A stretch of 64,000 bases of DNA, from the NCBI GenBank assembly GCA_002293685.1, contig DBDS01000006.1, positions 180,909 to 244,908 on the forward strand, given 5' to 3'. Below are positions 1 through 64,000 of the stretch, piece by piece. Under the pieces are notes generated by a model. That model was not told where the DNA came from. It did not search any database and saw only the letters and a list, made by a program, of their open reading frames with translations. Made by a program: the position numbers and the translations under genes. Source of the DNA: Patescibacteria group bacterium UBA926. Its GTDB lineage: Bacteria > Patescibacteriota > Doudnabacteria > UBA920. The first letter of the stretch is position 1; each line of letters begins with the position of its first letter.

Positions 1-645
1 CAGTACATGTTTAGCAACAAAGAGATTGTGGATGCTGTTGTTAAAATCAAAGATAAAATCATTCCAATCGATTCTAAATTTTCTCTTGAGAACTATAACC
101 GTTTAACAGAAGCCACTGATCCATCCGAGAAACTTCGACTCGAAAAAGCTTTCCTCAACGATTTGAAGCTTCGTATTACCGAAACTGCAAAGTATATTCG
201 TCCAGAAGAGGGAACAATGGAGTTTGCGTTCATGTTTATTCCACACGAAGCTATTTACTACGACTTACTTATTAACAAAGTTGGGGCGGTTTCTGAAGAT
301 ACCGAAAACTTAATCCAACGCGCCGCTGGAAAATACAAAGTAATTATTGTCTCACCAACTTCATTTTTGGCGTACTTACAAACTGTTCTTCAGGGATTGA
401 AGGCTATGCAAATTGAAGAGTCTGCGAAGCAGATTAAGGTAAATGTAGAGAACCTTCAAAAGCATTTAAAATCTTACGAAGAATATCACACCAAAATGGG
501 AACCACTTTGGGAACTGTAGTTAATCACTACAACGCTTCAACAAAGGAATTCGTAAAAGTCGACAAAGACATTATGCGAATCACAGGCGATTCAGTGTTA
601 GATGAAATCGCACTGCTAGATAAACCAGATATAAAACAAGACTAA
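1..645 (+). CDS. rmuC: DNA recombination protein RmuC, C-terminal portion (5' end lies outside window)
   Basis: ORF open to window edge; EFAFMFIPHEAIYYDLL and downstream region resemble RmuC C-terminal domain. Confidence 0.5.
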   Translation, partial: QYMFSNKEIVDAVVKIKDKIIPIDSKFSLENYNRLTEATDPSEKLRLEKAFLNDLKLRITETAKYIRPEEGTMEFAFMFIPHEAIYYDLLINKVGAVSEDTENLIQRAAGKYKVIIVSPTSFLAYLQTVLQGLKAMQIEESAKQIKVNVENLQKHLKSYEEYHTKMGTTLGTVVNHYNASTKEFVKVDKDIMRITGDSVLDEIALLDKPDIKQD

Positions 646-667
646 TTCATTCTTAACGAAAATAACT

Positions 668-1213
668 ATGTCTATAAGAAATCCAGACCAGCGCATCGGC
701 GTGTTCGTCGATGTGCAAAATCTATATTACAGCGCGAGAAATATTTACAACTCGCGTATCAACTTCAACGCTGTATTAGAAGAAGCTGTCGCAGGACGCA
801 AACTAATTCGCGCGATTGCATACGTCGTTAAAGCCGACATGCCTGAAGAGCAATCTTTTTTCGATGCTCTAGAAAAAGCTGGCTTTGAAGTGAAAGCAAA
901 GGATTTACAAACCTTCGCCGGAGGTAGTCAAAAAGGGGATTGGGACGTCGGCATCGCTATGGATATCATCAAGCAGATGAACAAGCTCGATGTAGTCGTT
1001 CTGGCTAGTGGTGATGGCGACTTCGCGCCGCTGTTAGAATATCTCCAAATGACCGGCCAGTTAACCGAAACTGTGGCTTTTGGTAAATCCACGAGCAGTA
1101 AGATTAAAGAGCTAACCGATTACTTTATCGATTTAGATGAAAACCCAAAGTTATTCTTAAGGCCTATTCGTGGCGGCAAAGCTGGTTCTCGTTCGCGAGG
1201 TAACAAGAAATAA
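668..1213 (+). CDS. NYN/LabA-like (PIN-fold) domain protein
   Basis: RIGVFVDVQNLYYSAR...LASGDGDFAPLLEYLQ pattern typical of NYN/LabA (DUF88) proteins. Confidence 0.65.
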   Translation: MSIRNPDQRIGVFVDVQNLYYSARNIYNSRINFNAVLEEAVAGRKLIRAIAYVVKADMPEEQSFFDALEKAGFEVKAKDLQTFAGGSQKGDWDVGIAMDIIKQMNKLDVVVLASGDGDFAPLLEYLQMTGQLTETVAFGKSTSSKIKELTDYFIDLDENPKLFLRPIRGGKAGSRSRGNKK

Positions 1214-1219
1214 CAGAAT

Positions 1220-1277
1220 CCCTGGAAACCCGGAGGGTTATCCGGGGTCCAGACCCCGGTTCTTCGGCCGGGGATAC
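1220..1277. repeat. repeat family C (..CCCGGARGSYYAAGGGYTATCCGGGGTC.AGA..CCCGG..GGGGATAC), copy 1
   Basis: shares core with 35211-35269 and 36941-37007. Confidence 0.55.
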
Positions 1278-1282
1278 ATATT

Positions 1283-1726
1283 ATGAAAATAGTAATAGAT
1301 ACAAATGTTATCATCGATGGAATTAAAGATGATTACTCATACGAAAAACAGATTCTTGACGCAGTGATTTCAGGGGAAATTGAAGCTTACGCAAATCACG
1401 GAACTTTGAGTGAGAATAAACTCATCATGAAGCAACTCATTAATGATCCAAACTACGCCGAGGAAATCAATAACTTGTTCGCGCAAATCAACATGGTGCA
1501 AAACCGTCGGCAAATAAATATTGTCCGCGACCCTGAAGATAATAAAATTTTAGAAAGCGCTGTTGAATCAAAGGCGGACTACTTAGTAACCCGCGATAAC
1601 GATTTACTCTCGCTAGGAAAGTACGAAGATATTCAAATAGTAAATCCATCTCAGTTCTGGGTGAGATACAAAGACGAGAGCAATGACACTTGGAAAGAAT
1701 GGGCAGGATTCTTTGCTGGAAAATAA
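1283..1726 (+). CDS. PIN-domain nuclease, putative toxin-like (TIGR00305-type)
   Basis: MKIVIDTNVII start and VTRDNDLL near C-terminus typical of PIN family. Confidence 0.55.
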   Translation: MKIVIDTNVIIDGIKDDYSYEKQILDAVISGEIEAYANHGTLSENKLIMKQLINDPNYAEEINNLFAQINMVQNRRQINIVRDPEDNKILESAVESKADYLVTRDNDLLSLGKYEDIQIVNPSQFWVRYKDESNDTWKEWAGFFAGK

Positions 1727-1728
1727 AA

Positions 1729-1752
1729 AAGCGAGTGGAAGCACTCGCTAAT
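1729..1752. terminator. hairpin terminator between convergent PIN gene and minus-strand small gene
   Basis: agcgagtg gaag cactcgct flanked by A/T runs. Confidence 0.45.
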
Positions 1753-1777
1753 ATCAACTGAACTTGTCTTAACCTGC

Positions 1778-2050
1778 TCAACGTTCAATTTTTGTGTAAG
1801 AAATTACAAAAGAAATGGTCCCGTCCAATTCATAAGTTCCGCCGACAGCCTCCCCTAACACAAAACTATCAGCTCCATCAGGAACAGTTACATGATCAAA
1901 ATAAATTTCCTGAGGCTCATCACCTTCACCAGCAGGGAGCTCAATAAGTGTTGGTAACTCAACTAGGAATGCTCTAACCTCTCCATTTTGAAACTCACCA
2001 TCAATACCGAACTTACCAGGCTCATTCGCTGGAATTAGTCTCTTCAACAT
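1778..2050 (-). CDS. hypothetical small acidic protein
   Basis: ORF with AGGAGG RBS 8 nt upstream of ATG at 2048-2050; no recognisable family. Confidence 0.35.
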   Translation of the reverse strand: MLKRLIPANEPGKFGIDGEFQNGEVRAFLVELPTLIELPAGEGDEPQEIYFDHVTVPDGADSFVLGEAVGGTYELDGTISFVISYTKIER

Positions 2051-2107
2051 AATTTTTCCTCCTAACTTCATACTAAAGGTAGCTTATTATAAAATTTTTA
2101 CTAAACT

Positions 2108-5107
2108 ATGTCAACTCTTCTCGAAAATTTAAATAAAGAGCAGCTCGAGGCGGTCACCCATAAGGATGGTCCGCTTTTGATTATTGCTGGTGCGGGTACT
2201 GGAAAGACCACGGTCATCACGCGTCGGATTGCATACATTCTCGAGCAAGAACTGGCTAAGCCTGAGGAAATTCTTGCTCTAACTTTTACTGATAAAGCGG
2301 CAGGTGAAATGGAAGAACGAGTCGATCAGTTACTCCCGCTAGGTAGTTATGATTTATGGATTTCGACATTCCATAGTTTTTGCGAACGAATTCTAAAACA
2401 ACATGGCTTACATATCGGTTTACCTAACGACTTTAAATTATTAGATAAGACCAAACAGTGGGTTTTTCTGCACAACAATTTTTCTAAATTTGAACTGGAT
2501 TACTACAAACCACTGGGCAATCCAAATAAGTTTATTGATGCGCTGATAGATCATTTTTCAAAGTGTAAAGACGAACTAATTACTCCTGAAGATTACGCAC
2601 TCCATGCAAAAAAACTTCTTGAAAAGAAAAACCCAGACGAAGACGAACAAATGGAAGCGGCTCGGGTTAACGAAATTGCAAAAGCATACCAAACTTATCA
2701 GCAGCTTATGCTTGATAACGGGTATTTGGATTTCGCCGACTTAATTTGGTACACAATTGAATTACTAAAACGTCGTCCAAACATTCGCAAACTGTACCAA
2801 CAGCAGTTTAAGTTTGTGATGGTTGATGAATTTCAAGATACAAACCTTGCACAGTACGAATTGATTAAGTTACTTACTGATAGTGTCATCCTGAGCACAG
2901 CGAAGGATCCCAAAAGTGATTCTTCGGCTTCGCCTCAGAATGACGTCAAACGAAAATCAGTGAAAGATATTGGTCCCAATTTAGTAGTAGTAGGCGACGA
3001 CGACCAGTCAATTTATAAATTCCGCGGTGCTTCTGTTTCGAATATACTCAAGCTCAAAACTGACTATCCAAGCCTAAAAGAACTAACTCTAATCGATAAT
3101 TACAGAAGCAGTCAGCCAATCTTGGACTTGGCTTATAACTTTATTCAAGCTAATAATCCAAATCGTCTCGAACCGAAGTTGGGGATAAATAAACGCTTAA
3201 AAGGTCATAATAAAGCCAAAAGTACTATCACAGTAATTGAAGGGAAAGATTTAAACGAGGAGCTGAACTTAGTTGTTGATAAAATTTTAGACCTCAAAGA
3301 TGCTCATCCAAACTCAAGCTGGAATGATTTTGCAATTCTCATTCGCGCTAACAACACAGCAGGTGAAGTAATTCCTGTCCTCGAAGCTAAACAAATTCCA
3401 TACAGCTTCGTTGCCAACAAAGGCTTGTATAAAAAGCCACTTATTGCGGATATAATTTCTTATTTAAAATTGCTCGATAATTACCACGAATCGGACGCAC
3501 TTTATAGAGTTCTAAATTTCCCCAAATTTAAGTTACCCGCGCTCGAACTAGCTCACTTAACACAATTTACCAAACGTAAAGCTCACTCACTTTATCAAGC
3601 TATGCACGAACAGGAAGCCCTTGCTGAACTTACTGAAGATTCGAGAAACATAATAGGACTGTTACTCAAATTTCTAGAGGAGCATGCTAAATTATCCACC
3701 GAAAAATCCGCAATTGAATTTTTCGTGCAGATGGTTTCTGACTTAGGAATTGACCAAATACTCATCAAAGAAACTTTAGAAAATGCTCAAAATCGAGAAA
3801 TGCTTGAACAGTTCTACAAACGTATCGAAACTTACACACAAGAAAATGATGATAGAACCATGAGAGGTTTCATGAATTACCTCAAGCTCGAGCAAAATGC
3901 AGGGGAAGAGGGTACAATCAAATTCGATCCGAATAGTGGTCCCGAATCACTCAAAATAATGACAATTCATAGCGCTAAAGGCTTAGAATTCGAATACGTA
4001 TTTTTGGTTAGTATGGTTGACCAAAAATTTCCTTCGCGGTCACATAAAGATGCCATAGAAATCCCTGAACCATTAATCAAAGATATATTGCCAGAAGGTG
4101 ACTTTCATCTTCAGGAAGAACGAAGATTATTTTACGTTGCGGTGACGCGTGCCAAAACTCACTTGTATCTTTCTTGGGCATTGGATTATGGCGGAGCTCG
4201 TTCAAAGAAACCATCTCTGTTCTTAACTGAGACTGGTTTGGTGCCTACTGAAAACGCCCACAAAGCGACGGGTAAGGTTGTATTTACTAAATCAAAGACT
4301 AAAGCCAAGCAAGTTGTCTACAAACAATTGCCAGACAAATTTTCGTTTAGTCAGCTGTCCACATTCCAAAAGTGCCCGCTCGAATACAAATATGCTTATT
4401 ATCTAAGACTACCTATGCCGGGCAGCCATTATCTTAGTTTTGGCTCAACCATACACGCAGTTCTGGAAAGATATCTGCAAGCTTACCAATTTAGCCTCGA
4501 AACCTCTAAATTAGAAATTGCAGAACTGAAAACTGATAGAAAATTACCTCCACAAAACTTATTAAATGATTTATTTGAATCTGAATGGATTGATGATTGG
4601 TATAAAAGTCATGAACAAAAAGAGCAATATCGAGCTCGGGGTTTAAGTATTCTGAAAACTTTTTACAAAGCAACTTCGGAGAATATTCCGAAACCAAAAC
4701 TCATCGAACAACCATTTTCATTAAAACTAGGGAACAAGCAACAATACTTATTTAATGGAAAAATAGACCGTGCTGATTCTATGGATTCAGGGTTAATGAT
4801 TATTGATTATAAAACTTCTGAAAAAGTTCCATCCCGCACAGACACTAATGATGTGAATCAGCTACGAATTTACCAGTTGGCCTGTGAAGAATTCTTTCAT
4901 GAAAAGGTTGCAGGATTACAATATTGGTACCTTGTGCCAAACGAAACAGTGGCGGTTAAACTAGCAACACCTGAAGAACTTCAAAAATTAAAGCAAAGTT
5001 TAACTGATACAATAGAACAAATCAGAGACACTGTAAAATACGACCGATTTGCAGAGCTTCATAAGAAATCCAAAAAGCATGATTGTAATTACCTAGATTT
5101 GATATAA
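2108..5107 (+). CDS. UvrD/PcrA-like ATP-dependent DNA helicase fused to C-terminal PD-(D/E)XK (RecB/AddB-like) nuclease domain
   Basis: Walker A GAGTGKTT, motif II DEFQD, motif III VGDDDQSIYKFRGA, motif VI VAVTRAK; C-terminal DYKTS nuclease core with Cys residues. Confidence 0.8.
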   Translation: MSTLLENLNKEQLEAVTHKDGPLLIIAGAGTGKTTVITRRIAYILEQELAKPEEILALTFTDKAAGEMEERVDQLLPLGSYDLWISTFHSFCERILKQHGLHIGLPNDFKLLDKTKQWVFLHNNFSKFELDYYKPLGNPNKFIDALIDHFSKCKDELITPEDYALHAKKLLEKKNPDEDEQMEAARVNEIAKAYQTYQQLMLDNGYLDFADLIWYTIELLKRRPNIRKLYQQQFKFVMVDEFQDTNLAQYELIKLLTDSVILSTAKDPKSDSSASPQNDVKRKSVKDIGPNLVVVGDDDQSIYKFRGASVSNILKLKTDYPSLKELTLIDNYRSSQPILDLAYNFIQANNPNRLEPKLGINKRLKGHNKAKSTITVIEGKDLNEELNLVVDKILDLKDAHPNSSWNDFAILIRANNTAGEVIPVLEAKQIPYSFVANKGLYKKPLIADIISYLKLLDNYHESDALYRVLNFPKFKLPALELAHLTQFTKRKAHSLYQAMHEQEALAELTEDSRNIIGLLLKFLEEHAKLSTEKSAIEFFVQMVSDLGIDQILIKETLENAQNREMLEQFYKRIETYTQENDDRTMRGFMNYLKLEQNAGEEGTIKFDPNSGPESLKIMTIHSAKGLEFEYVFLVSMVDQKFPSRSHKDAIEIPEPLIKDILPEGDFHLQEERRLFYVAVTRAKTHLYLSWALDYGGARSKKPSLFLTETGLVPTENAHKATGKVVFTKSKTKAKQVVYKQLPDKFSFSQLSTFQKCPLEYKYAYYLRLPMPGSHYLSFGSTIHAVLERYLQAYQFSLETSKLEIAELKTDRKLPPQNLLNDLFESEWIDDWYKSHEQKEQYRARGLSILKTFYKATSENIPKPKLIEQPFSLKLGNKQQYLFNGKIDRADSMDSGLMIIDYKTSEKVPSRTDTNDVNQLRIYQLACEEFFHEKVAGLQYWYLVPNETVAVKLATPEELQKLKQSLTDTIEQIRDTVKYDRFAELHKKSKKHDCNYLDLI
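2885..2944. repeat. GC-rich palindromic repeat unit pair (GTCATCCTGAGC..GAAGGATC / GATTCTTCGG..CAGAATGAC) inserted in-frame in helicase CDS
   Basis: 60 nt = 20 codons; the two arms are an imperfect inverted repeat, separated by 7 nt; same family as intergenic copies. Confidence 0.6.
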
Positions 5108-5230
5108 TAGTTTTAGTAAGTAGCTAGAAATAAGTAGTAAGTAAAGGGTGCTTGTTTAGAACGATTCTCTAGGTTACATTCTACTATTTACCTCTTACTC
5201 TCTACTTCTTACTATTTACTATTTATTCAT

Positions 5231-5890
5231 ATGATCCCAGGATTTGATTTACCAGAATTAGTTCGTGCCGTCGGATACGTTGGTCTCTTTGGCATAGTCT
5301 TCGCTGAAACCGGTCTCTTAATAGGTTTTTTCCTCCCTGGGGACAGTCTATTATTCACAGCAGGTATTCTGGCTGGTCAAGGCTACCTAAATATTTACAC
5401 TACATTATTGGTCCTAATCTCTGCGGCAATCATCGGTGATAGTGTTGGTTACGCAATTGGTAAAAAGCTGGGCCCTAAAGTGTTCAAAAAAGAAAACTCA
5501 ATTCTGTTCAACAAAAAGCACATTGATAAAGCTCAGGCATATTTCGACAAGTACGGTGCGATGACAATAGTAATTGCTCGATTCGTGCCAATTGTTAGGA
5601 CTTTTGCACCAACCCTCGCTGGTGTAGGTAAAATGAATTACGGAAAGTTTTTGTTTTATAACATCAGTGGTGGTTTATTTTGGGTTTTATCAGTTACTTT
5701 ACTCGGATATTATCTCGGCATCAAAGTTGCAAATATCGAAGCGTTCATTATCCCGGGAATTATCATAATCGTACTAATTTCTATTTCACCTTACATATAT
5801 AAATTCTTAACAAACCCAAATATAAGAGAAGCATTAAAAAATCACTTAGTACAAATTTATCGAAAAGTTTGGCCAGTAAAACTTCCATAA
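5231..5890 (+). CDS. DedA/SNARE-associated family membrane protein
   Basis: GLFGIVFAETGLLIGFFLPGDSLLF signature, multi-TM. Confidence 0.7.
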   Translation: MIPGFDLPELVRAVGYVGLFGIVFAETGLLIGFFLPGDSLLFTAGILAGQGYLNIYTTLLVLISAAIIGDSVGYAIGKKLGPKVFKKENSILFNKKHIDKAQAYFDKYGAMTIVIARFVPIVRTFAPTLAGVGKMNYGKFLFYNISGGLFWVLSVTLLGYYLGIKVANIEAFIIPGIIIIVLISISPYIYKFLTNPNIREALKNHLVQIYRKVWPVKLP

Positions 5891-5892
5891 CT

Positions 5893-6285
5893 ATGGCAAA
5901 GAACGCAAAACAATTTGAAGAACGTCCGTGGGGGAATTTCTCGGTATTGAGTGAGCTTTCATATGAGGGTAATAATCGAGATGTTATTATTAAAAGATTA
6001 GAAATTCTACCTGGAAAGCGAATTTCTTACCAACAACACAAGCTTCGTCACGAACACTGGTTCGCAATATCTGGAAGTGGTTTTGCAATCATCAATGATG
6101 AAAAGATTGAGTTAAAAGCAGGAGAGAGCGTACAAATTAACATAGGCGATAAACATCGTATAGATAATAGACAAGGCACTGAACCATTAGTAATAATTGA
6201 AATCACTACAGGAGAATTCGATGAATACGACAATGAACGCCTTGAAGATGATTTCAATCGCGACTCAAATTGGAGAAATGAATAG
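5893..6285 (+). CDS. cupin domain protein (mannose-6-phosphate isomerase type II C-terminal-like)
   Basis: ERPWGNF...HWFAISG...GDKHRIDN cupin motifs; ATG at 5893 preferred over overlapping TTG at 5869. Confidence 0.5.
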   Translation: MAKNAKQFEERPWGNFSVLSELSYEGNNRDVIIKRLEILPGKRISYQQHKLRHEHWFAISGSGFAIINDEKIELKAGESVQINIGDKHRIDNRQGTEPLVIIEITTGEFDEYDNERLEDDFNRDSNWRNE

Positions 6286-6322
6286 GTTTGTGTTATAATT
6301 AACAAACCTAATTACCAAAGCA

Positions 6323-6697
6323 GTGCTCCACGCTACCACAAAAAAATACCTCTTGCCCTTGATATTCGGCAGCTCGGTAGCAACAGCTGGCTTAGTTTTG
6401 GTTCTTGCATTCGTTGACCCTTACACGTCTGGATGGATAGGACACTTCTTTCTCTATTGCACATTATTTTTGGCAACTACCGGTATCGCAACAACTATAA
6501 CATTGCTTTTACGACAGAGCTTCTTTCCAGGAATTTATGCGGAACTTTTCCGTGTGAGCTTAAGACAAGGGGTATTGGTGGCAATCTTGTTAAGTGGTCT
6601 TGTCTTTCTTGAAGCACAAAATTTTCTTTACTGGTGGGTAGGGCTTACATTCGCACTATTCTTAATAGCCATTGAATCATTCTTTTCGGCAAACTAA
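6323..6697 (+). CDS. hypothetical integral membrane protein
   Basis: four predicted hydrophobic helices; no family recognised. Confidence 0.35.
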   Translation: MLHATTKKYLLPLIFGSSVATAGLVLVLAFVDPYTSGWIGHFFLYCTLFLATTGIATTITLLLRQSFFPGIYAELFRVSLRQGVLVAILLSGLVFLEAQNFLYWWVGLTFALFLIAIESFFSAN

Positions 6698-6715
6698 ATC
6701 TGAAATTATAAACAA

Positions 6716-8089
6716 ATGACAACTCCTCCAGAGTCAAAAACTTTCTACAACGTAATGCCTGAAGTCACTAACGGACCTGTTATAAAACCAAAGGTAGCAA
6801 CCCCGCTACCACCAACCCCTCAAGCTAAAATCTCTATCCCTCAAGCACCTTCCGCTAAAAAGAATGGCAAGAAAATTTTTCTGTTTATCGTCTTAGGAAT
6901 AATTATTCTCGGAGCTATAGGTGCGGGAATCTATTTCTTAATAGCTAAATCACCAGACCAATCTGCAAATACCGAAAATACTATTTCTGACACCACACCA
7001 GAAGTACCACCTATAGCCGATGTATCAACTCCTGCAGATTGGCTGTTGAAATATTTTGGCAATGAAACTTGTACGGAACTAGTTGTTTGCGGTGATAAAT
7101 CTGATCCAGACCGTGATGGCCTTGACAACTACTCTGAATTTATCAGTGGAACTGACCCAAATAATCCCGATACAGATGGTGATGGAATTGCCGACGGTGA
7201 CGAAGTAAATATTTTTAATACCGACCCATTACTTTCTAGAACTTTTAGAACGGGTGAGTATTCAGATTTAGAATTTATAAAAGGTGGTTACGATATCACC
7301 ACTAACGAACCTTACACCAGTCAAAAGTTAATAGAAATTAAATCTAAAATTCAACAATTCGGTTTACATCAACCAACTTTATCTTCGCTTGGCCCTCTCA
7401 GTTTCCAACTTTATGAATTTACAGATCCAAACCAACCCACACTACCTGCGGATTTAGACATGACTCCTGAAGCAAAATTAGATAGAGATAGCCAACGCCA
7501 GAGCACTATAAAAAAAATTGGTGGGGCTTTACTTAAATACAAAGATGATAAAAAATCCTATCCACCGACTGATGATTTTATTGTGATGTCCGATATGGTT
7601 CGTTCTTATAACACAGTCGCTACAAACTACAATGACCCCATTGATATTCAACCGTACAAATACGGTTACCAGTCTATCAACAATAATACTGAATTCACAT
7701 TAACTTACTACAGCGAAACTCAAAATCAATTGATTAAGTACTCTCAGAAAAACGCCGAGGACGACGCAGCAAAGGAAAATACTAAAGCTTTTGATGATCA
7801 AAGAAAACTAGATTTGGAGCGCATGCAGGAAGCATTGCTAGTGTGGTCAACGGTTCAATTAGACCCAGCTAGTGATAAAGAATTTGTATTCCCAACAGTT
7901 CAGGGACTAAAAGCTGAACTTGTACCACGTTACATGACCACCATTCCAACTGACCCAGTCACAAAGCAGGATTATCAGTATGAAGTTGGGCCTAACTTTG
8001 ATACTTTTACGATCCGGGCGGCATTGCAAAATCCAGAAGCTGGAACAACTGGTTACATGTGCAATCAGACTGAATGTAGAAATTACTAA
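6716..8089 (+). CDS. exported/membrane-anchored protein with thrombospondin type-3-like calcium-binding repeats
   Basis: N-terminal TM helix; DPDRDGLDNYSEFISGTDPNNPDTDGDGIADGDE repeats. Confidence 0.45.
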   Translation: MTTPPESKTFYNVMPEVTNGPVIKPKVATPLPPTPQAKISIPQAPSAKKNGKKIFLFIVLGIIILGAIGAGIYFLIAKSPDQSANTENTISDTTPEVPPIADVSTPADWLLKYFGNETCTELVVCGDKSDPDRDGLDNYSEFISGTDPNNPDTDGDGIADGDEVNIFNTDPLLSRTFRTGEYSDLEFIKGGYDITTNEPYTSQKLIEIKSKIQQFGLHQPTLSSLGPLSFQLYEFTDPNQPTLPADLDMTPEAKLDRDSQRQSTIKKIGGALLKYKDDKKSYPPTDDFIVMSDMVRSYNTVATNYNDPIDIQPYKYGYQSINNNTEFTLTYYSETQNQLIKYSQKNAEDDAAKENTKAFDDQRKLDLERMQEALLVWSTVQLDPASDKEFVFPTVQGLKAELVPRYMTTIPTDPVTKQDYQYEVGPNFDTFTIRAALQNPEAGTTGYMCNQTECRNY

Positions 8090-8101
8090 TAACTTAATTT
8101 T

Positions 8102-8500
8102 ATGTTGAACTTTTTAAAAAATCTGTTCGGAGCTTCGAAACCTAACAGCAAAATAATTGCGGCGAAAGTTACAAAAATAGAAAAGCATCCTAACGCGGAC
8201 CGTCTCCGCGTTATTAGTTTAACCGATGGGGTAAAGATTATTGAACCGGTTGTTTGTGGTGCGTTCAATTTCGAAGTAGGGGACATCGTTGCATTAGCTC
8301 TGCCTGGCGCGACTATTGCCCAGAACATTCATTCAGAAGAGCATGAATCGTTTGTATTAAGTACAGCCAAGATCCGCGGCATAGAAAGTCAGGGAATGAT
8401 TTGCGCTGAATTTGAACTCGGACTAACCAATACTCCAGGCGATAAACCCGAAATTATGATATTGCCACCAGACACAAAACTTGGTAAAATGGTTGTCTAA
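8102..8500 (+). CDS. stand-alone tRNA-binding domain protein (homolog of PheT N-terminal B1 domain / CsaA-Myf fold)
   Basis: KHPNADRLRVI...GMICAEFELG matches PheT N-terminal tRNA-binding domain. Confidence 0.6.
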   Translation: MLNFLKNLFGASKPNSKIIAAKVTKIEKHPNADRLRVISLTDGVKIIEPVVCGAFNFEVGDIVALALPGATIAQNIHSEEHESFVLSTAKIRGIESQGMICAEFELGLTNTPGDKPEIMILPPDTKLGKMVV

Positions 8501-8501
8501 T

Positions 8502-9641
8502 ATGTCACATTTAATTATTCCCTCAGACGAAGAAAACCGTCTTAAAATTGAACTCGATAAACGAACCGACGCAGAAGCTGGCCGCATCCGTAGGTATTTA
8601 GAGATGGAGGATCTGTCTCGTGCAGAGTCAGGGCCGCTTCGTGAACTAATCGACAGAATCACAAGTCTTCCACAGTTCAACGATTTTGATATTATTCAAA
8701 TTCCTGAAATCGTTCCGGCGAGCGAAAGCTTTGATTTGTTCAATTTTCCGGCAGACCATCCAGCACGCAGCAAAAGTGATACTTATTACGTAGACGAAGA
8801 AAATATTCTTCGCACTCACACCACCGTGATGTGGTACTACTACTTCGCCCAAGAAGAGATTCGTACCAAAATCGCCGAGAACAAACCGTTAGGTGTTTTG
8901 TCTTACGGAAAAGTTTACCGTAAAGATGAAATTGACCGTAATCACATGAACATCTTCCATCAAGTTGATGGTTTGTACTTACATCCAACAAGCGAAAAAA
9001 CTATCACTCAAGATGACTTGAAAGATATTTTAGTTAATGTTGTGAAAGCTGCTTTCGGTGAAGATATCAAATATCGATTCAACGATGACAATTTCCCTTA
9101 CACGCATTCATCCCTCGAAATGGAAGTAGACAAAGACGGGAAATGGGTAGAAGTGCTTGGCGCAGGTTTAGTACAACCAGGCGTTTTAGAAAAACTGAAC
9201 GTTGATCCTAATCAATACAATGGTTGGGCGTTTGGTTTCGGCTTAGAGCGCTTAGCGATTATTGGCATGGAGCTTCCAGATATTCGTTTACTATGGAGTA
9301 AAGATGAACGCGTAATCAAACAACTCAAACTCGGTCAGAAATATGTTGAAGTAAGTAAGTACCCACCAATTGTCCGTGATATTTCCTTTATTGTTGATAA
9401 AACTTTTGAACCGAACAATTATTTCGACTTAATTCGCGATATCGGCGGCGACCTTGTAGAGGAAGTAGAACTACTTGATAAGTACGAAAACGCAGAAAAG
9501 TTTGGCGCCGACAAAGTTTCATACACTTACCGAATCACTTATCGTTCAACTGAACGAACCTTAGAAACCTCAGAAGTAGACCCACTGCAAGACGAAGTTT
9601 ACAAACAAACAGCTGAACAATTTAACGCGGAGTTGCGCTAA
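8502..9641 (+). CDS. pheS: phenylalanine--tRNA ligase alpha subunit with C-terminal FDX-ACB anticodon-binding domain
   Basis: FNFPADHPAR, RTHTT, FHQVDGLYL, GFGLERLAI class II motifs; C-terminal YPPIVRDISFIVD...VSYTYRITYRS matches PheT C-terminal FDX-ACB domain. Confidence 0.8.
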   Translation: MSHLIIPSDEENRLKIELDKRTDAEAGRIRRYLEMEDLSRAESGPLRELIDRITSLPQFNDFDIIQIPEIVPASESFDLFNFPADHPARSKSDTYYVDEENILRTHTTVMWYYYFAQEEIRTKIAENKPLGVLSYGKVYRKDEIDRNHMNIFHQVDGLYLHPTSEKTITQDDLKDILVNVVKAAFGEDIKYRFNDDNFPYTHSSLEMEVDKDGKWVEVLGAGLVQPGVLEKLNVDPNQYNGWAFGFGLERLAIIGMELPDIRLLWSKDERVIKQLKLGQKYVEVSKYPPIVRDISFIVDKTFEPNNYFDLIRDIGGDLVEEVELLDKYENAEKFGADKVSYTYRITYRSTERTLETSEVDPLQDEVYKQTAEQFNAELR

Positions 9642-9688
9642 TTTTTATACAGAGTATAATTACTTTAACCCATTATTAAAGAGAAAAA

Positions 9689-10321
9689 ATGAATCAGAAG
9701 AAGTTAATCACTGTTTTATCTATTGCTATCCTCGCACTCATAGTAGTGGGTTATACTTATTGGAATAATTCCAACAATAACAAGCTAGCAGAGCAGTCAC
9801 TTACGGATATATTTCCGAATAGTAATACAGTGGACAATAACAGCGCTCCTCTAAAATCATTGAACACAAACACTCAACAATCCTCCAACTCAAACCCAGC
9901 CCAAAGAGACGAGACCGCTAGCTGGAAAATTTATACTAGCTCTCAATATGGATACACAATCAAGTATCCAGAAAACTTCTCCATACAAACAGGCAGTAGC
10001 GGTCCCGGAGGTACAATCTTTACATTGGCTATTAACTCTGAACCTGTTAATACAGAAGGCGCGGGTCAGTCAAAATATCTTTGGATCGGGGTTGAGCCAA
10101 AACGCACATTATCACAATGTGAAAACTCAGAAGGCAAAATCACTATTGATGGCTACTCGGTGGAAAAATGCATCGAGCAAGGTTCATTCTTTGGACAAGG
10201 CAAAGGCATGCTAGCTAGTATCAATCACGGTAATTACTCTTATTTTTTTAGCGCAGACTACTACGACAAAAATAGTGCCACTGTAGACAAAATTATCGCT
10301 ACTTTCAGATTCATAAAATAA
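9689..10321 (+). CDS. hypothetical exported protein
   Basis: N-terminal signal/anchor helix, Asn/Ser-rich linker. Confidence 0.4.
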   Translation: MNQKKLITVLSIAILALIVVGYTYWNNSNNNKLAEQSLTDIFPNSNTVDNNSAPLKSLNTNTQQSSNSNPAQRDETASWKIYTSSQYGYTIKYPENFSIQTGSSGPGGTIFTLAINSEPVNTEGAGQSKYLWIGVEPKRTLSQCENSEGKITIDGYSVEKCIEQGSFFGQGKGMLASINHGNYSYFFSADYYDKNSATVDKIIATFRFIK

Positions 10322-10338
10322 ATCTAATTCCATACTGA

Positions 10339-10365
10339 AACCCGCTAAAACAAGCGGGTTTTTCT
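10339..10365 (+). terminator. rho-independent terminator
   Basis: aaacccgct aaaacaa gcgggttttt. Confidence 0.65.
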
Positions 10366-10455
10366 GTGTAAAAGTAGTGGTTTAGTAAGGAATAATTTGC
10401 TATAATTTAGGTAGTTATTTAGCCACTATTTTGGCTAATTTTTAAGTAAATTCAG

Positions 10456-12600
<2,145 letters not shown>

Positions 12601-12616
12601 GCTATGAAAAATAAAG

Positions 12617-12646
12617 ATCGGAAGCGATTTATACCGCTTCCGATTA
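12617..12646. terminator. hairpin between gyrB (+) and convergent minus gene; T-run on minus side
   Basis: atcggaagcg atttatacc gcttccgat. Confidence 0.45.
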
Positions 12647-12659
12647 TACAACATGAGCA

Positions 12660-13031
12660 TTAGCAAACTGAAATATGCAAAAGATGGTCTATTGGCTCTC
12701 CATCTTCCAAAGCATCCTTGCTGACAGGAGAGGTACTAACAAGTATTCTATCAAGTAGTCTATTACCGAACAAACTGTTCAACTGTAGTACAAAAAAATT
12801 GTTTTGAGCCTGTACCTTCCTTGTCTCAATAATTAGCCCATTTACAAACTTTGCTCGAGCATCCCCTTTCATCTTATCCAAAAAGCGGATCAGTTCTGAA
12901 GAAAAAGTAATTATTTTAACAATACCACCACCGGGCGTGTAGTACAGCCCCTCTTGATACTGCTCTGATAAATCCGTTGCAGTTTCTTCAAAAGTAAACC
13001 CATGTAAACCCTCAAAATTCCTATAATCCAT
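12660..13031 (-). CDS. hypothetical protein
   Basis: ORF only. Confidence 0.3.
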   Translation of the reverse strand: MDYRNFEGLHGFTFEETATDLSEQYQEGLYYTPGGGIVKIITFSSELIRFLDKMKGDARAKFVNGLIIETRKVQAQNNFFVLQLNSLFGNRLLDRILVSTSPVSKDALEDGEPIDHLLHISVC

Positions 13032-13260
13032 GTTAACAATGAACCTCCTTTAAATTCAAAATCTAACCAAAATTTACTCAAATAATTATACATTGTCAAC
13101 CAATTGACTTATATGTCTAAATAAAGTATTATTTATTCAAAGCCCCGAAGCGGGTTTTAAAAAAGCTTCAGATTACTTTAAAATCTGGCTTAATTAAAGG
13201 GAATATGACAAATTAGATCCCGCACTCGCTATGCCCGTTCGGGATGAATGCATACATAAT

Positions 13261-13443
13261 ATGAATAAAGTTATTCAATTTTTTAAAGAAGTTAAAGCAG
13301 AATTATGGAAGGTAGTTTGGCCAAGTCGCCGCGACGCAATCCGTTACACTATCACTATCCTTGTCTTTTCTTTAGTAGTCGCTGCCATTCTTGGTGCCGC
13401 TGACTTTGGATTATTAAAAGGCTTCGAGGCCTTGATTAACTAA
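13261..13443 (+). CDS. secE: preprotein translocase subunit SecE
   Basis: FFKEVKAELWKVVWPSRRD + single TM; position before nusG. Confidence 0.7.
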   Translation: MNKVIQFFKEVKAELWKVVWPSRRDAIRYTITILVFSLVVAAILGAADFGLLKGFEALIN

Positions 13444-13444
13444 T

Positions 13445-13990
13445 ATGAGTAAACAGCAAGTAACGGGTGAGCGTCATTGGTACGTTCTTCATACATATAG
13501 TGGTTATGAAGATAGCGTGGCGATCAACCTTAAACAGCGTATCGAAAACTTAAACATGCAGGACAAAATCTTCGACGCGATTGTACCGAAAGAAAAGAAG
13601 ATTAAAATCCGCGATGGAAAACGTTCAACTGTTGAAGAGAAAATCTTCCCAGGTTACGTGCTCGTCAACATGATCGTAACCGACGACTCTTGGTATGTTG
13701 TTCGTAACACACCAAACGTAACAGGTTTCGTAGGAAGCGGAACTATTCCAACTCCTGTGTCAGAAGAAGAATGGTCATTCCTTAACAAGCGCATGGGCGC
13801 TGATGAACCAAAGTTCAAAGTCGACTTCGAAGTTGGCGAACTCGTTCAGATTACCGACGGTCCTTTCAAGGACTATGAAGGTAAGATTGGTGAAATCGAC
13901 CAAGCTAAAGGTAAAGTAAAAGTATTCGTAACTATTTTCGGTCGCGAAACTCCTGTCGAACTAGATTTCTTACAAGTTAAAAAAGTTTAA
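13445..13990 (+). CDS. nusG: transcription termination/antitermination factor NusG
   Basis: NGN domain WYVLHTYSGYE and KOW GELVQITDGPFKDYEGKI. Confidence 0.85.
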   Translation: MSKQQVTGERHWYVLHTYSGYEDSVAINLKQRIENLNMQDKIFDAIVPKEKKIKIRDGKRSTVEEKIFPGYVLVNMIVTDDSWYVVRNTPNVTGFVGSGTIPTPVSEEEWSFLNKRMGADEPKFKVDFEVGELVQITDGPFKDYEGKIGEIDQAKGKVKVFVTIFGRETPVELDFLQVKKV

Positions 13991-14037
13991 AATTACCAAT
14001 TACGAATTGAGCGAATGTACTAATTCGAAATATCAAT

Positions 14038-14104
14038 GTCATTCTGACCCCGCACTTGATGCGGGGGAAGAATCCCATAGATCCTTCACTGCGTTCAGGG
14101 TGAC
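14038..14104. repeat. hairpin repeat, GTCATYCTGA...GAAGRATC family
   Basis: gtcattctgaccccgca..gcgggggaagaatc + gatccttcactgcgttcagggtgac. Confidence 0.55.
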
Positions 14105-14178
14105 ACAACAATTAATAAGTAGTCGGTTCCGGTTAAGACTTGGAATCTCGCCGCTAATAACGGTTACTACTCAACACA

Positions 14179-14604
14179 ATGGCAAAAAAAGTCAAATCAA
14201 TGGTGAAGCTTCAGCTTCCCGCTGGTAAAGCAACTCCAGCACCTCCTGTAGGTACTGCACTTGGACCGCATGGTATCAACATCGCGGACTTTACCAAAGC
14301 ATTCAACGAGCAAACCGCTCCAATGGGCGACACAATTGTTCCAGTTGAAATGACTATCTATGAAGATCGGTCATTCACATTTATTCTAAAAACTCCTCCG
14401 GCATCTGTACTTGTCCGCAAGGCAGCTGGTCTGGCTAAAGGATCGAGCAATCCTCTTACAACCAAAGTAGGAAAGATTACATCGGCTCAACTCCGTGAAA
14501 TCGCTGAGACCAAGATGCCTGATCTTAACGCTGTAGACATAGAAGCCGCTGAACAGATTATTCGTGGAACAGCGAGAAGCATGGGTATCGAAATTAAGGA
14601 TTAG
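14179..14604 (+). CDS. rplK: 50S ribosomal protein L11
   Basis: [14 protein letters not shown], classic L11. Confidence 0.9.
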
Positions 14605-14759
14605 GTGCTACAACTTCCATATTTGGGCAATTCTTTGTCGTAACGCTTACGTTTGCGCTCACCGTAACTTTTATTACGCTTCGCGCAATCCGCGCGTTAC
14701 TCATCGAACTTGCCTCAAATCTGAAAGTTGTTTCAGTCAAGTCATTAAGTATCAAAACT

Positions 14760-15101
14760 ATGAATCTAAGTTGGATCAAAAAAGTGTACCTATATTTGGT
14801 ATCACTTATCTCACTAGTCATTCTAGTAATTGCGAGTATAATTCTAATCAACCTAGCTTTGAAAACTTGGGTTTTTCCAAAAGCTGATATGAATTACTAC
14901 ACAGCATACTGTCCGAGTATCGTCGAGAGAGCTCCAGATGGTGAAGAAATTTCTCAACCGCGGGAGTGTACAGACGAACAGTACGCAAAAGACCAACGCT
15001 CTGCCCAAAAACAACGCGACGCGTCTCAAGCTCTAGCCATGATTCTTGTAGCAAGTCCAGTATTCTATTATCACTGGAAGCTCGCTCGCAAAGAAGCTTA
15101 A
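14760..15101 (+). CDS. small two-TM membrane protein inserted between rplK and rplA
   Basis: hydrophobic N- and C-terminal helices; ORF only. Confidence 0.4.
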   Translation: MNLSWIKKVYLYLVSLISLVILVIASIILINLALKTWVFPKADMNYYTAYCPSIVERAPDGEEISQPRECTDEQYAKDQRSAQKQRDASQALAMILVASPVFYYHWKLARKEA

Positions 15102-15109
15102 TCGACGAA

Positions 15110-15163
15110 GTCGTCCCGGCAGCCACAAGACTTGCCTTGCAAATCGCGGGCTAGCCGGTATCT
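15110..15163. repeat. repeat GTCRTCCCGGCAGCCACAAG...GCGGGCTAGCCGGKATC, copy 1
   Basis: near-identical to 23122-23165. Confidence 0.6.
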
Positions 15164-15253
15164 AAATAATAGATCCCTGCTTTCGCAGGGATTACTACCA
15201 TTAATAAGTGGGACCCTGAGCTCAGCCGAAGGGGCAGACCACTAAAGGAATTT

Positions 15254-15934
15254 ATGAAAGTATCAAAACGTATTAAGAGTAACCTCGAAGCAATCGAGAA
15301 AGACCGCGTCTACACCGCAGAAGAAGCAATTGATTTAGTAAAGAAGACAGCTACCACCAAGTTTACAGGTTCTGTAGAAGTTCATCTTAAAACTGCAATC
15401 GATGCTAAAAAAACTGATCAAGCGATTCGTGGCGCAGTAACCCTGCCTCACGGTACAGGTAAGACTAAGAAAATTGCGGCATTCGTAACTGAAGGTAAAG
15501 AAGCTGAAGCAAAAGCAGCTGGTGCTGAAATCGTTGGTGGTGAAGAATTGATTAAGAAAATCAAAGAAACCGAAAAAACTGATTTCGATGTAGCGGTTGC
15601 CGAACCAGCAATGATGCCGAAGTTAGCGACTATCGCTAAAATTCTTGGAACTCGTGGCATAATGCCAAATCCAAAAACTGGTACAGTGTCCGAAAATATC
15701 ACTACAGCAATTGCAGAAATTGCTGGTGGTAAAGTAAACTTCAAAAACGATAACTCTGGAAACGTTCATCAAGTCATTGGTAAGACCGATTTTGATAACA
15801 CCAAAATTTTGGAAAACTTAAAGAAGTTTATGGAAGCGCTTCATGCGTCAAAGCCAAGTGCGGTGAAAAAGAATTTCATCACAACAGCGACCATGAATGC
15901 AACAATGGGACCAGGAATTCGATTCAAGATTTAA
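15254..15934 (+). CDS. rplA: 50S ribosomal protein L1
   Basis: classic L1 sequence. Confidence 0.9.
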   Translation: MKVSKRIKSNLEAIEKDRVYTAEEAIDLVKKTATTKFTGSVEVHLKTAIDAKKTDQAIRGAVTLPHGTGKTKKIAAFVTEGKEAEAKAAGAEIVGGEELIKKIKETEKTDFDVAVAEPAMMPKLATIAKILGTRGIMPNPKTGTVSENITTAIAEIAGGKVNFKNDNSGNVHQVIGKTDFDNTKILENLKKFMEALHASKPSAVKKNFITTATMNATMGPGIRFKI

Positions 15935-15935
15935 G

Positions 15936-15965
15936 AAAAAGCAGCTCCAAATGGAGCTGTTTTTA
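15936..15965 (+). terminator. rho-independent terminator after rplA
   Basis: gcagctcca aat ggagctg ttttt. Confidence 0.7.
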
Positions 15966-16025
15966 ATTTGCCACAACCCAAAATTGTTAGGTATACTGAG
16001 TCAAAACTGATAAGGAGGAAATGAG

Positions 16026-16694
16026 ATGTCGAACTCTATAGCCATTGAATTTTCAATGTCCTTGTTATCAAACAAGGACCGATCTAATTGTATAGAAAAG
16101 ATACGGGACCCAAGCGAGAAGACAGATTTCGAACTCGCTAAACTCACAGGAAAAGGAGATATGTTGGCATTTGAAGTCCTCTACCTCCGCCATCATGGTC
16201 GGGTTTACAGTATTTGCTTGAAAATGCTTCACAATGTTCACGAGGCAGAGGATCTAACTCAAGAAGTGTTTATCCAAGTAAAGAGAAAAGCCTCTACATT
16301 CAGAGGTGATGCTCAATTCACTACTTGGCTTCATCGCCTAACTGTCAATCAAGTTTTGATGTACTTCCGGAAAGGTCAAGTTAAGTTCGAAAAACTTACC
16401 TCCCAAGGTCAACTACCTGTCGACAATTCACCGGAAGCCATTCATGCTCGTAAGAACTTCATCGATGAGAGAATGGCTTTAGTAGCGGCTGTGGGAAAAT
16501 TACCCGATGGTTATCGAAATGTGTTCATACTTCATGACATCGAAGGATTCGAGCATAATGAAGTGGCAAGGATTTTAGGCTGCTCTGAAGGTACTTCAAA
16601 GTCACAGCTCTTCAAAGCACGGCTATCCTTAAGAAAGCTACTTCGAAGGAAAGCGAATCCGAGAGTTTACAAGATTTGTCACAGCGCGCCGTAG
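16026..16694 (+). CDS. RNA polymerase sigma-70 factor, ECF subfamily
   Basis: region 2 [10 protein letters not shown]...[11 protein letters not shown] and region 4 [32 protein letters not shown]; GGAGG RBS. Confidence 0.7.
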
Positions 16695-16745
16695 ATTACT
16701 CTTCGGCGCCTCTCTCACCAATAGATGGTCATTGTAGTAACGAAT

Positions 16746-16773
16746 CTGCCGCCAATAAACTGGCGGTTTTTTT
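16746..16773 (+). terminator. rho-independent terminator after ECF sigma gene
   Basis: ccgcc aataaact ggcgg ttttttt. Confidence 0.65.
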
Positions 16774-16896
16774 AGTAAATTTTCCCTCATTTTTCGATTA
16801 ATTGATAATGCTATCCTGTCACTATTCCCATATCTGACAGGGTTTACCAAGCCAGTCACATATAGTAATATGAAAAAAGATTAACAAATATATTCT

Positions 16897-17487
16897 ATGA
16901 TATTATCCGATTCAGACATCCAAAAAGCCCTTAAAACAGGGTCGATCACAGTTGAGCCATTATTCCCTGGAGCAATTCAACCAGCCAGCGTAGACCTTCA
17001 CTTAGGAGCAGATTTTCTAGTTTTCGACGCCTCACATTATGCTTATATCGACCCGGCCCAACCAATCGATGACATGATGAAACCTGTTAGTATCAATGAC
17101 GAAAAACAGTTTATTTTACACCCAGGCGAGTTCGCTTTGGGTTTAACTTACGAGGTTGTCGGTGTTTCAGATTCGATGGTTGGTCGGTTGGAAGGGAAGT
17201 CTTCTTTGGGGCGTATCGGACTTATCATTCATGCCACTGCTGGATATTTAGATCCAGGTAATAAATTAAAAATGACATTAGAGCTTCACAACATTTCCGG
17301 CTTGCCTATTAAACTCTATTACAAAATGCCGATTGCGCAACTTTCATTTTCACCGCTCTCAAGCAAAGCAGATGTTCCTTACGGCGCTAACAAAATCGGA
17401 AGTAAGTACTACGGTGCAACCAAACCACAAGCTTCTCAGTATTTCAAAAACTTTCAGAATAATAACGCTTGGATGAAATTTGAATAA
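16897..17487 (+). CDS. dcd: dCTP deaminase
   Basis: MILSDSDI start, dUTPase-like fold motifs. Confidence 0.75.
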   Translation: MILSDSDIQKALKTGSITVEPLFPGAIQPASVDLHLGADFLVFDASHYAYIDPAQPIDDMMKPVSINDEKQFILHPGEFALGLTYEVVGVSDSMVGRLEGKSSLGRIGLIIHATAGYLDPGNKLKMTLELHNISGLPIKLYYKMPIAQLSFSPLSSKADVPYGANKIGSKYYGATKPQASQYFKNFQNNNAWMKFE

Positions 17488-17531
17488 AACCAAACCAACA
17501 GAACCATCAGTTAATCAGAAATAATAGAAAT

Positions 17532-18245
17532 ATGGCAATTTGGAATCGAACTAAGCCAGAACCAGTAATTCAACCAGGAAAGTTTATCGTCATTGAAGGA
17601 ACCGACGGCACTGGCAAAACCACTCAAGTCAAGCTCTTAGGAGAAACTCTTTCAAATTATAATTATGATGGAGTGATTTTTGACTTTCCACAATACACAA
17701 ATGTGTCGAGCGCACTTTTGGATAACTATTTGAAAGGGGCTTATGGTAAACTTGATCCGGAAGCGGCTTCAATTCTATATGCTGTAGACAGATTCGACGC
17801 AAGTTTTTCAGTGCGCGAGCATCTATCCGAAGGTAGGGTAGTGCTTGCTAATCGATATGTAAGCTCGAATGCTGGACACCAAGGTGCAAAAATTTTCGAC
17901 GCTCAAGATAGAATCAAATTTTTCAAATGGTTGGATCATTTGGAATACACTACATTTAATATTCCGCGTCCAGATTTAACAATAATTTTGCACTTACCAG
18001 TAGAGATGTCGATTGAGCTTATTAAGAAAGGTCATGAAGCTAAGGGTACTCGTCCCGATTTACACGACCAAGACATTGAACATCTTGAACGCGCTGAGCA
18101 AGTCTATTTAGAAATCGCAGAACTGTTTCCTAACACGAAGTTAGTAGAGTGTTCCGAAGACGGCCGCTTACTTTCCCCGCAAGAGATTCATTCCAAAGTT
18201 TGGGAATTAGTCCGTAGAATCGTTCTTAAAAATAATACTTTTTAA
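17532..18245 (+). CDS. tmk: thymidylate kinase
   Basis: KFIVIEGTDGTGKTTQ P-loop. Confidence 0.75.
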   Translation: MAIWNRTKPEPVIQPGKFIVIEGTDGTGKTTQVKLLGETLSNYNYDGVIFDFPQYTNVSSALLDNYLKGAYGKLDPEAASILYAVDRFDASFSVREHLSEGRVVLANRYVSSNAGHQGAKIFDAQDRIKFFKWLDHLEYTTFNIPRPDLTIILHLPVEMSIELIKKGHEAKGTRPDLHDQDIEHLERAEQVYLEIAELFPNTKLVECSEDGRLLSPQEIHSKVWELVRRIVLKNNTF

Positions 18246-18276
18246 AAACCAGTCGAAATAAAGAAAGGAAATAAAA

Positions 18277-19140
18277 ATGAAACAATACCAAGACGCTCTA
18301 AAGCAGATTCAAGCAGAAGGCATAAGCCATGATGACAGAACTAAAGTTGGGACAACTTCACTGTTTGGAGAAGTCCAAATGACTTTTGATATCAGTGAAA
18401 AATTTCCAATCTTAACTACAAAGAAAGTTCCGCTCAGATGGATTTTCGAAGAGCTGATGTGGTTCCTAAGAGGGGATACGGACAATCAATCCTTAGAGGC
18501 GACTGGTGTAACAATCTGGAAAGAATGGGCGACCGAAGAACAAACAGCCCGTTTTGGGCGATCTAAGGGCGACCTAGGTCCAATCTACGGATACACTTGG
18601 CGAAACTTTGGCGGAAAATATCCAGAAAAAAATGGGTTCGACCAAATCGCTCGCTTAATGAAAGACCTAAAAGAAAATCCTAACTCTCGAAGACACATAG
18701 TTTCAGGTTGGGATCCTGCCGAAGCAGATAATGTCGCACTACCACCATGTCATACTTTGTTTCAATTCAAAGTTGATGCAATCGGTGGAGAACAACACTT
18801 ATCTTGTAAACTCTACCAGCGTAGTGCCGACTTTTTCCTCGGCGTTCCTTTTAACATTTCTTCATATTCGCTACTAACTTACATGGTTGCTCACGTAATG
18901 GGAATGAAGCCTCGAAAGTTCGTTCACACTTTTGGCGACGCGCACATCTACAGCAATCACGAAGACGCAGTAAAGGAACTACTTTCCCGTGAGCCCAAAG
19001 AACTTCCAACTTTGAAATTCATCAACGCCGATCACTTAATCGGAAAAGGTGTTGAAGGACTTCTTGGTTTCAAATGGGAAAATATCGAATTGACCGGCTA
19101 TGAACCCTACGGTAAAATTGAAGCTCCAGTAGCAGTTTAG
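18277..19140 (+). CDS. thyA: thymidylate synthase
   Basis: LPPCHTLFQF active-site Cys motif. Confidence 0.9.
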   Translation: MKQYQDALKQIQAEGISHDDRTKVGTTSLFGEVQMTFDISEKFPILTTKKVPLRWIFEELMWFLRGDTDNQSLEATGVTIWKEWATEEQTARFGRSKGDLGPIYGYTWRNFGGKYPEKNGFDQIARLMKDLKENPNSRRHIVSGWDPAEADNVALPPCHTLFQFKVDAIGGEQHLSCKLYQRSADFFLGVPFNISSYSLLTYMVAHVMGMKPRKFVHTFGDAHIYSNHEDAVKELLSREPKELPTLKFINADHLIGKGVEGLLGFKWENIELTGYEPYGKIEAPVAV

Positions 19141-19149
19141 GAGGTCAAA

Positions 19150-19668
19150 ATGATTACAATCATCGCCGCCATTTCGCGGAATAACGTCATTGGGGTAGAT
19201 GAAAAAATTCCCTGGGAAATTCCCGCCGACCTACAACACTTCAAAGACTTAACTAAGGGTAATGTTTGCGTCATGGGTCGGGCTACTTGGGAATCTATTC
19301 CGGAACAGTTTCGGCCACTCTCAAACAGGCTCAATATTGTCCTCACTTCAAACCCTAACTACTCTCTGCCTGAAGGTGCCCTGAAAGCCAAAGATGAAAT
19401 CACTGCTATTCATTTAGCCGAGAAGACGTCATTTGCGGGGAGAGATATTTACTTCATTGGAGGGGAGAGCGTTTACAAAAACGCAATTAAGTTAGCCGAT
19501 GTTCTGGAAATCACCCACGTCGATATTGATGTTGACGAATCGCAGCATGAAATTGTCCGACGATTCCCAGAGATCGACCTGTCGATTTGGAAACCAAGTA
19601 CAGCTCAATGGCAAGAGCAAAACGGTTTCCGATTCAAAATGATCACCTACACACGCCTCGTCCGGTAA
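19150..19668 (+). CDS. folA: dihydrofolate reductase
   Basis: MITIIAAISRNNVIG, VMGRATWESI. Confidence 0.8.
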   Translation: MITIIAAISRNNVIGVDEKIPWEIPADLQHFKDLTKGNVCVMGRATWESIPEQFRPLSNRLNIVLTSNPNYSLPEGALKAKDEITAIHLAEKTSFAGRDIYFIGGESVYKNAIKLADVLEITHVDIDVDESQHEIVRRFPEIDLSIWKPSTAQWQEQNGFRFKMITYTRLVR

Positions 19669-19688
19669 TGACGAGGCTCTTTTTTTTA
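19654..19688 (+). terminator. rho-independent terminator after folA
   Basis: gcctcgtc cggtaat gacgaggc tctttttttt. Confidence 0.75.
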
Positions 19689-19703
19689 GGTATAATCTAG
19701 CTT

Positions 19704-20795
19704 ATGAAAGAACTCATTAATCGTCTCAACAAACTCTCCGAAGAGTCCAAAAGTCTAACAGGCAAATTAAATCTTGAGCAAAAGCAGCAAAAAATTCTTG
19801 AACTTGAAGATGCGATGCAGGTCAAAGATTTTTGGAACGATGCAGAACAAGCTCAGAGTATTTCCCAACAACACAGCGACCTCAGCACATTCGTCGATTT
19901 TTGGAAGAACCTCGAAACTAAAATCACCGAACTGACCGAGCTGATAAATTCTAATACTGACCATTCCGAAGAAACAAAAGCGTATCTAGAGCAACAAGTT
20001 AGAGAGTTAGAAACCGCTTATCAGCAAAATAGACTCCTAGTGATGATGTCCGGCAAATACGACAGTCATAATGCAATCTTTTCCATTCACGCTGGTGCAG
20101 GCGGAACCGATGCTCAAGACTGGGCGGAGATGTTACTCAGGCAATACTTAAGATTCTGTGAGCGCAAGAATTTAAAGACCGAAATTATCGACCAAAGCCG
20201 CGGCAGTGAAGCGGGGATTAAGTCTGTGACAGTTCATGTGACTGGTGAATTTGCTTATGGATTACTTAAAAGCGAGGCCGGCGTGCATCGCTTGGTTCGC
20301 CAATCTCCATTTAATCCTGCACACACCCGCGAAACCTCATTTGCTTTACTAGAACTTGTTCCAGAGTTACATGAAAAGGAAGCAATCACGCTCGATCCAA
20401 AAGATATCGAAATTGAGGCTAATACTTCATCTGGTGCTGGTGGGCAAAGTGTAAACACAACATATAGTGCTATCAGGATTACTCATAAACCGACTGGTAT
20501 ACGAGTCAGTATTCAAAACGAGCGCAGTCAACATCAAAACAAAGAATTGGCTATGAAGATTTTGCTTGGTAAGTTGCAAGCGCTTGAAAATGAAAAACTC
20601 GCTGAAGAAAAAAAAGAACTCCGCGGGGAGTTCAAGTCAGCAGAGTGGGGGAATCAGATTCGCTCTTATGTTTTGCACCCATACAAAATGGTGAAGGACC
20701 ATCGAACAGAGTATGAAGAAACTGATCCGGATAGTGTTTTGGATGGCAACCTAGATGCGTTTGTAGAAAAATATTTAGAGAGTCAGATAAAATAA
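19704..20795 (+). CDS. prfB: peptide chain release factor 2 (uninterrupted, no +1 frameshift site)
   Basis: SPF motif and SGAGGQSVN (GGQ). Confidence 0.85.
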   Translation: MKELINRLNKLSEESKSLTGKLNLEQKQQKILELEDAMQVKDFWNDAEQAQSISQQHSDLSTFVDFWKNLETKITELTELINSNTDHSEETKAYLEQQVRELETAYQQNRLLVMMSGKYDSHNAIFSIHAGAGGTDAQDWAEMLLRQYLRFCERKNLKTEIIDQSRGSEAGIKSVTVHVTGEFAYGLLKSEAGVHRLVRQSPFNPAHTRETSFALLELVPELHEKEAITLDPKDIEIEANTSSGAGGQSVNTTYSAIRITHKPTGIRVSIQNERSQHQNKELAMKILLGKLQALENEKLAEEKKELRGEFKSAEWGNQIRSYVLHPYKMVKDHRTEYEETDPDSVLDGNLDAFVEKYLESQIK

Positions 20796-20797
20796 AT

Positions 20798-20824
20798 CCG
20801 CACTCCAATTTAATTGAAGTGCGG
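20798..20824 (-). terminator. hairpin terminator serving minus-strand gene (T-run on minus side), possibly also prfB
   Basis: ccgcact ccaatttaattga agtgcgg. Confidence 0.45.
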
Positions 20825-20833
20825 GGCGATCAC

Positions 20834-21288
20834 CTAGCGGTGACTGTGGCCACGTTGGTTCTCAAGAAACACGAGCAGCTCCGGGTCAATAACCCTTTTA
20901 TCTGGCCGGCCGAAAATTTCGAACCACAGCCTTTGGGTCTCAGGTTTCAAAAGATCCTCCAAGTAAAGTAAATCGTCATGCTCCCCAAAATCATGTTGAA
21001 ACTCGATTCGCCGTGAGAACGGAACAAGTACCTTCTCCGCAAATGTTGTGTATGCGAACACGGTTCCGATTTCCGGAATCCACGACTCGTTCAGAACACA
21101 CACCACATGAGACAACACGAGCGTTGATTCACCTTGATTGGTGAAGAACTCATATGCCTTCTGTGGGGAACTGAAGCTTCGAACGTTTTGAAAGCCAAAG
21201 TGGTTTCGTAATCTCTCCTCCAGAATTTCTTCTCCTGGATAGTCGATGCCACTTCCCACAAAGGCGCAAACACGCGTACCTTTAATCA
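20834..21288 (-). CDS. hypothetical protein (151 aa form)
   Basis: GGAGGA RBS upstream of ATG at 21286-21288; longer 208-aa form has no RBS. Confidence 0.35.
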
Positions 21289-21434
21289 TTTTGTTAGTTC
21301 CTCCTCTAACTTTGTAACCGGGAGCCGCCGGCGCGGTTGCAGATTCATCTGCTTTTTGATTTTCTGTATTATACAACATTTTTAAGAACTTGGCAACCCC
21401 TAAAATCATAAGATATGTGGTATAATTATTTAGC

Positions 21435-22112
21435 ATGATTGAATTCAAAAAAGTTACCAAATACTATAACAACCATAAGGCACTCAACAATATAAACCTC
21501 CATGTTAAGCAGGGAGAGTTTATTTCGTTAGTAGGCATGAGCGGGGCAGGGAAGTCCACGATGCTCAAGCTTTTGGTTGGTGAAGAACAACTGGACGACG
21601 GAAGCATCCTTATCGACGATATCGATATGACTAAAATCCGTAAATCGGATTTGCCATACTTACGACGCAAAATTGGAGTTGTCTTTCAAGATATTAAACT
21701 TTTACCTAAACGAACCGCGTTTGAAAACGTTGCTTTCGCGATGGAAGTATCTGGTCACACCAAAGAACAAATCAACAAAGATGTACCGCGCATTCTAGAA
21801 CTTGTAGGCCTAACTCACAAAACTCACAACTTCCCACATGAAATGAGCGGTGGAGAAAAACAGCGTGTTGCCATTGCGCGTAGTTTGGCTCATCGGCCGG
21901 TTTTGCTTTTGGCAGATGAACCTACCGGCAACTTAGACGAAATCAACGCAGCCGAAGTAATCGACTTACTACTTAAAATCAACGAACTAGGAACAACAGT
22001 ACTTCTCGCAACTCACGCCTCCGACCTAGTAAACAAAATCAAGAAACGCGTAATCACAATTGAAGGCGGACAGATTACAATGGAACAAGAAAAAGGTAAG
22101 TACAAATTATAA
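21435..22112 (+). CDS. ftsE: cell division ATP-binding protein FtsE
   Basis: ABC ATPase motifs GMSGAGKST, LSGGEKQR, LLLADEPTGNLD. Confidence 0.85.
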   Translation: MIEFKKVTKYYNNHKALNNINLHVKQGEFISLVGMSGAGKSTMLKLLVGEEQLDDGSILIDDIDMTKIRKSDLPYLRRKIGVVFQDIKLLPKRTAFENVAFAMEVSGHTKEQINKDVPRILELVGLTHKTHNFPHEMSGGEKQRVAIARSLAHRPVLLLADEPTGNLDEINAAEVIDLLLKINELGTTVLLATHASDLVNKIKKRVITIEGGQITMEQEKGKYKL

Positions 22113-22115
22113 ACC

Positions 22116-23033
22116 ATGAAATTTTTCATCTCACTGCTACGAATTATAAAAAGCGGAGTAATGAACCTGCGCCGAAACATTTGGTTGGCAGCAGCTTCAA
22201 CTTTGATCATGACCATCACATTGATTATTCTCTCTGTGATGACGTTGCTATTTATAATTACTAGTTACAGTGTTCAATCAATTCAAGAACGAGTAGATAT
22301 TAGTACTTACTTCAAAAGTGATGTTTCAGAAGCGCGAATTTTAGTTATTCGTGATGAACTTCAGGGAGATTCAAGAATTGCAAGTGTAAATTATGTCTCT
22401 AGCGCAGAAGCAAGACAAAACTTTGAGGAGAATAATCGAGACGACCAACTAATCATTGATTCGCTCAACGAACTTACAGACAATCCATTTCCTTCTACAT
22501 TACAAATCAAAGCCAACAATCTAGAAGACTATCCAGCAATCGCTAATATGTTAGAAGAAAGCAGTTACCGAGATTTAATTCAAGAAATCAACTTTGAAGA
22601 TAACCGCATAATTATTGAAAGATTAAATTCACTTCTAACTTTCATTATCACTTTTGGGCTAATCCTCATGGTTGTATTCTGTTTGATTGCAATTTTGGTG
22701 ATTTTCAATACTATTGCGCTTACCATTTATAATCGCAGGGAAGAGGTTGAAATCATGCGTCTGGTTGGTGCGACCAATTGGTACATCCGTGGTCCGTTCT
22801 TAGTAGAAGCTTTAACATATAGCGTAATTGCAGCCATTATAACTAGTGCCTTAATCTTGCCAATTTACTTCCAAATGCTTCCAAAAATCAGCAATTATCT
22901 AACTCCGGGAGCTAATATTTTCTCTGGAGATATTAAGATATTCTTGGGTGTGATCGTAGTTCAGCTAATAATCGCCTTTATCTTAAGCGCTATTTCCAGC
23001 TTATTAGCTATGCGCAAATATCTTCGCATTTAA
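22116..23033 (+). CDS. ftsX: cell division permease FtsX
   Basis: TM-loop-3TM topology downstream of ftsE. Confidence 0.75.
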   Translation: MKFFISLLRIIKSGVMNLRRNIWLAAASTLIMTITLIILSVMTLLFIITSYSVQSIQERVDISTYFKSDVSEARILVIRDELQGDSRIASVNYVSSAEARQNFEENNRDDQLIIDSLNELTDNPFPSTLQIKANNLEDYPAIANMLEESSYRDLIQEINFEDNRIIIERLNSLLTFIITFGLILMVVFCLIAILVIFNTIALTIYNRREEVEIMRLVGATNWYIRGPFLVEALTYSVIAAIITSALILPIYFQMLPKISNYLTPGANIFSGDIKIFLGVIVVQLIIAFILSAISSLLAMRKYLRI

Positions 23034-23086
23034 GCCAATTATCCACTTGCAGAATAGAACCAGTGGTATATAATTAGAAAGAGCCA

Positions 23087-23116
23087 AAACTCTCATGATG
23101 AGGGTTTTTATTTTTT
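23087..23116 (+). terminator. terminator after ftsX
   Basis: aaactctcat g atgagggttt ttatttttt (two G-U wobbles in stem). Confidence 0.45.
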
Positions 23117-23121
23117 AATCT

Positions 23122-23165
23122 GTCATCCCGGCAGCCACAAGCGAAGCGCGGGCTAGCCGGGATCC
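23122..23165. repeat. repeat GTCATCCCGGCAGCCACAAG...GCGGGCTAGCCGGGATC, copy 2
   Basis: near-identical to 15110-15163; upstream of rplI. Confidence 0.6.
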
Positions 23166-23172
23166 ATTATTT

Positions 23173-23619
23173 ATGAAAGTCATTCTAATAAAAGATGTGC
23201 CGAAAATTGGTAGAAGAGGCGAAGTGAAAGAAGTTAGTGCCGGCTACGCCACCAATTTTCTAATCAAACAAGGATTGGCGAAAGCTGCAACAGTGGAAGC
23301 TCAAACCAAACTTGCTAGTGAGCAGCGTGAAAAAACAGCTAAACAAATTAAGGAGCGAGAGCAGGCCGAACGATACAAAAAGGAATTAGAGACTAGAACC
23401 TTTACTATCAAAGTTAAAACAGGAGACAAGGGACAAATTTTTAGCGGTGTGAATGAAAAAGATATTATTCGAGCCATCTTCCAGAAGACCAAAATTTCTT
23501 TAGAGAAGAAACAAATCACAGCACATCACGCTATCAAGCAACTCGGCCAACATACAATTGTCGTTAAACTGCATTCGGGATTATCTGCCCAAACCAAAAT
23601 TAATATAGAAAGTCTGTAA
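23173..23619 (+). CDS. rplI: 50S ribosomal protein L9
   Basis: [21 protein letters not shown]. Confidence 0.85.
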
Positions 23620-25313
23620 TGTCATACCACATTAAAACACGTAAAGCTAAAAAACTTCACACTAAATTTATTTTCGTTTCCGGAGGTGTCATCTCCGGAG
23701 TAGGGAAGGGTGTGACAACCTCGACAATCGCTGCACTTCTTCAATCCCGCGGCTACATTGTTGCACCTGTAAAATGCGATGCCTACCTGAACGTCGATGC
23801 CGGCACAATTCGACCCCAAGAGCACGGCGAAGTTTTTGTCACCGACGATGGAATGGAAACCGATCAAGACTTAGGAAATTACGAACGTTTTCTAAACACC
23901 GATTTATCTAAAGCAAACTACGTCACTAACGGTCAGCTGTATCAAACAATCATTCAAAAGGAACGTAATTTTGAATACGACGGCGAAGATGTGGAGGTTG
24001 CACTTCATGTGCCAGAAGAAATAATCAATCGATTAGAGCAAGCAGCGAAAGCTCGCAAAGCTGACTTTGTAATCTGTGAAATTGGTGGTACGGTTGGGGA
24101 ATATCAGAATATTTTGTTTATCGAAGCGAATCGAATCATGAAGTACCGTCATGGCCGCGACACCGCTCACGTTCATGTTGGTTATTTACCAACTCCGCCT
24201 AGCATAGGTGAAATGAAATCGAAGCCTGTCCAAAATTCTGTGAAGCAATTGATTTCTTCTGGAATTCAACCCGATTTTTTGATTGCCCGAGCCGAAACTA
24301 AGCTCGACGACCGTCGCAAGCAAACACTTGCCTGGACAACTAACATTCCTGTGGAAAACATTATTTCTGCACCAAATGTTGATAGCATTTACCGTGTACC
24401 GGCCAACTTTGATAAAGAAGGATTAACCGATCAATTACTCAGGCATTTCGAACTGCCTTCAAAAAAGCGTGATTTAAAGAACTGGAAAAAGTTCGCTGAA
24501 AAGATTACTCGAATTGAAAACTCAGATAAAGTGATTAACATTGCCGTTGTTGGTAAGTATTTTGAAACCGGTGACCACAAACTTTCTGATGTCTATGTTT
24601 CTGTGATTGAAGCATTAAAGCATGGCGGCTGGGCAAATAACGCCAAAGTAAATCTTGAATGGGTTTCAAGTGCGACCATCGAGAAACAGGGTGCTAAAAA
24701 GATTTTGTCCGGTTACGACGGAATTTGTGTGCCGGGTGGTTTCGGTAGTCGGGGAGTGGAAGGAATTATCTCAGCAATTGAATACGCGCGCAAACAAAAA
24801 ATCCCTTATTTGGGATTGTGTTATGGAATGCAATTAGCAACTATCGAATTCGCACGCAATGTTTGTCGATTACGAACAGCTCATACAACGGAAGTAGAGA
24901 AAGAAGCTCGTCATCCAATTATTCACATTATGCCCGATCAAGAGAAGATGCTTCTTAACCGAGAATACGGCGCTACGATGAGACTTGGTGCGTGGGATTG
25001 TTTAGTCACACGCGGAACCAAGGCAGAAAAAGCTTACTTGCGCGGCGGTTGGCTCAAAGCTAAAGGTGCTGCCAAAATTTCCGAACGTCATCGTCATCGT
25101 TACGAATTTAATAATGAGTATCGAGAAAAGTTAGAAAACGCAGGACTAGTAATTTCTGGGGCTACCCCAGATGGTCAACTTGTTGAAATCATCGAGCTGA
25201 AAGATCATCCGTTTTTCATCGCAACCCAATTTCATCCAGAATTTAAATCTCGACCCCTAGAACCGCATCCTTTATTCACAGAATTTGTCCGTGCAGTTAT
25301 AAAAAGAAAATAA
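23619..25313 (+). CDS. pyrG: CTP synthase
   Basis: KFIFVSGGVISGVGKG and GATase GLCYGMQ; start overlaps rplI stop (TAATG). Confidence 0.9.
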   Translation: MSYHIKTRKAKKLHTKFIFVSGGVISGVGKGVTTSTIAALLQSRGYIVAPVKCDAYLNVDAGTIRPQEHGEVFVTDDGMETDQDLGNYERFLNTDLSKANYVTNGQLYQTIIQKERNFEYDGEDVEVALHVPEEIINRLEQAAKARKADFVICEIGGTVGEYQNILFIEANRIMKYRHGRDTAHVHVGYLPTPPSIGEMKSKPVQNSVKQLISSGIQPDFLIARAETKLDDRRKQTLAWTTNIPVENIISAPNVDSIYRVPANFDKEGLTDQLLRHFELPSKKRDLKNWKKFAEKITRIENSDKVINIAVVGKYFETGDHKLSDVYVSVIEALKHGGWANNAKVNLEWVSSATIEKQGAKKILSGYDGICVPGGFGSRGVEGIISAIEYARKQKIPYLGLCYGMQLATIEFARNVCRLRTAHTTEVEKEARHPIIHIMPDQEKMLLNREYGATMRLGAWDCLVTRGTKAEKAYLRGGWLKAKGAAKISERHRHRYEFNNEYREKLENAGLVISGATPDGQLVEIIELKDHPFFIATQFHPEFKSRPLEPHPLFTEFVRAVIKRK

Positions 25314-25321
25314 ATATCAAA

Positions 25322-25351
25322 AAACCGCCCGATAAATCGAGGCGGTCTTTT
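25322..25351. terminator. bidirectional terminator between pyrG (+) and rpmA (-)
   Basis: aaaaaccgcc cgataaatcga ggcggt cttttt. Confidence 0.65.
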
Positions 25352-25360
25352 TATTTGTGG

Positions 25361-25681
25361 TTAAGCTGCTACTTTAGCAGGAGCTTTTGATTCTACTTTT
25401 GCAGTTACAGGCTCTACACTTACTACACGAGTGCTACGTAGGTTGCCATGAAACTTTCGAACCAATTTATTCTGGAACTTTACAACTCCATCGATTAAAG
25501 AGTAGAGAGTAGAGTCGCCAGCGGTTTTAACATTTTTTCCAGCATGGAATTTATTACCATGTTGACGAACGATGATTTCACCTTTTTGGACACGTTGGTC
25601 ACCAAAGATTTTTACACCAAGTCGTTTTGATACGGAGTCGCGCCCCAGGGCGGTTGAGCCTCCAGCTTTCTTATGAGCCAT
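25361..25681 (-). CDS. rpmA: 50S ribosomal protein L27 (with C-terminal extension)
   Basis: [16 protein letters not shown]. Confidence 0.9.
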
Positions 25682-25986
25682 AGCCTTATCGTATATCTCC
25701 GCATGTAGATTGCACAGAACTCAATCTGCCGTTCTTCACACAAAGTTAATTATCTATATTAAATGAGCGACTCGATAATTGGACTAGCAGAAAACTGTTC
25801 AATTAGTGAGTTGCCTAAAAGATAATGGTTTCTCGGTTGCGGCGAATTCGAGGAGCCAGTGAGCAACGAGCGAAGCGTACTTATAGGTACGCAGAGCGAG
25901 TAGCGGAGCTGGTGACAAAGAAGTCGCCCAAAGCTGTACGGAAGTCCGGACTTGTTCCGGACAGTAGTACAGCGACCGAGGAAGCA

Positions 25987-27276
25987 TTACAACTTTTCAA
26001 AAATGATAATCTCCCTGGCGACGATCTGGTCCTTCCGATCGTATATTGCCGTCGCTCGATCCGTGAGCTTTAAAAACGGCAGACTTTCGGCCAGATTGTT
26101 TGGGATCAAATCTACCAAATTATAGCCGATATCCTTAATAAAGTCAAGGTTTTCCAGCTGAATATAGCTGTCACCCTTCTTGTAAGCAGGGAGGCACATT
26201 ACAACTTTAGCCCCTTTTGATAAAAACTTTACGTAGTCTTGAAAGGCCTTTGTATATAATTGTGTTAGCTGCTCGAAGTTTGCCTTAATTTCGGCAGGGG
26301 AGGGGAATTCGCCATAGATCGGACCAAGATATCCTTCTGTGACAATTCCTGAAACCTGTGGAAAAGCTCCGACTTGTTTGAGATGCTCGATAACTTTAGA
26401 AACTTCTGCGACATCGGAAGTCTCGACATGATACTTGCCCTTAGAAATTTTATAACGGTTTCGGAACCATTCCAAGTTCTTTTCGCTGCCAGCGATTGCA
26501 ACTGGGTTGATATCTGTACCGAGCATTTTATAACCTTGAAGAACTCCTTCTTGAATAATCGTGCCGATACCACAAAATGGGTCGAGGAGGATTTCGTTAG
26601 GCTTCGCTCCAGCAAAGTTAACCATCATTTGAGCAACCTTTGGCGGAATCATGCCTTGCTTATCGTCACGGACAGGACGCTGATAATCACGACGGCCGTA
26701 ATCTTCAAAATCTTGAACCGATAATGTTTTGGCAACATATAACTTAGTCGGAGAGGCGAGTACACAAATCTCTGCTCCTTTAGTGAGTAAGTTGTTATGA
26801 GTGACGACAACCGAAGCAAGGGTCAAGCTATTGAACTGAGGAAGGACCAATCGAATACTGGCGCCAGCTTCTTGCATAGCGCGCTTAATAAACATACCCA
26901 AACGTTTCGGTTCACCGAAAGCACTCAATTCTGGGTCGAGTAAATAAACGCTAATCCCGAATTGAATCTTCCCTTTGAGGTTGTGTAAAAAGTCACGCTT
27001 CAGTTTACTAGGCTTAAAATAATTCTGCAGGGCAAAATTAATATAATCAGTTTCTTTTTTCTTTACCTCGTCTAAGACTTTAAGAATCTTAACGACTCCG
27101 CCCAGCTCCCGTTGAATCTTTTGAACTTCGAGTTGCTCATCGGTTTCGACGATTAATACCTCGTGCGAGATATCGACTATCTTCACTGTCCAACCGTGAT
27201 TTTGAAAATAAAAAAACAGCTCGGCTAAAGAGAGCGTGTAAACTCGACCTAACACAAATGCGTATCGATATGTCAT
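25987..27276 (-). CDS. putative RNA (tRNA/rRNA) N-methyltransferase with N-terminal ferredoxin/THUMP-like domain
   Basis: SAM-binding LLDPFCGIGTI motif; start at MTYRY chosen, upstream 26 codons are GC-rich and atypical. Confidence 0.5.
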   Translation of the reverse strand: MTYRYAFVLGRVYTLSLAELFFYFQNHGWTVKIVDISHEVLIVETDEQLEVQKIQRELGGVVKILKVLDEVKKKETDYINFALQNYFKPSKLKRDFLHNLKGKIQFGISVYLLDPELSAFGEPKRLGMFIKRAMQEAGASIRLVLPQFNSLTLASVVVTHNNLLTKGAEICVLASPTKLYVAKTLSVQDFEDYGRRDYQRPVRDDKQGMIPPKVAQMMVNFAGAKPNEILLDPFCGIGTIIQEGVLQGYKMLGTDINPVAIAGSEKNLEWFRNRYKISKGKYHVETSDVAEVSKVIEHLKQVGAFPQVSGIVTEGYLGPIYGEFPSPAEIKANFEQLTQLYTKAFQDYVKFLSKGAKVVMCLPAYKKGDSYIQLENLDFIKDIGYNLVDLIPNNLAESLPFLKLTDRATAIYDRKDQIVAREIIIFEKL

Positions 27277-27383
27277 GTTTATAGTGCCGGACTTGACCCC
27301 GTCTCGCCGGTGGCGAGTCGTGGAAGGCCGGTATTCGCCACCTAACGGAGGCATTCATTAATAATTAACCCTCAAAAAATTGT

Positions 27384-27737
27384 ATGAATAAACTTATGGA
27401 AACACACAAACCAAAATTAAAGATTCTAGCTTTAGTTTGTTTAGTTCAACTTGGAAGTTTTGGCGCCGGATTGTACAGCGGTCATACGTACTGGCCGAAG
27501 CAATCGGTGCAAGTAGCTTTGCCTAATTATACCACGGAGAATGTGAAAGCTCCAAAACCTACTGCGCCGACTAATACCACGCAGCCAACACCAAACACAG
27601 AATGTAATATCAAAGGAAGTAAAAGCAGGTTGTACCATTTACCAGGTGGTGCGTTCTATGATCGAACCAACCCGCAAGTTTGCTTTGAAACCGAAGCCGA
27701 AGCGCAGGCAGCTGGATACACTAAATCAAGTCGATAA
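27384..27737 (+). CDS. hypothetical secreted protein with C-terminal Cys...YHLPGGAFYDRT...C motif
   Basis: signal peptide-like N-terminus; conserved-looking C-terminal module. Confidence 0.4.
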   Translation: MNKLMETHKPKLKILALVCLVQLGSFGAGLYSGHTYWPKQSVQVALPNYTTENVKAPKPTAPTNTTQPTPNTECNIKGSKSRLYHLPGGAFYDRTNPQVCFETEAEAQAAGYTKSSR

Positions 27738-27745
27738 AAAAAGAC

Positions 27746-27772
27746 CGCTACCAATAAATTGGCAGCGGTAAA
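27746..27772 (-). terminator. terminator for minus-strand gene 27787-28141
   Basis: ccgctacc aataaatt ggcagcgg with A-run on plus side = T-run on minus. Confidence 0.5.
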
Positions 27773-27786
27773 TACAGAAGTTTCAC

Positions 27787-28141
27787 TTAGCATTCACACA
27801 TAACTCGTCCGCGCCCCTTCCTATTTCCTGGGCTATATTTAGCCCAAATCTCGGTCCAGCGAACATCGATGTTGGGATTCAATCTCAGAAGAGCGTCAAA
27901 GTTCTCTTGAGTGCTAGCAACCTTTCCCTTGACGAAGTAACTTGTCCGTCCATAACGACAGACCTCTTCGACCACAATCGTCAGCTTAATCTTCTTTGAA
28001 TGATCAGTGTCATTCCTTAGGGTTAAGGGAAACAGTCTACGCTTACCGTCAGGTAATGTATCAAATAAACACAATTCCAATTCGCGAAGATTACCCCCAT
28101 GGGTAATCTCAACCTCAGCATACTTTTTAAACCAACCCATA
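27787..28141 (-). CDS. hypothetical protein
   Basis: GGAGGAG RBS before MGWFKK. Confidence 0.35.
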
Positions 28142-28304
28142 TTCTCCTCCAATATCGGATTTTTGCCTCGTGTTAAGTGTTGGTACACTCTGACCTGTCA
28201 AAGCAGGCGACCTAGAATACACTAGGAATTTCCTCAATTACTTGAGATGCAAATTATATCATAATATTGCATAATTGTCAATTGAATGATAAACTAAGTG
28301 CAAT

Positions 28305-29534
28305 ATGAAATCAAAGATCTACTTAGACAACGCAGCCTCAACGAAACCTGCTAAGGCCGTTTTAGACGCTATGAAGCCCTACCTAAAGGGATATTTTGGC
28401 AATCCTAGCAGTTTACACGAACTTGGAGTTTCTTCTAGACAGGCGATTGATGGCGCAAGAGAACAGGTCGCGGGAGTGTTGAATAGCCGACCTTCAGAAA
28501 TAATTTTTACCGGCGGGGGAACAGAGAGTATCAATCTAGCAATTTTTGGTGTCGCCAAGGCCTATCTAAAGCAGCACAAGAAGCCTGGTCGAATTATTGT
28601 TTCCAAAATCGAACACGAAGCGGTTTTAGAATCTGTAAAAGCTTTAGAAGCCGATGGTTGGAAAATTGATTTCCTTCAGGTAGATAAACTTGGATTCGTG
28701 AACCCGAAAGATTTATCAAAACTAATCAAACCAGACACTGCGTTAGTGTCAGTTATGTATGCCAATAATGAAGTTGGTACCATCCAACCTCTTGTACAAC
28801 TTGGCAGTGTAATAGCTGGAGTGAACCGTAACCGCAGATTAAAGAAGTTATCTAATGTGGTTTTTCACACTGATGCGTGTCAGGCTGGAGGCAATCTAGA
28901 ATTAGATGTTCAGAAACTGAAAGTTGATTTACTCACTCTCAACGGAAGCAAGATTAACGGACCGAAAGGTGCGGGAATTCTTTTTGTTCGAACTGGAACT
29001 AAGATTGAACCATTGATTTATGGTGGGGGACAAGAGCGGGGACTACGAAGCGGAACAGAGAATACTCCGGCGATTATCGGCTTCGCGACTGCTCTTCAAC
29101 TTGCGCAAAAAAATCGTTTGAAGAATGTAAAAACTTTGCACAGCCTGCAAACTTTTTTAGAAACCAATCTTAAGAAAATTTCTGGAGTCACCATAAACGG
29201 TCCAAAGAATTCTAAACTTATTCAAGACGAATTTAATTTTGGACTCCTTAAGTTACCGGGCACAATCAACTTTTCGGTTAAGAATACTGAAGGCGAATCA
29301 CTGATGCTGTATTTAGACGCAGCTGGATTTGCTGTGGCAACTGGGAGTGCATGCACAACAGGTTCAGAAGATCCTTCACACGTGCTATTAGCGATGGGAG
29401 TTGAACCTGTATTGGCCAAGTCGACAATTAGACTCAGTTTAGGTTATGATGTAACCAAAGCAAACCTTTCGAAGTTAACCACCGTTTTATCTAAGACGGT
29501 CGACATGCTGAAAAAAACAAAACAAGAAATCTAA
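28305..29534 (+). CDS. cysteine desulfurase (class V aminotransferase, NifS/IscS-like)
   Basis: PLP-Lys region HTDACQAGG...NGSKINGPKG and catalytic loop GSACTTG. Confidence 0.8.
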   Translation: MKSKIYLDNAASTKPAKAVLDAMKPYLKGYFGNPSSLHELGVSSRQAIDGAREQVAGVLNSRPSEIIFTGGGTESINLAIFGVAKAYLKQHKKPGRIIVSKIEHEAVLESVKALEADGWKIDFLQVDKLGFVNPKDLSKLIKPDTALVSVMYANNEVGTIQPLVQLGSVIAGVNRNRRLKKLSNVVFHTDACQAGGNLELDVQKLKVDLLTLNGSKINGPKGAGILFVRTGTKIEPLIYGGGQERGLRSGTENTPAIIGFATALQLAQKNRLKNVKTLHSLQTFLETNLKKISGVTINGPKNSKLIQDEFNFGLLKLPGTINFSVKNTEGESLMLYLDAAGFAVATGSACTTGSEDPSHVLLAMGVEPVLAKSTIRLSLGYDVTKANLSKLTTVLSKTVDMLKKTKQEI

Positions 29535-29558
29535 ACACTTTACAGGAGGTAAAAATTA

Positions 29559-29765
29559 ATGCAAAGAAAACCAGGCGAAACCCCTGAACAACTAAGGCAA
29601 AGAATTCATGAAATTTATCCCGATCTAACTGAAGTCGAAACAGAAGTTATGCTGGTAGGCTTAATCGGTACGAGGATCGACCAACATGGACGCATCTTAG
29701 GCCCTAAACTTACTCATCATTATGACGAGGATGCAAACCCTGTAAAAGGTACTAAGGTACCTTAA
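29559..29765 (+). CDS. hypothetical small protein
   Basis: AGGAGG RBS; ORF only. Confidence 0.3.
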   Translation: MQRKPGETPEQLRQRIHEIYPDLTEVETEVMLVGLIGTRIDQHGRILGPKLTHHYDEDANPVKGTKVP

Positions 29766-30007
29766 CCTACGTAGTAAAGATCTAAATTGATTCTTTGCTA
29801 CTTTTTTTATATGACGACCGTCAATCAAATAACAAGTATCCTTAAGTGGAGAGTGTATAATAATCAGAAGTAGAATTATATGTAGGTCAGGGCAATATAA
29901 TGAAAAGAGATAGAGAATAACGCAAAATTCAAATCATACTACGGACATTGAACAATATACATAGGGGAGCATGTGTTTTGAGATTAACACCGTGTCGCAC
30001 AATGTAT

Positions 30008-30155
30008 GTTCTACGACATGCACATGCATGTCGTAGAACATCCGTCATATTTTGCGACAAATTTTTTGTCGCAAAATATGACAATCATCGCGCCGCTCAA
30101 TTTCATGACTATCACTTCCACCGTCTATGCATCAGGAAATAAATTCCTGATGCAT
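30008..30155. repeat. three consecutive perfect inverted repeats (13-bp, 15-bp and 12-bp stems) in a convergent intergenic region
   Basis: gttctacgacatg/catgtcgtagaac; atattttgcgacaaa/tttgtcgcaaaatat; atgcatcaggaa/ttcctgatgcat. Confidence 0.7.
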
Positions 30156-30226
30156 GGACTTAAACTCAACTTATAAATATTCTAAGGTAGTGCTCTCCCC
30201 TCCTTATAGGTAGGGGATTCGCAAAT

Positions 30227-30261
30227 CAAAAAAACCGCCCAAGGCGGTTTTGAATTTTCAC
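30227..30261. terminator. bidirectional terminator
   Basis: aaaaaaaccgcc caa ggcggttttgaatttt. Confidence 0.65.
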
Positions 30262-30282
30262 GACACTTTCTCCCCTCTTAAA

Positions 30283-31281
30283 CTAAAAACATTTTCCTTG
30301 CTCTTTAGGATGACATGAAAAGTGCATATAATCTTTCAAGCTTCTCCACTCTCCACCCCAACCAAAGCCTGCAGCTTTAAAAGTTCTAACAACTGTACCA
30401 TTAATGGGTAAAGATAATAGATCACACCCCGTAGACGGGCAAGGTCTCCAATAGTCACCAACTCGTTTATTTCCTTTTATATAATAATTTTGTTTCCAGT
30501 TAATATCAAAGGTTAATCCGAATGAATGAGTTGATAACTTAGAGCTACCCACTGCTTGTCTCCAAGTAAAACTTCCCAGATCATTAATTGGTGGCTTTTC
30601 TGGACTATCATAAATTTGCTGAAACACAGCTTTTACTTTCTGCTCCAGACATCGCTGAACTGTTACATTATACTGTGTTGGAGATTTTGTATTACCAGAA
30701 AGTTTCCAAGCAGGTACAGAAAAAGTTACCATGTTGGCACGGGCTTCTGACTCAGAAGCAAAGGTACTTTTACAACCACTACTACTAGGCATATCAGCGC
30801 TATCATAGAAATCACCTGCTAAACAACCAGAACCAAAACCCACCTCTTCACAACCTGGGATGGGTTCTGCGTCAAAAATCGGTGGCTGGATCGGTTTAAA
30901 AGCGACGAGCGACGGATTAATAAAGTACAATAACATATAGCTTCCGCCCAGTATCGCAATACCAACTAAAGAGTTCATCAAAATTGATTTGGCTTTTCCT
31001 TTGCCAGTCTCCCCGCTTGTAATATATAAATAACCAGCCAAGACCAAGAAGAAAACCAAGACCAACGCACCGGCACTTAAACTAAATCGGTAAAGTCGAT
31101 TTATACATCGCTCTAAATCTTTTCCATCAGCCGGTTCACTCGGTGTGCACAAATAATCTTTCAAACTCGAATCAACGCCACTATAAGTTGGCAGTGCATT
31201 TGTCTCTTGTGCAAATACAAAAACAGGGTTGAGCGCAACCAAGACAAATCCGATTATAACCAGTATCTTTATAAACTTCAT
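30283..31281 (-). CDS. exported protein: conserved N-terminal signal-peptide + double-TM Cys module fused to peptidase M15 (VanY/LAS-like) domain
   Basis: STHSFGLTFDI (SxHxxGxAxD) and DYMHF (DxxH) zinc motifs; N-terminal module paralogous to 32527-33654. Confidence 0.6.
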   Translation of the reverse strand: MKFIKILVIIGFVLVALNPVFVFAQETNALPTYSGVDSSLKDYLCTPSEPADGKDLERCINRLYRFSLSAGALVLVFFLVLAGYLYITSGETGKGKAKSILMNSLVGIAILGGSYMLLYFINPSLVAFKPIQPPIFDAEPIPGCEEVGFGSGCLAGDFYDSADMPSSSGCKSTFASESEARANMVTFSVPAWKLSGNTKSPTQYNVTVQRCLEQKVKAVFQQIYDSPEKPPINDLGSFTWRQAVGSSKLSTHSFGLTFDINWKQNYYIKGNKRVGDYWRPCPSTGCDLLSLPINGTVVRTFKAAGFGWGGEWRSLKDYMHFSCHPKEQGKCF

Positions 31282-32024
31282 TTAGCTAATTCAGTTTCAA
31301 TAACTTGCTGGTAAGTTTCCCACGGGAGTACGCCTTCAAACTTAAGACCATTTATAAATACTGTAGGTGTCGAGCCAACTCCGTAATTCACTCCTTGATT
31401 AGTCAAGTCTTCTACAATTGGTTTATTTATCCTAGCATCAAAGCATTCAGAAAAAGAGGTCGCATTAAGTCCAGTATTTTGAGCAATCTGTTTTAAAGAT
31501 GTGTCACTCAAGGGATTATCAGTTTCAGAAGCTTGGGCTACAAACAAAGCGTCATGGTACTCCCAAAATTTTCCTTGCGCGCTGGAGCACATCGCAGCTT
31601 CAGCTGCCTTGAAAGACTCTTCGCCCAAGAAAGCGAAGTCCCAAAACGCAAACTTAATTTTCCCGGTGTCAATGTATTCAGATTTCAATTTAGAAAAAAT
31701 ATCAAAGTGCCACTGCGCGCAATATGGACATTGATAGTCAGCAAATTCTATTACCGTTACTTTCGCATCATCACTTCCAAGCCTCGGTACACTTTCTGGA
31801 ATTTGAATATCGATCGGTGAATTAATCCCCTGCTCTTGCAAACCTGAGCCAGCAAACTGAGTACCTTGTTTAGATATTTCATTAGCTATTAACCAGCCAG
31901 CGCCCAAGATAGCCATGCCGATTAACCAGGCTGCGATTAAAATAGTGACTATCCAGGGCATTAAGTTCTGCTGTTTTTTAGCCTGATTTCCAGCTTCAGC
32001 TTCTAATTCATTCTGTTCCGTCAT
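31278..32024 (-). CDS. membrane-anchored DsbA-like thiol:disulfide oxidoreductase
   Basis: TM anchor then thioredoxin fold with CPYC active site. Confidence 0.7.
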   Translation of the reverse strand: MTEQNELEAEAGNQAKKQQNLMPWIVTILIAAWLIGMAILGAGWLIANEISKQGTQFAGSGLQEQGINSPIDIQIPESVPRLGSDDAKVTVIEFADYQCPYCAQWHFDIFSKLKSEYIDTGKIKFAFWDFAFLGEESFKAAEAAMCSSAQGKFWEYHDALFVAQASETDNPLSDTSLKQIAQNTGLNATSFSECFDARINKPIVEDLTNQGVNYGVGSTPTVFINGLKFEGVLPWETYQQVIETELAK

Positions 32025-32542
32025 AAATCTCCAATATTTACTGCGCCTGGACAGGTACTTAAACCATAATTAATCTCACCACCAGGCCTAAATTCATCAG
32101 CTATTTCCGTTTGTGTATAGACCTCAATAGGAAGTTTACAAATTTCCGAGCCTGCTCCTAAAAGATTCCCCAAAACCTGTTCAGCTTTAGCTCTAGATCC
32201 AGAATACGGCTGTGACAATAAAATAACCTCAATAAAATCACCCTGTATTACATATGAAATTGAAAATTCTGTTGCTGAGTGCAATACCATAACCTCTTCA
32301 TCTTGACGAATTATATTCTCGAAAATATTATTTATTCTAACTGGTCCAGATGAAGTATTCCATACGATTCCAGAATCACTTTGCTCCTTCACATCTGCAC
32401 CTTCAAAATTTGCAACCTGAAGTGACCCTACGGTGGAGGTACTTCTAAAAAACAAATAAACCAATATCAACACAACTGAAAGACTCAGAATTATCGCTCC
32501 TATTAGAATATATTTTTTTTCTATGATCATGATGATGGACAA
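32021..32542 (-). CDS. hypothetical membrane-anchored protein
   Basis: N-terminal TM; ORF only. Confidence 0.35.
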   Translation of the reverse strand: MSIIMIIEKKYILIGAIILSLSVVLILVYLFFRSTSTVGSLQVANFEGADVKEQSDSGIVWNTSSGPVRINNIFENIIRQDEEVMVLHSATEFSISYVIQGDFIEVILLSQPYSGSRAKAEQVLGNLLGAGSEICKLPIEVYTQTEIADEFRPGGEINYGLSTCPGAVNIGDL

Positions 32543-33654
32543 GCCTTAAATTCATTATACCAACGCGAGACAGTCACAACATAGTTACGAGTCTGCATGT
32601 AACCATTAATATTGGTTGAGCATACAGTCTTAGAACTATTAGTAAAAGGGCATTCCCACACTCTGAGACCCGAACAAATCGAACTCGGACCCTGGCTCTT
32701 TCTACCAGGTCCAGCATTGTATGCTGAGATAACGTATTTCGTGGAAGAATTCACAGCTGTATTTCGTAGTAGAGTCGCTAAATATTTTGTACCGCAATCA
32801 ATATTTTTCACCCCGTCAGTTTGCCAGCCAGATTGGCATCCAATTGACCTAGCTGTCTCCGTCTTAATCTGCATCAAACCATGACAACACCCAGTCCAGC
32901 TGGTAATTACTTCTCTCCAACCACTTTCTTTTTGAATTATGGCTTTAATCAAAGCCTGGTCCACACCATATCGTTGTGAAGCAGCGCTGATTGCTGCCTG
33001 ATATCTGGACTCTATTGCGCACTTCGCTCTAGTGCTTGCCAACTTGTCATCTCCTAAACTACAACTAACACCATTACCCTGAATCATTTGTCCAGAAGCT
33101 ACATTCACATTTCCTGTACTCACTTGCCCCGCACTTGGTCCAGTCGAAATAATACACCTTGCACTAAAGCCAATGGCTTCACAGCTCGGTAAATCCTGCG
33201 TGCTAAAAATCGGCGGTTGAATTGGTCGAATTTGAGTGAGCGTTGGGTTTATAAAGTTCAGCAACACAAAACTTCCAAGCAAGATTCCCATTCCAGTCAC
33301 AGCAGAAAGCAAAATATTTTTCGCCTTCCCCTTCCCCGCTTCCCCACTTGTAATATACAAATATCCTGCTAAAACTAAAAAGAAAATTAACGCGATAGCC
33401 CCGGCTGAGATTCCGAATCGATATAATCTACCGACACAATCTAGGAGATCTGTCCCCTGCCCTTTTGGGGTACACAAAAATGCTTCTATGCTTTCATCAA
33501 CACCGGAATATGTTGGCAAAGCAGTTGGTGCATCTGTTGGTTGCAATGGTCCGTGATTATCTGCCAACGCCATTGGCGCTAAAAAACCCGCTGCTATTGT
33601 GAGAAATACTGCAGTTAAGAATAAAGCACGGGCTTTTAGAATTATTGAGTACAT
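32527..33654 (-). CDS. exported protein: same N-terminal signal-peptide + double-TM Cys module fused to lytic transglycosylase (SLT) domain
   Basis: AIIQKESGW...GLMQI...AYNAGPG SLT motifs; N-terminal 150 aa paralogous to 30283-31281. Confidence 0.6.
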   Translation of the reverse strand: MYSIILKARALFLTAVFLTIAAGFLAPMALADNHGPLQPTDAPTALPTYSGVDESIEAFLCTPKGQGTDLLDCVGRLYRFGISAGAIALIFFLVLAGYLYITSGEAGKGKAKNILLSAVTGMGILLGSFVLLNFINPTLTQIRPIQPPIFSTQDLPSCEAIGFSARCIISTGPSAGQVSTGNVNVASGQMIQGNGVSCSLGDDKLASTRAKCAIESRYQAAISAASQRYGVDQALIKAIIQKESGWREVITSWTGCCHGLMQIKTETARSIGCQSGWQTDGVKNIDCGTKYLATLLRNTAVNSSTKYVISAYNAGPGRKSQGPSSICSGLRVWECPFTNSSKTVCSTNINGYMQTRNYVVTVSRWYNEFKACPSS

Positions 33655-33721
33655 TTTGTTTTTGATTTCATTTGCAGAATTTCGGCACAGTATTTTGTTG
33701 GTCGAACGAGGAAGTGCTGCA

Positions 33722-35053
33722 TTACCTACTCAAGAAGTTCATCGGATTATATGTTACTCCAGATGGTACAGAATACGGTCCATAAACAGCCGAATGCTGA
33801 CCTGGGGTTACAGAATAACCGTTACAATCAAATACCGTGAAGTGAAGATGGTAACCACGTTCTGGTCCATAAAGCAAGCGAGTTGTGTTTCCGGTGTTAC
33901 CCTCGTAACCAACTAAGTCGCCACGCTTCACACTTTGACCACCGGCAACTTTGATGGTTCGCATATGAGCATACAACGTTATTACACATCTATCTGCTCC
34001 AGAACTAGATTTAATGTTATGACGAATCGTACACCAATTTCCGTAAGCCGCTTCACCTGTATCACACTTTGCCACAGTTCCATCTGCTGCTGCATAAATC
34101 GGTTTTCCCGCAGGGGCGGCTATATCGATACCGTTGTGGAAATTATAACCAAGCGCTCGAAAACCAGTGTTACCATAACCTTGCGTTAATACACCATCCA
34201 TTGGCCATCCCATCACACCTTTATTAACCGAAATTGTAGTATTACCAGCTTTTGCGCGAGCAGCTGCATCGAGCGAATCAATTTCTTCCATGATTTTATT
34301 TTGCTCATTACGGCTCGCAGACAATAACCGCTGATAATTTCCTTCGACTCCTTTAGTTTCCGCTAATAAGCGTTCTTTATTCTGACGCTCTGACTCTAAA
34401 CTTGTTTGAGTGATACTCAACTCTTCCTTAAGTGACTCTAATTTAGCAAGTGAAACTTTTAAGTCCTGTTGTTGAATAACTAACTTTTCCTTAATCTCCT
34501 TAATTCGAGACATTAATGTATAAACCTGATCATTAACACTGCGGACGTATTGAATTTGGTCTAAGAAACTTGAAAAGTCGTCCGTTCCCAAACTGATTTG
34601 AAGAAAAGTATTATTTTCTAACTTAGACATTTGAACAATCAGCTGCGCTAAAATTTTTCGGTTTTCATCGATTTCTTTTTCACGACGTTCAATCTGAATT
34701 TCTAACTCATTGATTTGAAGAGAGGTATCTTCACGCTGAGTATCATTTGCTTCAATTTGCAATTCCAATGAACGAATTTGATTATCATAAATCTTCATTT
34801 CGTTCTGCAAGCTGGCGGCTTGGTTTCGAGTCTGACTGATTTGAGTTTGATAAGAATTAATCTGGCTTTGAATCTGTTGCAATCTTAAATCTAAACGAGC
34901 GCGGTCGTTATTTTGAGCTTGAACAATGCTTGTAGATTGAGTATTGAAAAAATAAAAAACAGCTAGTCCTAAGACAGCTAAAAGACCCGCAAAAACAGCG
35001 GATATAATAACAATTCGTTTGATAATGTTTGTTTCAAATAAAGGTTTATCCAT
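33722..35053 (-). CDS. peptidase M23 (LytM-type) with N-terminal TM and long coiled coil (EnvC-like)
   Basis: HNGIDIAAPAG...HLHF M23 motifs; heptad-rich central region. Confidence 0.75.
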   Translation of the reverse strand: MDKPLFETNIIKRIVIISAVFAGLLAVLGLAVFYFFNTQSTSIVQAQNNDRARLDLRLQQIQSQINSYQTQISQTRNQAASLQNEMKIYDNQIRSLELQIEANDTQREDTSLQINELEIQIERREKEIDENRKILAQLIVQMSKLENNTFLQISLGTDDFSSFLDQIQYVRSVNDQVYTLMSRIKEIKEKLVIQQQDLKVSLAKLESLKEELSITQTSLESERQNKERLLAETKGVEGNYQRLLSASRNEQNKIMEEIDSLDAAARAKAGNTTISVNKGVMGWPMDGVLTQGYGNTGFRALGYNFHNGIDIAAPAGKPIYAAADGTVAKCDTGEAAYGNWCTIRHNIKSSSGADRCVITLYAHMRTIKVAGGQSVKRGDLVGYEGNTGNTTRLLYGPERGYHLHFTVFDCNGYSVTPGQHSAVYGPYSVPSGVTYNPMNFLSR

Positions 35054-35091
35054 CTACCTAATTATACCATAAAATTTCGCTATTTTTTGAG

Positions 35092-35123
35092 AAAAAAGCC
35101 CTCAAAAATATGAGGGCTTTTTC
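35092..35123. terminator. bidirectional terminator downstream of gltX (-)
   Basis: aaaaaagccctca aaaatat gagggcttttt. Confidence 0.7.
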
Positions 35124-35140
35124 TTATATGAAATGTAATT

Positions 35141-35269
35141 CTCGGACCGAGCGAAGTCCACCAAAATCTCGTTTAGATTTTGGGCGTACGGAGCGAGAAT
35201 GAGTTAAAAGTATCCCCAGAAGCCCGAAGGGCTATCCGGGGTCTAGATCCCGAGGCCCCACCAGGGATT
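35141..35269. repeat. repeat cluster: core D copy (cgaagtccaccaaaatctcgtttagattttgggcg) followed by family C copy 2
   Basis: sequence similarity to 43117-43172 and 1220-1277. Confidence 0.5.
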
Positions 35270-35334
35270 ACTTACAAACTATGCCGTCGTAGATCCCGGA
35301 CAATCCTCACTGCGTTCGGATTTCCAGGAATTCT

Positions 35335-36849
35335 TTAGCTAAGCTTATCAATAGCGGTTTGAATTCGAGAAATAACATTGCTCAACCCCCCATTTTTGTA
35401 CAAAGCAGAGATAAGTTCAAACGGGCTTGGGCTTCTTTCCAAACCTGATAATGACACGCGAAGTGGCCAAAGCACAGAGCCTGTATCATACTGATTTTCA
35501 GCAATCCATGCTTTGAGTTTTTCTTCGACTATAGTTGTCTGAAAATCGGTTTCGGAGAGAGTGTTAAGAAATTCAATCACAGCTGAAAGCTTTTGTTTAG
35601 CATCTGCACTATCTGCTTTTTTCCAAACCAAGATTGATGCATCATACTCTGGTTGTGAAAAATAAAAACTGGCATGTTCAACAATTTGTGACAAAACTTT
35701 CAAACGCTCTTTTTCAATCTCAATTACTGCTAACAAAAACTCGTTAGGATAGTCGGCAATTTTTACTCCGCCTTGTTCTAAGAATGGTGATACAAGATTC
35801 AAAAGATTTTCATTGTCTAACTCACGCAAATACATCCCGTTCATCCAATTCAATTTTTCAATATCAAACACAGCGCCAGACTTGTTAACTTTTTCTAAAT
35901 CAAATTGTTGAATAAGCTCTTCTTTGGTAAATATTTCTTGCTCAGTTTTGGGATTCCAGCCAAGTAAAGCAACAAAGTTTAGTAGCGCTTCCGGTAAATA
36001 ACCTTTTGCCAAAAAATCTTCAACAGTCACATCACCCTGTCGTTTTGATAATTTAGTTTTATCAGGGTTTAAAATCAGTGGTAAATGTGCGAAGTTTGGT
36101 GCTTCCCATCCAAAAGCTTGAAACAACAAGATATGTTTTGGTGTTGAAGGTATCCATTCCTCTCCGCGAATGACATGAGAAATTTCCATAAAGTGATCAT
36201 CCACCACAACTGCCAAATGATAAGTTGGGAAACCATCACTTTTAAGAAGAACCTGGTCGTCAAGTAATTCATGATCGTAACTAATCTCGCCATAAACTAA
36301 ATCCTTCACAACTGTTTTACCTTCTTCAGGAATCACTTGGCGGACGACAGGTTGTTTTCCTACAGATTCAAATTCATTTAATTTTGCTTCGATGTCTTCA
36401 TCAGATAACTTTCGACAGAGCTTATCATACATAGGTGGCTTCTTTAGCGCAGTTTGTTCTGTGCGTAATTCGGCTAAACGTTCTGCACTACAGAAACAAT
36501 AATAAGCCTTTTTCTGTGCAATGAGTTCTTTGACTTGAGTGTGGTATAAATTTAATCTTTGTGATTGAATATACGGACCAAACTCCCCCGCTTGTGCAAC
36601 TTCTCCGTCTTTTAGAACAACGCCTTCATCGAATTCAATCCCAACTTTACTCATCACTGAAATCATATTTTCTATTGCTCCTTCGACTTTTCTAGATTGA
36701 TCCGTGTCTTCAACTCGAAGGACACTCACTCCCCCGTTATGCTTAGCAAATAAATATGAAAACAGCGCTGTGCGAATACTTCCAATATGCACCTCACCTG
36801 TGGGGCTAGGAGCAAAGCGTGTGCGGACTTGTTGTGATGGATTATTCAT
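35335..36849 (-). CDS. gltX: glutamate--tRNA ligase
   Basis: RFAPSPTGEVHIGS (HIGH) and KLSKR. Confidence 0.85.
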   Translation of the reverse strand: MNNPSQQVRTRFAPSPTGEVHIGSIRTALFSYLFAKHNGGVSVLRVEDTDQSRKVEGAIENMISVMSKVGIEFDEGVVLKDGEVAQAGEFGPYIQSQRLNLYHTQVKELIAQKKAYYCFCSAERLAELRTEQTALKKPPMYDKLCRKLSDEDIEAKLNEFESVGKQPVVRQVIPEEGKTVVKDLVYGEISYDHELLDDQVLLKSDGFPTYHLAVVVDDHFMEISHVIRGEEWIPSTPKHILLFQAFGWEAPNFAHLPLILNPDKTKLSKRQGDVTVEDFLAKGYLPEALLNFVALLGWNPKTEQEIFTKEELIQQFDLEKVNKSGAVFDIEKLNWMNGMYLRELDNENLLNLVSPFLEQGGVKIADYPNEFLLAVIEIEKERLKVLSQIVEHASFYFSQPEYDASILVWKKADSADAKQKLSAVIEFLNTLSETDFQTTIVEEKLKAWIAENQYDTGSVLWPLRVSLSGLERSPSPFELISALYKNGGLSNVISRIQTAIDKLS

Positions 36850-36940
36850 AACTAAAATATACTATATTTATGCGGATTTTTCAAGGAATTTTTGTCATTC
36901 CTAAAAAGTATTCCTGGACGGCTGAAGTGTTTCAAGGTAA

Positions 36941-37007
36941 GCATTCCCGGAAGCCCAAAGGGCTATCCGGGATCTGTGGTTGAGACCCCGGCCTTCGTCG
37001 GGGATAC
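36941..37007. repeat. repeat family C, copy 3
   Basis: tcccggaagcccaaagggctatccgggatctg..gaccccggccttcgtcggggatac. Confidence 0.55.
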
Positions 37008-37053
37008 TGTGCTTCGACCGGAATTCTTCTGTACGTTCAGGATAACAAAGTGA

Positions 37054-38373
37054 CTATGCGGATTTTTTAAGGTATTCAGACAGCTCTTTTAAAACGTTTT
37101 CGGCGTGATGCTTACGTTCGGGTGCAATTCGCTGCAGCACATCTTTAACTGAAAGCCATTCATATTCTTCAAACTCACGACCATCTACTACTATCTCGGA
37201 ATTATCACCAAAGAATCTAAACAGTACGGTTTGTTGAGTTTGTCCATTGTAAGGTCGTTGATTAAAGACAACAGGTCGATTACCATGCAGCCATTCATAA
37301 GAATTTAAAAAGTTAGAAGTTAACAGTGGCTTTACGGAAGTGATTCCAGTTTCTTCTTCAAGTTCTCTTGCAGCTGCAGAAAGCAACTCTTCACCTTCGT
37401 CAATTCCGCCTTGAGGGAACTGCCAATAATTATCTAAGAATACTCGGCTTTGGCCATTCTTTGGTGGCGCGACAATTCGTTTAAACAACAAAATTTTATT
37501 ATCTTCATTCACTACAACAGCTACAGCGTTCGAACGAAACGGATACGATTTAAACACTTTGTAACGAATGAGTGAAACTATCAATCCGATTGTCGCTCGA
37601 TAAATTCGTGGGACCCGACGCGGCTGAGTGAATAATCGAAACAACCATTCGAGCCCAATCCTTCGTACAAACTTTGGCGGACGAAGCTTATTACCTGCTG
37701 CATAATCAAAAGTACCTCCAACACCCATAGCCATTTTCACAGGCAAATCTTTTAAGTGCTCTGCTATCCAACGCTCTTGTTTAATATTACCGTAGCCAAC
37801 AAATAGCATATCAGGCGAAACTTCTGCGATATCTACTTTAACACTCTGATCGTCAATTTTTTTATTTGAGACACCAGCAATTTTGAGTTTTGGATATTTT
37901 ATCTTTAGTAACTCGGCTGTTTTCTGAGCAGAATCACTCCAGTCATTTAATAGAAAGACTGAGAAGTTTTCTTTCTCGGCAAGTGCGCATAAATCAAAAA
38001 ACACCTCTGCTCCCACAATTTTTTCGGGGATATTTTGGTATAAGTAACTTGGAGTTAATAAAATTCGTGCGCCAGTTATAATCGCACCAAACCATGCTTC
38101 AACGATTTTTCCATAGTGAGATTTCGCTGCAAGAGGTTTGCTTAAAAAGCGTTCGGCCCAAAAAATTCCAATCCCATCAGCAATAGCAATATCCGCTTTG
38201 GCTAATAAGTCACGTACTTCCCCACTTCTCAAAGCGGCGTATAAAAATTCAGAGTAAGGTGTGGTGACAAAAGTTTGTTCATCACTAGAGACTCGTCGTT
38301 TTACCTCAGCCAAAAATTCCGCTTTGGAAATAGCGGAAATTTTGATCGGACCAATTGTAATTGGTTTATACAT
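37054..38373 (-). CDS. WecB/TagA/CpsF-family glycosyltransferase fused to C-terminal NUDIX hydrolase
   Basis: GLEWLFRLFTQPRR TagA signature; Nudix box GGIDEGEELLSAAARELEEETGI. Confidence 0.6.
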   Translation of the reverse strand: MYKPITIGPIKISAISKAEFLAEVKRRVSSDEQTFVTTPYSEFLYAALRSGEVRDLLAKADIAIADGIGIFWAERFLSKPLAAKSHYGKIVEAWFGAIITGARILLTPSYLYQNIPEKIVGAEVFFDLCALAEKENFSVFLLNDWSDSAQKTAELLKIKYPKLKIAGVSNKKIDDQSVKVDIAEVSPDMLFVGYGNIKQERWIAEHLKDLPVKMAMGVGGTFDYAAGNKLRPPKFVRRIGLEWLFRLFTQPRRVPRIYRATIGLIVSLIRYKVFKSYPFRSNAVAVVVNEDNKILLFKRIVAPPKNGQSRVFLDNYWQFPQGGIDEGEELLSAAARELEEETGITSVKPLLTSNFLNSYEWLHGNRPVVFNQRPYNGQTQQTVLFRFFGDNSEIVVDGREFEEYEWLSVKDVLQRIAPERKHHAENVLKELSEYLKKSA

Positions 38374-39220
38374 TTTTTTCTAAACACTCATTAAATGAAC
38401 TAACCTGATTATTATATGAATTGACCAGAGATTTTGTGGATTCAATTAGACTATTGAGTTCGTTGGCCAATTCATTATATTCCTGTACAGCTTCATTATA
38501 TGCCTGCCGCGATGAATATTGATTTCTATCAACTTGTTGCTTTTTAGTCTGTAATTCTGCTTCAAGTCGAGCTATCCTATCTCGATTTCCATCGATGCGA
38601 ATCTTTAGGTTAGGCTCTGGAGTTGGACAGTTGGATAACGGTGAACCGAATTCCTGAACAGCCATCCAAACTTCTTTGCCTTCAAACATCCCTTTACCAA
38701 CCGCAACGCCAATCTCATTAAATTTAATATCCAAAATATTTGCACGATGACCTGGGCTATCCATCCAAGCCTGAACTAATATTTCATCATTGCGATAATT
38801 ACCTAAAGCTAAGTTTTCACCCACTACCAAGAAATCATAACCCGCGGCTTTAATTACATCGGCTGGAGTCTTCCCATCTGGAGATTCATGTTCAAAATAC
38901 TGTTGACGAAACATATCATCTAATTTTGCCTTAGCAGCCAAATTCAATTTTTCATTTGTACGAAGTGGAACAAGACCATTTTGTTCGCGTTGCTTATTCG
39001 TCTCTACGACCACACCTTCTTGGGTTAAATCACTTAGAGCTGCCTCAAGCGGTCCAAGTAATGGACCTGGTAGTGATTCAGGCAAATTAACCTTGGATAA
39101 TAACCCTGCAAACTGATTATCACTTTTAATCCACTCAACAGCTCGTTGAGGCATGCCTTCCATTACAGCAACCAGCAAAAACCCCCCTAATAATATCCCT
39201 GCAAACAATTTATTCTTCAT
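38366..39220 (-). CDS. CAP/SCP (YkwD-like) domain secreted protein with C-terminal coiled coil
   Basis: DSPGHRANILDIKFNEIGVA motif; start at MKNK (ATG 39218-39220). Confidence 0.55.
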   Translation of the reverse strand: MKNKLFAGILLGGFLLVAVMEGMPQRAVEWIKSDNQFAGLLSKVNLPESLPGPLLGPLEAALSDLTQEGVVVETNKQREQNGLVPLRTNEKLNLAAKAKLDDMFRQQYFEHESPDGKTPADVIKAAGYDFLVVGENLALGNYRNDEILVQAWMDSPGHRANILDIKFNEIGVAVGKGMFEGKEVWMAVQEFGSPLSNCPTPEPNLKIRIDGNRDRIARLEAELQTKKQQVDRNQYSSRQAYNEAVQEYNELANELNSLIESTKSLVNSYNNQVSSFNECLEKNV

Positions 39221-39278
39221 AATCAACAGTATAGCAAAATATGTAGATTTTTCTAGTAATTTTCGATATAATGCCCTC

Positions 39279-39551
39279 ATGGATTCGCTCAAAAACCTCA
39301 CCGATAAGAAGCGTTTTCCGGCCAAACGAAACCCTAAGCTTCACTCTGCCAATCATGTACTGGCCGATGAACTCGCCGCAAAACTTAACGACCCGAAGCA
39401 TTTCGGTTTCTATTTACGAATGGCAGGTACTATTCCCCATCCTGTACTGCAAAGATTAGCTGGTCAAGTTTTAGAAAATCCGAAAGTGGATAACAAAGGG
39501 CGACTATTCGCTTACTTAATTAAAAAATATAACGAAGAGTCCAAAAAGTAA
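39279..39551 (+). CDS. hypothetical small protein
   Basis: ORF only; longer form would overlap CAP gene. Confidence 0.25.
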   Translation: MDSLKNLTDKKRFPAKRNPKLHSANHVLADELAAKLNDPKHFGFYLRMAGTIPHPVLQRLAGQVLENPKVDNKGRLFAYLIKKYNEESKK

Positions 39552-39647
39552 CCCCACTAATTACAAATCAAATTGATGTACGAAATCGAAATGTTTGATT
39601 TGTGAGTTTCTACTATTCGTTAAATTCGTAATTCGTAATAATTTCAA

Positions 39648-40142
39648 ATGATTTTACCAATCTCCAAACTCCCCGTAAAAGTTTTGCGCAAACCAGTTGT
39701 AAATGTGGAACTGCCTGCAGACAAAAAAATGCTCCGCTTAATCAAAGATATGATTGCTACATGTAAGGCTGCCGACGGTGTTGGGCTCGCTGCTCCGCAA
39801 ATCGGTCAGAATTTAAATCTGGCAATTATTTATTTAGAAGAAGCTGGATTACCAGCATTCCCCATCATCAATCCCGTGATAATTAAAACTTCCAAGGAGA
39901 CGACAGAAATGGAGGAAGGTTGTCTATCGACTCCTGGTCTTTTTGGTAAGGTGAAACGTCCAAAAAAAATCACTATTGAAGCGTATAACGTGGAAGGTGA
40001 AAAATTTACGATCACTGATGACACTTTTTTAGCGCGCGTTATTCAACATGAAATTGATCATTTAAAAAATACTCTCATCATTGATAAATTTGAAGAAATC
40101 ACTACTGGAAAAGAATTGCTTAAAAAATATCAGGACAAATAA
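39648..40142 (+). CDS. def: peptide deformylase
   Basis: GVGLAAPQIG, EGCLS, HEIDHL motifs. Confidence 0.85.
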   Translation: MILPISKLPVKVLRKPVVNVELPADKKMLRLIKDMIATCKAADGVGLAAPQIGQNLNLAIIYLEEAGLPAFPIINPVIIKTSKETTEMEEGCLSTPGLFGKVKRPKKITIEAYNVEGEKFTITDDTFLARVIQHEIDHLKNTLIIDKFEEITTGKELLKKYQDK

Positions 40143-40148
40143 TTCATT

Positions 40149-40676
40149 ATGAAGCTCATTAAAGATCTATTAGTTTTTCATATTGAAACAACAGGTCCCG
40201 ACCCAGAACGTGATCATATTATTCAAATTGCGGCTGTATTGCTCGACAAGGATAGTTTGCTTGAGAAAAATTTTCAAAATTCATTTGTGAAAGTTAGTTT
40301 CTTAGATGGCACGATTCAAAAACACTCAGAACAACTTGGAATAAGTTTTGATGAATTGAGACAGAGTCCAAAGATCACAGAAGCTATTAAGGATTTCATT
40401 AATACATTTGGTTTCGAGCCACTTCTTGCAACAAACTCCACAGCAAGTTTGTTATTCCTGCGTAATGCTTTCAAAAAAAGCCTACAACCATTTAAGTATG
40501 ATAAACACGTCCTCGATGTTTGGTCGCTCAGTTACATTTATGCCCTGCATATCGGTATCAAAAAAATTCCATCGCTTACCACTTTAGCGGATCACTTTAA
40601 TCTCCCAACAGCAAAAACTGGCCTAGATAAAGCTCGTCTAACTGCTCAAATTTTACGAAAAATCATTAATGGATAA
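40149..40676 (+). CDS. DnaQ-like DEDD 3'-5' exonuclease homolog, catalytic residues degenerate (FHIETTG)
   Basis: Exo I motif has His in place of first Asp; Exo II/III acidic and His residues not found. Confidence 0.5.
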   Translation: MKLIKDLLVFHIETTGPDPERDHIIQIAAVLLDKDSLLEKNFQNSFVKVSFLDGTIQKHSEQLGISFDELRQSPKITEAIKDFINTFGFEPLLATNSTASLLFLRNAFKKSLQPFKYDKHVLDVWSLSYIYALHIGIKKIPSLTTLADHFNLPTAKTGLDKARLTAQILRKIING

Positions 40677-40678
40677 TT

Positions 40679-41242
40679 ATGTTTAATAAAGACTTGTTAA
40701 TAATCGACGTAGAAGCAACGGGTGTTGATTATCAGAAACACGAATTAATAGAGCTGGCAGCTGTATTAATCGACAAAAAGACACTAAAAGAAAAGAAGTT
40801 TTTTTCTTCATTTATTAAACCTAAACACTGGAGTCGCCGTGATCCTGAAGCAATGGCGGTAAATAATATCTCTCGAGAGGAACTAAAATCAGCCCCAGAA
40901 TTAAAATCTGTTCTAAAAAAGTTCGAAAAAACTTTCGGTACGAACGTGATTCTCTCCCCTTACGGAACGATCATGGATACAGCAATGCTTCGCTTGGCAT
41001 ACAAACAATGCAAAATGCCATATAGATTCGATTATCATGTGTTTGATATTTGGCCACTCTGCTATGTATACATGGCAAGAAAAAAGTTACTTACCAATCG
41101 TAAACGTTTTTCCGGATTCTCCTTAGATGACCTCGCGAAGCATCTCAAACTCAATGTCCCAACCAATCGCCACACTGCACTAGCAGACTGCAGATTGCAA
41201 GCTGATGTTTTGCGCAAATTAATGAAAAGTTTTAAAGTCTAA
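40679..41242 (+). CDS. DnaQ-like DEDD 3'-5' exonuclease (intact motifs)
   Basis: IIDVEATG (Exo I), IMDTAML (Exo II), HTALAD (Exo III). Confidence 0.6.
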   Translation: MFNKDLLIIDVEATGVDYQKHELIELAAVLIDKKTLKEKKFFSSFIKPKHWSRRDPEAMAVNNISREELKSAPELKSVLKKFEKTFGTNVILSPYGTIMDTAMLRLAYKQCKMPYRFDYHVFDIWPLCYVYMARKKLLTNRKRFSGFSLDDLAKHLKLNVPTNRHTALADCRLQADVLRKLMKSFKV

Positions 41243-41258
41243 GAATTAAACTAAGTCT

Positions 41259-42176
41259 GTGAAAATAATATTTTTTGGAACTTCTGAAATTGGCAGACCA
41301 ATTTTACAAAAGCTAATTGAAAAGCACGAAGTGCTTGCAGTTATTACTTCTCCCGATAAACCTGTTGGTCGAAAACAAATTCTCACACCGAGCCCAATTG
41401 CAACTCTGGCAGAAGAAAACAATCTAACTACCATCAAGCCTGAGAAAGTGAAAAATAATTCTGAATTTATCGAAACCCTTAGGGATTTTGACGCAGATAT
41501 TTTTATTGTTGTCTCTTACGGAAAAATTTTGCCTCTTGAACTTCTATCAATTCCTCCTCTAAAAACTATCAATGTCCACTTTTCATTGCTTCCAAGATAT
41601 CGTGGACCAGCTCCGGTTCAGTTTGCGCTACTTAATGGCGAAACTAAAACTGGTTCAACAATTTTTATATTAGATGAATTAGTTGATCATGGTCCAATTT
41701 TAGGAACAGTGGAGCTAGATATTTTACCAGATGACACTAACCCTACTCTACAGCATAGACTTGCTGAATCCTCATCTGATTTACTTTTAGATATACTCCC
41801 AAAATATCAATCAGGTGTAATCACTCCACAAGAACAAAATCACGAACTCGCAACTCCCACAAAAATAATTTCTAAAGACGACGGTCGTATTGATTGGAAA
41901 GAAACGGCCAAGCAGATACATAATAAATGGCGAGCATATCAACCATGGCCTGGAATTTATACAGAATGGGATGGTAAACTGCTAAAAATTATTGAATGCG
42001 CAGTAAACGACGAGTCGACTACATTTCCAGTCGGCACAACCCAAGATGATCTGGTATCTTGTGGCGACAACACAACCCTTAAGCTAATTACTGTTCAGCT
42101 AGAAGGAAAAAACTCTTCCCCTATAAAAGATTTCCTTAACGGACATCCTAAATTTAAATCAACTCAACTAATATAA
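41259..42176 (+). CDS. fmt: methionyl-tRNA formyltransferase (GTG start)
   Basis: NVHFSLLPRYRGPAPVQ formyltransferase motif. Confidence 0.85.
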   Translation: MKIIFFGTSEIGRPILQKLIEKHEVLAVITSPDKPVGRKQILTPSPIATLAEENNLTTIKPEKVKNNSEFIETLRDFDADIFIVVSYGKILPLELLSIPPLKTINVHFSLLPRYRGPAPVQFALLNGETKTGSTIFILDELVDHGPILGTVELDILPDDTNPTLQHRLAESSSDLLLDILPKYQSGVITPQEQNHELATPTKIISKDDGRIDWKETAKQIHNKWRAYQPWPGIYTEWDGKLLKIIECAVNDESTTFPVGTTQDDLVSCGDNTTLKLITVQLEGKNSSPIKDFLNGHPKFKSTQLI

Positions 42177-42181
42177 ACCTT

Positions 42182-43078
42182 ATGTGGATTGCCTTAGCCC
42201 TGCTTGCACCATTACTCTGGGCTGCTTCAAACATCTTCGACAAATATGCGCTTAGCAAGCTTTCTAAAGGCTCTTACGAGTTTATCTTTTTAGGATCACT
42301 TGCAAGCTTCCTGATTATTTTCCTGACGATTCCAATTTTTGGTTTAGAAAAAATTGGTGTGGTTGCTTTGTGGGCAATTCTATCAGGAGTGTCATTGCAA
42401 TTTTCATATCTCTTCTATTCGTATGCACTAGAAGAAGAAGATGCGTCCTATGTAATCCCTCTCTACATAACTTACGCGGTTGTAGTTTTACTCTTAGGAC
42501 CTTTGTTTGGTGAAAGTATAACCACACATCAATATATTTCGTTTGCGATCGTATTTATCGGTGCATTAATATTATCTCAAGTCAAATTATCGTTAAGTAT
42601 TCATAAATATAGAAAAGGTGCATTATGGATGATTCCTGCAATCATACTGTTAAGCTTCTATACTCTATTTTTTCATAACTCTCTCCAATACCTAACTTTT
42701 ACAGATGCATTTATTTATACTGAAATCGGGTTTGCCCTATCAGGGGTATCTCTCTTAATTGTTCCGAAATGGCGAAAAGAGATTCTCTCAGGAATCAAAG
42801 AAGCCAGTTTGAAAAAAATGAAGTTCTTCCTGCTGAACGATGTTGTGGATCTATCTGGTCATTTACTATTTCAATACGCACTATTTATAGCTCCAAGCGC
42901 TAGCTTGATTGCTGTTATCGGTGGTGTTCAACCATTCTATGTACTAGTTCTTGGCTTATTCTTCACTTTCTTATTCCCACAAATCGTTTCAGAGAAAGTC
43001 ACAAAGCAAGAAATTACACAAAAGCTAATTGGTACAGTAATAATACTATTTGGAATTATCTATCTGAATCTATTTTAA
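42182..43078 (+). CDS. EamA/DMT-superfamily transporter
   Basis: 10 TM helices, two EamA-like halves. Confidence 0.6.
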   Translation: MWIALALLAPLLWAASNIFDKYALSKLSKGSYEFIFLGSLASFLIIFLTIPIFGLEKIGVVALWAILSGVSLQFSYLFYSYALEEEDASYVIPLYITYAVVVLLLGPLFGESITTHQYISFAIVFIGALILSQVKLSLSIHKYRKGALWMIPAIILLSFYTLFFHNSLQYLTFTDAFIYTEIGFALSGVSLLIVPKWRKEILSGIKEASLKKMKFFLLNDVVDLSGHLLFQYALFIAPSASLIAVIGGVQPFYVLVLGLFFTFLFPQIVSEKVTKQEITQKLIGTVIILFGIIYLNLF

Positions 43079-43109
43079 TAATGCCGACATTAACAAAACC
43101 ATTTCCTCT

Positions 43110-43212
43110 GTCATTCTGAACGAAGTCCTTCTAAATCTTGTAGAGATTTTGTGCGGACTTAGTGAAGAATCTCAACATAGATCCTTCGGTTGCTTCGCTC
43201 TCTCAGGATGAC
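43110..43212. repeat. composite MITE-like element (GTCATTCTGA arm + CGAAGTCC..AAATCTTGTAGAGATTT core + GATCC..CAGGATGAC arm)
   Basis: inverted terminal arms and internal hairpin; core shared with 35141-35203 and 58945-58995. Confidence 0.55.
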
Positions 43213-43289
43213 AGTGCTTAAAAACGCTTGCTAGGGATGACATACTCTCAACTCAACTATAAAACCGTCCCCTTAAGGACGGTTTTATA

Positions 43290-44165
43290 TTATTGCCTTG
43301 CTCTTATGTGATCGGCAAAAGTCTTGCTGAACACAACTTCACCCGAAGGTTGTTTATGCAAGAAGTAGTAAAAGTCTGACTTAATTGGTTTAAGGGCGGC
43401 CTGGATACTTCCAAGCGATGGTGATCCAATTGGACCAGGCGGTAAGCCAGCAAACTTGTAAGTATTATAAGGCGAATCAATTTCTGTATCACGCAAACTT
43501 ACACCAGGAGTATTTTTTCCAGTGATATAGTTTACTGTCGCATCACTTTCTAGACCTTGACCAATCATCAACCGGTTATAGAAAACGCCGGCAATTAATC
43601 CGCGCTCTTCAGCTAGAGGCATTGGTCCGCCTCCCCCACCTTCTCGCTCAATAATTGATGCTAGAGTAATTACATCATATAAAGACATTCCACTAATACC
43701 ATCACCACCAGCGGGTTCCAAATTTTCGAAAGAAGGAATTACAAAATCATTTCCCGCAGATTCAACTCCTATATTGGTCACCCGTCTAGAAAAATTTTCT
43801 AACATTTTATCGATGACCTGTACGGGCGTTGAGCCTTTTGCGAATCGGTATGTATCGGGAAAAAGATAACCTTCAAGACTAGTTCCTTGTGGTTTTTGAA
43901 CTAATGGGTATTTAGTAGAATCATAAGCTTCGGCAGCACTAACAAAATCGTCTGCTGAAAACATTTCGGCTTCTTCAAACTTTGCCCCCATCTGAGCTAT
44001 TGTCCAACCTTCAATGATAGTAACCTGTATCTCCTCAGCTTTTTGCTGCATAGCAACAATTCGACGCTGTTGCTCTGCTCTATAATCCTGAACCTGCCTA
44101 TAAATTACCACGCCAATAATTATAAAGATTATTAGTATGATAAATGGCCAATATTTTCTTATCAT
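43290..44165 (-). CDS. mltG: endolytic murein transglycosylase MltG/YceG family
   Basis: GLESDATVNY...GLPPGPIGSP signature. Confidence 0.75.
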   Translation of the reverse strand: MIRKYWPFIILIIFIIIGVVIYRQVQDYRAEQQRRIVAMQQKAEEIQVTIIEGWTIAQMGAKFEEAEMFSADDFVSAAEAYDSTKYPLVQKPQGTSLEGYLFPDTYRFAKGSTPVQVIDKMLENFSRRVTNIGVESAGNDFVIPSFENLEPAGGDGISGMSLYDVITLASIIEREGGGGGPMPLAEERGLIAGVFYNRLMIGQGLESDATVNYITGKNTPGVSLRDTEIDSPYNTYKFAGLPPGPIGSPSLGSIQAALKPIKSDFYYFLHKQPSGEVVFSKTFADHIRARQ

Positions 44166-44237
44166 TTCTAAAGTATACCATTGAGTAAATAAAAAATCTC
44201 CCTACCCTTTCGGATAAGGAGATTTTGAAAACTAAAG

Positions 44238-44930
44238 TTAATCTCTGGAAGACATTCCCGATTCCACATGGTCGAGCACCTTGCGAGCGTGGTCTTTTCC
44301 ACCCAAACCAAAGGCCAAACCACCGGCAATTGCCAACATAGCAATTACAGCTCTGAACAAGTCTTGCAAAAAAGTTTGCGCAATTTGAAGTTCAGATAAC
44401 GCAGCAATGATTGCAAAAATCATAATTGCCCAGCGAGTAAGAGAACCTAACATATTTGCTGTGGCAAAACCACCAGCCTTAACAGTCCCCTTCACTACAT
44501 CGCCAAGGAAGTTTGCAGCAAGCATACCAAGTAAAATTATCACCATAGCGATAATTACATGACCTGCATAGCCCATTACATCGTTGTAGAAGAAATTGGT
44601 GATTGTGCTAAGCCCCATAATATCCGCTGCAGCAATGATGCTAGCTAAGATAAAGAACCATTTCACAATCCATTGAACAATACCTGAAACACGAATGGAT
44701 CGACCACTTCGTTCTGAAAGACGTTTCAGACCAAGTTGATCTCCTAAACCATCGATACCAATTGATATCAACGCTCGCTTCAATAAATTGCCCAAAAACA
44801 TACCAACAATCCAACCAAGCAATAATACAATTATTGCGGCTAGAATATTTGGTAAGAACTGAATTGCCCGATCATAGAGATTATAAACGGAATCCTGCAC
44901 CACGATTGGGTAATCGTTATAATAATTCAT
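44238..44930 (-). CDS. membrane protein with conserved-TM-helix repeats (mechanosensitive-channel-like)
   Basis: multiple TM helices; ATG at 44928-44930. Confidence 0.35.
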   Translation of the reverse strand: MNYYNDYPIVVQDSVYNLYDRAIQFLPNILAAIIVLLLGWIVGMFLGNLLKRALISIGIDGLGDQLGLKRLSERSGRSIRVSGIVQWIVKWFFILASIIAAADIMGLSTITNFFYNDVMGYAGHVIIAMVIILLGMLAANFLGDVVKGTVKAGGFATANMLGSLTRWAIMIFAIIAALSELQIAQTFLQDLFRAVIAMLAIAGGLAFGLGGKDHARKVLDHVESGMSSRD

Positions 44931-45037
44931 GATTAATCCTTTCTTTAGATTGATTTGATTACAAATCAATCCTGATTTAGCCTCCGGCCATCGACCTTAA
45001 ACCGGAATAAAAAATAATAAAAAGCAATAAGAAATTT

Positions 45038-45481
45038 CTATTGCTCTCCATAAATAACGATATTAAAATCACGCTTGCGACCACCATCACATTCAACAAA
45101 GAAAATACTTTGTTTCTTCCCGAGCAACAGCTTACCGTTTTGAATAGGAACGGTTTCACTACTACCCAACAAGAATGATTTTACATGAGAATGCCCGTTA
45201 CTGCGTTCGTTTACTTCTACCTCAGTGCGGGTTTCAAACAAATCATGGCCATAGCTTTCTTCTAAGGGCACAGTCCGATACAACATTTTCATAATGTCTT
45301 GCATCAGCATGGGTTCATTATGAGTTAGTCTTACACTTGCGGTTGTGTGAGGATTATAGATCACTGCCAAACCATTTTGTTGACCTGAAGTCGCGACAGC
45401 TTCAGCAACAAAACTCGTAACATCTATGAGCTCAAATTGTTTTTTAGAAGTCACTTCAATTGTTTTAAAGAAAGTTGACAT
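45038..45481 (-). CDS. YjbQ/UPF0047 family protein
   Basis: TASVRLTHNE...GHSHVKS...DGGRKR pattern. Confidence 0.7.
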   Translation of the reverse strand: MSTFFKTIEVTSKKQFELIDVTSFVAEAVATSGQQNGLAVIYNPHTTASVRLTHNEPMLMQDIMKMLYRTVPLEESYGHDLFETRTEVEVNERSNGHSHVKSFLLGSSETVPIQNGKLLLGKKQSIFFVECDGGRKRDFNIVIYGEQ

Positions 45482-45575
45482 CGAATAAGCCGTTTGTTTC
45501 TATTTCTAGGTTATCCCCAGATTGTTTTATTGATTACCTATATTATACCATTATTTGGAGTAAATATATGTGAAA

Positions 45576-46967
45576 TCAGGCTTCAGAATTTGCTAAATCA
45601 ACCGTAGTAGCGCCTATTTTGCTCTTAATTGGGAGGGAAAATGCAAAGGTGGAGCCTTTGCCAATTCCAGGGCTTTCGGCCCAAATCCGGCCATTGTGCT
45701 GCTCTACAATGACCTTCGCAACGTACATTCCCAAGCCTAGGCCTGTGGCGTGAGTCGCCGAATCAGAACCTCTTGAATATTTCTTAAACAAAGCTTCTTG
45801 AGTCTCTTTGTCCATCCCCTTTCCAGTATCTTTAACTTTCACCGTAATATTCTCAGCATCGTGCTCTACCATCACTTCAATGTCACCTTGCTTAGAATAT
45901 TTAATAGCGTTATCGATCATGTTGTTTATCACTTGGCGGATTTTTTCGCCATCCATCATAATGTTAGGCAAAGTTTCGCTAGGCGGACGATAAGCAATGT
46001 GTTGCTTGTGCATTTGAGCAAGTGGTTCGAGTTGCTCAACCAATGCAGTTACCATCGGCACAATGTTTGCATCTTGAAAGAAGAATTCCAACTTCCCACG
46101 TTCAATGCGTGATGCGTTTAGCAAATCATCGATGGTAGAAATTTGCGCTTCGTTAGTAACGTTTGTTCTCGCCAATGCGGCTCGAAGCTCTTCAGATAAC
46201 TCGCCAAAGTCCCCCGATAAAATTGCACCAAGATACCACTTAATTGTGGCTGGTGGCGTGCGCAACTGATGACTAGCAATCGAAATAAATTCCGCACGCG
46301 CTTTATCGAGAGCTTTTAGTTGTTCGTTGGCGATTTTTAACTTGTCATAAACTAAGGCTTTATCTAAAGCAACAGCTACTACATCAGCCAGGCTGCTTAT
46401 TGCCTCTTGTTCGAAATCACTTAGCGTGTCATAGCCTCGATTTAAACCAAACATTAACAGACCAATAAGTTCGTCCTGAGTTACAAGAGGATAAATTAGA
46501 ACTGTATCAATATGCCCTTTGATATCTAATTCTTTTAACTTTGATGGCTCAACCCATTCACTAAACAAATCTTGAAAACTTTTTGCAGTTAACCACTTTT
46601 TATCAGATATCACTTCATTCAATACGGCATTCTTTGAAGCATCAAAAGATTGTGTTTTATCCCAAGCAATTCCTTCTGCATTGACAGCGTCAGCAAAACG
46701 CTCGGACATTGAAAAAGGCTGTGGTGTAATCTGTTTAGTTTCCCCAACAACAATGAATATCCCAACCATCTCCATATTTAAATCAACCCGGACGGTGTCC
46801 GAAATCTTTTCGGAAAGTTTATCCGGGTCTAAAGTGAGTAAGCTTATCTGATACAGCTTACGAAGCAGTGAAAGAGTTTTATTGATTACGGCAAGTTCTA
46901 AGCTATGCTTATAGATTTGCTCATTCAACTGCTGCAAATTTGGTTCACTTGCAGCTGTGTTAGCCAT
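45576..46967 (-). CDS. sensor histidine kinase (GAF-like N-terminal region, HisKA, HATPase_c); no adjacent response regulator
   Basis: H-box SIASHQLRTP, N/G boxes DNAIKYS, DTGKGMD, GLGLGMY. Confidence 0.8.
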   Translation of the reverse strand: MANTAASEPNLQQLNEQIYKHSLELAVINKTLSLLRKLYQISLLTLDPDKLSEKISDTVRVDLNMEMVGIFIVVGETKQITPQPFSMSERFADAVNAEGIAWDKTQSFDASKNAVLNEVISDKKWLTAKSFQDLFSEWVEPSKLKELDIKGHIDTVLIYPLVTQDELIGLLMFGLNRGYDTLSDFEQEAISSLADVVAVALDKALVYDKLKIANEQLKALDKARAEFISIASHQLRTPPATIKWYLGAILSGDFGELSEELRAALARTNVTNEAQISTIDDLLNASRIERGKLEFFFQDANIVPMVTALVEQLEPLAQMHKQHIAYRPPSETLPNIMMDGEKIRQVINNMIDNAIKYSKQGDIEVMVEHDAENITVKVKDTGKGMDKETQEALFKKYSRGSDSATHATGLGLGMYVAKVIVEQHNGRIWAESPGIGKGSTFAFSLPIKSKIGATTVDLANSEA

Positions 46968-46983
46968 TTTTTATTTTTTTAAA

Positions 46984-47289
46984 CTATCTTAAATTTGAAG
47001 GGATATCGTTTGCAGGAAGCTCAGCCAACAAATCTTGAACAGCATCTTTACAAACTTCTCTAGAAACCTGTCCGAAAAGACGAGAATACTGTTCGACTAA
47101 TCGGTTAAGCACTTCTTTTGAATCCCCTTCAAAAGTAACTTGCTCGTTGTTTGCGTCAGAAATATTGAACCCGACAACTTTCTTAGCTTCTTGCCATGCG
47201 ACTGGACCAATAACAAGCTCTTGCTCTTTGATTATTCTCAAAGAGATTTGAGTGAATACTGCTAATTCATCTTGAGTAGTAGTTGTCAT
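46984..47289 (-). CDS. hypothetical protein
   Basis: ORF only. Confidence 0.3.
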   Translation of the reverse strand: MTTTTQDELAVFTQISLRIIKEQELVIGPVAWQEAKKVVGFNISDANNEQVTFEGDSKEVLNRLVEQYSRLFGQVSREVCKDAVQDLLAELPANDIPSNLR

Positions 47290-47293
47290 ATAT

Positions 47294-48121
47294 TTAAGAT
47301 TTTTGAATCTTATAGTAAATATTGCCGATTGAGAATATAGCTAGGGTCATTAAGTACAGTGAGAGCATGAAAACATAATCGTTGAAACCACCAACGTACC
47401 ACGTTTCATTATTTACTTGGTAAGAGAACTGGAAATCTGATATGAACTGGACTGTAAGTGCGGCGATCAATAAAATAATCGGTTTTCTCATTAACCCACC
47501 CAATGAGTTATTAGAAATAAATAGAGTAAATAAAGCTATTGATATATAAATGACTTGACCAATTTGCCAACCAAAATCCAAGAATATTAACAAAGGTGTG
47601 CTATCAGTGAAATCATATTCGCGTAATAGGATTAAATATGAACCCAATAATGCAACAAATGGAATTAATATTGCAACAAATTTATTAATAAATGATTGAG
47701 AACTAAATTGCACACCCAAAACTTTAGCAAGTTGATATGCTCCTAAAATATATAACAAAACACTAACATAAAAGAAAACATCCCCAATTGATGGATATGG
47801 AACTTCAATACCTAATATATAAATGTAGTAATTATATAATAATGTACCTATAAATTGGGCCAATAAACCTGAAGACAAAGAGAAAATAGCCATACCAAAT
47901 TTACTCTTAAGACCGCCCCATAATTTAGCGTAATAAAGTCCTGCGATTCCACCAAATAAAGGGAACAAAATCAAAAGATTTGTAAACAGATCATTTTCTA
48001 TACCTTCGGTTAAAAACCGAAGGTAAATTGACAACCACCATAAACTTAAGGCTATAAAGAGTATGGTCGCGACCATAAATCCCTTACTTTCCTTAAATTG
48101 TTCCAAAAAATATTGTCTCAT
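47294..48121 (-). CDS. hypothetical polytopic membrane protein
   Basis: 7-8 hydrophobic helices. Confidence 0.4.
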   Translation of the reverse strand: MRQYFLEQFKESKGFMVATILFIALSLWWLSIYLRFLTEGIENDLFTNLLILFPLFGGIAGLYYAKLWGGLKSKFGMAIFSLSSGLLAQFIGTLLYNYYIYILGIEVPYPSIGDVFFYVSVLLYILGAYQLAKVLGVQFSSQSFINKFVAILIPFVALLGSYLILLREYDFTDSTPLLIFLDFGWQIGQVIYISIALFTLFISNNSLGGLMRKPIILLIAALTVQFISDFQFSYQVNNETWYVGGFNDYVFMLSLYLMTLAIFSIGNIYYKIQKS

Positions 48122-48227
48122 AAATTACATACTATATATTAATATATATCATAAAAATTTCCTTTCTACAATTTTACAAGAAGTATCCACATAATTAGAA
48201 CGAAATTTAATGGAAGGTTGATCGAAA

Positions 48228-48905
48228 TTATTTTCTTATGATTGGTGCAACAATGGTTTTGTGTTTCCAGTAAATACAATCCTTTGGAGGATTAACTGCG
48301 CAAACTTTGAACTTTATGTCTTTGAAACCAGCCTTCTTTAATAACGCTTTATGCTCAGCAGAGATTGTTTTAGGTTCATCAGAAAAATAAGTAAAGACAC
48401 CATCGTCTTTTAATAATCTATGTGCTTCTTTAAAGAATGGGAAGAATTGAAAGAATTCTACTTCCTTGTCCAACGGACATGAATCAAAGAGAATACCATC
48501 AAAACTTTTATCGGGGAGGTTTTTTGTAACATCTTCCCAGAAACCTTTTAAGATTTTTAGTCTTTCGCTTTTAATCGCTGCTGGAAATTTCTTCTTTGCT
48601 GAAGCTATTACCAATGGGTGGCATTCAACAACAACGTGTGATTTCATTTTTTTAACACTTTGAATAAATCCAGCTGAAATCCCCATACCAAATCCAACTT
48701 CTAAAACAGAACCGCCTTTTGAAGTCGCTATAGTTGCCAACTCTTTCATATAGGGCTTTTCCCAGTCCTGCATAATCTGATTAACTAACTTTTTATTTCC
48801 CTTATTAAAATGCATCACCAACTCTTTTTTGTTGAAATCTAAGACAGTTTTTAGATACTTATCTTTAACTTTTTTTGAATACTTCCCAACAGTTTTGCTT
48901 ATCAT
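48228..48905 (-). CDS. guanidinoacetate N-methyltransferase-like (RMT2 family) SAM-dependent methyltransferase
   Basis: WEKPYMKELATIATSKGGSVLEVGFGMGISAG and downstream region closely follow the GAMT pattern WETPYM...SKGGRVLEVGFGMAIAA. Confidence 0.6.
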   Translation of the reverse strand: MISKTVGKYSKKVKDKYLKTVLDFNKKELVMHFNKGNKKLVNQIMQDWEKPYMKELATIATSKGGSVLEVGFGMGISAGFIQSVKKMKSHVVVECHPLVIASAKKKFPAAIKSERLKILKGFWEDVTKNLPDKSFDGILFDSCPLDKEVEFFQFFPFFKEAHRLLKDDGVFTYFSDEPKTISAEHKALLKKAGFKDIKFKVCAVNPPKDCIYWKHKTIVAPIIRK

Positions 48906-48934
48906 GTTTATACTAAAATTAATTATTATTAGAA

Positions 48935-49327
48935 TTATATCAAATTATGGTCCGGATATTTGGTACCCCTTATCACAAAATTCACTTCTAAGTCCTTAAG
49001 GTCAAACAGGTCAATAAAATATCGCTTAATCTTTTCTTGATCTAAACCATTCTGGCATGTATATACATCTGCACTAATAAATCCACGCTTCGGGAATGTA
49101 TGGATACTAATATGACTCTCGGCTATAATAACAAAACCACTCCAGCCACCTGGGTCTTTTAAGTCATTTTCTGGAGCAAATACCACCAAAGGTTCGATTA
49201 AGGCATTCATGCCCAACTCTTTTGGTAACTCATTTAACAATCTCTTAACTAAAGCTTCGTCATTAAGTAATTCTGCACTCCCCCCATATCCATCAAGGGT
49301 GAGATGTTCTCCAAAATGCTGACTCAT
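48935..49327 (-). CDS. speH: S-adenosylmethionine decarboxylase proenzyme, pyruvoyl-dependent (class 1b, SpeH-like)
   Basis: AESHISIHTFP self-cleavage motif; 130 aa. Confidence 0.7.
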   Translation of the reverse strand: MSQHFGEHLTLDGYGGSAELLNDEALVKRLLNELPKELGMNALIEPLVVFAPENDLKDPGGWSGFVIIAESHISIHTFPKRGFISADVYTCQNGLDQEKIKRYFIDLFDLKDLEVNFVIRGTKYPDHNLI

Positions 49328-49404
49328 AATATGTGAAAATTATGTGAATATCTAAGTACCTTAATTATAGCAGATTGGTCCGAAATCAAAGTAAATACTA
49401 AGTT

Positions 49405-50109
49405 TTATAACTCATCTGCGAAACTTTCCCAGATAGCTGTGGAAAATTTATCATCCTGGGTTTCTATGTGATTTTGAAGAAGTAAAGCAAAATGGTCTAA
49501 GCTCACTGCTTCCAATCCTTCAATTAACCCATCAGCACTTTTCGCATTCATCCTCAAACCGTTTCCAATTTTATCTACAGACTGGTGATGAGCACAATTC
49601 ACAGGCTTCTCACCTTCTCCAGTCATATCAGCTAACCGCGTACCACTTTCCACAATCATTTTATTACCATGATAAGTAGACACGTTATCGTAACTTGAAC
49701 CCTCTGGAACCATATGACCTTCAACGTGCTGAATTAAACTTCCACCCAACACAACATTCACCAACTGCATTCCTCTGCAAATTCCAAGCAGAGGTTTTTT
49801 ATCGGTCATCACCATTTTAATAATTTTCGTTTCAAGCAAATCACGAAGTGGATTTGTCACTTTCGTTTCAGGAACAGCCTCTTGTGAATACATCTTTGGA
49901 TTTATATCCGAACCCCCGGCCAATAGCACACCATCACACTGATGATATAATCTCGTCACCATCTCCTCACTGAACAAAACTGAACACAACAACGGCATCA
50001 CTCCCCGCTCAGTCAATTTTTTCACATACGTTTGATACAAAAAATCAATTTGCTGAACTTTCGCCCCCGCATCAACTTTGTACGGCAAGATAACTAATAC
50101 TTTTTTCAT
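49405..50109 (-). CDS. gamma-glutamyl-amine hydrolase, PuuD/peptidase C26 family (class I GATase-like)
   Basis: LLAGGSDINP, LLGICRGMQ, AHHQSV motifs. Confidence 0.7.
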   Translation of the reverse strand: MKKVLVILPYKVDAGAKVQQIDFLYQTYVKKLTERGVMPLLCSVLFSEEMVTRLYHQCDGVLLAGGSDINPKMYSQEAVPETKVTNPLRDLLETKIIKMVMTDKKPLLGICRGMQLVNVVLGGSLIQHVEGHMVPEGSSYDNVSTYHGNKMIVESGTRLADMTGEGEKPVNCAHHQSVDKIGNGLRMNAKSADGLIEGLEAVSLDHFALLLQNHIETQDDKFSTAIWESFADEL

Positions 50110-50159
50110 AAATTTGAATTTAATAAATTTGGAAAGGGGTAGATTGTACCCCTTTCACA

Positions 50160-50951
50160 CTAAACAGTTCGCACAAATTGCAAACTTAGCCGAATAAGAG
50201 CGTCCTGGCAAAGCTGATGACACCTAGCCGCGAACTTTTGAATCTTCTCATAATCAGCAGTTGAACCGCCCATTCGGAACTCAATAGTTCCATGAACAGT
50301 AATGCGAATCAACTGCCAATTCTTGCGCGGGTCTTTGTCGAAGCCTTTCTCCAAAGCGTCCTCATAAAACGCTCCAACAGACTCATAAGGTTTAGGAATG
50401 TAATCAGGCGCCATCGTCTGATAAATCCGAAGCCTCTCACCGTTACTATTATTGATGCACTCACACAAATCTTCCCACTCAGGAATGACTTTGTTGTATA
50501 CCAATAGCGCTGTTTCGAGATCTGGCATACCAACATGAACATGTGTACCAGCGACTCGACAAGCTGCCAACAAAGTTTCTCTTGGCATATCTTTGACAAT
50601 GCGCTGATATCTGCCCGTGGGGTCATTGTAAACCGACAGATCCATATCCTCACCGGCGACTTCCATGAATGAATCATAGATTTCCAGCTCAGCTAATGCT
50701 TTAGTAATTTCTCTATCGTTTTCACGGAGAGCATCTACAAGAGCATACAGCCTGACCGGCCCTACCCGATCCTCTAGCTGACAACCAGAAAGTTCGTAAC
50801 CAAACCTTCCATCAGTTGGTAAAATCTTCAGAACTCTTTCCGTTTCAGGAATTGGTTCTCCAAGAATATTTACCAAAAACCTCTCGCGTTCAACTCCGAT
50901 ATTTAGAACCTTATCGGGATTGAACTTAAACAACTGCTTGAACTTTTTCAT
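50160..50951 (-). CDS. carboxylate-amine ligase, GCS2 (YbdK) family
   Basis: IGVERERF, GTHVHVG, GTIEFR motifs. Confidence 0.7.
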   Translation of the reverse strand: MKKFKQLFKFNPDKVLNIGVERERFLVNILGEPIPETERVLKILPTDGRFGYELSGCQLEDRVGPVRLYALVDALRENDREITKALAELEIYDSFMEVAGEDMDLSVYNDPTGRYQRIVKDMPRETLLAACRVAGTHVHVGMPDLETALLVYNKVIPEWEDLCECINNSNGERLRIYQTMAPDYIPKPYESVGAFYEDALEKGFDKDPRKNWQLIRITVHGTIEFRMGGSTADYEKIQKFAARCHQLCQDALIRLSLQFVRTV

Positions 50952-51347
50952 ATTTCCTCCTAACTTTTTTGTTTTCTAGGCCACGACGATGAATTCACCG
51001 AGGCCATGAAAAACAAAAAAGCTCCTCATCTTTGTAAACAGAATAATACTGTTTACAAGGACGAAAAGCTTTGCTTTCGTGGTGCCACCTTGTTTTGCCA
51101 TGTGATTAAACATGACCTCGGCCCTTACTCCAAAATGGATATAAAGAATCTTTTGTTTACGGGAGATTAATCCCCGTACCGCCACATCTCACAAATTGAG
51201 TAGCAGAGGTCGCCGCGTTCTTCTGAACTATCTTGACCCAACCCCGTTTTGGTTTTGCAACCTGACGGGATCAAGATATCGGTTTTAGAATTGTGCCTAT
51301 ACAATAATCGATTTTTAGTTTGATGTCAAGGGAGATTATTTGTATGA

Positions 51348-51884
51348 TCAATTGTCCCTAATCATCGCTATCAGCTCCATAGCCTTCTCCACAGCCTCTT
51401 TAGCATTTACAGCTGGTTCAACCATTAGGCGGTTTCGATCATCAAAGTATTTTCCAGCCATTTTATCTGCCCAACCACCAGTACCAGTTACAGCCACAAT
51501 AGGAATGTTCGCCTGATATGCTATCGCCATTTCAGTAAGGGTACCACTACCACCATTGATTGCTATGATAGCGTCGCAAGAAAGTACGAGGTTCAGCTCT
51601 CTGCCACCTCCACGCTCCATACCACTTACGATGATGATATCGACATTTTCTTCGACTATATCCTTACCTTTTCCGTAAGTAACTCCTACGGTAGTCCCAC
51701 CAGCTTTCTTAGCTCCCCTACACGCCGCAGTAGATAAAGAGTCAAAATCCTTTTCCGCACCAAAAAACAGCACAGCTCCTTGTTGAGCAACTTCATAGCC
51801 CACCTCCTCAGCTATTGCTTCAAATTCTTTTGAGTAGTTCAAATCACTGCAACTACCCATCACACCTATTTGAATTGTTTTCAT
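51348..51884 (-). CDS. LOG/TIGR00725-family Rossmann-fold nucleotide-binding protein
   Basis: INGGSGTLTE (GGxGTxxE) motif. Confidence 0.5.
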   Translation of the reverse strand: MKTIQIGVMGSCSDLNYSKEFEAIAEEVGYEVAQQGAVLFFGAEKDFDSLSTAACRGAKKAGGTTVGVTYGKGKDIVEENVDIIIVSGMERGGGRELNLVLSCDAIIAINGGSGTLTEMAIAYQANIPIVAVTGTGGWADKMAGKYFDDRNRLMVEPAVNAKEAVEKAMELIAMIRDN

Positions 51885-52114
51885 AATAATTATTTAGTTA
51901 AACTGTTAAATCTGTTCCCGTAATCTAATATAATTATTTATACTAAACTTCTTTAAAACTTCGCTATTTCATATAATGTACTTGAATAGATTTTATTCAT
52001 ACTGTTATTCTACTTTTAGTTTGAGAAAAAATCTACTGCACTATGACAAATTTTAACAACAAATAAAAAAGGTGTCGGGGACACCTTTTAATTTATGGTA
52101 GGTCAAGTGCATGA

Positions 52115-52579
52115 TCAATGCACGTCTGATATTTCACAATGCATTTGATTAATGGAAATTTCATCACCCACCTCTTTTCCCAAGCATGCTTGAGCAAGTG
52201 GGGCAGCGACTGAAATACTTACTACCTTAACCCCATCAATAGTAATCTCTTCACCCCCAGAACTAGTAACCAAGTAATACATCTTTCGCTTCTTGGTTAG
52301 TATGTCTGTGAGCTCAAATACCGCTCCTAGATAAACTTTATCCTGAGAATTTGCTTGCAATCTACCTAGCGACGAAATCACCTCGCGCAAATCACCTAAC
52401 TGTCGACTTTGAGCCAAAGCTAGATTACTAAGCGAAAATTTATTAGTATCAGAATGACTCACATTCGCACCCGGAGAATCCCACGCCCGCTTTTTATTGC
52501 CTTCGATGGACTCAGTAATAGAGCTTAGTATCTCCTTATACCGTTCCAAAAATTTAGACCTGACAGTTTCTTTATCCAT
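52115..52579 (-). CDS. GreA/GreB C-terminal (FKBP-like) domain protein, Rnk-like
   Basis: C-terminal ...ITIDGVKVVSISVAAPLAQACLGKEVGDEISI matches Gre C-domain; AGGAGG RBS before MDKETV. Confidence 0.4.
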   Translation of the reverse strand: MDKETVRSKFLERYKEILSSITESIEGNKKRAWDSPGANVSHSDTNKFSLSNLALAQSRQLGDLREVISSLGRLQANSQDKVYLGAVFELTDILTKKRKMYYLVTSSGGEEITIDGVKVVSISVAAPLAQACLGKEVGDEISINQMHCEISDVH

Positions 52580-52590
52580 ATTTCCTCCTA

Positions 52591-53676
52591 TCAAAGCACG
52601 GAATCTTCTAACTTCAACCTTTCGGTTTTGGTTTTCAGTAGAAGATATTCTAAAATTTCCAGATCATAACCACCGCTTCCCACAGAATTCGTGGGCCTTA
52701 TTGCCATATTTTCCTTTGCTATTTTCAAATGAGGCTGGCGGAATTTCTCCATCCCTAGGAGAATCGACACCAATCCCTTGATAGAGTTCTGAGCAATAGG
52801 GTTTTCCAAGGACGAACACCTTGAAACTTGCAAAGCAATTGATGGCCTAACCATTATTTTACCAATGCGATTCCTGTACGCTTTTGGTAAATATTGCGTA
52901 CTTTCGTTCCAATAGCGAACATAGCTGATCTCATTACAATCTACGCCCCACAATATGAGATCCATAAGACATATAGGCATCTGAGCACCTCCAGGAGCAA
53001 AGTACTTCTTACCCCCGATTATCTTTGGCTCAAAAAAAGGTCGCAATGAATGAGTAAAAACCTCTGGAGAGATCTGCTTTCTCACTACGACTATATTTTT
53101 AACCATTTCTGAAAAATGATTTACGACTTCTTCACAAATGTTTGCATATTCGGGGTCTAGTAAGTCAAGTGACTGCAGAATCTCGAGCCCTGCTATGCAT
53201 ACTGGTAAATGACGCATTCCACTCACAAAAGAGTCTATAAATATCCTTTCTTCAGAATACATTGTAAAACGTCTCTGATTTTCACCTTTGGGATTTCTTG
53301 GCCCGTAGGTATAGACAGTATCAACTGGTAGCTCACGTGTAACTTCCCCAAGTTTTAACAAGACAGGCTCGAGCAGTGGAATGCTAGCAATTTTTACACC
53401 CCAACGATTAAGGGATGAGGCTAACATGCTCAAATCCCTGGTAACAGCCATGGCTGGTAACGCACTCATGGAAATGATGTTTTGGTATCCTACACTTGAG
53501 AAAGTCTTATCAAGTAGATTTAACATCTTAGAGGTGTCACCCGTTTGACTCAAGAAAGGAAATTCATTCATAAAACCCTTATCCCAGCCCAACGGATCAA
53601 GTTCAGCCACTGTTGCATCAATAAGATTCGAAAGTTTATACACGGAATACTCCGAACTCTCTTTAATAATATTCAT
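52591..53676 (-). CDS. indoleamine 2,3-dioxygenase-like (IDO/PrnB fold) heme enzyme
   Basis: FAPGGAQMPICLMDLILWGV ~ IDO [21 protein letters not shown]; proximal-His-like RQPHLKI; C-terminal GSGGYDLEILEYL ~ GTGGTDLMNFL. Confidence 0.5.
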   Translation of the reverse strand: MNIIKESSEYSVYKLSNLIDATVAELDPLGWDKGFMNEFPFLSQTGDTSKMLNLLDKTFSSVGYQNIISMSALPAMAVTRDLSMLASSLNRWGVKIASIPLLEPVLLKLGEVTRELPVDTVYTYGPRNPKGENQRRFTMYSEERIFIDSFVSGMRHLPVCIAGLEILQSLDLLDPEYANICEEVVNHFSEMVKNIVVVRKQISPEVFTHSLRPFFEPKIIGGKKYFAPGGAQMPICLMDLILWGVDCNEISYVRYWNESTQYLPKAYRNRIGKIMVRPSIALQVSRCSSLENPIAQNSIKGLVSILLGMEKFRQPHLKIAKENMAIRPTNSVGSGGYDLEILEYLLLKTKTERLKLEDSVL

Positions 53677-53822
53677 AATTCCTCCTTCAATTCTATTCCT
53701 GGATTAAATCAACCGCAGGTTACGACCCCAGACCAAATCTAGAGGCAAAATCTATGGTAGATTTTTTTAACTCTTTATATCTGCTAAAATATATTCATAA
53801 TTTAATAACATAATTTAATAGC

Positions 53823-54371
53823 ATGGAAATTTACTTAGTCACAAAAAATCAAGGAAAGCTGATGGCGGCTCAAAAAGTTTTTAAAGACTCTAATATTAAA
53901 CTTCTCCCTGTTGAAAAAGATTACCCAGAAATTCAAGCCAACTCCTCCATCCAAATTGCTGAACATACAAGTATACAGGTCTCCGCTGAACTTGGAAAGC
54001 CAGCACTAAGGGAAGATCATAGTATTTGCCTATACGCCCTGAATGGATTACCAGGACCTTTTATGAGCTATTTTGGAGAGAAGATGTCTGATAAGGATTT
54101 ATTAAATCTTTTTAAGAATCAACAGAATCGAACTGGGTATTTTGAGGTTGCAACTGTATTAGCTTTTCCCGATGGTAAAACCATCAACTCAATATTTAAA
54201 GTAAATTTTACTCTAAGCGAACAGAGTAAGGGAGAACTACAAAGCGGATGGAATAGGATTATTATGCTTGAAGGAGAAACAAGAACCCTAGCTGAGTACC
54301 CAGAATCTGAAAGGCTACATATATGGGAACAAGGATATAAATCCATTGCAAATCAATTAGGGAGAGCCTAA
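53823..54371 (+). CDS. Ham1/RdgB-family non-canonical purine NTP pyrophosphatase homolog (divergent)
   Basis: LVTKNQGKL, REDHSICLYALNGLPGPF, ATVLAFPDG motifs. Confidence 0.55.
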   Translation: MEIYLVTKNQGKLMAAQKVFKDSNIKLLPVEKDYPEIQANSSIQIAEHTSIQVSAELGKPALREDHSICLYALNGLPGPFMSYFGEKMSDKDLLNLFKNQQNRTGYFEVATVLAFPDGKTINSIFKVNFTLSEQSKGELQSGWNRIIMLEGETRTLAEYPESERLHIWEQGYKSIANQLGRA

Positions 54372-55031
54372 TCTAATAAAGACACCGCGCAGAACATCAC
54401 GTGCGCCCTCACTGGTTTTTGAGCTATACTCATGTACTTGACCATTGGGTTCAATTTTGTTTTTCTGTAATAATTCCAATACCTGCTGATATGTAAGTAA
54501 TATCATCGGGAGTCCTAAGTTATTAAAATAAATAGGTCCGTTCAGTGCTTTTTTTAATTTACTCTCACCTCCATTTGCTACAAAAATATTTAAACACAAA
54601 AAGCCACCATGTTTCAGAATTCTAGATATTTCTGAAATTCCATTTTCTAAAATTTGTATAGAATTTCCATTATGCAATACCCCGCTTGCTATAACTACAT
54701 CAAATTGTGAATTTTTATAAGGGACATTTTGAAAGTCAGCTTTAATCACCCTATTTTCCGTATATCGATCACTAAACCCAAATGTACTGAATTTTTTTCT
54801 TGTCGCATTAACCATCTCAGTATGATAATCGCAAGCATAGACATCGAACCCCAGCTTTAAAGATAGCTCGGAGTTTCTTCCCGCACCACTTCCTAAGTCT
54901 AATAACTTAAGATTAAATGGATCTTTAAAGCCCCGCAAAAAATCTTCCCAGTATTTAGGATGGGGATAATTCTCAAACTCATTTACCACATGCAGATCAT
55001 TCCAATAATCCGACTGGGTCATAGTCTTCAT
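54357..55031 (-). CDS. class I SAM-dependent methyltransferase
   Basis: LLDLGSGAGRNS motif I. Confidence 0.65.
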   Translation of the reverse strand: MKTMTQSDYWNDLHVVNEFENYPHPKYWEDFLRGFKDPFNLKLLDLGSGAGRNSELSLKLGFDVYACDYHTEMVNATRKKFSTFGFSDRYTENRVIKADFQNVPYKNSQFDVVIASGVLHNGNSIQILENGISEISRILKHGGFLCLNIFVANGGESKLKKALNGPIYFNNLGLPMILLTYQQVLELLQKNKIEPNGQVHEYSSKTSEGARDVLRGVFIRLGSP

Positions 55032-55041
55032 GGTTAATAAA

Positions 55042-56115
55042 TTATAGTTTACTTAATACTCTATACCCTCGATTATGAACCTTCGTGATAATGCAATCTA
55101 ATCCAGCTTTGGAAAATTCCTTAATACACTTCTTCTCATCACTTGTTATTGCAAAAAAAGCTGGTCCTACACTAGACAATGATAATGTATATACCTTGGG
55201 GTCCAAAAAGAGCTTCTTAATTCTCCGTGCAATACCTACCACAAGAGGATAAGCAAATGAGCAATTTTCTATGCTCCCATACAAAAACCTATAATTATAG
55301 ATAACTTTCGAGGCTGATTTCAGATCTCCGACTAACATCGCAGGGAGTGTGAAATGAATAAGCTGGTAGGCGACTTGCGTCCCCCATTTTTTTCCAGTTT
55401 CAATAAATTTTTTTATATTCTTTACTTCTTGCTTAATGAGTTCAGTAGAATCTCTTGGATTATAGTTTCTGGGAATCCCTATTACCACTTTCAAATCCTT
55501 TGAAATATTCATCTTAGCTATAATCTTGCTTTCCCCCGATATAACTATAAACCCAGCCTTAACTAGTGATGCGGCGGCGGCACCTCCAATGCACTGAACA
55601 TGTTGTAGCTCCGTAGAATTTCCATCAATTTCTTCTCCATGATTCTGAGCTAAATATAAAATTAAATCTGAATTCTTAATTGGCTTGCCATATATTTCAT
55701 TTATGGCAATAGCAATAGACGAAATCAACCCACTGCTAGAACCGAAACCGTAATGATTAAGGTTAACCTCTTCTTTAATGCTAATATCAAAACCATTCTT
55801 AGTATTTAAAGCTCTTTTCATCAACCTAGCTGCATGGACCGCTAACTGAGGCCTCGAACATCCGGGTAATACATTAATCCTAGAATCCTTTCGTATCCTA
55901 ACTAGAACTATTCGGTAAAGCTGTATTGGGAATACGATTTCTCCCGGGGTGTAAATTTTTGAATCATTAATTGCTATTAGTGAAGGATCTAAAGCCATAG
56001 CATTTAATCTGTACGGACATTTTATCACTACGCTTGAGTACGCAGGTCTAACCCTACCAACTACCATCTTTGGTGAGTTAAGAATCGTTCCAATCTTAAA
56101 TTTGGGAGATTTCAT
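55042..56115 (-). CDS. GHMP kinase family protein
   Basis: HYGFGSSSGLISSIAIA (GHMP motif II). Confidence 0.55.
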   Translation of the reverse strand: MKSPKFKIGTILNSPKMVVGRVRPAYSSVVIKCPYRLNAMALDPSLIAINDSKIYTPGEIVFPIQLYRIVLVRIRKDSRINVLPGCSRPQLAVHAARLMKRALNTKNGFDISIKEEVNLNHYGFGSSSGLISSIAIAINEIYGKPIKNSDLILYLAQNHGEEIDGNSTELQHVQCIGGAAAASLVKAGFIVISGESKIIAKMNISKDLKVVIGIPRNYNPRDSTELIKQEVKNIKKFIETGKKWGTQVAYQLIHFTLPAMLVGDLKSASKVIYNYRFLYGSIENCSFAYPLVVGIARRIKKLFLDPKVYTLSLSSVGPAFFAITSDEKKCIKEFSKAGLDCIITKVHNRGYRVLSKL

Positions 56116-56629
56116 GGCGGGCCTTTACTTTGTTAATAGATTGAATAAAAATCACAGCTCTAGATACAGTTTTTTCTACCTCCCCTTCTAAGTTTGAGCA
56201 GATTAGCAATGGAATTTCTAATTGTTCAGACAAGCGATAAGCTTCATTTCTAGACCGCTTTAAGTCTAATTGTAAACTTGCCAGTTCAGTAAATCTTTTT
56301 TTCTTCTTGTCTGCTTTCAGTCTTTTTAACAAATGCTCGAGTGGTGGATCAAGTAAAATTAGTGCTTTTGTCCTTTCATTAGTATAATTCGTAGCTCTGT
56401 TTGGATTTTCAAACTCTAAATGCTCATCAATGAGCACCAAACCATTTGTATTATCCAATATCTCATACATAGCAAAGTCAGCCAGCGCCTTCTCTTGATA
56501 CTGACGAAATAACTCACTGTAGGTGATAGTCCTGCAATCCAGATCTTTGATTGAACCAATCATGGATAATAGAGTAGTCTTACCGCTCCCACTGACACCC
56601 GCAACCTTCACCGTCCAAAAATTTCCCAT
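56096..56629 (-). CDS. P-loop NTPase / small-molecule kinase-like protein
   Basis: VAGVSGSGKTTL Walker A; overlaps downstream GHMP gene start. Confidence 0.5.
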   Translation of the reverse strand: MGNFWTVKVAGVSGSGKTTLLSMIGSIKDLDCRTITYSELFRQYQEKALADFAMYEILDNTNGLVLIDEHLEFENPNRATNYTNERTKALILLDPPLEHLLKRLKADKKKKRFTELASLQLDLKRSRNEAYRLSEQLEIPLLICSNLEGEVEKTVSRAVIFIQSINKVKARHEISQI

Positions 56630-56812
56630 ATAAATGGTTTAATTTAAAGTTAAATAAAATATACAAATACATTATCCATGTTGTCAATAGTTGACAACAA
56701 AGAAAATTGTTGCTAAAAATTAATAACAAGAGAGGTTGTTTGAAACCCTCAATTTCTCAGTATATTTACTATTTTATTTGTTTTTTAGTTATATTTCATT
56801 AACAGTGGAAAA

Positions 56813-57577
56813 ATGAACGAACTTGAACAACAGCTTCAGAAAATCGGTCTATCTGATAAAGAAGCCAAGCTATATCTTGCACTACTTAGTGCTGGCCCTG
56901 TAACCGCTAGAGAAGTCGCGCATTTAGCCAAAATTAACCGTAGTACTACATACGTTATTTTAGAATCGTTGGTTAAAAAAGGCCTAGTCAGTAGTATAGA
57001 ACAAAACAAAATCCGAAAATATTCTTCAGTGAGCCCTGAGCGTCTACTTTCACATATAGAAGACCAGATTAGAGAATATACGAGTATGGTTGGTCAAGTG
57101 AATTCAATGCTACCTCAGTTAAAAAGCATCTACACAGGAATCGGCCCTAAACCCAAGATTCAGTACTTTGAAGAAGCTGAGGGAATAAAAACAGTTTACG
57201 AAGACACTTTAACCTCAAATGAAACCATCCGAGCATTCGCGTCTATTGATGATATGCATGAAGCTTTAGGTGAGTACTTCCCTGCCTACTATCATCGCCG
57301 AGCAGCAAAGAAGATTCATATCAAATCTATTCACCCCGACACTACAGCATCGAGAGAGAGAATGAAGCATAACAAAAAGGAAGCTCGCGAAGGATTGTTA
57401 ATACCTCAGGACAAGTTTGGTTTTACTCCTGAAATTAATATCTACAATGACAAAATTGCATTTATGTCACTGACAGAAAAGCATGCGATGGTAATTGAGA
57501 GTAAAGAGTTAGCCGACGCCCTCCGTAAAATTTTTGATTTAGCATGGATTGGTGCGAAATCAATCAGTAAGAAGTAA
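56813..57577 (+). CDS. TrmB-family transcriptional regulator
   Basis: N-terminal wHTH LSDKEAKLYLALLSAGPVTAREVA...RSTTYVILESLVKKGLV. Confidence 0.65.
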   Translation: MNELEQQLQKIGLSDKEAKLYLALLSAGPVTAREVAHLAKINRSTTYVILESLVKKGLVSSIEQNKIRKYSSVSPERLLSHIEDQIREYTSMVGQVNSMLPQLKSIYTGIGPKPKIQYFEEAEGIKTVYEDTLTSNETIRAFASIDDMHEALGEYFPAYYHRRAAKKIHIKSIHPDTTASRERMKHNKKEAREGLLIPQDKFGFTPEINIYNDKIAFMSLTEKHAMVIESKELADALRKIFDLAWIGAKSISKK

Positions 57578-57586
57578 ATCCATATC

Positions 57587-58396
57587 ATGTCACAGACACC
57601 ATTTAAAAAACTTGATAATCATTGGGGCCAAAAGTTTAATGCTTTTATCAAAGATGAAAGCACTAATATAAGTGGGACCATCAAAGACCGGAGAAATAAA
57701 CACATAATCTCCCGTGCTCAAGCTCTCCACGTCGATAAGTTGGTTATTATTACCTCAGGTAATAACGGATATAGCCTTGGGAATTTAGCAAGAAAAAGCA
57801 ATATTAAAATAGTTTCCATTATCGATAAAAATCGACCGCAGAAAGTCAAAAAAGAACTACTTCAGGTTTGCTATGACGTTATCGAACTTAATCTACACAG
57901 CAAATATCTCCTACCCGAAGATACAGTTAGATATGCCCGTGAAAATGATCAGGAGGTGATTTGGGACGTTACAAATGGCTATGAGGAAGGCTATGAAGAT
58001 GTGATTAAAGAAATCTATGCCAAAATCACCCCAGATTATATAGTAGTCCCTATCGGCAGCGGTGGAATTTTTTTCGCTTTTGCAGAAAAAACCGAACAAC
58101 TCAAACTGCCAACTAAAATCATTGGGGTCGATCTACAGCATAAAGCCTATAGCTTCGCAGATAAATTATATAACCCTTGGCCTTCTCCTTACGAGAAAAG
58201 TATCGAAAATTTCCGCCTTAACGGTCATAAAATAATTAGTCTTTCTGACACTGAAATCAAGCAAACTTATAACAAGTTTAAAAAACATATTGATTGTGAG
58301 CCTTCTGCCAGTGTCGTATTCGCCGCCCCAGATAAGTTCAAATTTGAACCAGCTGACAAAGTGGTATTTCTAAACACAGGAAAAGGCCTAATTTAA
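57587..58396 (+). CDS. fold-type II PLP-dependent enzyme (Trp-synthase-beta/cysteine-synthase/threonine-synthase superfamily)
   Basis: ESTNISGTIKDRRN (SFKDRG-like PLP-Lys motif), glycine loop GSGGIF. Confidence 0.5.
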   Translation: MSQTPFKKLDNHWGQKFNAFIKDESTNISGTIKDRRNKHIISRAQALHVDKLVIITSGNNGYSLGNLARKSNIKIVSIIDKNRPQKVKKELLQVCYDVIELNLHSKYLLPEDTVRYARENDQEVIWDVTNGYEEGYEDVIKEIYAKITPDYIVVPIGSGGIFFAFAEKTEQLKLPTKIIGVDLQHKAYSFADKLYNPWPSPYEKSIENFRLNGHKIISLSDTEIKQTYNKFKKHIDCEPSASVVFAAPDKFKFEPADKVVFLNTGKGLI

Positions 58397-58446
58397 ACTA
58401 AAGGCAGATTATTGTGCTATAATATAGCCAGAAATATTGGAGCACT

Positions 58447-58899
58447 ATGCCCCCAGAAACAGAACTCAAAACTATCGTAATAGTTGAGGACGATGTTGCG
58501 ATGCGGGAAATTGTCACCCATAAGCTTTCGGCCAGCGGTTTCGTTGTCAAAGAAGCTGAGGATGGTAAAGCCGGCATCGATCTTATCGTGGAAACCAAGC
58601 CTAGCTTGGTATTGTTAGATTTAATGCTTCCCGAGGTTGATGGCTTCGCGGTTTTGGAAACCATCCGTAAACATAAAGATCCAGAAATAGCTAACACTCC
58701 AATCATCATTTTATCCAACCTTTGGAGCAATAAAGATATCCTCAAAACCAAAGCGCTTCACGTTCAAGCATATTTAGTTAAAGCCTACTTTACCACCGAG
58801 GAAATCTTGAAGAAAGTACAAGAAGTCCTCGCTAATCCAGAAAAATTTGCCGAGTTGTCTGTAAATAATCAATCTGGCGGTCCGCCGATAAATCAATAA
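58447..58899 (+). CDS. single-domain response regulator (CheY-like receiver)
   Basis: IVEDD...LLDLMLP...K receiver residues. Confidence 0.7.
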   Translation: MPPETELKTIVIVEDDVAMREIVTHKLSASGFVVKEAEDGKAGIDLIVETKPSLVLLDLMLPEVDGFAVLETIRKHKDPEIANTPIIILSNLWSNKDILKTKALHVQAYLVKAYFTTEEILKKVQEVLANPEKFAELSVNNQSGGPPINQ

Positions 58900-58916
58900 A
58901 CTTCTTCTAATATATA

Positions 58917-59026
58917 GATCCCCTCTTCTCCTCGCTTCGTCAACACAAAATCTCTACAAGATTTAGACGGACTTCGCTCTCAGACCAGAGATGACATCAG
59001 AGATCCTTCGCTACGCTCAGGATGAC
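58917..59026. repeat. composite MITE-like element, inverted copy of the 43110-43212 type
   Basis: cacaaaatctctacaagatttag is reverse complement of core at 43127-43149; ends atgtcatcctgagcgtagcgaaggatc (rc). Confidence 0.55.
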
Positions 59027-59093
59027 ATAATTCTTTGACTATAGTGACAAAACAAAATCCCAGCATGTGCTGGGATTTATTTTAAATAAAAAT

Positions 59094-59172
59094 CACCTCG
59101 TTGCAGAACTCATGGATCCCCGGTCGGTCGCTTCGCGACCACCGAGGATGACATCTGTACGAGGTGATAGTT
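59094..59172 (-). terminator. long hairpin terminator of hup with repeat unit in the loop
   Basis: atcacctcg...cgaggtgat outer stem, T-run on minus strand. Confidence 0.45.
59115..59152. repeat. hairpin repeat unit embedded in the loop of the hup terminator hairpin
   Basis: gatccccggtcggtcgcttcgcgaccaccgaggatgac. Confidence 0.5.
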
Positions 59173-59173
59173 T

Positions 59174-59446
59174 TTAAAGGATAGCGTCCTTTGCAGCTTT
59201 TGCTACAGTGAACTTTACTACAGTCTTAGCAGGAATAGAAATAGATTCACCTGTTGCTGGGTTGCGACCCATGCGAGCATCACGGTGCTTCTTTTTTAAC
59301 TTACCAAGGCCAGGAATTGAAAATTCGCCAGCAGATTTGGTTTCTTTGTAAGCCAATTCAACCATGGCTTCCATGAATTCTACTACTTCTTTTTTTGTCT
59401 TGCCGGTTTTTTCGGCTAAGTGTTGTAAAACTTCTGACTTAGTCAT
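59174..59446 (-). CDS. hup: DNA-binding protein HU
   Basis: classic HU/IHF sequence with RNPATGE arm. Confidence 0.85.
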   Translation of the reverse strand: MTKSEVLQHLAEKTGKTKKEVVEFMEAMVELAYKETKSAGEFSIPGLGKLKKKHRDARMGRNPATGESISIPAKTVVKFTVAKAAKDAIL

Positions 59447-59721
59447 TGTTTTTCCTTAAATCTCCGTAGAGATATTTAATTGCTATCCCAAGACTCTAAT
59501 CTAAGAGTTGAGGTTATACAATTATCGTATACAAAAAACCTCGAAAAAACAAGGGTTTTTTGAACTTTCGTCAAGGGTTTATTAGGAAAAGTGAATATAA
59601 ATATTTTAGCGTTAGAAAAACTGGCTTATTGTTGAGGAAATTATACTTTATCCCCTATTTTATCGGAACTTTAAAATTTCTTAATTGGGACTTCATCGCA
59701 CTGTGAAATGATTAAATAAGT

Positions 59722-59792
59722 GGGCCCGATCCGGTGATAACACTAGGGTCGACACCTAAGTGTTGGCGGTTCAACCCCGCTCGGGTCCACCA
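59722..59792 (+). other. tRNA-like element: 7-bp acceptor-like stem, T-arm-like hairpin (GGCGG TTCAACC CCGCT), ACCA 3' end, but no D or anticodon arm
   Basis: gggcccg pairs with cgggtcc; T-loop-like TTCAACC; 8-bp hairpin with CTAA loop replaces D/anticodon arms. Confidence 0.3.
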
Positions 59793-59866
59793 GATTGACA
59801 TGCGTACGTTTAAATGCTAAGTTTGAAATGTCGATCCTAGTGTTATTTGTCCCGAACCGGACAAAG

Positions 59867-59899
59867 CAAAAAGAACCCTCTACCGAGGGTTCTTTTTAT
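59867..59899. terminator. terminator hairpin
   Basis: aaaaagaaccctc taccg agggttctttttatt. Confidence 0.65.
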
Positions 59900-60033
59900 T
59901 AAGCACGATATTTAAAATTAAGTAATTTAATCGAAAACCCCGCAAGCGGGGTTTTCTCGGAGCCATAATGGCACTTTAGATATTTTAGGATATCGATTAT
60001 ATGTCTAGTTGTCAAGATGGCGATCTATCACAA

Positions 60034-60642
60034 CTATTCAGGTTTCAATTCGGCTTTCACAATGTATCTTTGCAGTGCCGTACCAATTGGATACGACGTC
60101 TGTAATGTTAGAATCTTTTTCCCTTTGGTATCTTGATCTAATAAATATGTGGCAGTATTCTCTGCTACAAACTTTTCGTAAACTATATATTTGAATTGCT
60201 CTGCTCTTTCGTTGGTAACAATAATCTCGGCACCAATTTCAACTTTTGGGAGCAATGCAAACACAGTTTTATAATCTCCTTTTGCAAATGCATAATCGGA
60301 AGAGTGGCCAAAGATATATGTGTTCCCGACCACACCTACAGGAGCTGTTCCCGGGTAAAGCACTACACCTCTCTGCAAGGCAGGTTGGAAGATTTCCTCC
60401 CCTACTCCATCAATGAATATAATCGGCGCGCGAATGTCTAATGTTGGAATATATAACTCATTGGCCTCCGAAACAATCTTCATTTCATCTCGTCGAATTT
60501 CTCTCTGAACCTCAGTTACGAATATTCGGTTTATATAATATCTAACTTGTTGATTAAAGTAATCAAAATTTAATAACACAAAACCAATCACCAATATACC
60601 GATAATGCCGAGAAGGATTTTTAAAATTTTACTTGGGACCAT
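60034..60642 (-). CDS. sortase-family protein with Ser in place of the catalytic Cys (TLQTSYP)
   Basis: N-terminal TM, sortase beta-barrel motifs LYIPTLDI, GNTYIFGH, LTLQTSYP, downstream conserved Arg; codon TCG confirmed on minus strand. Confidence 0.6.
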   Translation of the reverse strand: MVPSKILKILLGIIGILVIGFVLLNFDYFNQQVRYYINRIFVTEVQREIRRDEMKIVSEANELYIPTLDIRAPIIFIDGVGEEIFQPALQRGVVLYPGTAPVGVVGNTYIFGHSSDYAFAKGDYKTVFALLPKVEIGAEIIVTNERAEQFKYIVYEKFVAENTATYLLDQDTKGKKILTLQTSYPIGTALQRYIVKAELKPE

Positions 60643-60694
60643 ATATTTGTATTTATATTATATCACCTATTATTGCGGATCATGTGAGACCAAA

Positions 60695-60731
60695 AGAAAA
60701 GAACCCTATTCTTTCGAACAGGGTTCTTTTA
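60695..60731 (-). terminator. terminator downstream of LPXTG protein gene
   Basis: agaaccct attctttcgaac agggttctttt. Confidence 0.6.
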
Positions 60732-60737
60732 GATATT

Positions 60738-63700
60738 CTAGTCAGCTTTAGCGATTGAAAGTTTTGGAAGAATAATAATTCCCAAAATTGCAATGAAGCT
60801 AAATACTATTGATAACGGAGTTCCAGTTCTTGGAAGAGTTGTAACTTCTCCTAGAACTTGAGGATTCTCGTATGGAAGACCAGTAGAATCACCAGCTACA
60901 CGACCTTCATCTGGATTTGGAATTCGTGTTCCAGAGGAGCCACCGCCACCCGGGTTTCCACCACGGTCAGTTGGGTAGTTACCGAAATCTAGACCAGAGA
61001 CAGTGTAAACAATTTCAGCATGAGCAGTCTTGATTAAGCCATCCCAGAAACTAACATCTTCACCACTAGGGACTAGCTCAACCAAACCGTTTACTGCACC
61101 GGGACATGTTTCAAAAGGAACGCCCAAAGCTACAATGTACTCATTAGGAGCAGGAACTGGTTCTGTGATTTCCCAACCAGACTGCAAAACTTCACGAACA
61201 GTATGACAACCGGCTGGAAGGTTTAGAAGTTCATAATTTCCATTCACATCACTAGCACCAGATGGTTCTTCACCATCCAAAGAATCGTTGTTGTTTAAGT
61301 CGATGTATGCGATCCAGTTTTCGAGACCTAGATCAGGATCCTCGACATCATAATCACCATCATTATTTACATCATGGTAGATAGCACCCCTAATATTGTA
61401 ACCGTTTGGTTCAGTTGGGGTATCATCCTCACTGTTAACAAAATTGTATGGACCTTTGATGCCGTCAATTTGTTTATCTAAGGTCACCGAATGAAAACCT
61501 TCTGGAGAAACCTGAGTCCAACCGCTTTGATTTACTTCACGAACTTGGTAAGTACCAGTCGGTAAGTTAGCAAAAAAGTAGTTGCCTTCTGAATCTGTTA
61601 CGTCATAAGGTTCGCCATCATCTAGCGCGCCATTTTGATTCAAATCAACATAGATTGTCCAGCCAGAAGCATTGGCTTCTGTGTTTTGAACTTGCTTCTG
61701 TCCATAAATTCCATTACCACAAGTCGGCAATCCATCTTTCTTAATCAACCCGAGAATGAAGCCAATTAACTTTCCAAACTTAGAATCATACTTAAAGTCT
61801 TTTACAGTACATACCGGGTAGTTTCCAAAATCTTTATTCTTATGGTTCTTACCTGCGTCTAGAGTGTGAACAATGGTATTTGGAGCGCTTTGCATCCAAC
61901 CAGTTTTATGTTCTTCAGCAATTACTAACTCGCCTTCTAAGCCAGTGATATCAAATTCGTATTGACCCCAAATATTTGTATAATCAACATCAAGAATTTC
62001 ATAAATAGTAACTTCTAGTTCACCTGTATTGTTTGAACCAAAGGTGTCGTAAATCTGGAAGTCAGCTGGAGTTCCATCACCTGTGATTGTTGTCCAATAA
62101 GTGTGAGCAGAATTATACATTCCCCAATTTGGTGAAGAACCATCGATTTGAAGATCTAAGAGAGTTGGGCCGTAAACTTCATAGTTCTGAACTAAGTCAG
62201 TCCAGTAACCACTACTATTACGTTCTGAGTACTGAGCATCTGCTTCTATTCCATCACCGGCATCAAATGTACCAGTAACCTTCACCATGTAATCAACTGT
62301 GCTTGTTAAAGCACTAGAGCTCACTACTGGAGTATTCAAGGCAGTAACGTCAAAAGTTTCGACTTGCTTCATTAGATAAATCTTCCAGTTCCAGATTCCG
62401 TGTTCGAAGATTCCATTCTTTTTGCCGTTCTTGTTTAAATCTTTGTATTTCATACCAGAAACTTTAAATTCTGGTTCATTACAAAGCACAAGACTGACCT
62501 GAACTCCATCTACATCATAACCGTCAGTAGCATTATTGAATTTAGAGCTTGTCTTATCAGAAACATCTGTAAGTTTGATGTACTTGGCGTACTGAACAGC
62601 ACCCATTTCAACATTACGTTGTGTCTGGAAGTAGTCACCCAAATCTGTCCAAGGACCCGCCATAGACATAGCTACTTTAACATTCACCTTCTCAGGATAA
62701 TTTGCATCGGAAGGGCTACCAAAGCTTGTTTCAACAAGTTTAATATCTGTACCAGGAACATTTTGGAAGACTCCACCGAAAGATAGAATGATGCTTCCAC
62801 CGAATCCAAGGGATACAAAGTTAAGAGTATCGTTATCTTCTGCTTCGCCAAGAGCTTTGGTAGGGTCGCTACGTTCAGCTAACACAGGAGTCACTACTGG
62901 ATTCTTTTGATTTCCCTGTTTAAATTCATGATAAGCAGTAGCCCAAGCAGGACCATCTTTACAAGGCTCTGGTTCGCAAGCAGTTGTACACTTGTTTACT
63001 AAGGTGAATTTGGTGGTCTGAGCATTTACTTCTTTTTCACCGGCACCAGAGACATATTCCCAACCTTCCTTCATGATTTCATCTAAGTAGTAATCACCAA
63101 AAGGAACATTCTTAATAGTTACACAACCGTTCTCACCAGTTGTTCCCTTATAGATTGGAAAAATATCTACGGTTAGGAAACCAGAATTATCGCCGTAGTA
63201 GCTATCTAAAATCCTGAAGTCAATTTCATCACCGGCTATTAAAGTCTTGCTGGATGAATATTTATGGTTTACTAAATTCAACGGACCCCAGTTTGGATTC
63301 ACTCCGTCTACTTGAATTCCTAAGTAACCAGCCCATTCACCTGGCAAAGAATTTACATTGATCCAAGGGTTCTCGGCTGTCGCACCGAATTCTCCTGGTT
63401 CACGCTTTGTATAACCAGCATCACTGATGTCACCTGAACTTCCCGGTCGATAAACGTAAGTTCCGCTTGCTTCCAAAACATAATCACCAGCAGGTAACAC
63501 ATCAGAAGAATAAATAGTTCCATCCGGGTAAACCTTAACTGAATCAACTTCTTCACCCTTCAAGAATACTTCCCAACCTGGTAGAGGTTGCTGGGTTTTA
63601 TAATCAATCTTACATACTTCAATATCGGTCGCACAGTCTTCTTTAACAGAAACGTCATCTAAGAAACCGCCGAAAGAATCTCCAGGACCCACATCTTCAA

Positions 63701-63881
63701 ACTGGACTCGTGTTGTGGTCGAGCTTGCGATAAAGCTAAATGTGTATTCTGTCCAAACTGTTGCATCACCAGAATTCGGGATCGCTGTGGAATTCACAGT
63801 AACATCAAGATCACCTGCAGTTACTTTAATTGCATTGTTTGCAGCAACCTGACCTGGACGTGGGGATGCAGCGAAAGTCAA
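60738..63881 (-). CDS. large cell-surface protein with Cna-B/SdrD-B-like repeats and C-terminal LPRTG sorting signal (TTG start, N-terminus uncertain)
   Basis: C-terminal LPRTG + hydrophobic helix + KLSIAKAD tail; repeated GxYxV-E...GW modules. Confidence 0.6.
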   Translation of the reverse strand: MTFAASPRPGQVAANNAIKVTAGDLDVTVNSTAIPNSGDATVWTEYTFSFIASSTTTRVQFEDVGPGDSFGGFLDDVSVKEDCATDIEVCKIDYKTQQPLPGWEVFLKGEEVDSVKVYPDGTIYSSDVLPAGDYVLEASGTYVYRPGSSGDISDAGYTKREPGEFGATAENPWINVNSLPGEWAGYLGIQVDGVNPNWGPLNLVNHKYSSSKTLIAGDEIDFRILDSYYGDNSGFLTVDIFPIYKGTTGENGCVTIKNVPFGDYYLDEIMKEGWEYVSGAGEKEVNAQTTKFTLVNKCTTACEPEPCKDGPAWATAYHEFKQGNQKNPVVTPVLAERSDPTKALGEAEDNDTLNFVSLGFGGSIILSFGGVFQNVPGTDIKLVETSFGSPSDANYPEKVNVKVAMSMAGPWTDLGDYFQTQRNVEMGAVQYAKYIKLTDVSDKTSSKFNNATDGYDVDGVQVSLVLCNEPEFKVSGMKYKDLNKNGKKNGIFEHGIWNWKIYLMKQVETFDVTALNTPVVSSSALTSTVDYMVKVTGTFDAGDGIEADAQYSERNSSGYWTDLVQNYEVYGPTLLDLQIDGSSPNWGMYNSAHTYWTTITGDGTPADFQIYDTFGSNNTGELEVTIYEILDVDYTNIWGQYEFDITGLEGELVIAEEHKTGWMQSAPNTIVHTLDAGKNHKNKDFGNYPVCTVKDFKYDSKFGKLIGFILGLIKKDGLPTCGNGIYGQKQVQNTEANASGWTIYVDLNQNGALDDGEPYDVTDSEGNYFFANLPTGTYQVREVNQSGWTQVSPEGFHSVTLDKQIDGIKGPYNFVNSEDDTPTEPNGYNIRGAIYHDVNNDGDYDVEDPDLGLENWIAYIDLNNNDSLDGEEPSGASDVNGNYELLNLPAGCHTVREVLQSGWEITEPVPAPNEYIVALGVPFETCPGAVNGLVELVPSGEDVSFWDGLIKTAHAEIVYTVSGLDFGNYPTDRGGNPGGGGSSGTRIPNPDEGRVAGDSTGLPYENPQVLGEVTTLPRTGTPLSIVFSFIAILGIIILPKLSIAKAD

Positions 63882-64000
63882 AGTGTACTTCTTTCCGGCA
63901 GTTGTTGGAATATCTTGGTATAACTTTATTGATGCGTCTTCACCACTCTGTTTGATAGTTGGACCTTCCCAATCTGAATCTAATTCGGTGTACTAAGAAC

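Follow-up and report, generated by a model that had tools for sequence, protein, structure and literature searches.

Sortases are the textbook cysteine transpeptidases, and their cysteine is treated as defining for MEROPS family C60, for inhibitor design, and for the "sortagging" toolbox of protein engineering. Canonical sortases (PF04203; MEROPS C60; classes A-F) combine an eight-stranded β-barrel with an N-terminal membrane anchor, and carry a His in a strand-4 motif, an Arg in the last strand, and T-x at position -1 of the nucleophile. A neighbouring gene encodes the substrate, which bears an LPxTG motif, a hydrophobic segment, and a basic tail. Those compared here were S. pyogenes SrtA (3FN5/7S4O), C. 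perfringens SrtD (4D70), and T. fusca SrtE (9IOK), and all of the features just named are shared by the Ser-type protein described below. Serine has been placed at the nucleophile position by mutation: the activity of S. aureus SrtA C184S "decreased dramatically" (PMC4827206), and S. pyogenes Spy0129 C221S is a laboratory mutant that serves as an impaired/inactive control (PMC3019223).

The stretch of DNA analysed here (the window) comprises 64,000 nucleotides from Patescibacteria group bacterium UBA926, and contains a sortase gene with Ser in place of the catalytic Cys. Its features are as follows:

60034..60642, minus strand: Ser-type sortase gene, 202 amino acids plus stop, with an N-terminal membrane anchor, a long helix, and a sortase β-barrel domain
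60571..60633, minus strand: hydrophobic membrane-anchor helix of the sortase, residues 4-24, sequence SKILKILLGIIGILVIGFVLL (modelled helix 4-24)
60046..60456, minus strand: sortase catalytic domain, residues 63-199 (Pfam envelope 63-199, profile positions 1-124 of 125)
60304..60306, minus strand: codon CAC of His113, counterpart of the catalytic His, in GHSSD (His in 151/151 aligned relatives)
60094..60096, minus strand: codon TCG of Ser183, at the catalytic Cys position in the motif T-L-Q-T-S-Y-P (aligned on TLVTC of SpySrtA)
60067..60069, minus strand: codon AGA of Arg192, counterpart of the catalytic Arg (Arg in 144/144 relatives having that column)

The sortase layout given in the preliminary description, namely a transmembrane helix followed by LYIPTLDI, GNTYIFGH (His113), TLQTSYP (Ser183), and Arg192, is present in full, and the Pfam Sortase profile PF04203 matches the protein with E 2.7e-20 (72.8 bits; cut-off 26.6). 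When the protein is compared with PDB chains by phmmer, its "tlqts" falls directly on "tlvtc" of S. pyogenes SrtA, which bears out the earlier reading of a TCG-encoded Ser at the nucleophile position on the minus strand. The whole 202-aa sequence contains no cysteine. An AF2 model (pLDDT 90.6, pTM 0.82) predicts a β-barrel sortase fold; in a Foldseek search of the PDB with this model, all 50 matches listed were sortases (probability 1.00, E about 1e-11 to 1e-10), the top folds belonging to classes D, C, A, and E. The catalytic domain would lie outside the cell, held by the N-terminal membrane anchor. The models of the curated NCBIfam classes (A-F, GN) all score the protein far below their cut-offs. 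Class D comes closest (SrtD, 46.3 vs. 140; class D, 43.3 vs. 165), and the remaining scores are 30 vs. 160 for class C, 28.6 vs. 160 for class E, 17.5 vs. 166 for class F, 22.8 vs. 158 for GN, and 29 vs. 39.35 for TIGR01076.

The preliminary description took TLxTC to be universal among sortases and regarded the locus as unusual. The serine is real, but the motif is not universal, and the trait is that of a large family rather than a peculiarity of this locus. Relatives do carry Ser: it occupies the nucleophile position in the query and in all of its 120 best clusters at 90% identity (121/121), down to 46% identity, and in 81/81 genes from 80 species genomes. An exhaustive search covered 1.84 billion proteins, and of its 150 top-ranking representatives at 50% identity, 117 have Ser (117/145 aligned). 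The codons of the 81 genes are TCT (32), TCG (20), TCC (15), TCA (13), and AGC (1), and among the aligned relatives Ala, Gly, or Thr never stands at this position of the Ser clade. Relatives of the Ser-type sortase are encoded in at least 318 species genomes, and Ser-type sortases form a large, strictly conserved clade across Patescibacteria (Doudnabacteria and relatives, and Kazan). The clade motif is L-Q-T-S-[YW]-P-x-G-T-A, in which the Thr at -1 of the nucleophile is conserved at 97%; this nucleophile motif is better conserved in the Ser clade than in its Cys sister group, and the remaining catalytic residues, His and Arg, are invariant. The Ser at the nucleophile position is under long-term purifying selection. 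A displaced catalytic Cys, which the preliminary description had considered, was looked for and rejected: in 96/117 representatives of the Ser clade the catalytic domain is free of Cys, and Cys is not concentrated in any column, the highest count in the clade being just 15/117 at residue 108. A family-profile hmmsearch of the 64-kb window found no second, Cys-type sortase, and none was found within about 10 kb on either side of 80 related loci.

Residues beside the triad in sequence co-vary with the switch from Cys to Ser. Gln181, at -2 of the nucleophile, is present in 115/117 members of the Ser clade and in 0/28 of the Cys group; Asp116 (His+3), Pro132, Tyr/Trp184, Ala189, and the aromatic residue at 193, after the Arg, also distinguish the two. 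A comparison of the enzymes linked to LPRTG with those linked to LPVTG gave no convincing specificity position, Leu63 differing weakly. The dcw-type Ser sortases differ at residue 110.

Genomic context supports a function for these putative enzymes. In 59/80 loci, a same-strand open reading frame (ORF) of 137-1965 aa lies immediately upstream of the sortase gene and ends in LP[RVKD]TG, a hydrophobic segment, and a basic tail, the motif being LPRTG in 52 of the 59; the link between sortase and LPRTG substrate drawn in the preliminary description therefore holds family-wide. Among 60 cognate substrates of otherwise unrelated length, an extended signal PxVLGAxT[ET]LPRTGxP is shared, and [VIL]LG occurs within 16 residues upstream of LPxTG in 49/60, mostly at -7 to -5. 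Substrate and enzyme are even joined in single-ORF fusions of the order substrate-LPRTG-TM-basic-TM-sortase (P0128, P0132, P0152, and locus L072). In 9/80 loci, among them the complete Kazan genome CP011216, the Ser-type gene sits within murD-ftsW-murG-[srt]-murC-ftsQ, a placement that points to a peptidoglycan-precursor partner. In P0251, a relative of the Cys type, the cassette is the same but its surface protein carries LPTTG; the arrangement is therefore older than the Cys-to-Ser switch and was kept afterwards.

In the present strain, the sortase gene is intact and the adjoining cognate substrate gene carries a nonsense codon. The features upstream of the sortase gene are as follows:

60697..60730, minus strand: hairpin resembling a terminator, T-run included, that separates the sortase gene from the surface-protein ORF (15-pair stem, then CTTTTGG; consensus scan only)
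60738..63881, minus strand: 3' fragment (1047 codons) of a surface-protein gene of about 1555 codons, with SpaA/prealbumin-like and CarboxypepD_reg domains
60741..60863, minus strand: C-terminal sorting signal PQVLGEVTT-LPRTG-TP, hydrophobic segment, and KLSIAKAD (LPRTG at 60822-60836)
63993..63995, minus strand: in-frame TAG that breaks the surface-protein gene (CAG, Gln, in the sister assembly GCA_022842405.1)

The 1047-aa ORF had been described as a giant adhesin with Cna-B/SdrD-B-like repeats. Its LPRTG is indeed followed by a hydrophobic segment of 27 residues and the basic tail KLSIAKAD, but the ORF begins at an internal TTG without a signal peptide, and is a fragment lacking an export signal because the nonsense codon splits the gene. 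A 469-codon N-terminal ORF, mostly past the window end, lies in the same frame and is separated from it by the TAG alone. Four assemblies have the TAG; one, the sister assembly, has CAG, and there the gene is intact and encodes 1550 aa. As for the repeats, the SpaA/prealbumin-like and CarboxypepD_reg domains are found, while SdrD_B scores 26.9, slightly below its cut-off of 29.7. Read-through of the TAG by an amber-suppressor tRNA was considered and rejected: the window is free of tRNA genes, and the surface-protein gene itself normally ends at a TAG.

Since Ser-type sortases adjoin LPRTG proteins or sit in a wall-synthesis operon, they probably work with a different nucleophile. The Ser-type protein is probably a functional, membrane-anchored, extracytoplasmic sortase, and its clade, with Ser in place of the catalytic Cys, extends across Patescibacteria. 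We infer Ser as the nucleophile, transpeptidation rather than hydrolysis as the reaction, and the identity of the acceptor. The enzyme would bind a surface protein at the extended signal PxVLGAxT[ET]-LPRTG, while the hydrophobic segment and basic tail at the C-terminus of that protein keep it in the membrane. Ser183, activated by His113, would then attack the Thr-Gly bond to give an acyl-(oxy)ester intermediate; the clade-specific Asp116 may orient His113, and Arg192, perhaps together with the clade-specific Gln181, may stabilise the intermediate. Resolution by an amine, either of lipid II (the peptidoglycan precursor) or of the wall itself, would leave the surface protein anchored. Because the same substitution cripples characterised sortases such as SrtA (C184S), additional changes would be needed for an active Ser enzyme, and the co-varying residues are candidates for those that enable the Ser nucleophile. 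On balance, the clade would seem to cut VLGxxT[ET]-LPRTG at a site made up of Ser, His, and Arg, aided by Gln and Asp, and to attach surface proteins to peptidoglycan precursors; in some lineages its gene would be a housekeeping member of the murG-murC operon.

Other explanations of the serine have to be weighed against this one. It almost certainly does not stem from faulty sequencing or assembly, or from a recent mutation that inactivated, in this strain alone, an enzyme that truly has Cys. A single-base substitution (TGY to TCY or AGY) would be enough for such an artefact, but the codon here, TCG, is two changes from TGY; the identical protein, Ser codon included, is read on 23 contigs of independent assemblies (NCBI, JGI, ENA, and Logan), and Ser is invariant in the 120, 117, and 81 relatives, with five different Ser codons. 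The preliminary description had left two options, a Ser-nucleophile transpeptidase or a pseudoenzyme retained with its substrate, a view that is supported, and the evidence leans towards the active enzyme. As a pseudoenzyme, the protein would be a dead sortase that binds sorting signals, whether as a holdase, a retention factor, a regulator, or a scaffold on which another enzyme works, and its pairing with LPRTG would reflect binding and not cleavage. Cys-to-Ser mutants of SrtA do lose most of their activity (PMC4827206), a binding-only role would likewise conserve the sorting-signal motif and the groove residues, and a Cys sortase may be encoded elsewhere in the same genomes, Cys-type relatives being common in other Patescibacteria. 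Still, such a role is unlikely. Constraint on the remaining catalytic residues is usually lost in pseudoenzymes, yet His and Arg are invariant here; the replaced position is always Ser, in over 100 diverged clusters and with all Ser codon families, within a nucleophile motif more conserved than that of the Cys sister group. In addition, the murG-murC placement and the substrate fusions suit a wall-assembly enzyme more than a protein that only binds.

The conservation evidence is the same for any active enzyme, however, and the sequence data fit hydrolysis as well as transfer. The protein could be a Ser-His hydrolase that cuts LPRT|G and releases the surface protein, shedding or maturing it, or that uses a non-peptidoglycan acceptor. 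Many substrates are very large Ig-like-domain proteins, which could act at a distance. Moreover, thioesters undergo aminolysis more readily than oxyesters, and general enzymology holds that oxyester acyl-enzymes favour hydrolysis relative to thioesters, so that hydrolysis instead of transpeptidation is possible. On the other hand, the serine DD-transpeptidases (PBPs) are textbook cases of efficient transpeptidation via Ser acyl-enzymes, and the nine murG/murC loci suggest a partner among the peptidoglycan precursors. Hydrolysis is thus rather doubtful, a shade more so than the pseudoenzyme.

If the Ser clade is active, sortases are not exclusively cysteine enzymes, and a naturally evolved, thiol-free sortase chemistry exists in which the fold runs acyl transfer through an oxyester. 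A possible recipe for nucleophile conversion would then be indicated by the co-varying residues, among them Gln at -2 and Asp at His+3, and the clade could give ligases that are insensitive to oxidation and recognise a new, longer tag. A dead clade, in contrast, would be the first case of a widespread sortase pseudoenzyme; its retention alongside its ligands, and even within a wall operon, would itself need explaining. These proteins also bear on how the barely studied, uncultivated, ultra-small Patescibacteria build their host-attachment surface.

Against canonical sortases, which have a Cys nucleophile and a hydrophobic residue at -2, the Ser-type proteins have Ser, Gln at -2, and the His motif GHSSD, and their substrates carry the extended PxVLGAxT[ET]LPRTG with a near-fixed Arg. 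The nearest Cys-type sortases of Patescibacteria (such as P0224, P0238, P0251, and P0258; 34-45% identity) have the same length and membrane anchor and share the GHSS, PxGT, and R motifs. Unlike the Ser type, they read L-[MIV]-T-C-[WTY]-P-x-G-T (nearest, L-M-T-C-W-P-x-G-T), with Cys and a hydrophobic residue at -2. Several of them lie directly after rplJ-rplL with no adjoining LPxTG gene, a housekeeping-like position; a synteny comparison for loss of this linked Cys sortase detected no rplJ/rplL in the window or at the Ser-type loci. The engineered C184S and C221S sortases have the same nucleophile replacement as the natural clade, but without its co-varying neighbours. No description of a natural Ser-type sortase was found in the full-text literature searched, which lies mostly outside subscription journals, and we know of no natural Ser/Cys nucleophile exchange in the sortase fold. 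In other folds, unrelated to that of sortases, such exchanges are established. PA-clan proteases use Ser in chymotrypsin and Cys in picornaviral 3C, while peptidoglycan transpeptidases use Ser in the DD and Cys in the LD enzymes, and the Ser acyl-enzymes transpeptidate onto peptidoglycan amines. Both superfamilies provide a precedent for a fold that switches its nucleophile and stays active.

The 202-aa protein is a sortase by fold and by domain model, and the presence of a serine at its nucleophile position, as put forward in the preliminary description, is confirmed. The Pfam Sortase model matches over almost the entire domain length (72.8 bits; cut-off 26.6; E-value 2.7e-20). In a sequence search of PDB chains, the segment "iltlqtsyp" pairs with "evtlvtctd" of S. 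pyogenes SrtA, so that Ser183 and Arg192 align with the catalytic Cys and Arg, respectively. An AlphaFold2 model computed with 40 family members as input (mean pLDDT 90.6, pTM 0.82) contains an N-terminal helix (residues 4-24), a long helix (residues 26-49) and then a beta-barrel, and the 50 PDB matches listed by Foldseek are without exception sortases (classes D, C, A, and E). There are zero cysteines in the whole 202-aa protein, and direct reading of the codons gives the expected triad with serine at the nucleophile position:

60034..60642, minus strand: Ser-sortase ORF, 202 aa, with the sortase layout as preliminarily described
60304-60306, minus strand: His113 codon, CAC
60094-60096, minus strand: Ser183 codon, TCG (Gln181-Thr182-Ser183 read CAG-ACG-TCG)
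60067-60069, minus strand: Arg192 codon, AGA

Twenty-three contigs, taken from NCBI, JGI, ENA, and Logan assemblies, encode the identical protein. A 5.8-billion-protein index returned 834 matching clusters, and the 120 of these listed (46-100% identity) all carry Ser within the common motif L-Q-T-S-[YW]-P-x-G-T-A. Searched exhaustively with phmmer, 1.84 billion cluster representatives yielded 3147 matches at E<=1e-3, with 1296 reaching E<=1e-10 and 85 reaching E<=1e-30. Among the best 150 representatives the nucleophile column holds Ser in 117 and Cys in 28, the remainder being truncated; the His (151/151) and the Arg (144/144) are invariant among the best representatives. Ser sequences rank on top; those with Cys (motif L-[MIV]-T-C-[WTY]-P-x-G-T) appear from about 112 bits and predominate below about 100 bits. 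Relatives are encoded in at least 318 genomes of GTDB r232 (one genome per species), and at the 80 best loci all 81 genes specify Ser, through TCT (32), TCG (20), TCC (15), TCA (13), and AGC (1). Whether relatives also carry Ser, a check proposed in the preliminary description, is thus answered in the affirmative by three separate counts. Synonymous codons turn over while the amino acid is invariant, a pattern that marks purifying selection as acting on the serine itself. Error or private mutation as the source of the serine is ruled out by the 23 contigs, the Ser-invariant relatives and the varied codons.

The relatives' genomes are labeled as Patescibacteria (Candidatus Doudnabacteria, Kazan, and generic "Saccharibacteria" or "Patescibacteria group" MAGs); a few are labeled Gammaproteobacteria or Binatia, and these contigs are probably mis-binned or mislabeled. 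The single AGC codon belongs to locus L059 (8426-8857), the sole family member found without a TCN codon for the nucleophile. A change between AGY and TCN codons passes through Cys (TGY) or Thr (ACN), and the L059 lineage may therefore have arrived at Ser by a separate route.

In a rough neighbor-joining tree of catalytic domains, 110 of the 117 Ser representatives fall in a single clade that contains no Cys sequences. For one outlier, P0237 (LVTSWP, lacking the Gln), the closest sequence in this rough tree is a Cys enzyme, and P0237 may be an intermediate or a second origin of the Ser type. At its locus (L099:3736-6771) the enzyme is preceded by a PKD-domain protein of 750 aa, whose C-terminal end runs from ...KQTPRAGSG through a hydrophobic segment to a basic tail; an independent Cys-to-Ser event accompanied by a different sorting motif may have occurred here. 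P0237 also belongs to a subclade (with P0147, P0164, P0173, P0179, and P0187) that has an insert of ~130-150 aa between membrane helix and catalytic domain, bearing calcium-binding-like repeats (DTDGDGLxD / DxDxDGYxD); P0237 gives a faint TSP3_bac Pfam match.

Column by column, the Ser and Cys groups agree over most of the domain (GHSS, PxGT, the R, G92, G103, G106-N107, F128, L131, and Y152), and the positions fixed differently in the Ser clade are few. Gln181, two residues before the nucleophile, is present in 115/117 of the Ser clade against 0/28 of the Cys group (Met, Ile, or Val there), and Asp116, three residues after the His, in 109/117 against a mixture of Asn, Asp, and Tyr. Other positions specific to the Ser clade are Tyr/Trp184 (+1), Pro132, Ala189, and an aromatic residue that replaces Leu after the Arg. 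Apart from Pro132, which lies between triad residues, the differing positions adjoin the triad in sequence (after the His, around the nucleophile, and after the Arg). Gln181 or Asp116 may have a catalytic role. A catalytic Cys displaced elsewhere is ruled out, as no Cys column is conserved among the 117 Ser-clade members: the domain is Cys-free in 96, and at residue 108, the column richest in Cys, 15/117 carry one.

At 59 of the 80 loci, a same-strand ORF of 137-1965 aa immediately 5' of the Ser-sortase (typically <100 bp away, or overlapping) ends in LPxTG, ~20 hydrophobic residues and a basic tail; the motif is LPRTG in 52, LPVTG in 5, LPKTG in 1, and LPDTG in 1. When 60 cognate substrates (from L007-L086, plus window positions 60741-60863) were aligned on this motif, they shared the signal P(-9) x V(-7) L(-6) G(-5) A x T(-2) [E/T](-1) LPRTG x P(+2). 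A [VIL]LG occurs <=16 residues before the motif in 49/60, mostly at -7 to -5, in proteins of very unequal length. The sorting signal is longer than LPxTG (x almost always Arg), with P-x-V-L-G-A-x-T-[ET] at a mostly near-fixed spacing. To our knowledge, no extended signal of this type is known for other sortase classes. One locus (L072:8948-10516) is a single-ORF fusion, in which a substrate with ELPRTG-AGAAYLLLVNLPLLFM-RRLKK continues into the sortase TM segment and catalytic domain. Three database clusters (P0128, P0132, and P0152) are built in the same way, and these fusions, if real, would give an enzyme with its substrate in cis. Another locus (L039:8588-11971) is a tandem of an LPRTG protein (454 aa), a Ser-sortase, a small LPRTG ORF (112 aa), and another Ser-sortase, extended at its N-terminus by a long basic segment.

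The ORF of the window's own LPRTG protein (60738..63881, minus strand), 1047 aa long in the preliminary description, does not represent an entire gene. The earliest start available to it is an internal TTG, no signal peptide is present, and its N-terminus corresponds to just the latter half of a choice-of-anchor C domain; in the intact orthologue a DUF642 match spans the junction. Read from stop to stop, the ORF reaches 63992. Where contigs of this lineage extend further, an ORF of 469 codons with a signal-anchor sequence (…AVFVTVFSLAFSSFVPTNFALA) lies in frame with it across a single TAG. That codon is TAG in four assemblies and CAG in one, GCA_022842405.1, where the gene is intact (1550 aa) and the sortase 100% identical.

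63993-63995 (and L002:6648-6650, compared with L001): in-frame TAG
60697-60730, minus strand: strong terminator-like hairpin, 15-bp stem, directly after the surface-protein stop codon, between both genes

Because the TAG interrupts the gene, the adjacent cognate substrate is probably not made full-length and exported in the window's strain; the sortase gene is intact. The TAG/CAG difference could mean that the gene has recently become a pseudogene, or that the population is polymorphic for on and off states of the surface protein. Given the hairpin, the Ser-sortase is likely under its own promoter and transcribed apart from its neighbor; a promoter scan turned up no clear consensus sequence for it. 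The ribosomal cluster rpsM-rpsK-rpsD-rpoA-rplQ-rplM-rpsI is located just 5' of the cassette.

Nine loci without an adjacent substrate, including the complete Kazan genome CP011216.1 and chromosome OY968788.1, have the Ser-sortase flanked by murG and murC (murD-ftsW-murG-[srt]-murC-ftsQ; domains confirmed by Pfam). Five loci lie 3' of uvrA, with a small LPRTG protein intervening in three. No Cys-type sortase was found within ~10 kb on either side of the 80 loci or in the 64-kb window. Cys-type relatives P0224, P0238, and P0258 directly follow rplJ-rplL without an LPxTG neighbor, a housekeeping-like position conserved in several lineages.

L026, L051, L055, L062, L065, L071, L075, L076, L080 (near position 10000 in each): murG-[srt]-murC loci
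L087:6803-8615, L090:3747-5521, L093:6831-8621: Cys-type sortases 3' of rplJ-rplL

The Cys relative P0251 is part of a cassette of the same kind, in which a protein of 1248 aa ends in LPTTG; the arrangement of a substrate with a dedicated sortase is therefore older than the Cys-to-Ser change and was retained afterwards.

An active sortase with a serine nucleophile is the most likely reading, and we hold it with somewhat better than even confidence. His113 would act as general base, an oxyester acyl-enzyme would form, and the amine of a peptidoglycan precursor would resolve it. This reading is favored by the close, enduring association with substrates that themselves conserve an extended LPRTG signal, and by the location of the gene among lipid II enzymes together with the substrate fusions. 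Against activity, the same Cys-to-Ser change in S. aureus SrtA lowers activity dramatically (PMC4827206), and serine mutants of sortases are routinely made as active-site mutants (e.g., PMC3019223). A non-catalytic protein that binds the sorting signal would accommodate such a loss, but invariant Ser, His, and Arg with coordinated changes beside them are unlike a decaying pseudoenzyme, and we consider this role unlikely. An active hydrolase, which would release its substrate rather than anchor it, seems less probable still. If the Ser-sortase is active, the extra changes needed for activity with Ser would be those actually observed in the natural clade.

A sortase family was reported in more than half of CPR genomes, its nucleophile uncommented (Méheust et al., 2019; PMC6744442). 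No report of a natural serine sortase was found in the full-text literature searched, whose coverage is limited. As the cysteine-transpeptidase family is defined by its catalytic Cys, the protein stands outside it. Among the curated sortase classes A-F and GN, the Ser-sortase scores far under the cut-off of every class model.
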